Assembly: GCF_044704955.1 (NCBI RefSeq)
Contig: NW_027252702.1
Span: 620,001-684,000, forward strand
DNA length: 64,000 nucleotides
Direction of reading: 5' to 3'
Source: Pristiophorus japonicus
Lineage: Eukaryota
The notes beneath the pieces were generated by a model. The model saw only the letters and a program-made list of their open reading frames with translations, was not told the origin of the DNA and ran no database searches. The translations under genes and the position numbers were made by a program. Below, in pieces: positions 1 through 64,000 of the stretch. Positions within the stretch are counted from its first letter, which is position 1. Each line of letters opens with the position of its first letter.

Positions 1-665
1 CATGAGTGTAGAACTGCACGACACCAGAGACATCACATTTAGGGCAGGAGAGCGGGGAGTGTAGTGCAGAGACCAGCCGGAATCAGCCCCTTCATCATAT
101 AAGACGGAGGGAACCAGTGATTGTAGACTCAACACATTAATCGGCAACTTAGGGCCAGAGGAGGGAGGGGAACCATTGAGTATTGAAATGAAGCCAGCTA
201 TTCACAACAGTTGCAGGACAGGAGAGAGCATAAAACACGGTTTAAGTGATTGCTTTATATGTTCACGGATTGTGGGAATCGCTGGCTTCAAATCATTTAT
301 TGCCCATCCTTAATTGTCGTGAGCCACTTTCTTAACCCGCTGCACTCATGTGCTGAAGCTATTCCCACAGTGCTTCGTTACAGTGAGTATATAATTAGAC
401 TTAGCCTGAATCAGCACATCCAGGGGGAATGGGAAGGGAATCATTAATTGTAGAACTGAACCAAGCCAGAATATGTCCCTTCAGGGGAGGAGAGAGTGAA
501 GAACCAGTGAGTTAGTACTGAAGACAGACAGAGCCAGCACCTTCTGGGGAGGGAGGGGAATGGGAAATAGTGAATGTCGAACTGAACCGAGACAGATTAT
601 GTCCATTCAGGATAGGAGGGAGTGAACAACCAGTGATTTAGAACTAAACCCAGACTCCTTAGTGT
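1..665. repeat. Degenerate tandem repeat, about 60-65 bp period
   Basis: Recurring motif (gtg)tagaactgaaccag..agaatcagc..gggagggaaccagtga seen about 8 times with substantial divergence. Confidence 0.5.
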
Positions 666-849
666 GAACTATCGCGTGCTTCTGCAGGCCAGAGTCATGA
701 ATTAGTCCCTTTCCACACACGGAAGAGGAGAACTTCCTCCCTACGGTGTGACAGCACTTACCAGTTTCAGCTGGGACGGAAAACCAAACACCTTCCCACA
801 ATCCCCACAGTTATACAGTCCATGATCCTGGTGGAACGCCAGTGGTTTC

Positions 850-1920
<1,071 letters not shown>

Positions 1921-3254
1921 CTGCAGGGGTTGGAATCTGCTGTCAACGTTGCTGTTAATCAACTTCAAAACAGAACATATTCACTCTGACAACTGAGATT
2001 GTGTCTAATGAGGTTAATAAATCTTTTACTGGGATGGAGTTTAATATTCTGGCGTGGTTTCGTTTTTTTAAGGAACATACTTTCAATTCTGTAAAATACC
2101 AAGAATGCTTTGAAAGTAATTGAAAAATACATGTAATTCTTATAGCTGCACATTGCGTTTGTATTAATCTGAGAAAGAGCAGACATAAACATGATGCATT
2201 CTGTAGTACCTCCTATTTGCAGCAGATAGCGATGTCCCACTGATTAACTCCGACTGAGATGATTGCGATTGTCGCCTAGAACAGGGTGTGTGAGGGCAAC
2301 TCAAGGCCAAACTCTGAACATACCGCACCCACCGGGGCATCACCTCCTGGCCCCTCCCTGGGGCAGCTCAGTGCCAAAATCTGAACACACTGCACACACC
2401 GGGACATCACCCCCTGGCCCCTCCCTGGTGAACTTAGGGCCAAATTCTGAACATACTGCACCAACTTGCCCCTCCTTCGGGCAGCTCAAGGCCAATCTCA
2501 GAACATGCTGCACCAACTCGCCCCACCCTGGGGCAGCTCAGGGCCAAACTCTGAACATACTGCACCCACCGGGACATCACCCCCGGCCCCTCCCTGGGCA
2601 GGTCAGGGCCAAACTCTGAAAATCCATTTCCCACAGGGACATCGCCCACTGGCCCCTCAGTGGGGCAGCTCAAGTCCAAACTCTGAAGAAACTGCACATA
2701 CAGGGACATCACTCACTGTGAACTCCCTGGATCACAATAAGATCAGTAATTAAACATACTGCTCTGCACCCGGAAATCACACACTGACCCCTCCCTGTGG
2801 CAGCTCAGGGTCAGACACAGAACATACTGCACCACAGAGGGATATCGCACACTGCCCCCTCCCTGGGGCAGCTCAGGATCAGATACTGCACACCACAGAG
2901 ACATCACACACTGCCCCCTCCCTGGAGAAGCTCTGGTTGAGACACTGCACACCACAGGGATATCAAACACTGCCCCCTTCCTGGAGAAGCTCTGGTCCAG
3001 ACACTGCACCCCACAGGGACATCACACACTGTCCCCTCCCTGGGGCAGCTCAAGGTCAGTAACTGCGCCCCACAGGGACATCACGCACTGTCCCCTCACT
3101 GGGGCAGCTCAGTGTCAGACACTGCACCCGACAGGGACATAACATACTACCCCCGTCCTGGGGCAGCTCAGGGTCAGACACTGATATTACTGTACTCCAC
3201 AGAGACATCACACACTGCTCCCTCTCTGGGGCAGCTTAGGGTCGAACACTGAGC

Positions 3255-4575
3255 ATTGGGAAAGCAGTGATAAGATTGGTCCAAGTCAGCATGGATTTAT
3301 GAAAGAGAGATCATGCGTGACAAATCGTTTGGAATTGTTTGACGATGTAACTAGTAGAGTGGACAAAGGAGGACCAGTGGTTGTTGTGTATTTGGATTTT
3401 CAAAAGGCTGTTGATAAGGTCCCACACATGAGATTGTTGTGCAAAAATTAAAGCACATGGTATCGGAGTTAATATGCTGACGTGGATAGAGAACTGGTTG
3501 GCAGACAGGAAGCAGAGATAAACGGATCCTTTTCAGAATGGCAGGCAGTGACTAGTGGAGTGACACAACGTTCAGTGCTAGGACCGCAGCTCTTTACAAT
3601 ATACATTAATGATTCAGATGAAGGAATTGAGTGTAATATTTCCAAGTTTGCAGGTGACACTAAACTGGGGGCGGTGTGAGCTGTGAGGATGATGCTAAAA
3701 GGCTGCAGGGCGACTTGGATAAATTAGGTGATTGAGCAAATGCAAGACAGGTGCAGTATAATGTGGATAAATGTGAGGTTATCCACTTTAGGGGCAAAAA
3801 CACGAAGGCAGAATAATATTTGAATGTCGGCAGATTAGGAAAGGGGGAGATGCATTGCGACCTGGGTGTCATGGTTCATCAGTTATTGAAAGTTGCCATG
3901 CAGGTACAGCAGGCGGCGAAGAAGGCAAATGGTATGTTAACCTTCATAGCGAGGGGATTTGAGTATCGGAGCAGGGAGGTCTTACTGCAGTTGTACAGGG
4001 CCTTGGTGAGGCCTCACCTGGAATATTATGTTCAGTTTTGATCTCCTAGTCTGAGGAAGGACATTCTTGCTATTGAGGGAGTGCAGCGAAGGTTCACCAG
4101 ACTGATTCCCGGGATGGCAGGACTGACATCTGAGGAGAGACTGGATCAAATGGGCCTTCATACACTGGAGTTTAGAAGGATGAGAGGGGATCTCGTCGAA
4201 ACTTATAAGATTCAGGCGGTACTGGACAGGTTAGATGTGGAAAGAATGTTACCGATGTTGGGGATGTCCAGAACCAGGGGACAGATTCCTGGGATAACGG
4301 GTAGGCCATTTAGGACTGAAATGAAGAGAAACCTCTTCATTCAGAAAGTTGTTTACCTGTGTAATTCCCTGTCGCAGAGATTTTTTGACGCCAGTTCATT
4401 GGATATATTCAAGAGGGAGTTAGATATGACCCTTACGCTAAAGGGATCAATGGGTATGGAAGGAAAGCAGGAAACTGGTAATGAGGGAATGATCAACCAT
4501 GATCTTATTGAAAGGTGGTGCAGTCTCGACAGGTCGAATGGCCTACTCCTAAACCTATTTTCTATGTTTCTATAT
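3255..4575 (+). mobile_element. 5'-truncated CR1 LINE (RT to 3' end), degenerate
   Basis: RT motifs SQHGF...[14 protein letters not shown]...SKFAGDTKL, the ORF2 C-terminus, and a ttttctatgtttctat tail. Contains frameshifts and stops. Confidence 0.9.
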
Positions 4576-5072
4576 TTATATACTGCACCCTGCAGTGACA
4601 TGATACACTGCCCCCACCCTGGGGCAGTTCAGGGTCAGATACAGTACCCCACAGGGACTTTACACACTGCTCCCTCCCTGGGGGAGCTCAGGGCCAAACA
4701 CTGAACATACTGCACCGCACAGGGCCATCACACACTGCCCCCTCCCTGGCGCAGCTCAGGGGCAGACACAGAACAAACTGCACCCTACAGGGACATCACA
4801 CACAGCCCCCTCCCTGTGGCAGCTCAGGGTCTGAAACTGAACATACTGCACCTCATAGGGACATCACACACTGCCCCCTCCCAGTGCCAGATCAGAATGA
4901 TACACTGAACATAGTGTACCTCATCGGGACATCACGCCCTGTTCCCTCCATCGGGCAGCTCAGGGTCAGACACTGAACAAACTGCACCCCACAAGAACGT
5001 CACACACTACCTGCTCCTTGGGGCAGCTCAGGGTCAGACACTGCATCCCACAGGGATGTCGCACACTACCCC

Positions 5073-5314
5073 TGCCGTGTATTCAACTGTCATTGTTACC
5101 GTGTATAATCTGAAAAGTTGTACAGGTTGAGAACATTGACTACAAGGGGCGAACTTGTGGGAGACACTCCTAACTTGGACATTCAGTATAAAAGGGGAAG
5201 CTCCACATTTCTTCATCACTTGAGGTCTTGTTAATAATGGTAACTGGTCACGGAGTGAACTTCACTCAAGTGTGGGGCTCGTGTGCATTTATACTCTATA
5301 GTAAGAACATATCA
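5073..5314 (+). mobile_element. Probable solo LTR inserted in the minisatellite
   Basis: 242-bp non-satellite insert with TG...CA ends and an internal TATAAAA. Flanks acccc/atccc form a 4/5 match to a 5-bp TSD. Confidence 0.55.
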
Positions 5315-5747
5315 ATCCCTACCGTGTGGCAGCTCAGGGTCAGATACTGACCATGCTGCACCCCAGAGGGTCATCACACATTGCATCCTCCCTGGGACAG
5401 CTCAGGTTCAGGCACTGCACCCCAAACGGATATCAGACACTGCCCCCTCCATGGGGCAGTTCAGCGTCAGACACTGTCCCCTCCCTGCGACAGCTCAGGG
5501 TCAGACACTGAACATACTGCACCCCACAGGAACATCCCACACTGACCCCTCCCTGGGGCAGCTCAGGGTCTAACACAGAAACCAACAGGGACATCACACA
5601 CTGCCCCTTCCTAACGCTAAACCCCACAGGGTCATCACACACTGCTCCCTCCCTGGGGCAGCTCAGGGTCAGACACTGAACGTACTGCACCCCACAGGGA
5701 CAAAACACACTGCCACCTCCCTGGGGCAGCTAAAAGTCAGACACTGA

Positions 5748-6750
5748 GCATTTGGAAAGCAGTGATAAGATCGGTCCAAGTCAGCATGTATCTATGCAGG
5801 GAATCATGCTTGACAAATCGTCTGGAATTTTTTGAGGATGTAACTGGTAGAGTGAACAAGGGAGAAACAGTGGATGTGGTGTATTTTGATTTAGAAAATA
5901 CTTTTGATTAGATCACACACAAGAGGTTGGTGTGCAAAATCAAAGCGCAAGATATTGGGGGTAATTTACTCATGTTGATAGAGAACTGGTTGGCAGACAG
6001 GAAGCAGAGAGTCGGGATAAACGGGTCCTTTTCAGAATGGGAGGCAGTGACTAGTGGAGTGCCGGAGGGTTCAGTGCTTGGAACCCAGCTCTTTACAATA
6101 TGCATCAGTGATTTGGATGAAGGAATTGAGTGTAATATCTCCATGGTTGCAGATGACACTAAACTAGCTGGAGGTGTTAGCTGTGAGGGGGATGCTAGGA
6201 GGCTACACGGTGACTTGGACAGGTTATGTGAGTGGGCAAATACATCGCAGATGCAGTATATTGTGGATACATGTGAGGTTATCCTCACATGATTCTCATA
6301 TGAGGAGAGATTGGATCAACTGGGCCTTTATACACTGGAGTTTAGAAGGATGAGAGGAATCTCATAGAAACGTATACGATTCTGACGGGACTGGACAGGT
6401 TAGCTGCGGGTAGAATGTTCCCGATGTTGGGGAAGTCCAGAACCATGGACACAGTCTTAGGAGAAAGTGTAGGCCATTTCGGACTGAGATGAGGAGAAAG
6501 TTCTTCGCTCAGAGAGTTGTTAACCTGTGGAATTCGCTGCCGCAGAGAGTTGTTGCTGCCAGTTCATTGGATATATCCGAGAGGGAGTTCGATATGGCAC
6601 TTACGGCAAAGGGGATCAAGGGATATCGATAGAAAGCAGGAAATGGATACCGAGGGAATGATCAGCCATGATCTTATTGAGTGGTGGTGCTGGCTCGAAG
6701 GGCCGAATGGCCTAATCCAGCAGCTATTTTCTATGTTTCTATGTTTCTAT
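5748..6750 (+). mobile_element. 5'-truncated CR1 LINE with internal deletion
   Basis: Same start point as the 3255 copy. The sequence jumps at about 6290 from gaggttatcc to the EERLDQLG region. CR1 tail at about 6730-6750. Confidence 0.9.
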
Positions 6751-7559
6751 GAACATCAAACACTGCCCCCTCCTTGGGGCAGCTCAGGTCTGAAACTGAA
6801 CATACTGCACCCCACAGGGACATCACATACTGCCCCCTCACTGGGGCAGCTCAGGGTCAGACACTGAACATACTGTGCCCCACAGGGACATCACACACCG
6901 GCCACTCCCTGGGGAAGCTCAGGGTCAGACACTGAACATACTGTGCCCCACAGGGACATCACACACTGCCCCCTCCCTGAGGCAGCTCAGGGTCAGACAC
7001 TGCACGCCACAGGGACATCACACACTGCCCCCTCCTTGGGGCAGCTCAGGGTTAGACACTGAACATACTGCACGCCACACGGGCATCACACACTGCCCCA
7101 TCGCTGGGGCAGCTCAGGGTCAGACACTGAACATACTGCACCCCTCAGGGACATCACACAATGCCCCCTCCATGGGGCAGCTCACGGTCAGCCACTGCAA
7201 TCCACTGGAACATCACACACTGCCCGCTCCCTGGGGCAGCTCAGCCTCAGACACTGAGCATACCGCAACTGACAGGGTGATCACAAACTGCATCCACCTG
7301 TAAGAATACGGACTTTGGAGAGTATTTTGAGGCCTTAGATATTGCGAGTGTAAAATGGATCTCAGACTTTGCAATAAAAGCATGCTTCTGCAAAGATAAA
7401 CACACTGCTTTGGATTCCCTGCTGACACAAAATTCTGGTCTGTCACCAGTGACTGTGGTGTTAAAATCACATTTATTATAACTGGAAAACACACGTATTA
7501 TCACTGGTAATCATATCAGGGAACTCAGATGTTGTCTTCGTTTGCCAGATGAGGGTCCC

Positions 7560-9220
7560 ACTGAAAAAACTCTTCCTCACCAGCCCCTTCTCCCATTTAA
7601 AAAACACTCACTTTCCGGCCCTTCTTCCACTGAAAAAACCCTCCCTCACCAGCCCCTTCCCCACTGAAAAACTCCTCCCTCACCATCCCCTTCCCCACTG
7701 AAAAACTCCTCCCTCACCAGCCCCTTCCCCACTGAAAAAACCCTCCCTCACCAGCTCCTTCCCCCACTGAAAAAACCCTCCCTCTCCAGCCCCTTCCCCA
7801 CTGAAAAAACCCTCCCTCACCAGCTCCTTCCCCACTGAAAAACTCCTCCCTCACCAGCCCCTTCCCCACTGAAAAACTCCTCCCTCACCAGCCCCTTCCC
7901 CACTGAAAAAACCCTCCCTCACCAGCTCCTTCCCCCACTGAAAAAACCCTCCCTCTCCAGCCCCTTCCCCACTGAAAAAACCCTCCCTCACCAGCTCCTT
8001 CCCCACTGAAAAAACCCTCCCTCACCAGCCCCTTCCCCACTGAAAAAACCCTCCCTCACCAGCTCCTTCCCCCACTGAAAAAACCCTACCTCACCAGCCC
8101 CTTCACCCATTGAAAAACTCCTCCCTCACCAGCCCCTTCCCCACTGAAAAACTCCTCCCTCACCAGCCCCTTCCCCACTGAAAAACCCTCCCTCACCAGC
8201 CCCTTCCCCACTGAAAAAACCCTCCCTCACCAGCTCCTTCGCCCACTGAAAAAACCCTCCCTCACCAGCCCCTTCCCCTCTGAAAAACCCTCCCTCACCA
8301 GCCCCTTCCCCACTGAAAAACCCTCCCTCACCAGCCCCTTCCCCACTGAAAAACCCTCCCTCACCAGCCCCTTCCCCACTGAAAAAACCCTCCCTCACCA
8401 GCTCCTTCCCCCACTGAAAAAACCCTCCCTCACCAGCCCCTTCCCCACTGAAAAACCCTCCCTCACCAGCCCCTTCCCCACTGAAAAACCCTCCCTCACC
8501 AGCCCCTTCCCCACTGAAAAAACCCTCCCTCACCAGCCGCTTCCCCACTGAAAAAACCCTCCCTCACCAGCCCCTTCCCCACTGAAAAACCCCTTCCTCA
8601 CCAGCCCCTTCCCCACTGAAAAACCCTCCCTCACCAGCCCCTTCCCCACTGAAAAAACCCTCCCTCACCAGCCCCTTCCCCACTGAAAAACCCTCCCTCA
8701 CCAGCCCCTTCCCCACTGAAAAAACCCTCCCTCACCAGCTCCTTCCCCCACTGAAAAAACCCTCCCTCACCAGCCCCTTCCCCACTGAAAAACCCTCCCT
8801 CACCAGCCCCTTCCCCACTGAAAAACCCTCCCTCACCAGCCCCTTCCCCACTGAAAAAACCCTCCCTCACCAGCTCCTTCCCCCACTGAAAAAACCCTCC
8901 CTCACCAGCCCCTTCCCCACTGAAAAACCCCTTCCTCACCAGCCCCTTCCCCACTGAAAAAACTCTTCCTCACCAGCCCTTTCTTCCACTGAAAAACTCC
9001 TCCCTCACCAGCCCCTTCCCCACTGAAAAAACCCTCCCTCACCAGCCCTTTCTTCCACTGAAAAACTCCTCCCTCACCAGCCCCTTCCCCACTGAAAAAA
9101 CCCTCCCTCACCAGCTCCTTCCCCCACTGAAAAAATCCTCCCTCACCAGCCCCTTCCCCACTGAAAAAACCCTCCCTCACCAGCTCCTTCCCCACTGAAA
9201 AAACCCTCCCTCACCAGCCT
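7560..9220. repeat. Minisatellite, about 30-32-bp unit (CCACTGAAAAAACCCTCCCTCACCAGCCCCTTCC)
   Basis: About 50 near-identical tandem units. The + strand is almost G-free and the - strand is rich in G-runs. Confidence 0.97.
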
Positions 9221-10019
9221 CTGTGACAGACTGAAGAAGACCCAGGTGACGCAATTTTAAGTTCTGTAATGCTAGCACTATTATAGATTTCAGGAGCTGG
9301 CTACTTTCTGGGAGAATAATTAACTTCTAGAACAAGCTCCCATTTCATGTGCTGGCTGCAGATTCACTGAATTCCTTCAAGCAAGTGCTGGACCTGAACG
9401 GCAGCTAATTCATTTTTAGAGTGATCTCCTGCTCAAAGTTTCTATGAACTAGATGTGTCGCAGAGGAATTTAAGAGAATTTTACCCAAAATTGGAGTGTT
9501 TTATTCACATTTGTATGCCTGTCCCAGGAGATCACACAGGTTCGGGTGGGTTGGCGTACATATATTGTAGTGCACAAGGTGTCAGAATTGTGATGTGCAG
9601 CCACGATGGACCAGAGTGTCTTTACCTCTACGGAAGAATTCAACGTCTCAATGACTCACGCCATTTTCTGAACTTGGACATTTAGTGGAACTCTATCACA
9701 GTACTGACAGACAGTTCATTGCCGCTGGGCTTTCTGCAAGATGTCAGATTGAGGCCCAAGAAATGGTGGACATACGATGTCCCTTGGGGGAGATTAGAGT
9801 TTTCTCCCCTACCATGAAGCAGAATAATCGGTTATTACTCATAATATCTGCTTCATTAAAGAGATAGTTAATTATATAATTGTATAAATAGGCCACCCTC
9901 GTAGTGGACATGTGTATCCTTCAGTGATACGGGTACCAGTTCCCCAATCGGAGTAAACACAGACAACATGATTTACTTTAAATATCTGCAACTATATCCG
10001 AACCGAACATTTAATTCAG

Positions 10020-10625
10020 TCTCACCTATGAACATAAGAGCAGAAAGATTATGCTTCAGCTGCATCAAACACTAGTTAGGCAACAGCTAGAGTGCTACAT
10101 GTAATTCTGGTCACCACATTACAGGAAAGATGTGATTGCACCAGTGAGGGTACAGAGGATATTTACGAGGATGTTGCCTGGACTGGAGAATTTTGGCTAT
10201 GAGTTAAGATTGGATAGGCTGTGGTGGTTTGCTTTCAAACAGATGATGCTGAGAGAAGATCTTATTGAGGTGCTGAGGTTATGAAGGGACGAGATAGAGT
10301 GGATATTTCCCTTAGCAATTCTCCAACAACCAGGGGGCACAGATTAATGTAATTGGGACAAGGTTTAAAGGGGATGTGAAGAGAAATGTAAGCATCCAAA
10401 GAGTGGTGGGGGTCTGGAACTCACTATCTGAAAGAGACGTAGAGGCAAGAATCCTCACCACATTTAACAAGTTCTTGGTTCTGCACTTAAATGCTGTAAC
10501 CTACAGGGCTACGGACCAACAGCTTGAAAGTTGGGTTAGGCTGGATAGCTGTTGGTCGGCCAGAACAGACATGATCGGCCAACAATGGCCTCCATCCGTG
10601 CTATTGATTTCCATGATTCCATGGT
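10020..10625 (+). mobile_element. Old CR1 3' fragment
   Basis: Degenerate LVRQQLECYMxFWSP / RVVGVWNSL motifs. Confidence 0.7.
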
Positions 10626-10959
10626 AGTGCTGATCAAAAGCCTGGTGATTATAGTTACATGTATTTGTGTAAAATATTATATAATTCAAGAAATTTACAT
10701 TTGAAGGACATTGTTCCATACGGAGAATGTGTACTCCTATCTGGACCAAAATATTTGCAGATGGATACAGTGGTTTGGAATATAGCGATAAAGTCTCAAG
10801 TATTTGAGTGAGAGGGGTTCGGTGATGGTCCGGGAGTGCACGGATGTGTTCAGAGTTGGTGGGGAAGGGGACATGAGGGGCTGTAACAGATTGTGTAAGG
10901 AGCAGCTTCAGCCCCTGATCTCCGCCCTACAGGGCGCAGAGGAATGACAAGGATATCAC

Positions 10960-12722
10960 AAAGAAATGGCGGACTAATTGAACAAGTACTTTGGTTTGGT
11001 ATTCACTAAGGAGGACACAAACAACCTTCCGGATATAAAAGGGATCGGATGGTCGAGTGAGGAGGAGGAACTGAGGGAAATCCTTATTAATCGGGAAATT
11101 GTGTTGGGGAAATTGATGAGATTGAAGGCCGATAAATCCCCAGGGCCTGGTGGACTGCTTCCCAGATTACTTAAGGAGGTGGCCTTGGAAATAGTGGATG
11201 CATGGAAAGTCATTTTCCAACATTCCATAGATTCTGGATCAGGTCCTATAGAGTGATGGGTAGCCAATGTAATCCCACTTTTTTAAAAACGGAGGGAGAG
11301 AGATAACAGGGAATTATAGACCGGTCAGCCTGACATCGGTAGTGGGTGAAATGATGGAATAAATTATTAAGGATTTCATAGCAGCGCATTTGGAAAGAGG
11401 TGACATGATAGCTCCAAGTCAGCATGGATTTGTGAAAGGGAAATCATGCTTCACACATCTTCTGGAATTTTTTGAGGATGTTTCCAGTAGAGTGGACAAG
11501 GGAGAACCAGTTGATGTGGTATATTTGGACTTTCAGAATGCTTTCGACAAGGTCCCACACGAGAGATTAATGTGCAAAGTCAAAGCACATGGGATTGGGG
11601 GTAGTGTGCTGACATGGATTGAGAACTGGTTGTCAGACAGGAAGCAAACAGTAGGAGTAAATGGGGACTTTTCAGAATGGCAGGCAGTGACTGGTGGGGT
11701 ACCGCAAGGTTCTTTGCTGGGGCGCCAGCTGTTTACACTGTACATTAATGATTTAGACGAGGGGATTAAATGTAGTATCTCCAAATTTGCGGATTACACT
11801 AAGTTGGGTGGCAGTGTGAGCTGCGAGGAGGATGCTATGAGGCTGCAGAGCGACTTGGATAGGCTAGGTGAGTGGGCAAATGCATGGCAGATGAAGTTTA
11901 ATGTGGTTACATGTGAGGTTATCCACTTTGGTGGTAAAAACAGAGACAGACTATTATCTGAATTGTGACAGATTAGGAAAAGGGGACGTGCAAAGAGACC
12001 TAGGTGTCATGGTACATCAATCATTGAAGGTTGGCATGCAGGTAAAGCAGGCAGTTAAGAAATCAAATGGCATGTTGGCCTTCATAGCGAGGGGATTTGT
12101 GTACAGGGGCAGGGAGGTATTGCTACAGTTGTACAGGGCCTTGGTGAGGCCACACCTGGAATATTGTGTACAGTTTTGGTCTCCTAACCTGAGGAAGGAC
12201 ATTCTTGCTATTAAGGGAGTGCAGCGAAGGTTCACCAGACTGATTCCCGGGATGGCGGGACTGACATATCAAGAAAGACTGGATCAACTGGGCTTGTATT
12301 CACTGGAATTCAGAAGAATGAGAGGGGACCTTGAAGAAACGTTTAAAATTCTGACGGGGTTAGACAGGTTAGATGCAGGAAGAATGTTCCCAATGTTGGG
12401 GAAGTCCAGAACCAGTGGACACAGTCGAAGGATAAGGGGTAAGGATTTAGGAGCGAGGTGAGGAGGAATTCCTTCACCCAGAGAGTGGTGAATCTGTCGA
12501 ATTATCTACCACAGAAAGTTGTTGAGGCCAATTCACTAAATATATTCAAAAAGGAGTTAGATGAAGTCCTTACTACTAGGGGGATCATGGGGTATGGCGA
12601 GAAAGTAGGAATGGGGTACTGAAGTTGCATGTTCAGCCATGAACTCATTGAATGGCGGTGCAGGCTAGAAGAGCCGAATGGCCTACTCCTGCACCTATTT
12701 TCTATGTTTCTATGTTTCTATG
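10960..12722 (+). mobile_element. 5'-truncated CR1 LINE (ORF2 RT region)
   Basis: ORFs 10978, 11390 and 11901 give KSPGPx[12 protein letters not shown], VYLDFQxAFDKV, GVPQGS and the ORF2 C-terminus. Tail at about 12700-12722. Confidence 0.95.
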
Positions 12723-13074
12723 ATCAAAGCACCGCTTTTGCTCGCAAGGACATTTACTTCATTGTCAATGCTATTGACACCCCACGAAATATAAACAGAC
12801 GAGTTATCTGCTCATGTTCCCAGGTATCTATAACCTGTTTCTTGCCAGTTAGTCACCTCAATTCACATAACCTGGAATGGTCGCATCATGCTTATGTTAC
12901 AGGACTCTTAATCCACTAATGACCTGGAGATATAAAAGCCCACCCTGGCAGCTAGTGCATTTAAATATAGTTACTTAAATAAATCTGTAATAAAAAGATA
13001 GTGTCAGTAATTGTGACTATTAAGCTACCTTAATTGTGAACACATAATTACTAGATTGTCTTAAAAGCCCATCC

Positions 13075-13780
13075 TTGTGCATGAATCCCAAAAAGTTAGT
13101 TTGCAGGTGCAGCAGCTATCCAGGCAGGCGAATGGAATGTTGGCCTTCATTGCGAGAGGGATGGAGCACCAAAGTAGGGAGGCCCTGCTGCAACTGTACA
13201 GGTTTTGTTGAGGCCGCACCTGGAGTGCTGCTTCCAGCTTTGGTCTCCTTACTTAAGGAAGGATATACTAGCTTTGGAGGGGGTACTGAGACGATTAAGT
13301 AGGCTGATTCCGGAGATGAGGGGGTTACCTTCTGATGATAGATTGAGTAGACTGGGTCTTTTCTCGTTGGAGTTCAGAAGGATGAGGGGTGATCTTCTGG
13401 AAACATTTAAAATAATGAAAGGGATAGACAAGATAGAGGCAGAGAGGTTGTTTCCACTGGTCGGGGAAACTAGAACTAGGGGGCACAGCCTCAAAATACG
13501 GGGGAGCCAAATTAAAACCGAGTTGAGAAGGAATTCCTTCTCCCAGAGGGTTGTGAATCTGAGGAATTCTCTGCCCAAGGAAGCAGTTAAGGCTAGCTCA
13601 TTGAAGGTATTCAAATCACAGATCGGTAGATTTTTAACCAATAAGGGAATTAAGGATTATGGGGCGCCGGTGGGTAAGTGGAGCTGATTCCACGGCCAGA
13701 TCAGCCATGATCTTGTTGAATGGCGGAGCAGCCTCTAGGGGCTGGATGGCCTACTCCTGTTCCTAATTATTATGTTCTTA
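13075..13780 (+). mobile_element. CR1 3' fragment (second subfamily)
   Basis: ORF 13205..13687 reads RPHLECCFQLWSP...RTRGHSLK. Tail of the ttatgttctt type. Confidence 0.85.
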
Positions 13781-14280
13781 ATGTCCTTCAGTAGAGTGAA
13801 ATCTACCATACTTACCCAGTCTGGCCTAGATATGACTCCAGACCAAGGGCGTCCATCCAGATTTAGTTGAGGTCTAACTGATTTCTGAAACGGCCTAGCG
13901 AGCCATTCAGTTGTACCGAAAATAACGGTTGCAGCAGGTGGCTCACCACCACATTCTCAAGAACAATTAGAGATGGGTAATACAGGCCGGCTTTGCCCAC
14001 ATCCCCTTAACCAATAAATGAAAAGAACCCTGTACCAGTGGACCATTCTTATACTGTTCCAGCAACACAATAAACTGCTACCAACAATGGTATGTTTAAC
14101 AAATAAAATGACGCAACTGTTTCGCAGGCATCAAAAAACAGTACCTCCTCAATAACCTTGACGTTTACTGCACGATATTCATAGAATAACCGAAGAAAGC
14201 AAGCAGATTTCTCCAAGCGGGACTCCAGGGATGATAATTCCGACTGTGAGCACTGGACATCGAGATCTGGCACCAAATTG

Positions 14281-14710
14281 TCAGCTGTGACTCAGTGAGA
14301 GCACTCACACTTCAGAGTCAGAAGGTTAGAGGTTCGTATCCCACACCACAGACTTCAGCTCATGCTCTCGGCTGGCACTCCAGTGCAGACTGAGGGAGTG
14401 TGGCACTGCCCCCAGTGCAATCTTTCGGATGAGCTATTAAACCAAGGCCTCATTCACTTATGCAGATTCCATGCCATTATTTACACAAACAGCAAGGGAG
14501 TTCTCTCCAATGTCCTGCTCATAATTTATTGCGCAAACAATATCACTGAAGCCGATTATCTGTTCATTTCTCTCATTCCTTTTAGCGGGACCTTGCTGGG
14601 CATCAATTATCTGCCCTGTTTCCCAAATCCCAACATTTGAAAAATGTACTTCAGAGGCAGTAAAGCGATTTGGGCCTTTTTAGAAAGGCTACTACAAACA
14701 CAAGTCTTTC
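14281..14710 (+). mobile_element. tRNA-derived SINE with a Deu-like core (SacSINE/DeuSINE-type)
   Basis: tRNA-like head (tgactcagtg...ggttcgtatccc) followed by tccagtgcagactgagggagtg...tctttcggatgag.tattaaacc, which I recognise as resembling the DeuSINE core. Confidence 0.6.
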
Positions 14711-15164
14711 CTTCCTCGCTTTTGCCACAGGCCTGATATCAATGATTTAATTATCAACAACGTTCATATTACTCCCCAAACCAATTCCCGATGCACTAAT
14801 CTATCCCTTATAAAAATACAATAAGAGCAAGGACTGTAACAAATGGCAAGTAATTACCTAACTTATTGCATAAAAAAATAATCACAGAATGAAACAGCAC
14901 AGAATGAGGTCATTCGGACCATCATGCCTGCGTCGGCTCTTTGAAAGAGCTACTCATTAGTCCCACTGCAGTGCTCCTTCCCCATTGTCCTGTGAATGTT
15001 TCCCTTTAAACTATATATCCAATTGCTTTTTGAAAATTACCGTTGAACCGGCCTCCACAACATTTTCGAGCAGCGCATTCCACATCATGACAAAGTGGTG
15101 CATAAAAAACGCCCGTCATCTTCCCAGTCGCTATTTTTTGGTATATAACTTAAATATGAATGAG

Positions 15165-15565
15165 AGGTGATCTTACAGAAAAGTATAAGGTTTTGAGGGG
15201 GCTCGACAAGTGGATGCCGAGAGGATGTTTCCACTGATAGTGCAGACTAGAACTAGGGGCAAAAACTTAGAATAAGGGGGCGCCCATTTAACCCTGAGAT
15301 GAGGAAGAATTTCTTCTCTCAGTAGGTTGTAAATCTGTGGAATTCGCTGCCTCAGAGAGCTGTGGAAGCTTGTTCATTGAATAACTTTAAGACAGAGAGG
15401 GATAGCTTCTTAACTGATCAGAGAATAAGGGGTTATGGGGAGCGGGCAGGGAAATGCAGCTGAGTCCATGATCGGATCAGCCATGAACATCTTAAATGGT
15501 GGAGCAGGCTCGAGGTGCCGTATGGACTACACCTGCTCCTATTTCTTATGTTCTTATGTTCTTAT
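15165..15565 (+). mobile_element. CR1 3' fragment
   Basis: Degenerate RGDL...RTRG...WNSLP motifs, tail (ttcttatg)n. Confidence 0.8.
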
Positions 15566-17353
15566 CTAAATATGTGTCCTATGGTACAGCCCCTCCCAAC
15601 AGTGGAAGCAGTCTAACCTATCTGCCCTGTAAATAACGCAATAATTTTGAACACCTGTTAAATCTCGTCTTATTCCACTTTGCTCTCAGAAGAATAATCG
15701 CAGCTTCTGTATTCACTCCACATAACGGGAGCCTCTCATCCCTGAGATCATTGTGTTAAATCCCTCAGCATCATCTTCAAGGCAAATATACTTAATATAA
15801 CCTGTAGCCAGGAATTGGACACAATACTCCAGCTTAGACTTCATCTCTGATTTACAAGGGTTTAGAATAACTTCCTTGTGTATCTAATCTCTATCGCTAA
15901 TAATAAAACCAAAGATCCCGTATGTTTAATTATCAACCTTCTCAACTTGTCCTGCAGCTTCACAGATGTGTACGTGTGTGTGAAACCCCAGTCTCTTGTA
16001 CTCGCATCCCCTTTAAAATTCACCCCCTAACATTGCCGATTTTTATTACAGCATTCTCCAGAGCACCCCCTCAGGGTCACACAGCAGGCTTTGATCATTG
16101 TGTCACTATGAACCATGTGGACTCCCTTGAAGATATCAACCTTGAAATCTTTACGTTACACCTTTCGGAGTTTCCTGTTTGCTGCTCATCTCCACCAACA
16201 CCCTCTAAGTTTGCACGGTTCAGCAGAAGGCTGATCAGATCCATCAATTTTAGCTGCAGCTGTTTGCATGCTCAAAGTGGGGCGCGTTCGCCCCCAATTT
16301 ACATAATGACTGATGTTTTTAAGTCTGCAGGAAATCAGAATTGAGTAGATATTGATAAATATAGCCTCACCGAAAGATTCCATTTATCAATAGAGATTTT
16401 GCACGAATCGATTCAGCTACAATGTGTTTAGTTGATAGACAGACAGCAAGTGTTGTTGATAAGTGGTTTTACCTGTGTGCCTTTATTACGAACACTGATT
16501 TAGGATCTAAGGTTTAGGTGTAAAACCGTGCTAGAATGCTGCAGAATAGCGCTCAGCTCGCAGGATGCAGCTATTGAGCCGTGACTGAGCGCTGTTCCCG
16601 AACCAGCCATCTGCAATCTGCCGGTAGATTGTGATCTACAGACAATAATGCAAGTACTGGTGCCGAGAAAAGTTTAAAATATTTTTTCGTGGTTATGCTG
16701 AGGGGACTGTTTGCAATGGTTTGACCTATTGCCAAGATGACTATTATTTTAATAGTCATCAGTCTGTGCTTCTTATCAATAAAACTGATAAAACCTCCGT
16801 TAGTCACTCGCTGAATGAGGTATAATTCGGTTCAGATCCTAAATATGTTCTGCACTTTTCTCAATCAAGCAGGACTGAGTTGCTTCACAAACGGCTCCTC
16901 TAAGTACTCTCCGAAAATACTGGATCTTAACGTCCACTCACTTTGAGACAAACTCTGGCTGAAATGTGGTAAGAGGAAATGAACCATCGAATCATGGAAT
17001 GGTTTGCAGCAGAGAATGAGGCCATTCGGCCCGTACAGCCCGTGCCAGATCTCTGCAAGAACACCTCAGCTAATCGCACTCCCCCGCACTTTCCTCATAG
17101 CCCTGAAAATTTGTCTCCTTCCGGCATTTATCAAAATCCCTTTTGAAAGCCACGATCTAATCTGCCTCCATCGTCCTTTCAGGCTCTGCATTTCAAGCCT
17201 AACCATTCGCTGCGTAATCTAATTTTTAATCATGTTGACTTTGGTTCTTCTGCATGTCAACTTAAACATGTGTCTTCTGTTTCCCAACCCTTCCGCCAAT
17301 GGAGACAATTTCTCTCGATTTAGTCTGTCTTTAAACCTCATGATTTTGAACAA

Positions 17354-20252
17354 CATAGAAACATAGAAACATAGAAAATAGGTGCAGGAGTAGGCCATTC
17401 GGCCCTTCTAGCCTGCACCGCCATTCAATGAGTTCATGGCTGAACATTCAACTTCAGTACCCCATTCCTGCTTTCTCGCCATACCCCTTGATCCCCCTAG
17501 CAGTAAGGACCTCATCTAACTCCTTTTTGAATATATTTAGTGAATTGGCCTCAACAACTTTCTGTGGTAGAGAATTCCACAGGTTCACCACTCTCTGGGT
17601 GAAGAAGTTCCTCCGCATCTCGGTCCTAAATGGCTTACCCCTTATCCTTAGACTGTGACCCCTGGTTCTGGACTTCCCCAACATTGGGAACATTCTTCCT
17701 GCATCTAACCTGTCTAACCCCGTCAGAATTTTATATGTTTCTATGAGGTCCCCTCTCATTCTTCTGAACTCCAGTGAATACAAGCCCAGTTGATCCAGTC
17801 TTTCTTGATAGGTCAGTCCCGCCATCCCGGGAATCAGTCTGGTGAACCTTCGCTGCACTCCCTCAATAGCAAGAATGTCCTTCCTCAGGTTAGGAGACCA
17901 AAACTGTACACAATACTCCAGGTGTGGCCTCACCAATGCCCTGTACAACTGTAGCAACACCTCCCTGCCCCTGTACTCAAATCCCCTTGCTATGAAGGCC
18001 AACATGCCATTTGCTTTCTTAACCGCCTGCTGCACCTGCATGCCAACCTTCAATGACTGATGTACCATGACACCCAGGTCTCTTTGCACCTCCCCTTTTC
18101 CTAATCTGTCACCATTCAGATAATAGTCTGTCTCTCTGTTTTTACCACCAAAGTGGATAACCTCACATTTATCCACATTATACTTCATCTGCCATGCATT
18201 TGCCCACTCACCTAACCTATCCAAGTCGCTCTACAGCCTCACAGCATCCTCCTCGCAGCTCACACTGCCACCCAACTTAGTGTCATCCGCAAATTTGGAG
18301 ATACTACATTTAATCCCCTCATCTAAATCATTAATGTACAGTGTAAACAGCTGGGGCCCCAGCACAGAACCTTGCGGTACCCCACTAGTCACTGCCTGCC
18401 ATTCTGAAAAGTACCCATTTACTCCTACTCTTTGCTTCCTGTCTGACAACCAGTTCTCAATCCATGTCAGTACACTACCCCCAATCCCATGTGCTCTAAC
18501 TTTGCACATCAATCTCTTGTGTGGGACCTTGTCGAACGCCTTCTGAAAGTCCAAATATACCACATCAACTGGTTCTCCCTTATCCACTCTACTGGAAACA
18601 TCCTCAAAAAATTCCAGAAGATTTGTCAAGCATGATTTCCCTTTCACAAATCCATGCTGACTTGGACCTATCATGTCACCTCTTTCCAAATGCACTGCTA
18701 TGACATCCTTAATAATTGATTCCATCATTTTACCCACTACCGATGTCAGGCTGACCGGTTTATAATTCCCTGTTTTCTCTCTCCCTCCTTTTTTAAAAAG
18801 TGGGGTTACATTGGCTACCCTCCACTCCATAGGAACTGATCCAGAGTCAATGGAATGTTGGAAAATGACTGTCAACGCATCCACTATTTCCAAGGCCACC
18901 TCCTTAAGTACTCTGGGATGCAGTCCATCAGGCCCTGGGGATTTATCGGCCTTCAATCCCATCAATTTCCCCAACACAATTTCCCGGCTAATAACGATTT
19001 CCCTCAGTTCCTCCTCCTTACTAGACCCCCCGACCCCTTTTATAACCGGAAGGTTGTTCGTGTCCTCCTTCGTGAATACCGAACCAAAGTACTTGTTCAA
19101 TTGGTCCGCCATTTCTTTGTTCCCCGTTATGACTTCCCCTGATTCTGACTGCAGGGGACCTACATTTGTCTTTACTAACCTTTTTCTCTTTACATATCTA
19201 TAGAAACTTTTGCAATCCGTCTTAATGTTCCCTGCAAGCTTCTTCTCATACTCCATTTTCCCTGCCCTAATCAAACCCTTTGTCCTCCTCTGCTGAGTTC
19301 TAAATTTCTCCCAGTCCCCAGGTTCGCTGCTATTTCTGGCCAATTTGTATGCCACTTCCTTGGCTTTAATACTATCCCTGATTTCCCTTGATAGCCACGG
19401 TTGAGCCACCTTCCCTTTTTTATTTCTATGCCAGACAGGAATGTACAATTGTTGTAGTTCATCCATGCGGTCTCTAAATGTCTGCCATTGCCCATCCACA
19501 GTCAACCCCTTAAGTATCATTCGCCAATCCATCTCAGCCAATTCACGCCTCATACCTTCAAAGTTAGCCTTCTTTAAGTTCTGGACCATGGTCTCTGAAT
19601 TAACTGTTTCATTCTCCATCCTAATGCAGAATTCCACCATATTATGGTCACTCTTCCCCAAGGGGCCTCGCACAACGAGATTGCTAATTAATCCTTTCTC
19701 ATTACATAACACCCAGTCTAAGATGGCCTCCCCCCTAGTTGGTTCCTCGACATATTGGTCTAAAAAACCATCCCTTATGCACTCCAGAAAATCCTCCTCC
19801 ACCGTATTGCTTCCAGTTTGGTTAGCCCAATCTATGTGCATATTAAAGTCACCCATTATAACTGCTGCACCTTTATTGCACGCACCCCTAATTTCCTGTT
19901 TGATGCCCTCCCCAACATCACTACTACTGTTTGGAGGTCTGTACACAACTCCCACTAACGTTTTTTGCCCTTTGGTGTTCTGCAGCTCTACCCATATAGA
20001 TTCCACATCATCCAAGCTAATGTCCTTCCTAACTATTGCCTTAATCTCCTCCTTAACCAGCAATGCTACCCCACCTCCTTTTCCTTTTATTCTATCCTTC
20101 CTGAATGTTGAATACCCCTGGATGTTGAGTTCCCAGCCCTGCTCATCCTGGAGCCACGTCTCCGTAATCCCAATCACATCATATTTGTTAACATCTATTT
20201 GCACAGTTAATTCATCCACCTTATTGCGGATACTCCTTGCATTAAGACACAA
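17354..20252 (-). mobile_element. Young CR1 LINE, nearly complete ORF2 (APE endonuclease + RT) with one nonsense codon, nested in an older CR1
   Basis: ORF 18231..20261 has NARS, ITETW, GDFN, SDH and the RT motifs GVPQGS/FADD. It continues in frame as 17454..18224 after a TAG at 18231-18233, where other copies have CAG. Older CR1 sequence lies at about 16985-17353 and 20253-20830. Confidence 0.97.
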
Positions 20253-21465
20253 CGCTATCAAGTCTTCTCACAACGTTCGCTATTCTATGAAAACTGCCCC
20301 AGCATCTCCAGTCTATTCAGCTACATTAAGTCCCTCATCCCTGGAACATTGCTATTAAAGCTTTTCTGCACGCGCTCTAAGGACTTCACATCCCTCCTAA
20401 AGTGTGATGCCCAAAATTGGACACAATACTCTAGTTGAGGCCGAACCAGTGTGTTATAAATGTTCATCATAACTTCCTTTGATTTGTGCTCTCTAGCACT
20501 GTTTATGAAGCCCAGGATCCCGTGTGGTTTATGAAACGATTTATCAATATGCCCTGTCACCTGCAACGATTTGTGCACATATATCCACACGTCTCTCTTT
20601 GCATGGACCCCCTTTAGATTTGTACCCTTTAGTTTATTTTGTCTCTCCTAATTGTTCCTACCAACATGTACCATTTCGCACTTTCCTGCATTAAATTCCA
20701 TCTGCCACGTGTTTGCCCATTCTACCAGCCAATCTATATGCTCTAGAAGACTGTCGCTATCCTCCAAACCGTTCACTATAGAGCCAAGTTATGTCTCATC
20801 TGCAAATTTTGAAATTGTACACTGCACACCCATAATATCTGGGCTCAGATTCCACCGTTTCAACCATAACTTGGAATGTGTAAATCACAAACAGCCTAAA
20901 GCTCAATTACTGTTAATCCGTTGAAAAGGACAAAAAATAAAATAGCTCTAGATATATGCAATCATTTTATTGCGTGTTCAATGCAAGCCTACTTTATTTA
21001 ACAAGTTGAGCAGGTTGTTCCCGACGATGATTGATGTGAGGAACATATATTTATTATTAGTTAGTGATATGGAAGCGGGAGGTCATGGCGATCACACCCA
21101 ATGAATGAATCAGTTCCTTGTTTTATTTCCCTTACGATATGGAACTTCACGCTATAAGTGACACCGGGGCGAACCCGCCTGTGTGTTGTGGTGAGAACCG
21201 CCAGCATTGATTGGCTGAACTCAAGGCAGTATTTACTTGTTAAACAACTTTCGGATTGAAACGTCATCAATACTATTTATGGATTCATCTGTTTGATTTT
21301 TTATGTTGTAAAAATGTAATCTCTATTAGCACACGAGCTAATTGAGAAACAAACATTGATTATATCTAATAGAATTTGCATTTCTATGGTGCCTTTCGCC
21401 ACCTCATGCCATTCCAAAGCGAGCCGCAACATCGGAGATTGGAAGTAGCCCGTGCTACATATCGA

Positions 21466-24400
21466 AACATGGAAACATAGAAACATAGAAAATAGGTGCA
21501 GTTGTACGCCATTCGGCCCTTCGAGCCTGTACCACCATTCAATAAGGTCATGGCTGATCATTCCCTCAGTACCCCTTTCCTGCTTTCTCTCCATACCCCT
21601 TGATCCCTTTAGCCGTAAGGGCCATATCTAACTCCCTCTGTAATATATCCAATGCACTGGCATCAACATCTCTCTGCGGCAGGGAATTCCACAGCTTAAC
21701 AACTCTCTGAGTGAAGAACTTTCTCCTCATCTCAGTCGTAAATGGCCTAGCCCTTATCCTAAGACTGTGACCCTTCGTTCTTGACTTCCCCAACATCGGG
21801 ATCATTCTTACCACATCTAACTTGACCAGTCCCGTCAGAATCCTAAAAATGTCTTTGAGATCCCCACTCATCCTTCTAAGCTCCAGTTTATAAAGGCCCA
21901 GTTGATCCAGTCTCTCCTCATATGTCAGTCCTGCCATCCCGTGAATCAGTTTGGTGAATATTCGCTGCACGCCCTCAATATCAAGAACGTCATTTCTCAG
22001 ATTAACAGACCAAAACTGAACACAATATTCCAGCTGAGGCCTCACGAAGGCACTGTACAACAGCAGTAAGACCTTCCTGCTCCTATACTCAAATCCCCTA
22101 GCTATGAAGGTCAACATACCATTTGCCTTCTTCACCGCCTGCTGTACCTACCATGACTGATGTACCATGACATTCAGGTCTCGTTGCACCTCCCCTTTTC
22201 CTAATCTGCCGCCATTCAGAAAATATTCTGCCTTCTGGATTTTGCCACCGAAGTGGATAACCTCACATTTATCCACATTATACTGATCTGACATGCTTTT
22301 GCTCACCTTCCTAACCAGTGAAAATCAACCTGCAGCCTTTTCGCCTCCTCCTCACAGCTCACACCTCCACCCAGTTTGGTGTCATCTGCAAATTTGGAGA
22401 TATGACACTCATTTCCTTCATCTAAATCATTAATGCATATTGTAAATAGCAGGGTTCCCAGCACTGAGCCCTGCGGCACTCCACTAGTCACTGCCTGCCA
22501 TTCTGAAAAGGACCCGTTTATCCCGACTGTCTGCTTCCTGTCTGCCAACCAGTTCTCTATCCACGTCAGTACCTTACCCCCAAAACAATTTGCTTTGATT
22601 TTGCACTCCAGTCTCTTGTGTGGGGCCTATTCAAAAGCATTGTCAAAGTCCAAATACACCACATTCTCTGGTTTTCCCTTGTCCACTCTACTAGTTACAT
22701 CGTCAAACAATTCCAGTTGATTTGTCAAGCTTGATTTCCCTTTCATAAATCATTGCTTACTTGGACCGATCATGCCATTGTTTTCAAAATGCGCTGCTAT
22801 TTCATCTTTAATAATTGATTTCAACATTTTCCCCACTACTGATGTCAGGCTAACCGGTCTATCATTACCCGGTTTTTGTCTTCGTCCTTTTTCAAACAGT
22901 GGTATTACATTAGCTACTTACCGTCCATAGGAAATTATCCAGAGTCGATAGGCTATTGGAAAATGATCACTACTGCATCCACTATTTATATAGCCACTTC
23001 TTAAGTACTCTGGGATGAAGACTATCAAGCCCTGGGGATTTATCAGACTTCAATCCCATCAATTTCCCTACCACTATTTTCCTCTTTATAAGGATATCCT
23101 TCAGTTTGTACTTCTCACGAGACCCTCGGTCCCCTAGTATTTCCAGAAGATTATTTGTGTCTTCCTTCGTGAACACAGAATCAAAGTATTTGTTTAACTT
23201 CTCCGCCATTTCTTTGTTCCCGATTATAAATTCACCTGAATCTGACTGCAAGGGACCTACTTTTGTGTTCACGAATCTCTTTCTCTTCACATAGCTGTAA
23301 GAATTAGAAACAGGAGTAGGCCATCTAGCCCCTCGAGCCTGCTCCGCCATTCAACAAGATCATGGCTGATCTGGCCGTGGGCTCAGCTCCACTTACCCGC
23401 CCGCTGCAGTCAGTTTTTATGTTCCCAGCAAATTTCCTCTCATACTCTATTTTCCCCCTCCTATTTAAACCCTTTGTCCTCCTCCACTGTATTATAACAT
23501 TCTCCTAGTCCTCAGCTTTGCTGCTTTTGCTAGCCAATTTTTATGCCTCTTCCTTGGATTTAACACTATCCATAATTTCCCTTGATAGCCACGGTTGAAC
23601 AACCTTTCCTGTTTTATTTTTACTCCAGACAGGGATGTACAATTGTTGAAGTTCACCCATGTGATCTTCAAATGTTTGCCATTGCTTATCCATCTTCAAC
23701 CCTTTAAGTGTCACTCGCCAGTCTCTTCAAGACAATTCACGTCTCAGACCATCGAAGTTAGCTTTTCCCAAGTTCAGGACCTTAGTCTCTGAATGAACTG
23801 TGTCACTCTCCATCTTAATAAAGAATTCTACACTATTATGGTCACTCTTCCCCAAGGAGCCTCGCCCAACAAGATTGCTAATATGTCCTTTCTTATTACA
23901 CATCAACCAGTCGAGGATGGCTAGCCCGCTAGTTGGTTCCTCGACATATTGGTCTGGGAAACAATCGCTAAAACATTCCACGAAATCGTGCACCACCGCA
24001 TTGCTACCAGTTTGGTTCGCCCACTCAATATGTAGATTATAATCGCACATGATAACTGCTGTACCTTTATTGCATGCATCCGTAATTTTTTGTTAGATGC
24101 TGTCCCCATCCTCATTACTACTGCTTGGTGCTCTGTACACAATTCTCTAGCGTTTTCTGCCCTTTGGTGATCCGTAGCTCCACTCATACAGATTGTACAT
24201 CATCCAAGCTAATGTCCTTCCTTACTATTGCATTAATTTCCTCTTTAACCAGCAACGCCACACTACCTCCTTTTCCTTTCTGTCTATCCATCCAAAATGT
24301 TGAATTCACCTGGATGTTGAGTTCCCAGCCTTGGTCACCCTGGATGCAAAATACATCATAACTGTTAGCTGCTATTGGGGCAGTTAATTCGTCCACCTTT

Positions 24401-25680
24401 TCCGAATAATCTTCGCAAATGGTGCACAGCCTTCACGGTTGTTTTTTTAAAAACCTCTGCCCCTTTAGGATTTTGCTGTAATGTGGCCCTTTTTGCTTTT
24501 TGCCTTGGGTTTCCCTGCCCTCCACATTTACTTTCCATCTTTCTCTCTTTTGCTTCTGCCCCCATGCTACTTCCCGATGTCTCCCTGCATAGGTTCCCAT
24601 TCCCCTTCCATATCAGTTTAACTCCTCCCCAACAGCACGAGCAAACACTCCCCCTGGGACATTGATTCTGGTCCTGCCCAGTTGCTGACCATCCGGTTTG
24701 TACTGGTGCCACCTCCCCCAGAACCGGTTCCAATGTCCACGAAATTTGAATCCCTCCCTTCTGCACCACTTCTCCAGCCACGTATGCTTCTCAGCAATCC
24801 ATCGATTCCTACTCTGACTAGCACGTGGCACTCATAGCAATCCTGAGATTACTACTTTTGAAGTCCTACTTTTTAATTTAGCTCCAGCTCCCGAAATTCG
24901 CCTTGTTGGACCTCATGCCTTTTTTTTAACTGCAACGTTGATACCTATATGCACCGCGACAACTGGCTGTTTACCCTCCCCCTTCAGAATGTCCTGCACC
25001 CGCTCCGAGGCATCCTTGACCCTTGCACCAGGGAGTCAACATAGCATCCTGGAATCTCCGTTGCGGCCACAGAAACGTCTATCTATTTCCCTTAGAATAG
25101 AATCCCCTATCACTATAGCTTTACCACTCTTTTTCCTGCCCTCCTGTGCAGTAGAACCACCCACAGTGCCATGAACTTGGCTGCTGCTGCCCTCCCCTGA
25201 TGAGTCATCCCCCTCAACAGTACCCATGGCGGTGTATCTGTTTTGCAGGGTGATGACCGCAGGGGACACCTGCAGTAACTTCCTTCCACTGCTCTTCCTG
25301 TTGATCACCCATCCCCTATCTGGCTGTGTAACCTTTACCTGCGCTAAGACCACCTCACTAAACGTGATATTTACGTCTTTCTCAGCATCGTTGATGCTCC
25401 AGAGTGTATCCACCCACAGCTCCAGTGTTGCAATGCGGTCTGTCATGAGTTACAGCCGGATACACTTTGCGCATATGTAGCCGTCAGGGACACTGACTTC
25501 TCACATAGTACAGGAGGAGCATAACACGTGTCCGAGCTCTCCTGCCATGACTTAACCCCGAGCTTAACATAATTTGGCAACAATAATGCTAAAGGCTACT
25601 TACTGGTAAAGAAAAGAAAAAGAAAAACTGCTCACCAATAACCAGCCGATCACTTACCCCCTGCGCTGTGACGTCCCCTT
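21466..25680 (-). mobile_element. Near full-length older CR1 LINE (ORF1 esterase-like + ORF2), degenerate
   Basis: ORF1 pieces with the IVIGDS SGNH/GDSL-like motif (25036..25446, 24613..24831), ORF2 endonuclease and RT fragments, and a tail at 21466-21495. A short CR1 3' piece is inserted at about 23299-23403. Confidence 0.9.
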
Positions 25681-26479
25681 TCGATTTATTTCTACTTCTT
25701 TTTGCCTTCTGTCCCTGCTGCGACAATCCCCACTGATGGCATCCCTTTTGATTTCATGATCTTTAATCTGACGTAGAACAAGTTACTGAAGGCACATTAT
25801 CTTTCCGTCATTGTTCATTGTTCTTAGGCTTTATGTAACCACTTGGGCTGCTGACCGAGAATGGTATAGCTATTTGTCAGCCGGCACGGATACAATGGAG
25901 CGAATTGATCTTCTTCTGGGCTGTAAATTTCAATATTTCTATGTTTCTATTCCAGCAAATACCGACCATAATCAATTGGATAGCGACATCAGATCATCGC
26001 TGAGATATTCTGCTCTGGGACAGCCAATCAAAACATTTCCAGCCAGTGATTTATCGCCCTCGGACATTACTGATTGGAAAAACATGAGAGAGGCGCTATT
26101 TCACGGTTGGCACTCTAGGAGCACTTACACCAGGCAGCAGCTGAACACACATCCGTTGAGGCTCGCAGAGAGAACAATGTCTTTTGAGTAAATCAAAGAC
26201 GTGTGTACCGAGTCTACCGGTAGATTCCGCCAACATGAATAGTTCAGAAGGGAAACGCCTTTCTATAGAATAGGTGCCTAAAGATCGAGAGACCACAGCA
26301 CAACCGCAGCACTGGTTGGATTAACGCGGCTGGTGTCGAGCTCAGGGCTGGTGGTCAATATCCGCGCAACAGCGGGACACGGAGGGTGAGGTGGCTCGGT
26401 TTGTCACAGTAAAGGTGTAAGAGGTTTACCAGTATTTATTTAAGTGCCCACTTTCTGCTGCATTCGCTTTGTCAAGCTA

Positions 26480-27500
26480 ACATACGAACCTAAGAAATAG
26501 GAGCGTTAGTAGGCCATACTGCCCTTCGAGCCTGCTCCATCATTCAATAAGATCATGGCTGATCCGAACATGGACTCAGGTCCACTCCCTGCCTGCTTCC
26601 CATAACCCCTTGACCCATTATCGGTTAAGAAACTGTCTATCAATGTCTTAAATTATTCAATGACCCAACCTCCACAGCACCCTGAGGCAACGAATTTCAC
26701 AGATTTACAACCCTGCATGAGAAAAAATTCCTCCTCATCTCAGTTTTAAATGGGTGGCCCTTTATTCCATGATTATGCCCGCTAGTTCTATTTTCCCATA
26801 TCAGTGGAAGCATTCTCTCTGCATCCATCTTGTCAAGCCCTCTCATAATCGTATACGTTTCGATAAGATCACCTCTCATTCTTCTAATTTCCAAAGAGTA
26901 GAGGCACAACCTGCTCAAGCTTTCCGCATAAGTCAACCCACTCATCTCTGGATCAACCTCGTCACCCGTTTCTGAACTGCCTCCAATATAAGTTTATCCT
27001 TTCTTAAATAGGAAAACCAAAACCTCACCAGTATTCCAGGTGTGGCCTCACCAATACCCTGTAAAAGTGCAGCAAGAGTTCCCTGCTTTTATAGTCCATC
27101 AATTTTGCAATAAAGGCAAAGATTCCATTGGCCTTCCTGATCAATTGCTGTAACTGCATAGTAAATTTTTGTGTTTCATGCACAAGTATCCCCAGGTTCC
27201 GCTGCACTGCAGCACTTTGCAATTTTTCTCCATTTTATAATAGCTTGCTCTGTATATTTGTTCTGCAAAAGTGCATAACCTCACAACTCTTTTGGGGAAA
27301 ACATAATAAATTAAATCAAGTGCCCCCCCCCGATCTGGGGAGTGCATATCCTCACATTTTTCAACATTATACTCCAGCTGCCAAATATTTGCTAACTCAC
27401 TTAGCTTGTCTATGTCCCTTTGCAGATTTTTTGTGTCCTCCTCACACATTTATTTCTTCCCAACTTTGGATCTTCTGGAAACCTGGCTACGTTACACTCG
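26480..27500 (-). mobile_element. CR1 3' fragment
   Basis: ORFs 26697..26945 and 27025..27222 contain LVRPHLEY and RMRGDLIETY. Confidence 0.85.
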
Positions 27501-27770
27501 GTCCCGATTGGTTAAGCGTGGATATAATCATTCATATAGCATTAATGTAATGCCAAATCATTAAGCTAGGAAAGTAAGGAAACACAATCAGTGAGGATGA
27601 AAACAAACCAAACGTGGATACCGTACAGCGTGTTTTCTAGATCTCTACTGATCTGTTCATTTTAATCATTGCAAGTGCCACCATTTTGACGATGGAGGGA
27701 GAGGGGATACAATGCAGCACATCACAGCCCGTGAGCTAAAGTCACTCATATTGGTCTATCGGTCTGTCCC

Positions 27771-27805
27771 ATGCAAATAAGCCCAGTCGCTCGAGGTTGA
27801 TAAAG
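27771..27805 (+). promoter_or_regulatory. Ig V promoter: octamer ATGCAAAT plus TATA-like GATAAA
   Basis: Perfect ATGCAAAT at 27771-27778, about 120 bp upstream of the leader ATG. gataaa at about 27799-27804. Confidence 0.8.
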
Positions 27806-27896
27806 TCGCTTTCCAGACACACACGGTTACCCAGAACAGTCTGTGTTTGGGTTGGGCGTTCGCTCTCGTTACATTGTTCCCCCTGGAGAAGACACA

Positions 27897-27939
27897 ATGA
27901 TTATTTTCTGGGTTACTGCCCTTTTAGCCTGCTTAGCAA
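27897..27939 (+). CDS. IgNAR: IgNAR leader exon (MIIFWVTALLACLA)
   Basis: ATG at 27897, hydrophobic signal peptide, phase-1 donor A|GTACGT at 27939/27940. Confidence 0.9.
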
Positions 27940-28074
27940 GTACGTTATACAAGAGATTAAATGTTGATTTGTTTAAAACTCTGCGGCTGGGTCTACATTG
28001 TGGAAACAGACCCGTCTTTCAACTCTTGTTCTGTTTCAGATACGCAATGCATTAAATATATTTTCTCCATTAAG

Positions 28075-28354
28075 GTACCTTCGGTATAAGAGTAGACCAA
28101 ACACCAAGAACGGCAACAAAAGAGTCAGGTGACTCCCTGACCATCAACTGCGTCGTAACTGAAGCCTCAAATGATTTGGTTAAAGGGCTTTGGTTCCGGG
28201 GAAATCGGGGTTCATCAAATCAGCAACACATCACAAATGGCGGACGATATGTTGAACAAGTCAACAATGGAGCAAAGTCATTTTCTCTGCTAATCAATAA
28301 CCTGAAAGTTGAAGACAGTGCACATTATTTCTGCGTAGCTGTGATTGCATACAC
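28075..28354 (+). CDS. IgNAR: IgNAR V (VNAR) gene segment, open frame, canonical Cys pair only
   Basis: After the acceptor ttttctccattaag it reads TFG-IRVDQTPRTATKESGDSLTINCVVTEASNDLVKGLWFRGNRGSSNQQHITNGGRYVEQVNNGAKSFSLLINNLKVEDSAHYFCVAVIAYT. This is a typical VNAR framework without CDR2. Confidence 0.96.
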
Positions 28355-28392
28355 CACAGTAATGAATCGTGTATCCCCGTAATACATAAACT
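28355..28392 (+). other. V recombination signal sequence, 22-bp spacer
   Basis: Heptamer CACAGTA at 28355-28361, 22-nt spacer, nonamer ACATAAACT at 28384-28392. Confidence 0.9.
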
Positions 28393-28705
28393 ATCGCCAC
28401 ACTTCTTAATGCAACGTCAATACAGGTTATTCTCTCGGTAGCTAATTATGTCACGGTTACATACATACTGCCTCTGCCAGGCACTTCATAATGTCTTAAA
28501 GCTTTTTCACAATACATTTACGTGATTTTTGTATCCATGTTAAATTATATTCATTGTGGGATATTATTATTTTTCGAGGTCTTTCTCTGAGTGGCTGAGA
28601 ATTATAATCAACTCCGGGATCCCAACGTAAAGGCCATGATTTCAAGCATATTTACTGCAACTTCCAAACAATACCTTGGAATATTTGTGATGTTTGCAAC
28701 AATGG

Positions 28706-28743
28706 AATTCTTGTGCTTGTATGAAATGATGTGTGTATTAGTG
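28706..28743 (-). other. J RSS: one nonamer with candidate heptamers at both 12- and 22-bp spacing
   Basis: Nonamer aattcttgt at 28706-28714 (6/9 match). Heptamer tgatgtg at 28727-28733 follows a 12-nt spacer. Heptamer attagtg at 28737-28743 follows a 22-nt spacer. Confidence 0.6.
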
Positions 28744-28785
28744 AGTTTGAATACGGAGGTGGCACAACGCTGACTGTGAAACCTG
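28734..28785 (+). CDS. IgNAR: IgNAR J segment ((CISE)FEYGGGTTLTVKP)
   Basis: NAR-type GGGTxLTVKP motif, followed by the phase-1 donor G|GTAAGT. Confidence 0.95.
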
Positions 28786-28929
28786 GTAAGTGCCGTCTCT
28801 TGTTACGCTTATCGCTGTTTTTTCACAGAAAGTATTAAGAATCAGTGTTCTGTTTGACATGATTTGAAGCGCACAGTGCAAACGCTGAAGCTCTTTTTGG
28901 AAAGTCGGTTCGGTTCGCTGACAGTTTAA

Positions 28930-29400
28930 TTGGTTTAAGCTTTAAGGAAAATATGAAAAAAGATTTTCATCATCAATCAAATTAACCTTTATATAAAAAT
29001 ATATTTAAAAAACCCTGTATTTACGATAAAAATTATCTCCAAACAAACCTATATTTACATACATATCTTAAGCACAAAGAAACCTCAATTTAAATATATG
29101 ACATGCTCCCCATGGTTTATTTAAGCTGCTTATTTGCATAGAATGTAATAGTTTAAACATTTAACACAGAGCATGCCTGATAAAGTTACTCAGGTCTCTC
29201 AGAATATCCCTGATAAACTGTATTTCTGATTTGAAGGTTTATTACAATTCCGGGGTGAGGAGTGTTTTCTGAAATCACGGAATAAATACAACGTGTATTT
29301 TTTTTAATTGCTGCCTACGAATTTCTCTCCCCCTTTAAAATCACTTCATATTATATAAAAACAATAACTGTTAACTTAATATTGGCACAGAGGTTTTCAA
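28930..29400. promoter_or_regulatory. AT-rich J-C intron segment with an octamer (candidate intronic enhancer/MAR)
   Basis: ATTTGCAT at 29132-29139 within very AT-rich sequence just 3' of J. Confidence 0.4.
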
Positions 29401-30459
29401 TATATTGTTCCTTCGAATCTATTCATTTGTGATTCTGGACTATCAGCAGGCACGTTACACTGATCTAGACAGTGGCACTGGGATGAAATAGTTCTCGGTT
29501 AGTTATGCAGAACCAGCGATCGTGAATTGACAGCCCATTATTCATTGCAACAGCTTTTCATTTCCATCGATTGGAAAATTGTTGGCAAGATTTTTAATTC
29601 CAAACCAACTAAAAATGACAATGAAACTTTTCCAGTCTTGAAACAGAGCTTGGCCTGTTGTGCTTTACCATAAGTGGAATTATATCGAACGCAGTGAAAA
29701 GCCGTGTGTTGCTTCATTCAAGGCGCAGACCACTTTCACTCCCGAGACTGCAATTCTGTGGAAGCCGGTGTACATGGAAGCTAAACTCGGAGAAAGCGGA
29801 CAGAGTAGAGTGGCTGGCCCTGTAACGCCATAAGACTAAGGTTCCAGTGTTAGAATGTAGCGAGTAGCAGAACATTTGGAATCTACAGTGGGTTTCATGT
29901 AAAAAGTAATTTTGACTGTGCTCGACTGAATATCAGGCGCTGCCTATAACGGGCGTCCGGACCGTTCCCGATCCTTTCGCGCCACCGCTGAAATTTCTAG
30001 GCCTCAGATGTAGAAATAAAAAATAAGCGATCTCTTCGTTATTTAGTGCATCGAGAATCATAGTGAGATTATCAATTCACTCTTAATATTTTTCAATCCC
30101 TTTTATTTAATGTATTTGAACAAGTAATAGTTAATTAGAGCCCGTGTCTTGTTTTGATGGACTGTATATTAAGTCAGCATTTCGAGGAGAGGTGAATCCC
30201 GTAGAGGATGTGCAGAGTAAGAGTTTATTATCAACAACCCATGGTCTTGCTGTCGCTTGATTGGATGTGCTCCATATCCGAGAGAGTTCCACATGATTGG
30301 CTAGAAATCGGACACTGGATCCGATAAGATATGAACCCGACCTACATCATCCCACCAAAATCTTACAGGTCAGGTTCGGTCAGGCTGTTTCAACCTCTCT
30401 TCGTTGGAGAAGGTACACTGTGAATATTACCGGATGACCCATCAGTTCACAGAGTGGCC

Positions 30460-31495
30460 TCTGGCCTGAGAATGTGCCTGGCGTAAAACCCCCAATATGT
30501 GACAGGCAGCACCATAGAACAACACTGACTGTGAAGAGGGTGGTGAGACGTAGATTGGACTGAAAACATTGCTGGGGTTTCGGGTTTCCTCCGAGACACA
30601 GAACACGTCACTGATCGAAAGGAAGCCCTTCCTAACGACGTTAGGATGTGTGCGCCGAGAAACGCCGTTGCTTCTATTAGAGGGCTCCATGTGGATTGTC
30701 CCACAGGGAATTCCCTCCCCAAACAACTGGGACTCCCCAGTTTATACAAAGTGAACACTGGAACCTTAGTCTTATGGCGTTACAGGGCCAGCCATTGTAC
30801 TCTGTCCGCTACATTAGGCTACAGCTTTCCTCATCTATGTAACATGGCTTAGCCCCTCTATTGGAACAGTTAATAAGGAATGTCAGGGTTAAGCTCGGTT
30901 CCCGGAGACTGGCAACAGTGATTATACGGTTAATTTCCTCCTTCTCTCCTCTGACTGAAAACAACGAGTGAAACTATGCCATTAATACCTCTGTCAATGG
31001 TATTCACATCACCACTATCATCGAGAAAACATTTTATATCATCATTTAACTTGGCCAAGGATTGTGAATTCAATGTTTACATTTATGGTCGTTGATGAAC
31101 TAAATGATATGTTTGCTTGTATCTCGATATTTCATTACTTCCTCTTTCGATGTTTCATTTTTTCACTCACTATTTTGTAACACTTCATCAGTGGTAATTT
31201 TAGATTCACCAACTTCTCTGACTGTTCTATTTTATCAGCCAGCTTTATTTTCTCGGCTCCTGCAATGACACAGCTCCAGCCCTGCCTATGCTCATCCCTT
31301 GTGTACTTAAAGTATATATGTTAGGTAGTATATTCACTGTTGCACGTTCAGGATGGGAACCCCCTCTGGCCCACAGCACATTTTGTTAATTTGGGAGAAA
31401 GCTTCGGAATGATTCCCCATCTCTTCATTTCAGTAGTTTGCAGATTGTGAGCAGCACATTTCCAATTTAATTAAACCAGCCGCAGCATTCTGAAC
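30460..31495 (+). repeat. About 1-kb intronic segment duplicated at 35644-36700 (copy 1)
   Basis: Colinear similarity from tctggcctgagaatgtgcctggcg to ttgtgagcagcacatt...attaaac.agcc.cagc. Confidence 0.85.
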
Positions 31496-31899
31496 TCGCA
31501 CCAAAACCACTGTGCTCTGTATCTCGCTGTCTTTCTTTGAAACGGACGGGAAACAGTGCCAACCCACACCCGGTTCTCAGTCCATTGAGAATAGTAGCGC
31601 TGGGATTGTACCATTTCCTGATATGTTTTCCTGATCTATGCTTGAAATGCAGAAAGGTAAATCTTGGTCTATACATAATTTCTTCATCACCTGTAAAAGG
31701 CTTCAACAGAATTCCCTTTGAACTGGCTTTGAGCAAAGTTGCACAATTTATTTTCACCGATCCGCTCGCAAATGTTCCACAATTTGTATAATCTGCAATT
31801 GTTGTAAACCCAATTTGTTTTCTGGTCCGTGCAGTTGAAGTAATTCTCGAATATATCAATAATTATTCAGCAACGCTAAAGTTAAAACACATTCCTCAT

Positions 31900-32560
31900 G
31901 TCAGCCTTAACGACTTGCATTTATATCTCACCTTTAACTTAAATTGGGGTGCGGGGTGACCAAAAGCTTGAAAATAGGTTTGTTTTACGGAGTGTCTTCA
32001 AGGAGAATAGAGAAAAGAGAGGTGTAAATGTTTACTGAGCAAATAACAGAGCTTAGGGCACAGTTAGCCGAATGCACGGCATCCAATGGTGGAACGATGG
32101 AAAGCGGGATTGTACAAGAGGCCAGAATTGGAACAGTGCAACTATCTCAAAGGACCTAAAGGCTATAGGTTCTGATAGAGATACCACAAGGTTGAGAACT
32201 TTAAATTGGAAGTGTTGCTTGGCCTGGAACCATTATAGCTCAGCGAGAACAGTGGCGATGGGTGGAAGGGACTTGGTGTGTGTTAAGATATGGGCACCAT
32301 AGCTTTGGATCAGCTCAAGTATATGGAGTGTGAGTAATGGGAAGCCAGACTGTAGAATGTTGCAATAGACGAGTCTAGAGGTAATAAAGGGAGGTATGAG
32401 GGTTTCAGCAGTAGTTGAGCAGCGGCGGGGCTGAATTGGGCAGTGTAATGGAGGTGGAAGTAGGCGCACTTGGAGATGGCGAGGATATGGGGTCAGAAGT
32501 TCAGCCTAAATTCAAGTAGGAGGTGAAGGTTGTGAACAGTCTGGTTCAGCCTCAGATTTT
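31900..32560 (-). mobile_element. Old L2-like LINE 3' fragment
   Basis: ORF 32233..32469 reads AETLIPPFITSRLVYCNIL...QSYGAHILT, resembling the L2 ORF2 C-terminus. Confidence 0.6.
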
Positions 32561-32689
32561 GGTCACGGAGGATGAAGGTTTCTGTAGTTCGAGAACCAAG
32601 TGAAATACGGGCTCTTTTCATGAGAAACAACTAAGAGGTTGCAAAGTCATGATGTCTTTTGATAAGTTAAATCCAGATAAGCTTTTTGC

Positions 32690-33752
32690 ATTGGAGTTAA
32701 TGTACTAACAAGGATAGCAGATTGGCTAACGGATCAAAAATAGAGAGTAGGGTTAAACGGATTATATTTCAACTTGGCAGACTATAACTATTGGAGTGGC
32801 GCAAGGATCAGTGCTGGGGCCTCAGCTAACTACAATCTATATTAATGACCTAGATGAAGGGACTGAATGTAATGTATCTACGTTTTCTGAGGATACAAAG
32901 CTAGGTCGAACAGTAAGATGTGAGGAGAACACAAATCGTCTGCATAAGGATTCAGACAGAATCAGTGCGTGGGGAAATGTGTGACGTCATTCATATTGGT
33001 AGGAAGAATAAAAAAACAGATTTTTTTTAATGCTGAGTAACCTTTAAAAGTTGGTGTTCAGATTGATTTGTGTGTCTTTGTGCAAGAAACACAGAACGCT
33101 AGCAAGCAGGTACAGCAAGCAATAAGCAAATGCAAATGGCATCTTCTCCTTTATTGCAAGGGTTTATATTATAAAGTGAGGAACTCTTGCTGCAATTGTA
33201 CAATGCCTTATTGAGACCACACCTGGAGTATTGTGCACAGTTTTGTTCTCCTTATCTAAGGAAGGATAACTTGGAGGTGCTGTACGGGAGGTTCACCAGA
33301 TTGATTCCTGAGTTGAGAGTGCTATCATATGATGAGAGATTGTGTCGAATGGGGCTATACTTTCTGATGTTTCGAAGAATGAGAGTTGAGCTTATTAAAA
33401 CGTACAATATTCTGAAGAGGATTGATAAGATAAATGGTGAGAGGTTGATGCCCCGAGCTGGAGTATCTCGAAATAGGGGGCACAGTCTCAGTATAGCGGT
33501 AGGTCATTTAGGCGAGTTACGAGGAGGAATTGCTTCACTCAGAGGGAAGAGAATATTTGGAATTCTCTACACAGAGGGCTGTGAATGCTGAGTCTCTGAA
33601 TATATTCAAGGCTGAGATAGGTAGATTTTTAGAGTCGAGGGGAAATCAGACCAGAAAGTGGAGTTGAGGTCGATGATCAACCAAGATATTGAATGGTGGA
33701 GCGGTCTCGAGGGGGCGTATGCCCTACTCCTGCTCCTATGCCTTACGTTCTA
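32690..33752 (+). mobile_element. CR1 fragment (RT to 3' end)
   Basis: QGSVLGPQL and LRPHLEYCAQF motifs, degenerate. Confidence 0.85.
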
Positions 33753-34316
33753 AGGGACTTCTGTTCTTATAAACCTCAACAAACTGTTACTCATAAATCA
33801 AAATATATTTTTGAATGTGAACGGAGCAGTGACATGTCAGATGCGGTTACTTTTTAATTTCTCTATGATATGTCATCCATATGTGTTAAATTCTTCAGAG
33901 CGCTAGGCTGTGAGACAATCAAATGACTATGGGTCTTTAAAAAAATATATATTTCAGGTGGCATCAAATATCAAAGCAACGTTAATGGAACTAAAATAAA
34001 CGATAATTAACAACAGACACACAATACATAAAATAAGAAAGACGAGCATGTATATAGCGCCTTTTAAGACCCAGGGATACTCCAAAGCGCGTTACAGCCA
34101 ATTAAGTATTTTTGAACTGCAGTCACTATTGTAATGTAGGAAAAGTGGCAACGAATTTGCGCACAGCAAGCTCCCACAAATAACAATGTGATAATTAGCA
34201 GATCATTTGTGTTACATGTTGGTTGAAGTATAAATATTTTCCAGACATGTTAGAAAGTGTCTAATCGTCATTATAGAGAGAGAGAGAGAGTAAGTCGTTC
34301 TTTGTAATTTTAGCAG

Positions 34317-34658
34317 TGCAACATACTCCACCAATCATCAGTCACTTTACTCCACCAATCACCAGTCTCCTCTACTCTGCAACTGACGAACTAAGAGCAG
34401 AGGGTTTTGTGCAACTGGTTTGCCTCATCAGGGAATACCAGCCAGACAGCATTGCAGTGAGCTGGGAGAAGAATGGAAACGCAATACCGTCTGGCTTTAC
34501 CACCTCATCACCAGCTAAGAATTCCAACGGAGTCTTTAGCTCCACGAGCTTCCTTAAGGTACCCCTCCAGGAATGGTCGAGCGGTTCCGTGTACAGCTGT
34601 CATGTCTCCCACCCGCCAACCAAAAGTAACCAGTGGAAAGAAATTCGGTCAGCATCAG
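34317..34658 (+). CDS. IgNAR: IgNAR C1 exon
   Basis: VQHTPPIISHFTPPITSLLYSATDELRAEGFVQLVCLI...SWEKNG...VPLQEWSSGSVYSCHVSH...KEIRSAS. Tandem acceptor tag|cag (exon starts at 34314 or 34317). Donor G|GTGAGC. Confidence 0.95.
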
Positions 34659-35643
34659 GTGAGCAAATGCAACCAATTCACACGGCTGCACAGGTGAAAC
34701 ATTCTCAATTCCTTTATCAGTATTGGATTAGATGTGAAGTTTTGTGATAATTTATCAATGAGAAGTAAACAGCCCTGAACCGGACCATAGTAAAATCGGT
34801 GACAGTTTAAGGTACAGTGTAACATTACGTTAAAGCTAGTTTTAATGTTTTAGCAGAAATGGCCGAGTTAACTGAAGGTGTTCTTTCAAATAGCCAGCAC
34901 AGGCAGGATTGGCCGAATGGCCTCCTTAGGTGCGGTATCATTCTATCATTTTACGTTGCAGCGGTAATGCCTGAGGTACCTGAAGGTGCTCGTAGTGCAG
35001 CGGACGATGCAAAGGGTAATTTGAGATGTGTTGACACGTACATGAATATTGTGCTATGGTCAACAGACACATCGATCATAAACTTTTCTGAAATTATAAA
35101 CAATTTATAAAGTATTATGAAACAGTCTATATAATTAAGTCACCAAATCAAATCCAGGCAAAACAAACAGCATCGCCTATCTGAGCCGAAGAGGAACAAA
35201 TTTTACCATTTTGTTTCTGTTACTCGGTAAATGTGGGAGGATGGATTCGATGTGATACAGGGTATCCGCACAGAAATGAAATGGATGAGAGAGGGACGGA
35301 GACATAACTAACAGAAAGAAAAAGAGATAGACAGTGAGAGAAATCTGACAGTAACGATCACAAAACCATTCAACAATGTGCTGCCCTTTTGTTTTAAAAA
35401 GGCATTGGTAAGTGCCAGGAAAAAAAAACGAGTGGAGAGCCTCATGTTTGGACCGAATGACCATCTACATTGTAGAATTCATTCAATTTCTCTTACTTGT
35501 TATTTCACCCTCTCTCTCTCTAGCTCTCTCCGTATATATGTCTATAAGGATGGACATGTTAGGGGCACCCAAAATGGCTTCATAAAAATAAGGTCACGTG
35601 TCTCAAATGTATTTAAATCTTTTGACAAAATTACGAAGAAAGT

Positions 35644-36700
35644 TCTGACCTGAGAATGTGCCTGGCGCAAAACACACAAAATATGACAGGCAGCAACATA
35701 GCACAACGCTGACTTTGAAGGGGCGGTGAGAAGTCGATTGGACTGGAAACATTGCTGGGTTTAGGGTTTACTCGGGGAAACAGAACACGTCACTGATCGA
35801 AAGGACCCCTGTTCTGAGAAAGCCAGGAATTGCGCGCCGAGAAACGCCAATTGGTTCTATTACAGGGCTCCATGTGGATTGTTCTACGAGGGAATTCCCT
35901 CCTCAAACAACAGGGACTCCCCCGTTTAAACATCGCTAAAGCTGCCAACTTTCTCTTGTGATAATACAGGGCCAGCTGTAATATCACAAGATTGTCCGCT
36001 ATATTAGACCAGAAATTAATTTCTCCTTTTAAGATGGCTTAGCTCCTCTAGTAGAAGGGTGAATGCGGAATGTCAAGCGTTAAGGCTGGTTCCCTGAGAT
36101 GGGCAACGGTGATTTTAGAGTTACCTTCCTTCTTTGCTGCTTCTGACTGAAAACAACGAGTGAAGCAATGCGATTAATATCTCCACATTACCTCCACTAT
36201 TCATATCACCGCTATCATAGTGAAAGCATTATAGTTCATCTTTCAACTAGGCCAAGAATTGTGGCTTCAATATCGTTTACAGTCGTTGTCGAGCTAAATG
36301 ACTTGTTTGTGTCTAGCTCACTTCCTTTTTCATTATTTTAAACAGTTGTATCGTTTTCTGCTCTCCACCTTTTATAAAACGTCATCAGTGCCAATTTGAG
36401 ATGTACCTCTTTTTTCTAACTGTTCCATTTTTTTCAGCCAGCATTATTTTTTCGGCTCTTGTACGGACACATCTCCAGCCCTGCCTATGTCCGTTGTATA
36501 TTTAAATATATCTGGTAGTTATGATATTCTCTGTCACATGTTCATGATGCGAACCTTCTCTATCCCACAGTACATATTGCGAGTTTGGGTGGACGCTTTG
36601 GAATGATTCCCCATCTCTTCAGTTTTGTGGTTTGCAAATTGTGAGCAGCACATTCCCAAATGTTGCAGCGTGATTTTATTAAACTAGCCCCAGCTTCCTG
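35644..36700 (+). repeat. About 1-kb intronic segment duplicated at 30460-31495 (copy 2)
   Basis: Same colinear sequence as copy 1, moderately diverged. Confidence 0.85.
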
Positions 36701-36749
36701 ACCATAACAATAAGGTTATGTCTCTCGAATCTATTTGTATTTGTGAAAA

Positions 36750-38080
36750 AATTACAAAGTTCGTGAATGAGCAAACCAGTAGACATTGTACACATAGATT
36801 TCTAAAATTCTTTGAATAAGCTACCGAATAAGAGGCTTCTCTATAATGTTGCGGCCTCTGGTATAAGTGGAAATCAAATGAGTATGATTCAGAACTGTCT
36901 GGCAGGACGCAGTGTAAAAGCAGTGAGAGATGGACTCGGATCTGTTTGTCAAGTGGTGATGAGTGGAGTCCTGCAGGGATCAGTGCTAGAAACGTCGCGT
37001 TTTACTATTTTTATTACGGATCTGAATTTTGGGGTTTGGACATAATTTGCACAATGACAGATGGTACCACGATCTATGCGCGTGTTAGAAGATGTTCATC
37101 TGCTTCAGGCTGATCTTAATGTGTTGCGAAATTGGTCTGAAGACTGGAAAATTAAAATAACTGAGATAAGTGAAATATCATGCATGTGGGCAGCTCAAAT
37201 GCTCGGCACTTATAAACTCTTCATTGAAAGATGTTAAAGCTGGTGGAGTTAAAAAGACATTTGGATATTCTAGTGCCTAAATCACTAAAAGTACATGAGT
37301 AATGCCATGCAGTGATAATTAGAGCAAATAATGTGTTGTAGTGTATCCATAGGGCAATTGAGTATAAGACGAGACTGTTTTGTCCTTGTGCAAAACCTTA
37401 GTCAGGCCGTACTTGGAATATGTATCCACTTTTGGTCTTTTCACATGGTGGTGATTTTGAAACTCTGGACAAAATGCAGAAGTCAAAAACATCTTATTTA
37501 TCAAGATGGGCTAAAATATTTGCGAAACTTTACCTTAGAGCTGCATATACTTAGGGGGTGGGGAGCTCTGATTTTGGTTTAAAAGATAATGAAGGGTACA
37601 GACGGTGTTAGAGTTGACAGTTTATTTAATTTAAACAGGATAGTCAGGAACACGGGTCACAAATTTAAGTTGTATATGGCTAGATATAGGTTAGACGTCA
37701 GGAGGTGGTTCTCTTCCCAGAGAATGATAACCCACTGGAACTAGCTGCCGTTTCATGTGGTAGATGCAGACTTGCTGAATTCCATCAAGCGAATGCTGCA
37801 TTTGTTACTGGATGCTGCGGGGATCACCTCTTACAGAAGGCAGGGAAGGTAATGCCACAGTGATGTCCTGGACTGGAATAAAGTGCCGAGATGGGTCGGA
37901 GAGGAATTTTCCATAATGCTTTTCATCTGTTGGCTTGAAATGTTTAGCTGTATTTCTGCCTCACCCAGAAGATCACGTGGTTCCGGGTGGGGTGGAGCGA
38001 AAAAGTTGTGATACAGAAGGAACCGCAATTGTTTGGGACAGGCTCGATGAACCAGAAGGTCTTTACCAATACATCATTGT
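36750..38080 (+). mobile_element. Old CR1 fragment
   Basis: SGVLQGSVL motif in ORF 36812..37045 and degenerate C-terminal motifs. Confidence 0.7.
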
Positions 38081-38175
38081 TCGTATATACATATATATAT
38101 GTATATATATATCTATACACACACATATATATACTTACATTTAAGTGCAAATGCGCACATATATACCTATACACA

Positions 38176-38303
38176 NNNNNNNNNNNNNNNNNNNNNNNNN
38201 NNNNNNNNNNNNNNNNNNNNNNNNNNNNNNNNNNNNNNNNNNNNNNNNNNNNNNNNNNNNNNNNNNNNNNNNNNNNNNNNNNNNNNNNNNNNNNNNNNNN
38301 NNN
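38176..38303. other. Assembly gap (N run) between (TA)/(CA)- and (CT)-rich microsatellites
   Basis: Run of n bases. Confidence 1.
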
Positions 38304-38673
38304 NCTTCCTCCCTCTCTACCAATGGCCAATGCCTCTCAGTCTCTGCTTCTCTCTCTTTGTGTCTGTATCACTTTCTCTCTATCTATCTATCTTTATGCT
38401 TTTTCCTATCTCTCTGTCTCACTATATCTCTGTATCCCCATGTCTTTCTCAATCTCTCTCTCAGTTTAGATAAGTTTTACAAAGTTATGATGTGACTCAA
38501 CATACATAGAAATACAAAAATGATATTTCAAGTTCAATAATAATCAGTGAGAGACAAGATCACATCTTGCCATGCAATCAATTATCAATGAAATTAAAAA
38601 TATTGTTGAACTACCGAAATTGACAACACTAAAACATTTTCCCGATCCTAAACTCCTGGTTTCTCACTGACAG

Positions 38674-38976
38674 AGCTCGCAGTATTTCTCAGAGACCCAA
38701 CCGTTCAACAAATTTGGATCAATAGAACTGCCACCTTGGTGTGTGAAGTGGTCTCGACAGTTCTCACTGAGGTTTCGATCTCTTGGACAGTGGGTGGAAA
38801 GTTGAGGACTGAAGGAGTTCTGACCGAACCAGCTACTAAGTATGGAGATCAGTACCTGACCATTGGCCGTTTGACATGCAGCGTGGAAGAGTGGGAGAGC
38901 GGGGTAGAGTTCGCGTGTTCGGCACAGGAGGGTCATTCATCGACGACGATATCAAAACGAACTGGAAAGGCAAAAG
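38674..38976 (+). CDS. IgNAR: IgNAR C2 exon
   Basis: ELAVFLRDPTVQQIWINRTATLVCEVVST...SWTVGG...EEWESGVEFACSA...KRTGKAK. Acceptor ctgacag, donor G|GTGGGT. Confidence 0.95.
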
Positions 38977-39051
38977 GTGGGTAACAATATATAGCCTTGT
39001 TTTCGAATGGCAGTGGATGAGACACTAACACTGGATGAACTTTTGTTACAG

Positions 39052-39369
39052 TGGAGCCAGTGAGACCAAAGCTCCATCTCCTGCCTCCATCGCCAGCGGA
39101 GATTCAAACTACGAGCACCGCCACTCTCACATGTTTGATCAGAGGATTCTACCCTGACATCATCACCGTGTCCTGGGAGAAAGACGGAGCTGCTCTGAGC
39201 GTGAATGTCACCCGCTCCCCCACTGCTCTTGAACAGGACCTGACCTTCAGCACAAGGAGCCTGCTTGTTTTACCATCAGCGGAATGGAAAAAAGAATCAA
39301 CGTATACCTGTGCCGCCTCACATCCACCTTCACAATCCTCTGTGAGGGGGACCATCAGCAGCCAGAAAG
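39052..39369 (+). CDS. IgNAR: IgNAR C3 exon
   Basis: VEPVRPKLHLLPPSPAEIQTTSTATLTCLIRGFYPD...YTCAASHPPSQSSVRGTISSQK. Acceptor gttacag, donor G|GTAAGG. Confidence 0.95.
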
Positions 39370-40955
39370 GTAAGGACAGTTCCACAAAGTACCATCACTC
39401 AATCAGTACTCAGTTCTTCAATCTGAAGCCAGCACTGAACAACGCACGCCCGAGTGATGAGATCCCTCTAGCTGTACCAAAATGTAGGGACATCAATTAA
39501 TGCGTCCCGAACTCCCAGGCAGCAAGTGGGCGATAAAATGGTAAGCGCTCAAAATGTGCTCCGCCACAAGCGATGTGTGGACCAATGGTAAGAAGGGGCA
39601 GGATCAGGATTTGTCTAATTTCATGGCACAGTACCCTGGTGATTGTGGGCTATATTTAAGTGGAAACATGCAGTGGTTAAAGACAGATTGATCCTATTCA
39701 CTATGTGAGCAGTAGACTTTGAGTGGTGTTTATTTCAATCTGCTCTTCCTGATTTAAGTCCAGCACAACTCTGAACGGTTGCCGGCAGTGAATTAAAAGG
39801 CAAAATCAACCAATGGGCGCAACCGATCGATGTGCTTCACTATGTAACAGTTCAAGTATTCGAGACCTCTCCACCATCAGTGTTACATGTCACAGGAGAT
39901 GACACATACCCTCTCCCGAACCCAATTATGTGGCACTCTGGTTTGATGGGTGCAAACGCCACCCTTGTGATTACCTTCTCACTTCTAATGGTTCTTATTC
40001 AATCAAATCAAACATTTTGTGCAATAATCGTCCCATCCCCGCCCTGCAAGTGACGGGGAAGCATTCAAACTTTAGCTTTTAGTGAATACAATGAGGGGGA
40101 ATGTTCATTCTTTTACATTTTATCTGATGCATACAGCAGTTATCGATTTCTATGGCCAGAGTGACCATTTTAAGATAAAAACTGAAGATATGTTTTACAA
40201 TTTCTGGGAGTAATTCGCTTAATGTTGTCAAGGTACGGATATCAGAGAAGACATTTCCACTGTCACTAATGGCAATATCCAGCATTGCCAGTCAGGTATC
40301 TCATCATGAAATTATAGTTTCTTCCCTTTAAACTTTTCAAACAATGGTGTATTTAACCTCAACCTACCAACAGAGCTCCTTCCTAACCTCGAGGGTTAGC
40401 TGCTATGTTCCTCTAAACACTTTCTCCTGTAACTGAGACAGCCACAGCGGTGTCAAATGATAGAGCATCCGATGGTTGGTGCTGGTGCTCAGGGCACTGT
40501 TCTGTCCATTGCCCGGACACAGTCAAGTTCACTTCAGAACCAAACTTTATCATTGCAATAGAGAGGACTTTTGGTCACTTTATATGAGCGGTACAGGAAC
40601 CTGCCACCTACAGGCCACAGGGCGGAGGTTGTCCTCCAGCATCAGTCAGTCTGAAGGGTGAAGGTGTCCATCACCGGCGCGCAGACAGTCAGCCCCCTTT
40701 AAATAGCAGGCAGGGCTCGAGCTCGGAATAAATGATCCGAAATATTATTGAGGGCATCATCCAAAGAAGGCAGAAGGCCGAAAGCAACTGGACCCGAATG
40801 GGGAACCAACTTATTAGCTCAGAAGAAATAATCTGAGAAAACCCATAACTCAATACAGTAAGTGGAATTATTCACATCTCTTTGAGTGAGTTACTGTTGT
40901 TGCTTCCCGTGGTTTTAACATGACAGTGTGAAATAACCATTCCCTCTTTTTCTAG

Positions 40956-41276
40956 ATGGTTGTCATGAGGCAGACATTTCTGTCAAGATACTGAACCCTC
41001 TCTTTGAAGAGATTTGGACCCAGCAGACAGCGACCATTGTGTGTGAAGTCGTGTTCAGTGATTTAGAAAACGTCCGCGTGTCCTGGCAAGTGGGAGGCAG
41101 GCGGAGAATGGAAGGAGTAGAGACTCTAACTCCTGACTGGAGCGGAAGTAAATCCGCCATCGTTAGCAAACTGAAAGTCTCCGCGGCCGAGTGGGACAGT
41201 GGAGTTGAATATCTGTGCTTCGTAGATGACAGCGAATTGCCGACTCCAGTGAAAATCTCCACCAGGAAAACAACGG
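40956..41276 (+). CDS. IgNAR: IgNAR C4 exon
   Basis: DGCHEADISVKILNPLFEEIWTQQTATIVCEV...EWDSGVEYLCFVDDSELPTPVKISTRKTT. The N-terminal interchain-type Cys is retained. Acceptor ttttctag, donor G|GTAAGC. Confidence 0.95.
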
Positions 41277-41701
41277 GTAAGCACAGATAATACTCGTTGG
41301 CACACTGATCCGATGATCAATGGTCGGTACAATATATCCGCTGTCTACTGTAAATGTTCCTTTAGTCAGTGACATATAGTCTGGGTGCCTGCTATTCACC
41401 ACATGGGTACAGATTGGCATGAAAACTAAGAGGGGTTTGAACATATTGCATCCCAACACTCAGTGCTTTCTAAATTGGTGACTGCCTCCAATCCTTTGTA
41501 AACTAACATCCTACCACAATAAATCTACCAATGAGAAAGCCCATTAAATACACCCCTGACCAGGCAGAGAAATGTGTAAACTCTCACAGATAGGACACGG
41601 CTCCAAATACCCAAATACGGAGTTTCATTGCAAGAGGGAGACGGGAAGAGAAGAGCGGACAAGGGATACACTCAGTTTAATAAATATTGCTCTCTTTGCA
41701 G

Positions 41702-42084
41702 TTGGTGAAATGCACCGTCCTAAGGTCTACGTGCTGCCTCCATCACCAGACGAGATTGACACTGAGAAGACGGCTACACTGGTGTGCCTGGCCACCGGTT
41801 TTTACCCTGCTGAGATTTACATCGCTTGGATGGTCAATGACACCCTTTTGGATTCAGCTTCCCCGAGCCAACCGGACATGGAGAATAAAACCGGCTCCAG
41901 CTCCATTGGCAGCAGGCTAAGACTGGCCGCGGCGGAGTGGAACAGCGGCGACACTTACTCCTGCTTAGTGGGACACCCGTCCCTCAAAATGAATTTAATC
42001 AGAAGTATCAATAAATCTCACGGTAAACCTACTTTAGTTAACGTTTCACTTGTTCTAACCGACAGTTTTACATCGTGTACATAA
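41702..42084 (+). CDS. IgNAR: IgNAR C5 exon with secretory tailpiece
   Basis: VGEMHRPKVYVLPPSPDEIDTEKTATLVCLATGFYP...YSCLVGHPSL...KSH followed by GKPTLVNVSLVLTDSFTSCT*. NVS glycosylation site and penultimate Cys present. Internal donor G|GTAAAC at 42022/42023 for the membrane form. Confidence 0.96.
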
Positions 42085-42410
42085 CCACCCGTGGTTGAGT
42101 GGATATTTGCTATAGAAGTGTTGCTGCTGTGATGTTCATCATTGTTTGTGTTTCAGTCAGCGAATCTCCCATTTACCCTCCGTCACTGTCAACCTCCAGA
42201 TCAGATAACAATTGATGATGTATTTCTCTGATATGCCAAACTATATCCCTCAATGTTGCATAATTCTGGTTGAAATCTGATAACCATGAATAACCTTAGT
42301 ACCGTTTTGTACAAAGCTGCTATATGTCTCAAGATCCCTTGAAGGGTTGCGTGATGTTGTTGGATAAATATGAAATTGAGCTGAAGTCTGAATATGGCTC
42401 CGCTTCTTGT

Positions 42411-42416
42411 AATAAA
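42411..42416 (+). terminator. Poly(A) signal of the secreted IgNAR mRNA
   Basis: First AATAAA after the stop, followed by a GT/T-rich tract at about 42446-42470. Confidence 0.7.
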
Positions 42417-42739
42417 AGCAGAATGAAAACCTTATGTCTTCCCGAATTTTTGTTTGTATGCGTTTGATCTTCGTGATGATGATTTACAACTTGATCCAAC
42501 ACATATGTTGAACCATTGTGTAATATTCTGCCTGTGCAGCACGTTCCCTTTGCTCCACTTTATGGAGACATTACTGGTGCTTTGAATCAGCTTACACTGA
42601 TCTTCAGCTTCTTGGAAGCTTACAGAACTCTTGTGGTGTGCAATTGGCCAATGAGATGTCCATTTGTAGAAAGGAAAGAATAAAGGTGAACGATTATCCT
42701 GCTGCCCATTAGAATGTCAGCTATGCACTAAGACTGGCG

Positions 42740-43840
42740 ATTGGCACCTACTTATCCATTGGTAGCCAGATAATCTCCCTCATTGGCGTCTCTTCCGTCT
42801 CCCTCACCGTTACCTGTGATGTCCCCCAAGGATCTATCTTCAGTACCCTCCTCTTTCATTACATGCTGCCCCTCGGTGACATCATCAAACATCAGATACC
42901 ACATGTACGCTGAAGACACAAAGCTCTATCTCACCAACACCTCTCTGAACCCATCCACTGCCTCTGATTTGTGACGCGAACTGATACAGGATGAGCAGGA
43001 TTTTTTTTGTCTTTAAATAATGAGCAGAACGAAGTCATTGTCTTCGGACCTCGCTACAAACTCAATTTCTTAACCACGGACTCCTGCCCTCTCCCAGAAC
43101 TATGTTGCAGCCTGAATCAGACTGTTAGGAACCCTGGCAACATAACTGGCCGTGAGCTGGGATTCAAAATCCATATCCTCCCCTTCACCATGACCATCTA
43201 CTTCTACCTCAGTAATATTGCCTGTCTCTACCCGGTCACAGATCATCTGCTGCTGAAACTCACAGGCGTGCCTTGGTTTCCTAGGGAACTGACTACACAA
43301 TATTCTACATGCCAGTCTCCCAATTTCCACCCTCCATCAAATTCTGTTGATCCAAAACTCTACCACCTATATTTTATCTGGCACCAAGTCCTGTTCACCC
43401 ATCAACTCTGTGCTCGGGGACCTACTTTGTCTCCCAGACCTGGCAACACATCAATTTGTAAAATCTTTCCCATGTTTTCAAATCCTTCCATGGCCTATCC
43501 AATCCCTGCTGCTGTAACCTATTTTAGTGCTCCGACTCTCAGCGATTTCTGCTTCCTCCAAAGCTAGCCTCTTGTTCTTCCCCGATTACCATCGTCCCAC
43601 CAGTGGTGGGCGTGCCTTTAGCTGCCGAGTCACTAAACTGTGACATTCCCTCCCTAAACCTCTCTGCCACCCTACCTCTCTCTCGTGTAAGTCGCTGATT
43701 AAAACTTCGCTGTTTGACCAAGCTTTTCGTCTCCTGTCCCAATCTATCCTGATGTGGAATAATGTGCATTTTTTCAGTTTACTCACTGGTGAAACGCCTT
43801 TGGGAAATGTTACTACCCTAAAGGCGCTATCTAAATGCAC
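42740..43840 (+). mobile_element. Old L2-like LINE fragment
   Basis: Degenerate VPQGS and HMYAEDTKLY RT motifs. The 3' end resembles aaaggcgctat.taaatgca. Confidence 0.65.
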
Positions 43841-45580
43841 TCCTGCGATGATGGTGTTTTTTTTATTCGCAATAAAAATATAAAGACACCCTCCCCGCCC
43901 ACCCCAAAATATCAGACAGTATTAGCATAAACCGGCAGTGTGTATAATCCGAGACTTGACAGTAGTGACTCATTCTGGATATTCTAGGAATCATTAACTT
44001 CATTTTATTCGGACTACAGTAGCCATAGAATACCGGGTACATGCACATCTCAGGTCATAATCTGAGGCTCCTAGTTGGCGTACGAGATGTATACTCTCCC
44101 GCCGGTGCAAAAACCAGAACTTGCAATCTGTCAACAACACTCTTGAAAAAGATTTTACAAAGCATGAAAGTTAAATGTCACCAAACATTTATACATTTAA
44201 ACCCTGTGCAACAAGGAATATTTTTTCAGCCTCATTAAAACATGCAGAATTATTTTTCAAAACATTCCATTTTTTCTAAAAAAATTAAATTAAATTCAAT
44301 TTTAATTAATTTTCAATATGTTTTTTTTGGTTGAAGTTTTGACGTATTTTCGGGGTTATTTCCATTCATACATATGAAATAAGCATATATGGGGATTCCC
44401 ATCTTTTATTGGTTGGGCGGATAATGATCCTCGGGATGCTTGCGAACCTGCTGCGGTCCTGGGAAACTTGAGCCTCTCCCCGCGGGTACCCGGGGCGGCC
44501 CAGGACGCAAAATCTCCGTACCTCCCGGACCAACAGGTAGAGGGGCATTTTATTTTCGGATCCGACACATTTCCCCACCGGAATCCTGCCACTTATAATT
44601 CAGGCCTGTCGTGTATCTATTGGAGAAATCTCGAGGTAGCATACAGGAATATACCATACCACGTGTTATAGTTTCCAAAAAATAATAATAATCGATACAA
44701 CAGAGAATTGTAGAATAACCCAACAGTTAAGTGTATGGCAGCGCCATCAACGTGAGTCACACCTAATCCTAATGACAGTGAGGCGGGTCTAACGCTCTGT
44801 GTAAGTGATAATTTAAAATACTGCCAGCTTTACCCATTGAAGTAGTATCACACAACTTGCCTGTGTCCGCGAGTGACCTTTGTTGCAAAATCTCGATCGG
44901 TTTTCACAGTCCAACAAAGAGTGCGCTGATTAAACATAGTTAAATCTTGAGCCTGAAATGTGACCCCGCCCCGGTTTAATGTATATCAGTTTAGCAGGTG
45001 AACCGCAAGGGATTTGAACCGATACACAGTCCACTCTTCTGCTAAGAATTTCACTCCTTTGAATATAGTGTCATTATCTTTGTTGTCAGCTGCCCGATGA
45101 GAAATGATATTGAATCAATCGCACTTGTCAGCATCATGAATATTTTTTCACGGAATGGTAAAAATGTTGGATAAATGTGCTGTAGAATCTCAGTCCTCTG
45201 CCCTATATACTCTGATCGCTAATGTCATCACACAACCTAGTTTCTCCCCATTGCCCTGAGAATCACTATCACCCACATAAAACATAGGAACCGAAGAAAT
45301 AGGAGCAGTAGTCGGCCATATGGCCCCTCAAACCTGTTCTGCCATTCAATAAGATCATGGCAGATCTGATCATGCACTCAGCTCACTTCCCTGCACGCTC
45401 CTCATAACGTCTTATTCCCTTATCAGTTAAAATCGCATTAACATCTGGCTGGTTAATGTTTGAATTACATTTTCAAGTTGCCTCAGTACAACCTGTAATA
45501 CACCATGTTCCTCACGACAGCCAGGTCCGTGCTATTACACCAGCTTTGTATCCATTCTGTATTCAACCAGAACACATTTA

Positions 45581-48489
45581 TAGGGAGGGAGAACAGCCAG
45601 TTGTCGTGGTGCACATTGGGACCAACGACATAGGTAAAAAAAAGGGATGAGGTCCTACGAAACGAATTTAAGGAGCTAGGAGCTAAATTAAAAAGTAGGA
45701 CCTCAAAAGTAGTAATCTCGGGATTGCTACCAGTGCCACGTGCTAGTCAGAGTAGGAATCGCAGGATAGCGCAGATGAATACGTGGCTTGAGCAGTGGTG
45801 CAGCAGGGAGGGATTCAAATTCCTGGGGCATTGGAACCGGTTCTGGGGGAGGTGGGACCAGTACAAAGCGGACGGTCTGCACCTGGGCAGGACCGGAACC
45901 AATGTCCTAGGGGGAGTGTTTGCTAGTGCTGTTGGGGAGGATTTAAACTAATATGGCAGGGGGATGGGAACCAATGCAGGGAGACAGAGGGAAACAAAAA
46001 GGAGGCAAAAGCAAAAGACAGAAAGGAGATGAGGAAAAGTGGAGGGCAGAGAAACCCAAGGCAAAGAACAAAAAGGGCCACTGTACAGCAAAATTCTAAA
46101 AGGACAAAGGGTGATAAAAAAACAAGCCTGAAGGCTTTGTGTCTTAATGCAAGGAGTATCCGCAATAAGGTGGATGAATTAACTGTGCAAATAGATATTA
46201 ACAAATATGATGTGATTGGGATTACGGAGACGTGGCTCCAGGATGATCAGGGCTGGGAACTCAACATCCAGGGGTATTCAACATTCAAGAAAGATAGAAT
46301 AAAAGGAAAAGGAGGTGGGGTAGCATTGCTGGTTAAGGAGCAAATTAAGGCAATAGTTCGGAAGGACATTAGCTTGGATGATGTGGAATCTATATGGGTA
46401 GAGCTGCAGAATACCAAAGGGCAAAAAACGTTATGGGAGTTGTGTACAGACCTCCAAACAGTCGTAGTGATGTTGGGGAGGGCATCAAACATGAAATTAG
46501 GGGTGCGTGCAATAAAGGTGCAGCAGTTATAATGGGTGACTTTAATATGCACATAGATTGGGTTAACCAAACTGGAAGCAATACGGTAGAGGAGGATTTC
46601 CTGGAGTGCATAAGGGATGGTTTTTTAGACCAATATGTCGAGGAACCAACAAGGGGGGAGGCCATCTTAGACTGGGTGTTGTGTAATGAGAGAGGATTAA
46701 TTAGCAATCTCGTTGTGCGAGGCCCCTGGGGGAAGAGTGACCATAATATGGTGGAATTCTGCATTAGGATGGAGAATGAAACAGTTAATTCAGAGACCAT
46801 GGTCCAGAACTTAAAGAAGGGTAACTTTGAAGGTATGAGGCGTGAATTGGCTAGGATAGATTGGCGAATGATACTTAAGGGGTTGACTGTGGATGGGCAA
46901 TGGCAGACATTTAGAGACCGCATGGATGAACTACAACAATTGTACATTCCTGTCTGTCATAAAAATAAAAAAGGGAAGGTGGCTCAACCGTGGCTATCAA
47001 GGGAAATCAGGGATAGCATTAAAGCCAAGGAAGTGGCATACAAATTGGCCAGAAATAGCAGCGAACCCAGGGACTGGGAGAAATTTAGAACTCAGCAGAG
47101 GAGGACAAAGGGTTTGATTAGGGCGGGGAAAATGGAGTACGAGAAGAAGCTTGCAGGGAACATTAAGACGGATTGCAAAAATTTCTATAGATATGTAAAG
47201 AGAAAAAGGTTAGTAAAGACAAACGTAAGTCCCCTGCAGTCAGAATCAGGGGAAGTCATAACGGGGAACAAAGAAATGGCGGACCAATTGAACAAGTACT
47301 TTGGTTCGGTATTCACTGAGGAGGACACAAACAACCTTCCGGATATAAAAGGGGTCGGAGGGTCTAGTAAGGAGGAGGGACTGAGGGAAATCCTTATTAG
47401 TCGGGAAATTGTGTTGGGGAAATTGATGGGATTGAAGGCCGATAAATCCCCAGGGCCTGATGGACTGCATCCCAGAGTACTTAAGGAGGTGGCCTTGGAA
47501 ATAGTGGATGCATTGACAGTCATTTTCCAACATTCCATTGACTCTGGATCAGTTCCTATGGAGTGGAGCGTAGCCAATGTAACCCCACTTTTTAAAAAAG
47601 GAGGGAGAGAGAAAACAGGGAATTATAGACCGGTCAGCCTGACATCGGTAGTGGGTAAAATGATGTAATCAATTGTTAAGGATGTCATAGCAGTGCATTT
47701 GGAAAGAGGTAATATGATAGGTCCAAGTCAGCATGGATTTGTGAAAGGGAAATCATGCTTGACAAATCTTCTGGAATTTTTTGAGGATGTTTCCAGTAGA
47801 GTGGACAAGGGAGAACCAGTTGATGTGGTATATTTGGACTTTCAGAAGGCTATCGACAAGGTCCCACACAAGAGATTAATGTGCAAAGTTAAAGCACATG
47901 GGATTGGGGGTAGTGTGCTGACATGGATTGAGAACTGGTTGTCAGACAGGAAGCAAAGAGTAGGAGTAAATGGGGACTTTTCAGAATGGCAGGCAGTGAC
48001 TAGTGGGGTGCCGCAAGGTTTCTGTGCTGGGGCCCCAGCTGTTTACACTGTACATTAATGATTTAGACGAGGGGATTAAATGTAGTATCTCCAAATTTGC
48101 GGATGACACTAAGTTGGGTGGCAGTGTGAGCTGCAAGGAGGATGCCATGAGGCTGCAGAGCGACTTGGATAGGCTAGGTGAGTGGGCAAATGCATGGCAG
48201 ATGAAGTATAATGTGGATAAATGTGAGGTTATCCACTTTGGTGGTAAAAACAGAGAGACAGACTATTATCTGAATGGTGATAGATTAGGAAAAGGGGATG
48301 TGCAACGAGACTTGGGTGTCATGGTACATCAGTCATTGAAGGTTGGCATGCAGGTACAGCAGGCGGTTAAGAAAGCAAATGGGGTACTGAAGTTGCATGT
48401 TCAGCCATGAACTCAATGAATGGCGGTGCAGGCTAGAGTGGCCGAATGGCCTACTCCTGCACCTATTTTCTATGTTTCTATGTTTCTAT
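45581..48489 (+). mobile_element. Young CR1 LINE (partial ORF1 + ORF2) with frameshifts and an internal deletion, in the C5-TM intron
   Basis: ORF1 motifs VVVHIGTND and DGLHL. ORF2 pieces 46029-48410 are near-identical to the 17-20 kb copy. About 0.55 kb is deleted at about 48380. Tail ends at 48489. Confidence 0.96.
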
Positions 48490-48514
48490 AACAATTTCCA
48501 TCTTTTGATTCTAG

Positions 48515-48672
48515 AAAGCCCTCCAATAAGGGAAGATCCAGGAGACTACGAGGTAGAGGAAAATGGACCAGAAAAGTTTGATGAGAATGGCAGCACCACA
48601 TCAACAGTCATCGCTCTGGTGATTCTGTTTATTCTCAGTATTGTGTACAGCACATGTGTAACGTTCCACAAG
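48515..48672 (+). CDS. IgNAR: IgNAR transmembrane exon TM1
   Basis: ESPPIREDPGDYEVEENGPEKFDENGSTTSTVIALVILFILSIVYSTCVTFHK: acidic spacer plus a CART-like LFxLSxxYSTxVT motif. Acceptor gattctag is phase-compatible with the C5 internal donor. Donor AAG|GTAAAC. Confidence 0.93.
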
Positions 48673-48756
48673 GTAAACCCGATCTTCAATAGCAAGCTGA
48701 ATTTGTGAAATTTCATTCTAAATTTGACTGTTTATTTTAGTATATCCACATCAGAG

Positions 48757-48900
48757 TCAGACCCTCGAAGTCGAAGAAGACTTGCTTCCATTCCAAAAGT
48801 GAGTTCTCAGCTTACTGTACAGTCCAATACGGGAATTACAGTCTCTGTCACAGGTGGGGCAGACAGTAGTTGAATGAAAGGGTGGGTGGGGAGTCTGGTC
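48757..48900 (-). mobile_element. RTE-like LINE 3' remnant
   Basis: CPTCDRDCNSRIGLYSKLRTH resembles the RTE ORF C-terminal zinc-finger-like motif. Confidence 0.55.
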
Positions 48901-49399
48901 TCCTTCAGGCTCCTTCCACTGCCTGGGCTTGCTTTCTGCATTGCCAATTTGTCTGTCGCGTTTCACACATTCCAAAAGTGACTATACTTCAAAAGTACTT
49001 CAGTGGCTGAAAGGTGCTTTGAGAGGTCTGGTGGTCGGAAAAGGCGCTATATAAAAGCTAGTTGTTCTGTTTTCTTGTTTAAACTTGCCCCGCTATAATG
49101 ATACCCTCCCGCCACTTGTGGTGCTGTCGAAGCTCAGCATTGCCTCTGACAGAGAATCAGCCTGTTCTGAAGATCAGCTCCGAGGAGAGCTACTTCTCTG
49201 CATCCACAATTGTGTTTTTCTATTTCACTATAAATAGTGATATAAAATCAAAGTATTTTATAATCAGAAGAACAGACTACAAACCTTGAAAATAGGGATT
49301 GGTATGTTACAATGTTTTTTTCCAAATGTATCCTAGAAATATAAAATGCTGGACCAACACAGAAAAAAGCACACCATTCGGGCCAACCTGCCAGTGCCG

Positions 49400-52300
49400 G
49401 AAAGAGTTATACATGTATCCCAGTATCCGGCTCTTTCCCCATAACTTTGCATTTTTATCTGTCAAATATTTATGCAATTCCATTTTTCATTTCCTATCTG
49501 GTTATTTTGTCAATTACTTTAAATCTGCGTCCTCTGTGTACCGACCATTCTGCCACTGGAAACAGTTTCTCCTGATTTATTCCTCCATCAATATCCCATT
49601 AATCTGCACTGCCCCAAGGATAACAACCGCAGTCTCCAATTCTTTCCACATAACTGATGTCTTTCATTAATGTTATCAATCTCGTAAATCGACAGGCAAC
49701 CCTCTCTAAGCCGTGAAATAGACACTCAAGTGTGGTGCCCACATTTGGTCACAAAATCCAGCTGATGCCAAACCACTCTTTCATAAATGTTTAGCGTATC
49801 TCACATGCTTTGGTTCTCTTTCCTTCGATATATAAAGCCAACGACCCTTGTGCCTTTTAAGCAACTTCTCAAGCTTTTCTGCCACCTTCAAAGACCTGTG
49901 TACATATACCTTCGGTGTCTCTCTTCCATTAACATTGTACCATTAATTTATATTGCATCTCATGCGTCATACCAAAATGTATCACTCGAACTCCATTGCC
50001 TTGAATTTCATCTGCCATCTATCTGCTCATTTCATCAGTCTGTATAATTCTTCTTGAAATCTGTTATAATCCACCTCACCATTTAGTACATATCCACGTT
50101 TTGACTCATCTACAAACTTTGAAATTATTCTTTCTATACCCAGGTGCTCTGCACTTTCCATCCTTACTTCTCCTAGGAATCGTATATATATATATATAAA
50201 TCAAAGCAATCAAGATGAAAAATGGCAGAAGTTCCAACATCGGCCTCTTCTCTACTGTCTTAACGCAGGCGTTCATCATTGATCTCTATTTTCTATCCAT
50301 TGGCCAAGGCCTTATCCATGTAACTACGGCGCCTTTAATTTCATTAGCTTCAATGCTGCTTGCAAATTTATTATTGGTGCCTCAGCAAACTTCTTTTGAA
50401 AATCCATGAAGACCACATCACCCGCACCATCTTCATCTATCCGCTCCGTTACATCATCAACATAATCCATCAAGTCAGTCAAAGATGATTTATCTTTTAC
50501 AAATCTGCGCTGGTTTTCATTTTTAGCCTGTATTTTCTAAACACCAATTATTTGTTTTCCGGAATATGTCCTCAAAAGGTTTTCCCATCAGCATCGTTAG
50601 ACTGATTGGTCTACCGTTGCCGGCTTTTTCCTTCTCCCCTTTTTGAAAATGGTGTAACACCTGTAATCCTCCAATCCTCTGGCATTACCACATGTAAGGA
50701 ATTTTGGACAATTGTGGCCAGATGCTCTGCAATTTCCATTCTTACATCTCTCACCAAACTAGGATGCGTCCCATCAGTACTGGGTGATGTTTCCACCTTG
50801 TGGAATGCTAACATTTTAAGTAGTTCCAATTTATCTACTTTTGTCCTATCCAATTTATCTACTGCCACCTCCTTTACTGTGAAATTTTCAGCACCTTCCA
50901 CTTTAGTGAAGACATGCAAAGTACTATTTTTTGCCTCTGCCATCCTCTCCGGCTCCACAAGAAGATTTCCAATGTTGTCGCTAATCGGCCCCACCCTTCC
51001 TTTGACTACCCTTGCAGTATTCATGTTTATAAATGATTATGTCTTCGCCGCTACATCAGCCGCTAATTTTTTCTCTGACACAATCTTTGACCCTCTCAGT
51101 TCCTGTTTCTCGTCTCCGCTGTACATTTAATATTCAGCCTGTTCCTTTACTAAATTTAAAATCCAATATTTATCAAAGTTTCATTTTTATGCTTCATTTT
51201 AATCACAATATATTTAGTCATCAACATAGCTCTAGCGTTGGATGAAACTCCATTCCCCCTCGTGGAAATGTTTCGAGTCTGTACCTATGCTATCGAATGG
51301 AAACCTAGAAACATAGAAAATAGGTGCAGGATAGGCCATTCGGCCCTTCGAGCCTACACCACCATTCAATAAGATCATGGCTGTTCATTCCTTCAGTACA
51401 CCATTCCTGCTTTCTCTCCATACCCCTTGAGCCCTTTAGCCATAAGGTCCATATCTAACTTCCTCTTGAATATATCCAATGAACTGCCATCAACGATTCT
51501 CTGCGGTAGAGAATTCCACAGGTTAACAAATCTTTGAGTGAAGAAGTGCCTGCTCATCTCAGTCCTAAATCGTATACCCATTATCCTTAGACCATGTCCC
51601 CTTGTTCTGGACTTCCCCAACATCAGGATTATTCTTCCCACATCTAACCCGTCAGAATGTTGTATATTTCTATGCGATCCCCTCTCATCCTTCTAAAATC
51701 CAATGTATAAAGGCCAAATCGATAAAATCTCTCCTCATATGTCAGTCCTGCGATCCCGGGAATTAGTGTGATGAACCTTCGCTGCACACCCGCAATAGCA
51801 AGAACGTCCTTCCTCAGATTAGGAGGTCAAAGCTGAACACAATATTCAAGGTGAGTCCTCACCAAGGCCCTATACAATTGCAGTAAGATCTCCCTGCTCC
51901 TCTACTCAAATCCCCTAGCTATGAATGCCATCATACCATTTGCCTTCTTCACCGCCTGCTGTACCTGCATGCCAACTTTCAATGACTGATGAACCATGAC
52001 ACCCGGATTTCGTTACATCTCCTAATCTGCCGCCAGTCAGGTAATATTCTGCCTTCGTGCTTTTGCCCCCAAAGTGGATAAACTCACATTTATCCACATT
52101 ACACCGCATCTGCCACTCAGCTAACCTGTCCATTTCACCCTGCAGTCTCTTAGCGTCTTCCTCACAGCTCTCACCGCCACCCAGATTAGAGTCATCTGCA
52201 AACTTTGAGATATTACACTCAATTCCTTCATCGAAATCACGAATATATATATTGTAAATAGCTGGGATCCCAGCAGTGTGCCCTGCGGCACCCCACCATT

Positions 52301-52693
52301 TGCTGCCTGCCATTTGAATGCCTTTCATTGCTCAGTTCCTGATTTACCTGTCAGTCTTTCATTCCAGTCCACCTGGACCAGATCCTATTAAAATCACTGG
52401 AATTAACCATCAACAAGTTGAATATTTTCTCCCTTGAATGTTCCGTGTCCATTTCCATAACTACTTTAATCCTAATAATATTGGTATCTCTGTTTCCTAA
52501 ATGCATTTTGTCTGAATAATACTGCATTCGCCCTATTCCTTTCGCCAGTAGCAGATTCCGCATTGCTTCCATCCTTGTTGGGCTGGAATCAACCTTACCA
52601 AGAAAATTCTCCTCGACATATTTCAGGAAATACTCCCTTTACAATGTTACTGTCCCAGTCTCTATTAGCAATGTTTAAGTCCCCTATTATCAC
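49400..52693 (-). mobile_element. Old CR1 (continues after the ERV at 62309 to about 63750), with a younger CR1 3' fragment nested at about 51300-52310
   Basis: Degenerate ORF2 pieces (50611..51024 VTPFSKRG; 51393..51641; 51915..52328). Endonuclease-region sequence is interrupted at the ERV TSD and resumes beyond it, with ORF1-like pieces at 62774..63013. Confidence 0.75.
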
Positions 52694-53235
52694 TGTCGAG
52701 GAAATTTCTAAGTTAAAGTAACTCAAGCGGAGATTTCAGAGTCTTGCTTCAAGAGATTCTTTAATATGTACAGGCGAGATATCTCGGAGAGCTGCTTGGT
52801 CCTTACCAAGGCAATACTCTGAAATTCTATAGAAACTTGTTCCATCTTTATACAGAAAAAAAGGAATTTTATCTCTACAATTGACACCTACATTATTCAG
52901 GAACATTACCAATTCTAAACAGGGCACAAAGGTCAGTTTACACAGCCCAACAGTATCTTGTCACGTCATTATTCAATCTTTTCGAGGGTCAGCAAGATCA
53001 TCACTAAAAGCCCCTCTTATCAGAGAAATCAGTTTGTCCAGGCAATGGGGGTATCTTAACATATACAAATACCAGATGTACAGCTTTCATGTTATCTGTT
53101 CTTTTCTAACAAAGAAGAGACATCAAGTATTTTCTGGCCTTGCAGGATTCTGCAGTCTCAGCACAGAATTAAACTTACTAAAAGGAAAAGAGAAATTTAA
53201 CCCCTTCCTATATCGTGAACTAAAGTTCTTCCACA
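52694..53235 (-). repeat. ERV 3' LTR (542 bp)
   Basis: Matches 61762-62303 with no mismatch seen by eye. ATTAAA poly(A) signal on - at 52760-52765. Preceded by the PPT AAGGAGGGAG at about 53237-53246. Confidence 0.98.
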
Positions 53236-53285
53236 ACTCCCTCCTTGTTGATCTTTTATCTTTAATGATCAACATGCTTTCCTTC

Positions 53286-55334
53286 TTAGAAAGAAAAGGG
53301 AGGCTCATACCCCTCGGGGTAAGGTCTCATCTCTAAACATTCTTTTTCATTATAGTCATCTAACTGTCCCTCTATTCTGTTTAACCTTCCTTTCACGATC
53401 ACATTTTTCTGCTCTATTTTTTCTACTAGGTTCATTACTTGTCCTAACAGGGATCTTACTTTCAGCCCCATTCCACAGACAATTAGCAGCAGAATCAGCA
53501 AAATTACACCAAGTACTACTATCGGGTGTATTGCCAGTTTTAATACCGCTGTTGCCCTGGGGGACCAGCCTAGGAATATATCCCACCAGTGATGCGCTGT
53601 TATAGAGGTAACTGTGTTTGCTATTCGTACTAATTGTCCCTTTTTAAAACTCATTTCTATCTCAAATTGGTGAATATCTCTGCCCCGCTTGGACAATGCC
53701 TTTTCTATTTCTTTGTCATTTTGTATTAGATTATGCAGTCGGGTTAAATTAATTGTAGGTGGTAATGGTTCAATTCTGTGCACCGTTAAATACTTCTCCA
53801 CATTTTTCCACTGTCCAAAAGTATAAGTTCTTTTTTCTTCTGGGTTATATAGAGTGTAAACTCCTTTCACACAAATATTAATAGGAGGTATATATAAAAT
53901 CCCGTCTAAGTAGACGGGTTTATTTCCTGTTAGGCAAACTTCGTTTTGGCCTATCTCTGAGACCTCTGTGTCATTAGCTTGTTTTAGTTCCCACTTGCAT
54001 ATTCCTGTCGAGTGCTGTAAAGAACATGGTTCGTGGATGGCGGTTCGGTAAGGACAAACCATCCCGAATGGCCATTTAACACATCCCCTGTCATGATGTG
54101 TTAGATTCCTTTCATCGACCCAGTCCCCTTTAAATTTTGGATACCAAAAGTTCTGTCCGAATAATTGGGGTATTACTTGATACTGACACCAAATTTCCTT
54201 CTTAGTCATACTTATTATTTCCATTGTGATATTACATCCGTCTATATCACAGCTAGTGTATTTTTCTTGAGGTTTGAGGGCAAGATCTGGAAACTTATTG
54301 ATTCCAAGTAATCTTTCCCAGGTCTCAGCGTGGAAAGATAGTATTTTCCTTTCTAACTCGGCTCTCAATAACTGTCTGATAGTCTCCTTAAACATGCAGC
54401 TGGTGTACCAATTTACCCCTTTCTGTTCCTTCATCAGGTTTTCGATTTCCTTTTCTATTTCTTTACTTTGCCTCCACGTCATTTTGTCTGTTATGTAGCC
54501 AGATACCTGTAGTTGCTGTAGCCCTTCATCCCACGCGTTTCTCAACTCTATACTTTCTCCTATTAGTCCTCCTACAACCTGGATTTTGTTTTGCAGGGTC
54601 TCTATATCTATTGTGTTCAAGGCTCCCATTCCTACTCCTACCCCACCTAATACAGTTCCCAGCACGTCTCGCTTTTTTCTCAAGGATCGGTCCAGTGTGA
54701 CTCCAACACTGGTCGTGTTGCAACCATCCCTCTCCCTTAGCGGATATAGGATTTGTATGGTTAAATTTACTATACCTGGGGATCTTACTACCGATATGCA
54801 GGTGGTCAATATTCGTTTTAAATGGCCCGGATCTCTGGGGGAATGCCTATTTTTATTATGTGTCCACTGTTTAATATAGGTTCCCCCATGTAGTATTTTT
54901 GTACGGTTCATGCACTTTACCCATCCTCTGTTTTCTATTTTAAAATGACAATCTTCTTCGGGGTCACAAAACGTGCCATTAGTTTCTTGGCTCTCAGCTA
55001 TTTCCTTGTTGGTCAGGCATGTCATATGTACCTTCCATTTCAAGGTTATGTTAAATCCTTCCTCACTGGTTATTTTCACTTCCCCTGATCTTGGGTCCAC
55101 CCCTATTCCGCAGGCCTCTCACCTTACTGTGAAGTTCCCCACTTTGCAATCCTCTTTTTCCGAACATACATAAGTGTCCTGCTGTCCTGCTTTGTCAATC
55201 GTGCCCCAGGCCATTTCTCCTTTCCATATTTTACCTTCTTTTATAAACCTTTCTTCTGTTTTAACTCTTCCCACTGCCAGAAGGATTAACATACCCAATG
55301 TCCCCTGATAGTTTTGCCAGGAGTCCTTCCTCAT
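53286..55334 (-). pseudogene. env: ERV env, interrupted by a single in-frame TGA at 55119-55121
   Basis: ORF 55119..55334 (signal peptide) is in frame with ORF 53286..55100. Furin site RKKR|DVLGTVLGGVGVGMGALN (fusion peptide), membrane anchor LAIHPIVVLGVILLILLLIVCGMGL, and several N-glycosylation sequons. Confidence 0.9.
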
Positions 55335-55461
55335 CTTCCTCCCTTTGTTTTCTTCTATAATGCTCCTGAACCAATTCGTTAAAATAATAGCTTACTAGTA
55401 CAATAGTAACAGTGATCCACAAGATAAAGACCCAAATTGGTATACAGGCAAGTTCTGACAT
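55261..55461 (-). CDS. Putative ERV accessory single-pass membrane protein (66 aa) overlapping the env start
   Basis: First ATG after a strong splice acceptor (tactcat-ccccttttgtttctaccgagccag|g, exon from 55500). N-terminal hydrophobic helix followed by basic and acidic clusters. Confidence 0.65.
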   Translation of the reverse strand: MSELACIPIWVFILWITVTIVLVSYYFNELVQEHYRRKQREEDEEGLLAKLSGDIGYVNPSGSGKS

Positions 55462-55556
55462 CTAGCTTGATACTTCGGGGTATTATGCTCTTAGTCCAGC
55501 CTGGCTCGGTAGAAACAAAAGGGGATGAGTACAGTTCTTTTCGGGGTGTGTCCGCC

Positions 55557-58500
55557 CTAGCTCGGTATTTCTTCTTCTTGCTGTGTTTCGTCTGGAAGGT
55601 AGTATTTACATCGGGTGGCGTGTATCCAATTTGGATGTTTTTCCAGTTTCAGGGCGGTTCTTGTTGTGAGGATTATCTGATATGGTCCCTTCCACCTAGG
55701 AGAAAAAGATTCCTTGTTTAGAGTTTTCACTAATACTTGCTCTCCCGGCCTGAAAGGGTGCATGTTTCCCTCTGACGGAGGTACTTGGGTCTGTTTTATT
55801 CGCTCATGCAGGCTTCTCGCTATTTCACACATGGCCTGAGCATATTTTAGCGACTTTTCGTCATTCCAAATTAATGCTACCTTTTCTGCTCCTAGTGGCG
55901 GTTTCACACCAGTAGGCATTGGCCTTCCTAATAAGGCTTCATGGGGTGTCAAACCAGTATTTCGGTTCTTTTGGTTTCTTATGGTATATAGTACCAATGG
56001 AAGGGCATCTGGCCATTTTAGTCCTATTTCTTGACATACTTTAGTAAGGGTGGACTTTATCACTCCATTGACTCTTTCCACCATGCCTGAGGACTGAGGT
56101 TGATACGGTATGTGCAATTTCCACTGGAAACCTAGCGCTTCGGCTAGATTCTGCACTATTTTTCCTGTAAAATGTGTTCCTCTGTCACTGTTGATTCCCA
56201 TAGGTATCCCATATCTTGGCACTATTTCTTTAAATAGGATCTTCACTACTGTTCGGGCATCATCCTTCCTTGTTGCATATGCCTCTACCCACCTTGTAAA
56301 CATATCTACTATTACTAATAGATACTTAAAGCCTAATACTGGAGGCATGTGGACAAAATCAATTTGCAAATTTTCAAAGGGCATGCTTGGTTGGGGTAGA
56401 TGGTCATATTCTGCAGGCGTCTTTCCTCTATTGTTTTGTTGGCAAATTTGGCAGGTTTTAGCAATTTTCTCAATTATTACTGTTATTCCTGGTGCATACC
56501 ATTGCGCATTGATAGCATGTATCATCCCTCCTTTGCCCATGTGAGCCTGACCATGAGCTAGGCGAGACAAGGGCAAAAACAAAGACCTGGGACATACAGT
56601 TCGTCCGTCAGGATGGGTCCAGATATTATTTTTTAAAAAACATCCTTGTTTCTCCCATGTTTTTCTTTCCTGCACTGTAACTTGTTGCTGTGCTATTTCA
56701 AGTTGTTGGGCGCTCAGTGTTGGCAGAGGGGAGACTGAGGCTGCCTGTAGGCAGCACGTCTGTTCCAAAGCGGCTCGTCGGGCCGCCTCGTCGGCCCTCC
56801 TATTTCCTATTGATACTTCATCTTCACCAGTTGTGTGGGCTGCGCATTTAATAACAGCAACCCTTTTTGGCAATTGAATGGCATCTATCAGGTTAAGCAC
56901 TAATTGTGAGTGCTTAATATGCTTCCCGCCAGAGGTGATGAAGCCTCTGTTTTTCCATAGTTGTCCAAAATCATGGACTACACCAAATGCATATCTTGAA
57001 TCGGTATATATATTAGCAGATTGATTTTTAGCTAATATACATGCTCTCGTTAGGGCGAACAATTCAGCTGCCTGTGCCGAGGTTCCGGGGGGCAAGGCAA
57101 ATGCCTCAACAATTTCATATGGGTTCACAATAGCATAGCCTGCCAGGAGCAAATTGTCTGATGGTCTGTGAGACGACCCATCTGTATAAAGAATGAGATC
57201 GGGATTGTCCATTGGTTCCGTAAGCAAATCTGGTCTAGGCATGGTAGCCATCTCCACTGTTGACAGACAGTCGTGCTGGTCTGGGTCCTCTATTTCTCTA
57301 GTGGAGCTGGTAGGAACAAAAACAGCAGGGTTTACTGCAGGCGCACGGCGAAAAGTGTAGTTAGGGTGTGACAACAGCAGCACCTCGTAGCCTGTCCTTC
57401 GGGATGCTGTGAAATGCTGAGTTGCTGCGGAATTCAACAATAACAGCACCGCATGCGCGGTGATAACAGTGCACGGATAGTCCAATACAATTGGTACTGA
57501 TTTTTCCACCATGACCGCAGTAGCGGCTACAGCACGCAGACAAGCAGGCATTCCTCGTACTACTGGGGGGAGCATTACCGAATAATAAGCAACTGGTCTA
57601 TTTCCCCCACCATGTTCTTGGGTTAACACTGCTGTTGCGAATCCTTCTTTTTCATTCACATACATTTGAAAAGGTTTCGAATAGTTCGGAAGTCCCAATG
57701 CTGGAGCGTTAGTAATAGCATTTTTTAACTGTTTAATTGCTTCTTCCCTCTCAGGGGTCCATTCCACTTTAGGTGGGGCTTCTTTTAGGGTAGTTGATTG
57801 TAGAGTCGCATCCCATTCCCGATAGTAGGGGATCCATTGTCTACAGTATCCCACCATCCCTAGAAAAGATAAAACATCCTTCTTTGTCCTTGGTGTGGGG
57901 GTGTTTTGGATGGTTTGAATTCTTTCAGGTCCCAGCTGCCTCTGCCCCTGGGATATACGAAACCCTAGGTACTGCACTTGGACTTGGCAGAATTGTAACT
58001 TTTGCAGTGAAACCCGATGCCCTCTTTCACATAGGTGCTGTAAAAGCTTTATAGAGTCTTGCATACATTCAAACCCGTGGCTGGAGGCCACGAGCAGATC
58101 GTCAGCGTATTGTAATAGCACCGACTGATCTGATAATGAGCAGTCCTCGAGGTCTCTTTTTACGGCTGCCGCATAAACTGCGGGGCTTTCGGTATACCCC
58201 TGGGGCAGCCTAGTCCACGTATACTGTTGTTTCTTATACGTGAAGGCAAACAAATATTGACTTTCCTCCTTTAAAGGGATGGAGAAGAATGCCGAACACA
58301 GATCTACTACAGTAAAGACAGTAGCTGTGGGTGGGATAGCGGATAGTATGATGTTGGTGTCCGGTACCACAGGGGTGATAGGGACTACTATCTTATTTAT
58401 AGCTCTTAGATCTTGTACAAATCTCCACTCATTTGGTCTATTAATCTTCGGGATAGGCAGTATCGGCGTATTACACGGGCTCTGTGTCTTTTTCAGGACG

Positions 58501-59705
58501 CCTTGCTCTAACAGTGCTAAGATGACTGGCTCTATCCCTTCTTCCGCCTCCGGTGGCAGTCTGTACTGCCTTATACTTGGCAATACAGCATTTTTTATCA
58601 ACTGTACCCTATGGGGCACCGCAGAATAGACTTGTCCAACATGGTTTTTATGTTTAGCCCAGAGTTCGGGGGACACTTGACTCAGTGCCATTGGTATGTT
58701 AGGGCTAGTTTGTCCGGGGGGTTGCTGTTTTTCAAACGTAGCATCGTGCCCTTTTCTCTCCCAGTGGAGAATTCCTCTGTCACGGGTGATAAATTCTAGC
58801 CGTATATCCTGCAGTTCTATCATCGCCCATGGTTGATAACCTGGTCGCTGTCTTTTCTCTTCTATGTCTAAGATCATCCCGCCCATGTCTTTAGGTTTTG
58901 CTGGGGGCTTTACAGCCAATGTCAGATGGGGTGTCGTATTTTCTTCTTTAAATCGTTTTTGTTGTAACGGTGTTAGCTCCACGGCCACCCCCAACCCTTC
59001 AGATCCGAAATAAATGTGGGGAGTAGCTTCTATTACTTCGTTTTTATTTAAGAACGGTTGCACAAAGCGCTGATAGTCTTCAGCCCTGTGTCGAGTATAC
59101 CAGGCTGTACAGTGAAGCTGAACTGCCTCAAAGCTTGTTAAGATGATATACAATAACTCTTTAATATTAGGGTCAATTTTAATCTTTAAGTTTTCCACTG
59201 CCTCTTTTATCAGGGGGGAGTAGAAGTTGCCACTCAGTTGCCAACTATAAAGGGCAGCACTTTCTTCATTCTTTTCCTCTTTCTCTCTTTCTATCCCATT
59301 AAAGAACTGATGAATGTTATTTGGAGGGATCTCCATAAACATCCCTTCCTTTGTGCAATATATTGTGGCTCCTAGTTTGCACAAAGTCTGTCTTCCTAAT
59401 AGAGGGAGAGGCGTTGTCTTAGAGACTATCAGGGTTTCGTCATTAACTTGTTGTCCTTCAATTGTCAATTTAGTAGGTTCGGATAAAAAATCTTTCAAGG
59501 GGACGCCGGCCACACCCATGCTTAAAACAGTGGTGTTGCTTACGGGTAATCCCACAGAGGGCGGTACAGAGGACATAGTGGCGCCGGTATCCACCAGGAA
59601 CTTTACATAAGTGTTTCCTACTTTTAGTATTGCTAAGGGATTTTCTTCTATGTCCGTTGATAAGCGAAGAGTCGCTGCCTGTACCGTTATGCCTCTGGGG
59701 CATCC
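55557..59705 (-). CDS. pol: ERV pro-pol: protease, 2H-phosphoesterase-like domain, RT, RNase H, integrase
   Basis: FLVDTGA and LLGR (protease); LHCT and PHLTL; LPQGYTESP and QYADDLL (RT); YTDGS, AQAAEL, YTDSRY (RNase H); HHCC, D-D-E and GPY (integrase). The frame is open from the gag stop onwards. Confidence 0.98.
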   Translation of the reverse strand, partial: GCPRGITVQAATLRLSTDIEENPLAILKVGNTYVKFLVDTGATMSSVPPSVGLPVSNTTVLSMGVAGVPLKDFLSEPTKLTIEGQQVNDETLIVSKTTPLPLLGRQTLCKLGATIYCTKEGMFMEIPPNNIHQFFNGIEREKEEKNEESAALYSWQLSGNFYSPLIKEAVENLKIKIDPNIKELLYIILTSFEAVQLHCTAWYTRHRAEDYQRFVQPFLNKNEVIEATPHIYFGSEGLGVAVELTPLQQKRFKEENTTPHLTLAVKPPAKPKDMGGMILDIEEKRQRPGYQPWAMIELQDIRLEFITRDRGILHWERKGHDATFEKQQPPGQTSPNIPMALSQVSPELWAKHKNHVGQVYSAVPHRVQLIKNAVLPSIRQYRLPPEAEEGIEPVILALLEQGVLKKTQSPCNTPILPIPKINRPNEWRFVQDLRAINKIVVPITPVVPDTNIILSAIPPTATVFTVVDLCSAFFSIPLKEESQYLFAFTYKKQQYTWTRLPQGYTESPAVYAAAVKRDLEDCSLSDQSVLLQYADDLLVASSHGFECMQDSIKLLQHLCERGHRVSLQKLQFCQVQVQYLGFRISQGQRQLGPERIQTIQNTPTPRTKKDVLSFLGMVGYCRQWIPYYREWDATLQSTTLKEAPPKVEWTPEREEAIKQLKNAITNAPALGLPNYSKPFQMYVNEKEGFATAVLTQEHGGGNRPVAYYSVMLPPVVRGMPACLRAVAATAVMVEKSVPIVLDYPCTVITAHAVLLLLNSAATQHFTASRRTGYEVLLLSHPNYTFRRAPAVNPAVFVPTSSTREIEDPDQHDCLSTVEMATMPRPDLLTEPMDNPDLILYTDGSSHRPSDNLLLAGYAIVNPYEIVEAFALPPGTSAQAAELFALTRACILAKNQSANIYTDSRYAFGVVHDFGQLWKNRGFITSGGKHIKHSQLVLNLIDAIQLPKRVAVIKCAAHTTGEDEVSIGNRRADEAARRAALEQTCCLQAASVSPLPTLSAQQLEIAQQQVTVQERKTWEKQGCFLKNNIWTHPDGRTVCPRSLFLPLSRLAHGQAHMGKGGMIHAINAQWYAPGITVIIEKIAKTCQICQQNNRGKTPAEYDHLPQPSMPFENLQIDFVHMPPVLGFKYLLVIVDMFTRWVEAYATRKDDARTVVKILFKEIVPRYGIPMGINSDRGTHFTGKIVQNLAEALGFQWKLHIPYQPQSSGMVERVNGVIKSTLTKVCQEIGLKWPDALPLVLYTIRNQKNRNTGLTPHEALLGRPMPTGVKPPLGAEKVALIWNDEKSLKYAQAMCEIARSLHERIKQTQVPPSEGNMHPFRPGEQVLVKTLNKESFSPRWKGPYQIILTTRTALKLEKHPNWIHATRCKYYLPDETQQEEEIPS

Positions 59706-61409
59706 CTATGCTGATTGATACGGATTGGGGTTAGAAAAGGAAAATTGAGGGGCTGGTGGAGGTGGAGGTTCGGAAAAGTTCCCTTGCGACCCTCTATTCT
59801 GTTTGGGCGGGCATCTACAGTCGCGAGCCCAATGCCCTATTCTTCCACAATTTCTACACTCATCTTGAGAGCGATCTCGCTGTGACCACTGTCCTCTTCC
59901 TCTTCCTCTACCCCTAAATCCCCCTCGATTCTGCGCCTGCCCTCCGCCTCTCTGCTGGTAATATTGACCTGTTGCTTTGGTTTTACTTACGTAATTGAAC
60001 AATCCCTCCCTGTCCATGTTTGCCAAGACAGTGACTGTCTCTTTCCAGGTTTTTCCTTGCCAATCTAAAACTTTAATTTTGTAGGTCTTTGCATGCTGTG
60101 GTAACATGCAGTTCAGCAGTGTTTGTACTGCTAAAGGTTCATTCGTATCTAAGGGTATTCCTGCATACTCCTCCCAGCTATTTTTCCACCTGGCTGCGAA
60201 ATCTATCATTGATTCTTCCGCTTTCTGCAAACAGCGAGTAACCTCCCCTATATCCCCATGTTGTCTAGCCCCTTGTAGAATTGCATTCCGTCCTCTATTC
60301 TGTAGCCAGTGTGTTAAAGATTCGTTTCCTTCATTTAGCAAATCATTATTAGCTCTCCAATCCCCTTCTTCTCCGGGCGGGATATGGAACATATCTTTTA
60401 CTCCCTGCCAGGAAGATCCGTACGCTGCTTGTAATAATAGTTTAACATCCCCTGGTAGCGCATTATAAATTGTACAGGTCTGCTCAAGCCAGTTATGAAA
60501 TGCAACAGGTTTCTTTACCGGGTTTGGGGCTGCAGAGATCATGTCTCTGGCCTCTCCCGGAGACCAGGGTTTTAAAACCGCTGTGGTTCCTATCATTACT
60601 CGGGGATTTTGGAGGAGGAGGGTAGAGTCGGCTTCTGCCTGAGCTGGGGTTGTTTGTGACCTTAGGACCATACCAGCTCTCAGATTGGCTCCCCCTCCCT
60701 CTGCTGCTTCAGCCTCTGCTGCTTCAGCCCCTGCTCCTAATACCCCCGGGTTTCCTTCATCAGCTCCTCCATTAGGTAGTGGGGCCGGGAAGACAGCTAG
60801 TTCTCCCTGGGCTTGATCTCTATGGGCAATAACCATTTCTAAAATTTCCTGCCAGCTATTTCGCTTTGGGGGTTCTATGCGAGGATAGAGTCCCACGGTT
60901 GGTGCTGAGGGGATAGGGAGGTTTGGAGGGCTATAAGAGGGAGGTTTTTCAGTTTCCCCCTTTTCTTTCTCTCCTGATTTATTCTCTGATATTTTTACTT
61001 TCGGAGGCTGATGTCTTTTTGCAACCTCTAGCCATTTAATAAAACATTCATCCATATAATCTTTGTCCCAAGTAGGGTCTCCTCCCCCTTCCTTAGTTAT
61101 TTTCCTCCATTCTTCGATTAAAGACAATTTAAAACTTCCTCCATATGGCCAGTCCCCATCAGACCAACCATATAAATCGCTACTAAATGTTACCGCGTAT
61201 CGGTCATCTCCTGTTTCTTTAATTACAGTGTCCGCCGGCGAGCCGGGTGGCACAATTGGATCTCCTACCTTCTCTCGTTGCTTTACTACCTTACGAATCC
61301 TTTTTTCAGTTTTACGCTGCATACTCATTCTTTTAGTTGGAGGGTCGGTTTTCTTCCCTTTTCTAGGAACTGGACGCAAGCATCCTGCTCGACTAGAGCT
61401 GTTTCCCAT
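59706..61409 (-). CDS. gag: ERV gag
   Basis: Myristoylation-type start MGNSSS (ATG at 61409), WPYGGSF matrix motif, late-domain motifs PPSY, PSAP and LYP, an MHR-like QKAEESMIDFAAR, and a single CCHC knuckle CRNCGRIGHWARDC. Ends in TAG. Confidence 0.96.
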   Translation of the reverse strand: MGNSSSRAGCLRPVPRKGKKTDPPTKRMSMQRKTEKRIRKVVKQREKVGDPIVPPGSPADTVIKETGDDRYAVTFSSDLYGWSDGDWPYGGSFKLSLIEEWRKITKEGGGDPTWDKDYMDECFIKWLEVAKRHQPPKVKISENKSGEKEKGETEKPPSYSPPNLPIPSAPTVGLYPRIEPPKRNSWQEILEMVIAHRDQAQGELAVFPAPLPNGGADEGNPGVLGAGAEAAEAEAAEGGGANLRAGMVLRSQTTPAQAEADSTLLLQNPRVMIGTTAVLKPWSPGEARDMISAAPNPVKKPVAFHNWLEQTCTIYNALPGDVKLLLQAAYGSSWQGVKDMFHIPPGEEGDWRANNDLLNEGNESLTHWLQNRGRNAILQGARQHGDIGEVTRCLQKAEESMIDFAARWKNSWEEYAGIPLDTNEPLAVQTLLNCMLPQHAKTYKIKVLDWQGKTWKETVTVLANMDREGLFNYVSKTKATGQYYQQRGGGQAQNRGGFRGRGRGRGQWSQRDRSQDECRNCGRIGHWARDCRCPPKQNRGSQGNFSEPPPPPAPQFSFSNPNPYQSA

Positions 61410-61738
61410 TCTCTCCGGGTGCAGTTTCTCGCGGTGTTTTCTGAAACGAGAGGTTAAGACACGCCCACAAAAATATATACACACACAGTATTTACAAAGT
61501 GCTCACCGGTGTCTCTTTTCGGCTCGGCTCGGGTCTCCTTTAGCTTTCTTGTTATTTTAGCTTCTTACGGTAGCTACCCTATGCCTCACCCTTCCGGGAT
61601 CTAGGCGGCTTGCCCCCTTTTCTAGGACAGCCTAGGCACTTTCCCCCTTAAGCTGGGAAAATCCTTTTAAAATTCCTCTTTTTCTTTTAAGCCAATTTTT
61701 AGTTTTAATTTTGTTCGTTTGGGATCTCGTTATCAGAG

Positions 61739-61756
61739 GTCCTGCAGACTTCGCCA
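61739..61756 (-). other. Primer-binding site, tRNA-Ser-like
   Basis: TGGCGAAGTCTGCAGGAC lies 5 nt after the 5' LTR. It matches 15/18 to the complement of the vertebrate tRNA-Ser 3' end as I recall it (TGGCGTAGTCGGCAGGAT). Confidence 0.75.
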
Positions 61757-61761
61757 GAAAC

Positions 61762-62303
61762 TGTCGAGGAAATTTCTAAGTTAAAGTAACTCAAGCGGAG
61801 ATTTCAGAGTCTTGCTTCAAGAGATTCTTTAATATGTACAGGCGAGATATCTCGGAGAGCTGCTTGGTCCTTACCAAGGCAATACTCTGAAATTCTATAG
61901 AAACTTGTTCCATCTTTATACAGAAAAAAAGGAATTTTATCTCTACAATTGACACCTACATTATTCAGGAACATTACCAATTCTAAACAGGGCACAAAGG
62001 TCAGTTTACACAGCCCAACAGTATCTTGTCACGTCATTATTCAATCTTTTCGAGGGTCAGCAAGATCATCACTAAAAGCCCCTCTTATCAGAGAAATCAG
62101 TTTGTCCAGGCAATGGGGGTATCTTAACATATACAAATACCAGATGTACAGCTTTCATGTTATCTGTTCTTTTCTAACAAAGAAGAGACATCAAGTATTT
62201 TCTGGCCTTGCAGGATTCTGCAGTCTCAGCACAGAATTAAACTTACTAAAAGGAAAAGAGAAATTTAACCCCTTCCTATATCGTGAACTAAAGTTCTTCC
62301 ACA
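61762..62303 (-). repeat. ERV 5' LTR (542 bp) with TATA box
   Basis: Direct repeat of 52694-53235. TATAAA on - at 61915-61920. Confidence 0.98.
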
Positions 62304-64000
62304 ATCACTACTCTAAAATATTGCGTGACAACACGCTCCTCTATTTCATTCCCACTATTTGGTGGCCTGTATTTAACACACGCCAGGAAAAAAGCTTCTG
62401 TATTGTTCCATAATTCTAATCAAACAATTCTGTCTTTGAACCTTCAAGTACGCCATCCAGTTCAAATGCTGTAACAGTATCTTTGATCAATATTTCCACA
62501 CATCCATCGTTTTTCCTTCCGTATCTTTTGCTAATGTATAGCGCAGAACAACATAAAGGGGCCATTCCTTGCCTTGTTTGAGCCATGTCTCCGTTATTGA
62601 CAATATACTGTAGCATAATCCTGTGTTGCAACTTGTGCCTGCAGCTCTCCACTCTTATTTACCAGCTTACTGGAAATTACACACATGCACTCCAAAATCA
62701 CTTTACACTGATTCGCATTTCCCCAATCTGAACCCTCCTACTTCTAAAGTACTCTTTCTTTCAATTGTGTTTACTAATCGCGTCCTTCATGCCCCTTATA
62801 TCTTCTCCCCAGTCCTCCATCCTGGAGCACCACACCTGCCATATTAGTGTAAACCTCCCCCACAGCACTAGTAACCATCACTGTGACATCATTGATCCCG
62901 GCCCAATTGGACGCGCAGCCCTTCCATATTTTGCTCGTCGTTCCTCCACAGAACTGGTCCCAATGCTCCAGGAATATGAAACCCTCTCCCTTGCACAATT
63001 TCTCCAGCCGCACGTTAAACTTGTTTTATCTTGCTGCTGCTATAGTCACTAGCCCGTGGCACTGGGAGTAATCTAGAGATTATCAGCATTGAGGTCCTGC
63101 TCTTTAACGTCCTCCCTCGCTCCTGAAACTATGGCTGTAGGACCTTTGCCCTTTTTCTAGCTACGTTGTCAGTCACGACTTCTGGCTGTCCGCCTTCCCC
63201 TTGCGAAATGTTTGCGCCCTTTCAGTGATATCCTTTATCCTTGCAGAATTGAGCAAATCCACCTTGGGAGAATCACGTCGGTGGTTGCAGAACCGACTGC
63301 CGCACCCCCTGACTAAGAATCCCCTATGACTAGTGCATTTCTACATTTTGATGTGTCTCCCTGTGCTTCATTTGCCATGCCCCTTTGTACTACACTTCGC
63401 TGTGCCTCTCTTTGTTCATTTGCCCCACATTACTGTGCTTCTGCCCGAGACTGCATGCTGCGCAGCACTGAAAAGCGGTTTGAGTGTGTCACCATCCCGG
63501 AGGATCCTACTCTACAGGACACTTCCTAACTTGTGGGTTGGCCATCCACTTAAAAATCCCTGCAGTCTCTGTAGCTGTCGGGTGGCCACCTCCTGGAATT
63601 TGCAGGAAACTATCAGCCTTCTGTATTCCCTGCACTGACACAGAAACACTGAGCTTGATGTTACGCAACTGGAGGCGATTCATGCACATGGGTTTATACA
63701 GGACACATGTAGCGTTAAGACATATGTTGTTATAGATCGATATCATTTCAAATTATCCAGTTAGATAAAATTATTTACTCTGATTAATTACTGCTGCTCC
63801 ATGTTTTAAAATACCTTGTCCTCACTCTGCACCGAATTCCCACTTTCAGCAAATTACCCCTTTACCCTGATTAGAATGATATCCCATTTAAGAGAATCAG
63901 CCTACTCCCACTCAGTCCTGTGCCTTAGCAAATATATTCCTCAAATGCATATATATTAGAAAGACACTAGTTACAACTAGCCAGTTAGCAGCCAGGCACA

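What the first reader, a model, noticed from the sequence alone, without database searches (positions are those of the whole stretch)
58710..59261. 2H-phosphoesterase (CNPase-like) domain embedded between protease and RT
Seen: about 185 extra residues between the protease end and the RT start carry two HxT motifs, VQLHCTAW (His at 59112-59114) and TPHLTLAV (His at 58926-58928), 62 aa apart. Known: paired Hx(T/S) motifs define the 2H phosphoesterase fold. Such a domain has been reported in some fish retroviral polyproteins, and coronavirus NS2 and rotavirus VP3 2H enzymes degrade 2-5A to block RNase L. Inference: an intact, virion-packaged enzyme that may destroy innate-immune nucleotide messengers (2-5A, cyclic dinucleotides) or repair 2',3'-cyclic-phosphate RNA/tRNA-primer ends. 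Its function in retroviruses is not established to my knowledge.
Basis: partly seen in the sequence, partly recalled or inferred. Interest (0 to 1): 0.75.

Follow-up and report, generated by a model that had tools for sequence, protein, structure and literature searches.

The report
CNPase-like enzyme domain in fish retrovirus
A very young endogenous retrovirus carries, between its protease and reverse transcriptase, a conserved domain predicted to fold like the host enzyme CNPase, which likely opens cyclic-phosphate RNA ends rather than destroying the immune messenger 2-5A; such domains were already noted in fish retroviruses, and I found no test of their function.

Summary
Observation confirmed. 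The pol frame of a young provirus (identical 545-bp LTRs) has a protease-RT spacer of 307 aa against 111-134 in insert-less relatives, with HCT and HLT motifs 62 aa apart. The model (pLDDT 88) matches the CNPase catalytic domain (Z 16-17) and then fungal Trl1 (11.6); 2-5A and cGAMP nucleases score only about 5-7. CNPase's base-stacking aromatic and helix alpha-7 glycine are kept. The domain is under purifying selection (dN/dS about 0.17). It is intact in 45 of 88 scorable Pol relatives from teleosts, hagfish and skate, and it matches walleye retrovirus polyproteins. Reviews already cite 2H/CNPase domains in fish retroviruses, and this scan noted the same thing five times on other DNA. It is most likely an accessory 2',3'-cyclic phosphodiesterase, packaged with Gag-Pol. 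Added here: in the window's own RT clade the domain runs from intact to histidine-less but still conserved, to remnant, to deleted. So catalysis looks dispensable for replication. Known kind, untested function.

The parts
58728..59261 (-). CNPase-clade 2H phosphodiesterase domain, pol residues 149-326
   Evidence: AF2 model pLDDT 87.8, pTM 0.82; aligns over 173-176 of 178 residues to mouse/human CNPase 164-376, Z up to 17.1, rmsd 2.7-2.9
59106..59114 (-). First catalytic motif H-C-T (His198)
   Evidence: His in 49 of 58 aligned inserts
59097..59099 (-). Tyr203, five residues after His198; inferred equivalent of CNPase Phe235 (base stacking)
   Evidence: aromatic in 39 of 46 intact inserts; role of Phe235 from PMC4643303 passages
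58920..58928 (-). Second catalytic motif H-L-T (His260)
   Evidence: His in 51 of 58
58851..58889 (-). Helix after the second motif (model residues 125-137, with Gly275); inferred equivalent of CNPase helix alpha-7 / Gly324
   Evidence: Gly at His+15 in 45 of 46 intact inserts; helix described as CNPase-specific in PMC4643303
59361..59648 (-). Retroviral aspartic protease (DTG)
   Evidence: Pfam RVP E 4e-8
55557..59705 (-). pol ORF (PR-2H-RT-RNase H-IN), 1382 aa, in frame behind the gag amber stop; read-through inferred
59706..61409 (-). gag ORF (starts MGNSS, one zinc knuckle)
53286..55118 (-). env-like ORF, 610 aa stop to stop (RKKR, hydrophobic stretches); no significant Pfam family
61760..62304 (-). 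5' LTR (545-bp identical block, which includes a few flanking bases)
   Evidence: 100% identical to the 3' LTR; TG...CA ends; 5-bp target-site duplication ATCAC read from the flanks
52692..53236 (-). 3' LTR, preceded by a polypurine tract
61741..61757 (-). Primer binding site, complementary to a tRNA-Ser 3' end

Best explanation
The insert is a conserved two-histidine domain, predicted to be a CNPase-type 2',3'-cyclic-nucleotide 3'-phosphodiesterase, that epsilon-like fish retroviruses likely took from a host gene long ago and likely use as an accessory enzyme to open cyclic-phosphate ends on RNA or nucleotides. Shown: position, motifs, purifying selection, wide spread and repeated loss. Predicted: the CNPase fold, with the base-stacking aromatic and helix alpha-7. 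Inferred: it is made by read-through of the gag stop, packaged with Gag-Pol, and then released by the protease or left on RT. His260 would activate water and His198 would protonate the leaving 3'-O, giving 2'-phosphate/3'-OH ends as in CNPase. Most speculative: it removes the cyclic-phosphate marks that host metal-independent RNases leave on RNA fragments and that innate sensors read, which helps infection in some hosts without being needed for reverse transcription.
For: Fold: all 41 listed Foldseek PDB rows are CNPase or RICH (best E 5.9e-9). In the independent wide search CNPase scores Z 16.4 and the next 2H enzyme 6.7. Fungal Trl1 kinase-CPD is second at Z 11.6. Sequence alone agrees: a 17-sequence profile hits 23 CNPase/RICH sequences among 24 PDB matches (best E 5e-4) and no other 2H enzyme. 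CNPase determinants kept: aromatic at His+5 in 39 of 46 and Gly at His+15 in 45 of 46 (roles from PMC4643303 passages). Selection: dN/dS 0.16-0.20 against 12 copies of the 70%-identical subfamily. Old capture: the host CNP gene is present but only about 20% identical. Accessory: 43 of 88 scorable relatives have a degenerate or absent domain, with a full gradient inside the window's own 22-row clade (support 99). Cyclic-phosphate RNA ends as innate signals (RIG-I/MDA5, NLRP3, TLR8): PMC8406329 passage.
Against: No activity has been measured, and a shared fold shows no substrate. CNPase Arg307 is not kept (Thr here, mostly Ala/Val in the family) and Val321 is Lys/Arg in 34 of 46, so substrate preference may differ. 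The host has an OAS gene cluster, so a 2-5A target may exist. One histidine-less pair is as conserved as intact pairs, which points to a non-catalytic role. Gag-Pol delivers few copies per virion, a poor way to clear a bulk cellular signal (own knowledge). Some single-histidine losses may be decay after insertion.
Confidence: 0.55

Rival explanations
1. The enzyme has CNPase chemistry but serves the replication cycle itself: inside the virion it heals cyclic-phosphate ends on the tRNA primer or on nicked genomic RNA, so that RT gets a 3'-OH.
For: It sits directly in front of RT and would be packaged one-to-one with it. The two closest folds, CNPase and Trl1 CPD, are RNA-end healing enzymes or their homologues (PMC5434554 Background). 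It is kept at the same place across distant hosts.
Against: The domain is absent or degenerate in 43 of 88 scorable relatives, including near ones with long open frames. It evolves faster than RT (dN/dS 0.16-0.20 against 0.02-0.04). The product carries a 2'-phosphate that may hinder extension (inference).
Confidence: 0.15
2. The fold matters more than catalysis: the domain is a binding module or decoy, for example competing with host CNP (which restricts lentiviral assembly by binding Gag), binding RNA ends, or spacing the protease from RT.
For: P0010 and P0012 have Phe at both histidine positions, yet their inserts are 66% identical against 77% for RT (distance ratio 1.62, within the 1.4-3.9 range of the comparison pairs). 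Host CNP binds Gag and blocks HIV assembly (as summarised in PMC5434554).
Against: Both histidines are kept in 45 of 57 relatives that have a long spacer. The histidine-less case rests on one pair of unnamed contigs. No interaction was tested.
Confidence: 0.14
3. One reading: a 2-5A or cyclic-dinucleotide nuclease that blocks RNase L or STING, like coronavirus NS2, rotavirus VP3 or poxvirus cGAMP PDE.
For: Same superfamily, and those enzymes do appear in the fold search (Z 5.4-6.7). The host genome has several OAS genes (16 exon matches, 15 in one cluster). 2H enzymes have changed substrate repeatedly (PMC9503650 section 21). The basic residue at the Val321 position could bind an extra phosphate (inference).
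Against: CNPase scores 10 Z units higher. 2-5A enzymes are LigT-group members that make cyclic phosphates rather than open them (PMC8406329 passages). Most intact copies come from teleosts, which I recall lack OAS; I could not confirm this. None of 17 tetrapod-labelled hits has an intact domain, although a newt protein found later does (P0109).
Confidence: 0.12
4. The insert is an inert passenger, or the motifs are chance.
For: No Pfam family and no single-sequence PDB hit. A word-seeded search with the insert alone found nothing.
Against: Confident CNPase-like model, purifying selection and motif conservation across hosts.
Confidence: 0.02

Closest known systems
[quoted passage not shown]
   Same: The top three viral-structure hits are WEHV-1 Q9WHI8, WDSV A4GTG3 and Q2VF30 (E 6e-9 to 6e-7; Q2VF30 is unnamed there and I recall it as salmon swim bladder sarcoma virus; I did not check where in the targets the match lies). 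PMC9503650 section 21 cites Mazumder 2002 for 2H in WDSV. PMC4977317 cites Basta 2009 for CNPase frames in fish ERVs (passage).
   Different: Only 12-15% identical to those viruses. The host is likely a cartilaginous fish (nearest named protein is from a sawshark, 92% identical over the RT part). The primer is tRNA-Ser, against tRNA-His in the walleye viruses. I could not read the two primary papers.
Vertebrate CNPase / fish RICH catalytic domain (PDB 2xmi, 1woj, 2i3e; Pfam PF05881)
   Same: Whole-domain structural match (Z 16-17), two HxT motifs, aromatic at His+5, helix and glycine after the second motif.
   Different: About 20% identity, below the Pfam family's reach. Motif spacing 62 against 79. 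No Arg307 or Val321. No N-terminal kinase-like domain. Embedded in Pol.
Fungal Trl1 cyclic phosphodiesterase (PDB 6u05)
   Same: Second-closest fold (Z 11.6, rmsd 3.7 over 149 residues); same reaction class.
   Different: 9% identity; no ligase or kinase partner in the provirus.
Viral 2',5'-phosphoesterases (MHV NS2, rotavirus VP3, AKAP7) and cyclic-dinucleotide 2H nucleases (Acb1, poxvirus cGAMP PDE)
   Same: 2H superfamily, virus-encoded.
   Different: Z only 5.4-7.0 over 107-130 residues; a different subgroup with different chemistry.

Membership tests
2H phosphoesterase superfamily | Two H-x-T/S-x motifs | tested here: met
   HCTA and HLTL, 62 aa apart; conserved across relatives
2H phosphoesterase superfamily | 2H fold with both motifs on strands of one cleft | tested here: met
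   Predicted model: motifs start strands 50-56 and 112-117; 20 of the 21 top rows are titled as 2H-type phosphoesterases or relatives. His-His distance not measured, coordinates not available
CNPase clade (CNPase/RICH/Trl1 CPD) | Closest structural and profile match | tested here: met
   Z 16.4 against 6.7 for the next; 23 of 24 profile hits in the PDB
CNPase clade (CNPase/RICH/Trl1 CPD) | beta5-alpha7 loop and helix alpha-7 after the second motif, described as absent in other 2H enzymes | tested here: met
   Helix 125-137 in the model; Gly at His+15 in 45 of 46; PMC4643303. Equivalence inferred from spacing and whole-domain superposition
CNPase clade (CNPase/RICH/Trl1 CPD) | Substrate-binding residues Phe235, Val321, Tyr168, Arg307 | tested here: inconclusive
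   Phe235 equivalent aromatic in 39 of 46; Val321 mostly Lys/Arg; Arg307 never Arg; Tyr168 register unsure
CNPase clade (CNPase/RICH/Trl1 CPD) | Hydrolysis of 2',3'-cyclic phosphate to 2'-phosphate | not testable with these tools
   Needs an enzyme assay
Vertebrate CNPase protein family (PF05881) | Score above the Pfam cut-off | tested here: not met
   No PF05881 hit at E<=1 for the window's insert or Pol, nor at E<=5 for 12 relatives; the own-genome search found only the host gene
Viral 2',5'-phosphoesterases (eukaryotic-viral LigT group) | Closer to AKAP7/NS2/VP3 than to other 2H groups | tested here: not met
   These are listed at Z 5.8-6.2, CNPase at 16.4
Viral 2',5'-phosphoesterases (eukaryotic-viral LigT group) | Cleaves 2-5A | not testable with these tools
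   Needs an enzyme assay
Epsilon-like (class I) fish retroviruses with a PR-RT 2H domain | LTR-gag-pol-env layout, gag-pol in one frame behind an amber stop, MLV-type integrase C-terminus | tested here: met
Epsilon-like (class I) fish retroviruses with a PR-RT 2H domain | RT groups with fish class I ERVs | tested here: met
   Nearest rows are teleost ERV Pol proteins, up to 63% identity (quick tree). No named epsilonretrovirus was in the tree, so genus membership itself was not tested

The most novel reading that the evidence does not exclude
Fish retroviruses package a captured CNPase into their virions to erase 2',3'-cyclic-phosphate danger signals or to counter the host's own antiviral CNP. 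This would be a retroviral immune-evasion enzyme of a new type, and some lineages would have turned it into a catalytically dead but conserved decoy.
Probability: 0.25. Interest if true: 0.7.

Novelty: new member of a known kind. Interest (0 to 1): 0.3.

Why it matters
The domain's existence is known, so the finding itself is not surprising. Its value is as a handle on an open question: a fourth enzyme in the Pol of a large retrovirus group, for which my ten literature searches found no functional test. The structure narrows the substrate to cyclic-phosphate ends. The natural series from intact to histidine-less to deleted gives ready comparisons. A positive assay would link retroviruses to cyclic-phosphate RNA signalling and give a clue to what host CNPase does outside myelin.

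Tried and rejected
Pfam, single-sequence PDB and word-seeded searches with the insert alone found nothing. The ESM Atlas gave no answer.

Idea: RT-deleted copies keep the 2H domain because it is useful. Rejected. 15 of 20 near-identical loci examined lack part of RT, but they also carry an upstream gag deletion (16 of 20 loci), which is 265 bp and out of frame in the 4 loci measured. The domain is therefore probably not made from them.

Idea: recent capture from this host's CNP. Rejected: about 20% identity, hhalign probability 57%.

Idea: absent from tetrapods. Rejected: a newt protein has both motifs.

RNase L in the host: the PF06479 search gave 3 exon matches at two loci, and the best exon of each locus is IRE1. 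RNase L was not found, but an exon-level search is insensitive, so this is inconclusive.

Loss of OAS in teleosts could not be confirmed from the papers held. Expression: no RNA holder listed. Other fusion contexts: 7 of 3937 longer candidates passed, all Pol-like, which is weak evidence. PMC10835031 (viral PDE capture) has no occurrence of retrovir, CNP or fish. Alignment A2 misplaced the first motif of the second family and was not used. One of the 8 hits (P0108) is a repeat-protein false positive.

Full report
Observation. The window holds a provirus on the minus strand. It has 545-bp LTR blocks that are 100% identical, a 5-bp target-site duplication, a primer binding site and a polypurine tract. 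It also has gag, a 1382-aa pol frame directly behind the gag TAG, and an env-like frame. Pfam finds protease (20-115), RT (418-584), RNase H and integrase, and nothing on the stretch between protease and RT. That stretch is 307 aa between two anchor motifs, against 111-134 aa in 30 of 31 short-spacer relatives. Such a pair arose in 0.52% of 20,000 shuffles.

Relatives. A search with the protease-to-RT part gave 103 Pol proteins. I dropped 1 with no sequence upstream of RT and 14 without a scorable protease anchor. Of the other 88, 45 have both motifs, 12 have a long spacer with one or both motifs lost, and 31 have a short spacer; two of these 31 keep one motif after an internal deletion. Named intact cases come from many teleosts, hagfish and skate, and a newt protein turned up in the unseeded search, which gave 8 hits, one of them false. 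In the window's own 5.9-Gb genome the insert has 1287 first-look candidates, of which 150 were scored, at 70-100% identity. More distant families with a shorter version gave 2456 candidates, 150 scored. The nearest named protein is from a sawshark, so the host is likely a cartilaginous fish.

Fold. With a 53-row alignment AlphaFold2 gave pLDDT 87.8 and pTM 0.82, with each histidine at the start of a strand. All 41 listed Foldseek PDB rows are CNPase or goldfish RICH. The independent search over 48,161 chains ranks mouse CNPase at Z 16.4 (rmsd 2.9, 175 residues). The other 2H enzymes follow at 6.7 or less, among them Acb1 6.7, rotavirus VP3 6.1-6.2, MHV NS2 6.1, AKAP18 5.8 and penguinpox cGAMP PDE 5.4. 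Fungal Trl1 kinase-CPD lies between, at Z 11.6. A profile of 17 viral domains finds CNPase/RICH by sequence alone (23 of 24 matches, best E 5e-4). In the viral library the only 3 hits below E 0.001 are WEHV-1, WDSV and Q2VF30 polyproteins.

Active site. PMC4643303 (passages) names His230/Thr232 and His309/Thr311 as the catalytic motifs, Phe235 and Val321 for base stacking, Tyr168 and Arg307 as helpers, and helix alpha-7 as specific to CNPase. By spacing from the histidines, the Phe235 position is aromatic in 39 of 46 intact inserts and the Gly324 position is Gly in 45 of 46; the model has a helix there. Against a simple copy of CNPase, the Val321 position is Lys or Arg in 34 of 46 and the Arg307 position is never Arg. 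I could not measure the His-His distance.

Evolution. I compared the window with 20 hand-picked divergent copies of the 150. Against the 12 from the 70% subfamily, dN/dS is 0.16-0.20 for the insert, 0.03-0.11 for protease and 0.02-0.04 for RT. Against the 8 closer copies it is 0.21-0.30 for the insert. These are simple pairwise counts, the copies are not independent, and RT dS is near saturation. The host CNP gene exists but is about 20% identical, so the capture is old. The RT tree is a quick tree of 89 rows; the careful search did not finish. In it the window's 22-row clade (support 99) contains intact inserts, inserts lacking one histidine, a pair lacking both, two kinds of remnant and eight relatives with no insert. 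The histidine-less pair is as conserved as intact pairs (one pair only). Catalysis is therefore selected in most lineages but looks dispensable for replication.

Mechanism. I commit to a CNPase-type 2',3'-cyclic phosphodiesterase, made by read-through as part of Gag-Pol, likely packaged, and acting as an accessory enzyme on cyclic-phosphate ends. My odds are about 0.95 for the fold, about 0.7 for the chemistry and about 0.4 for the immune-dampening role. Cyclic-phosphate RNA ends are reported to drive RIG-I/MDA5, NLRP3 and TLR8 signalling (PMC8406329 passage). The rivals are primer or RNA healing for RT (0.15), a non-catalytic decoy or binding role (0.14; host CNP binds HIV Gag, PMC5434554 Background), and 2-5A or cGAMP cleavage (0.12). 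For the last, the host does have an OAS cluster, and my RNase L search was inconclusive because both loci found are IRE1. My recollection that teleosts lack OAS was not confirmed by the papers held.

What is known. PMC9503650 (passages and section 21) states that 2H domains occur in a fish retrovirus and in walleye dermal sarcoma virus, citing Mazumder 2002. PMC4977317 (passages) states that epsilon-like ERVs of ray-finned fish can encode CNPase, citing Basta 2009. Neither primary paper is held, and I read no supplements, so details there may cover more than I credit. I saw passages of PMC3185748, PMC6307210 and PMC5434554, and a term search of PMC10835031 returned none. Ten searches listed no functional study of the retroviral domain; the library lacks most subscription papers. 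Five earlier notes of this scan describe the same domain in other genomes. I looked at them after forming my reading, and they do not count as support.

Verdict. Real, intact and correctly assigned to the 2H superfamily; more precisely a member of the CNPase clade, and a new member of a known kind. The function is untested and easy to test on the isolated domain. Interest 0.3.

Noticed in passing
L002-L020 against window 57667-58626 and 60690-60954: Non-autonomous derivatives dominate the youngest copies: 15 of 20 loci lack part of RT (net 827 bp in 9, 961 bp in 5, another deletion in 1) and 16 of 20 share a gag deletion. They seem to have spread in trans.
   Followed up: partly
P0010, P0012: Two Pol proteins with long open frames have Phe in place of both catalytic histidines, yet a conserved insert: a candidate viral pseudo-enzyme.
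   Followed up: partly
P0018, P0022, P0034, P0080: Long protease-RT spacers (216-267 aa) that no longer score against the domain profile: likely remnants.
   Followed up: partly
L049-L060: Further, distant ERV families in the same genome carry a shorter 2H domain with both motifs; 2456 first-look candidates, 150 scored.
   Followed up: partly
window 61741-61757; L068 124-202: The primer binding site differs at 2 positions from the common tRNA-Ser(AGA) 3' end but matches a minor tRNA-Ser-like variant that ARAGORN does not call.
   Followed up: partly
L021-L040: Synonymous distance to the window differs by region (against the 70% subfamily: protease about 0.4-0.5, insert 0.8-1.0, RT 0.9-1.6), and several copies are patchworks: recombination among subfamilies.
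   Followed up: no
window 53286-55118: The env-like frame has no Pfam family and no obvious signal peptide at its 5' end; about 440 bp lie between the pol stop and this frame.
   Followed up: no
G000 C8, 218.42-218.60 Mb (L043-L048): A tandem cluster of about five or six OAS genes in the host.
   Followed up: no
G000 C23, 20.35-20.45 Mb: A long tandem array of tRNA-Ser-like genes with a period of about 1.95 kb.
   Followed up: no
window 7567-8930 and 2294-7256: Minisatellite arrays with 33-35, 59 and 68 bp periods.
   Followed up: no
P0016: One cluster is labelled tilapia by one source and ferret by another; probably a mislabelled record.
   Followed up: no
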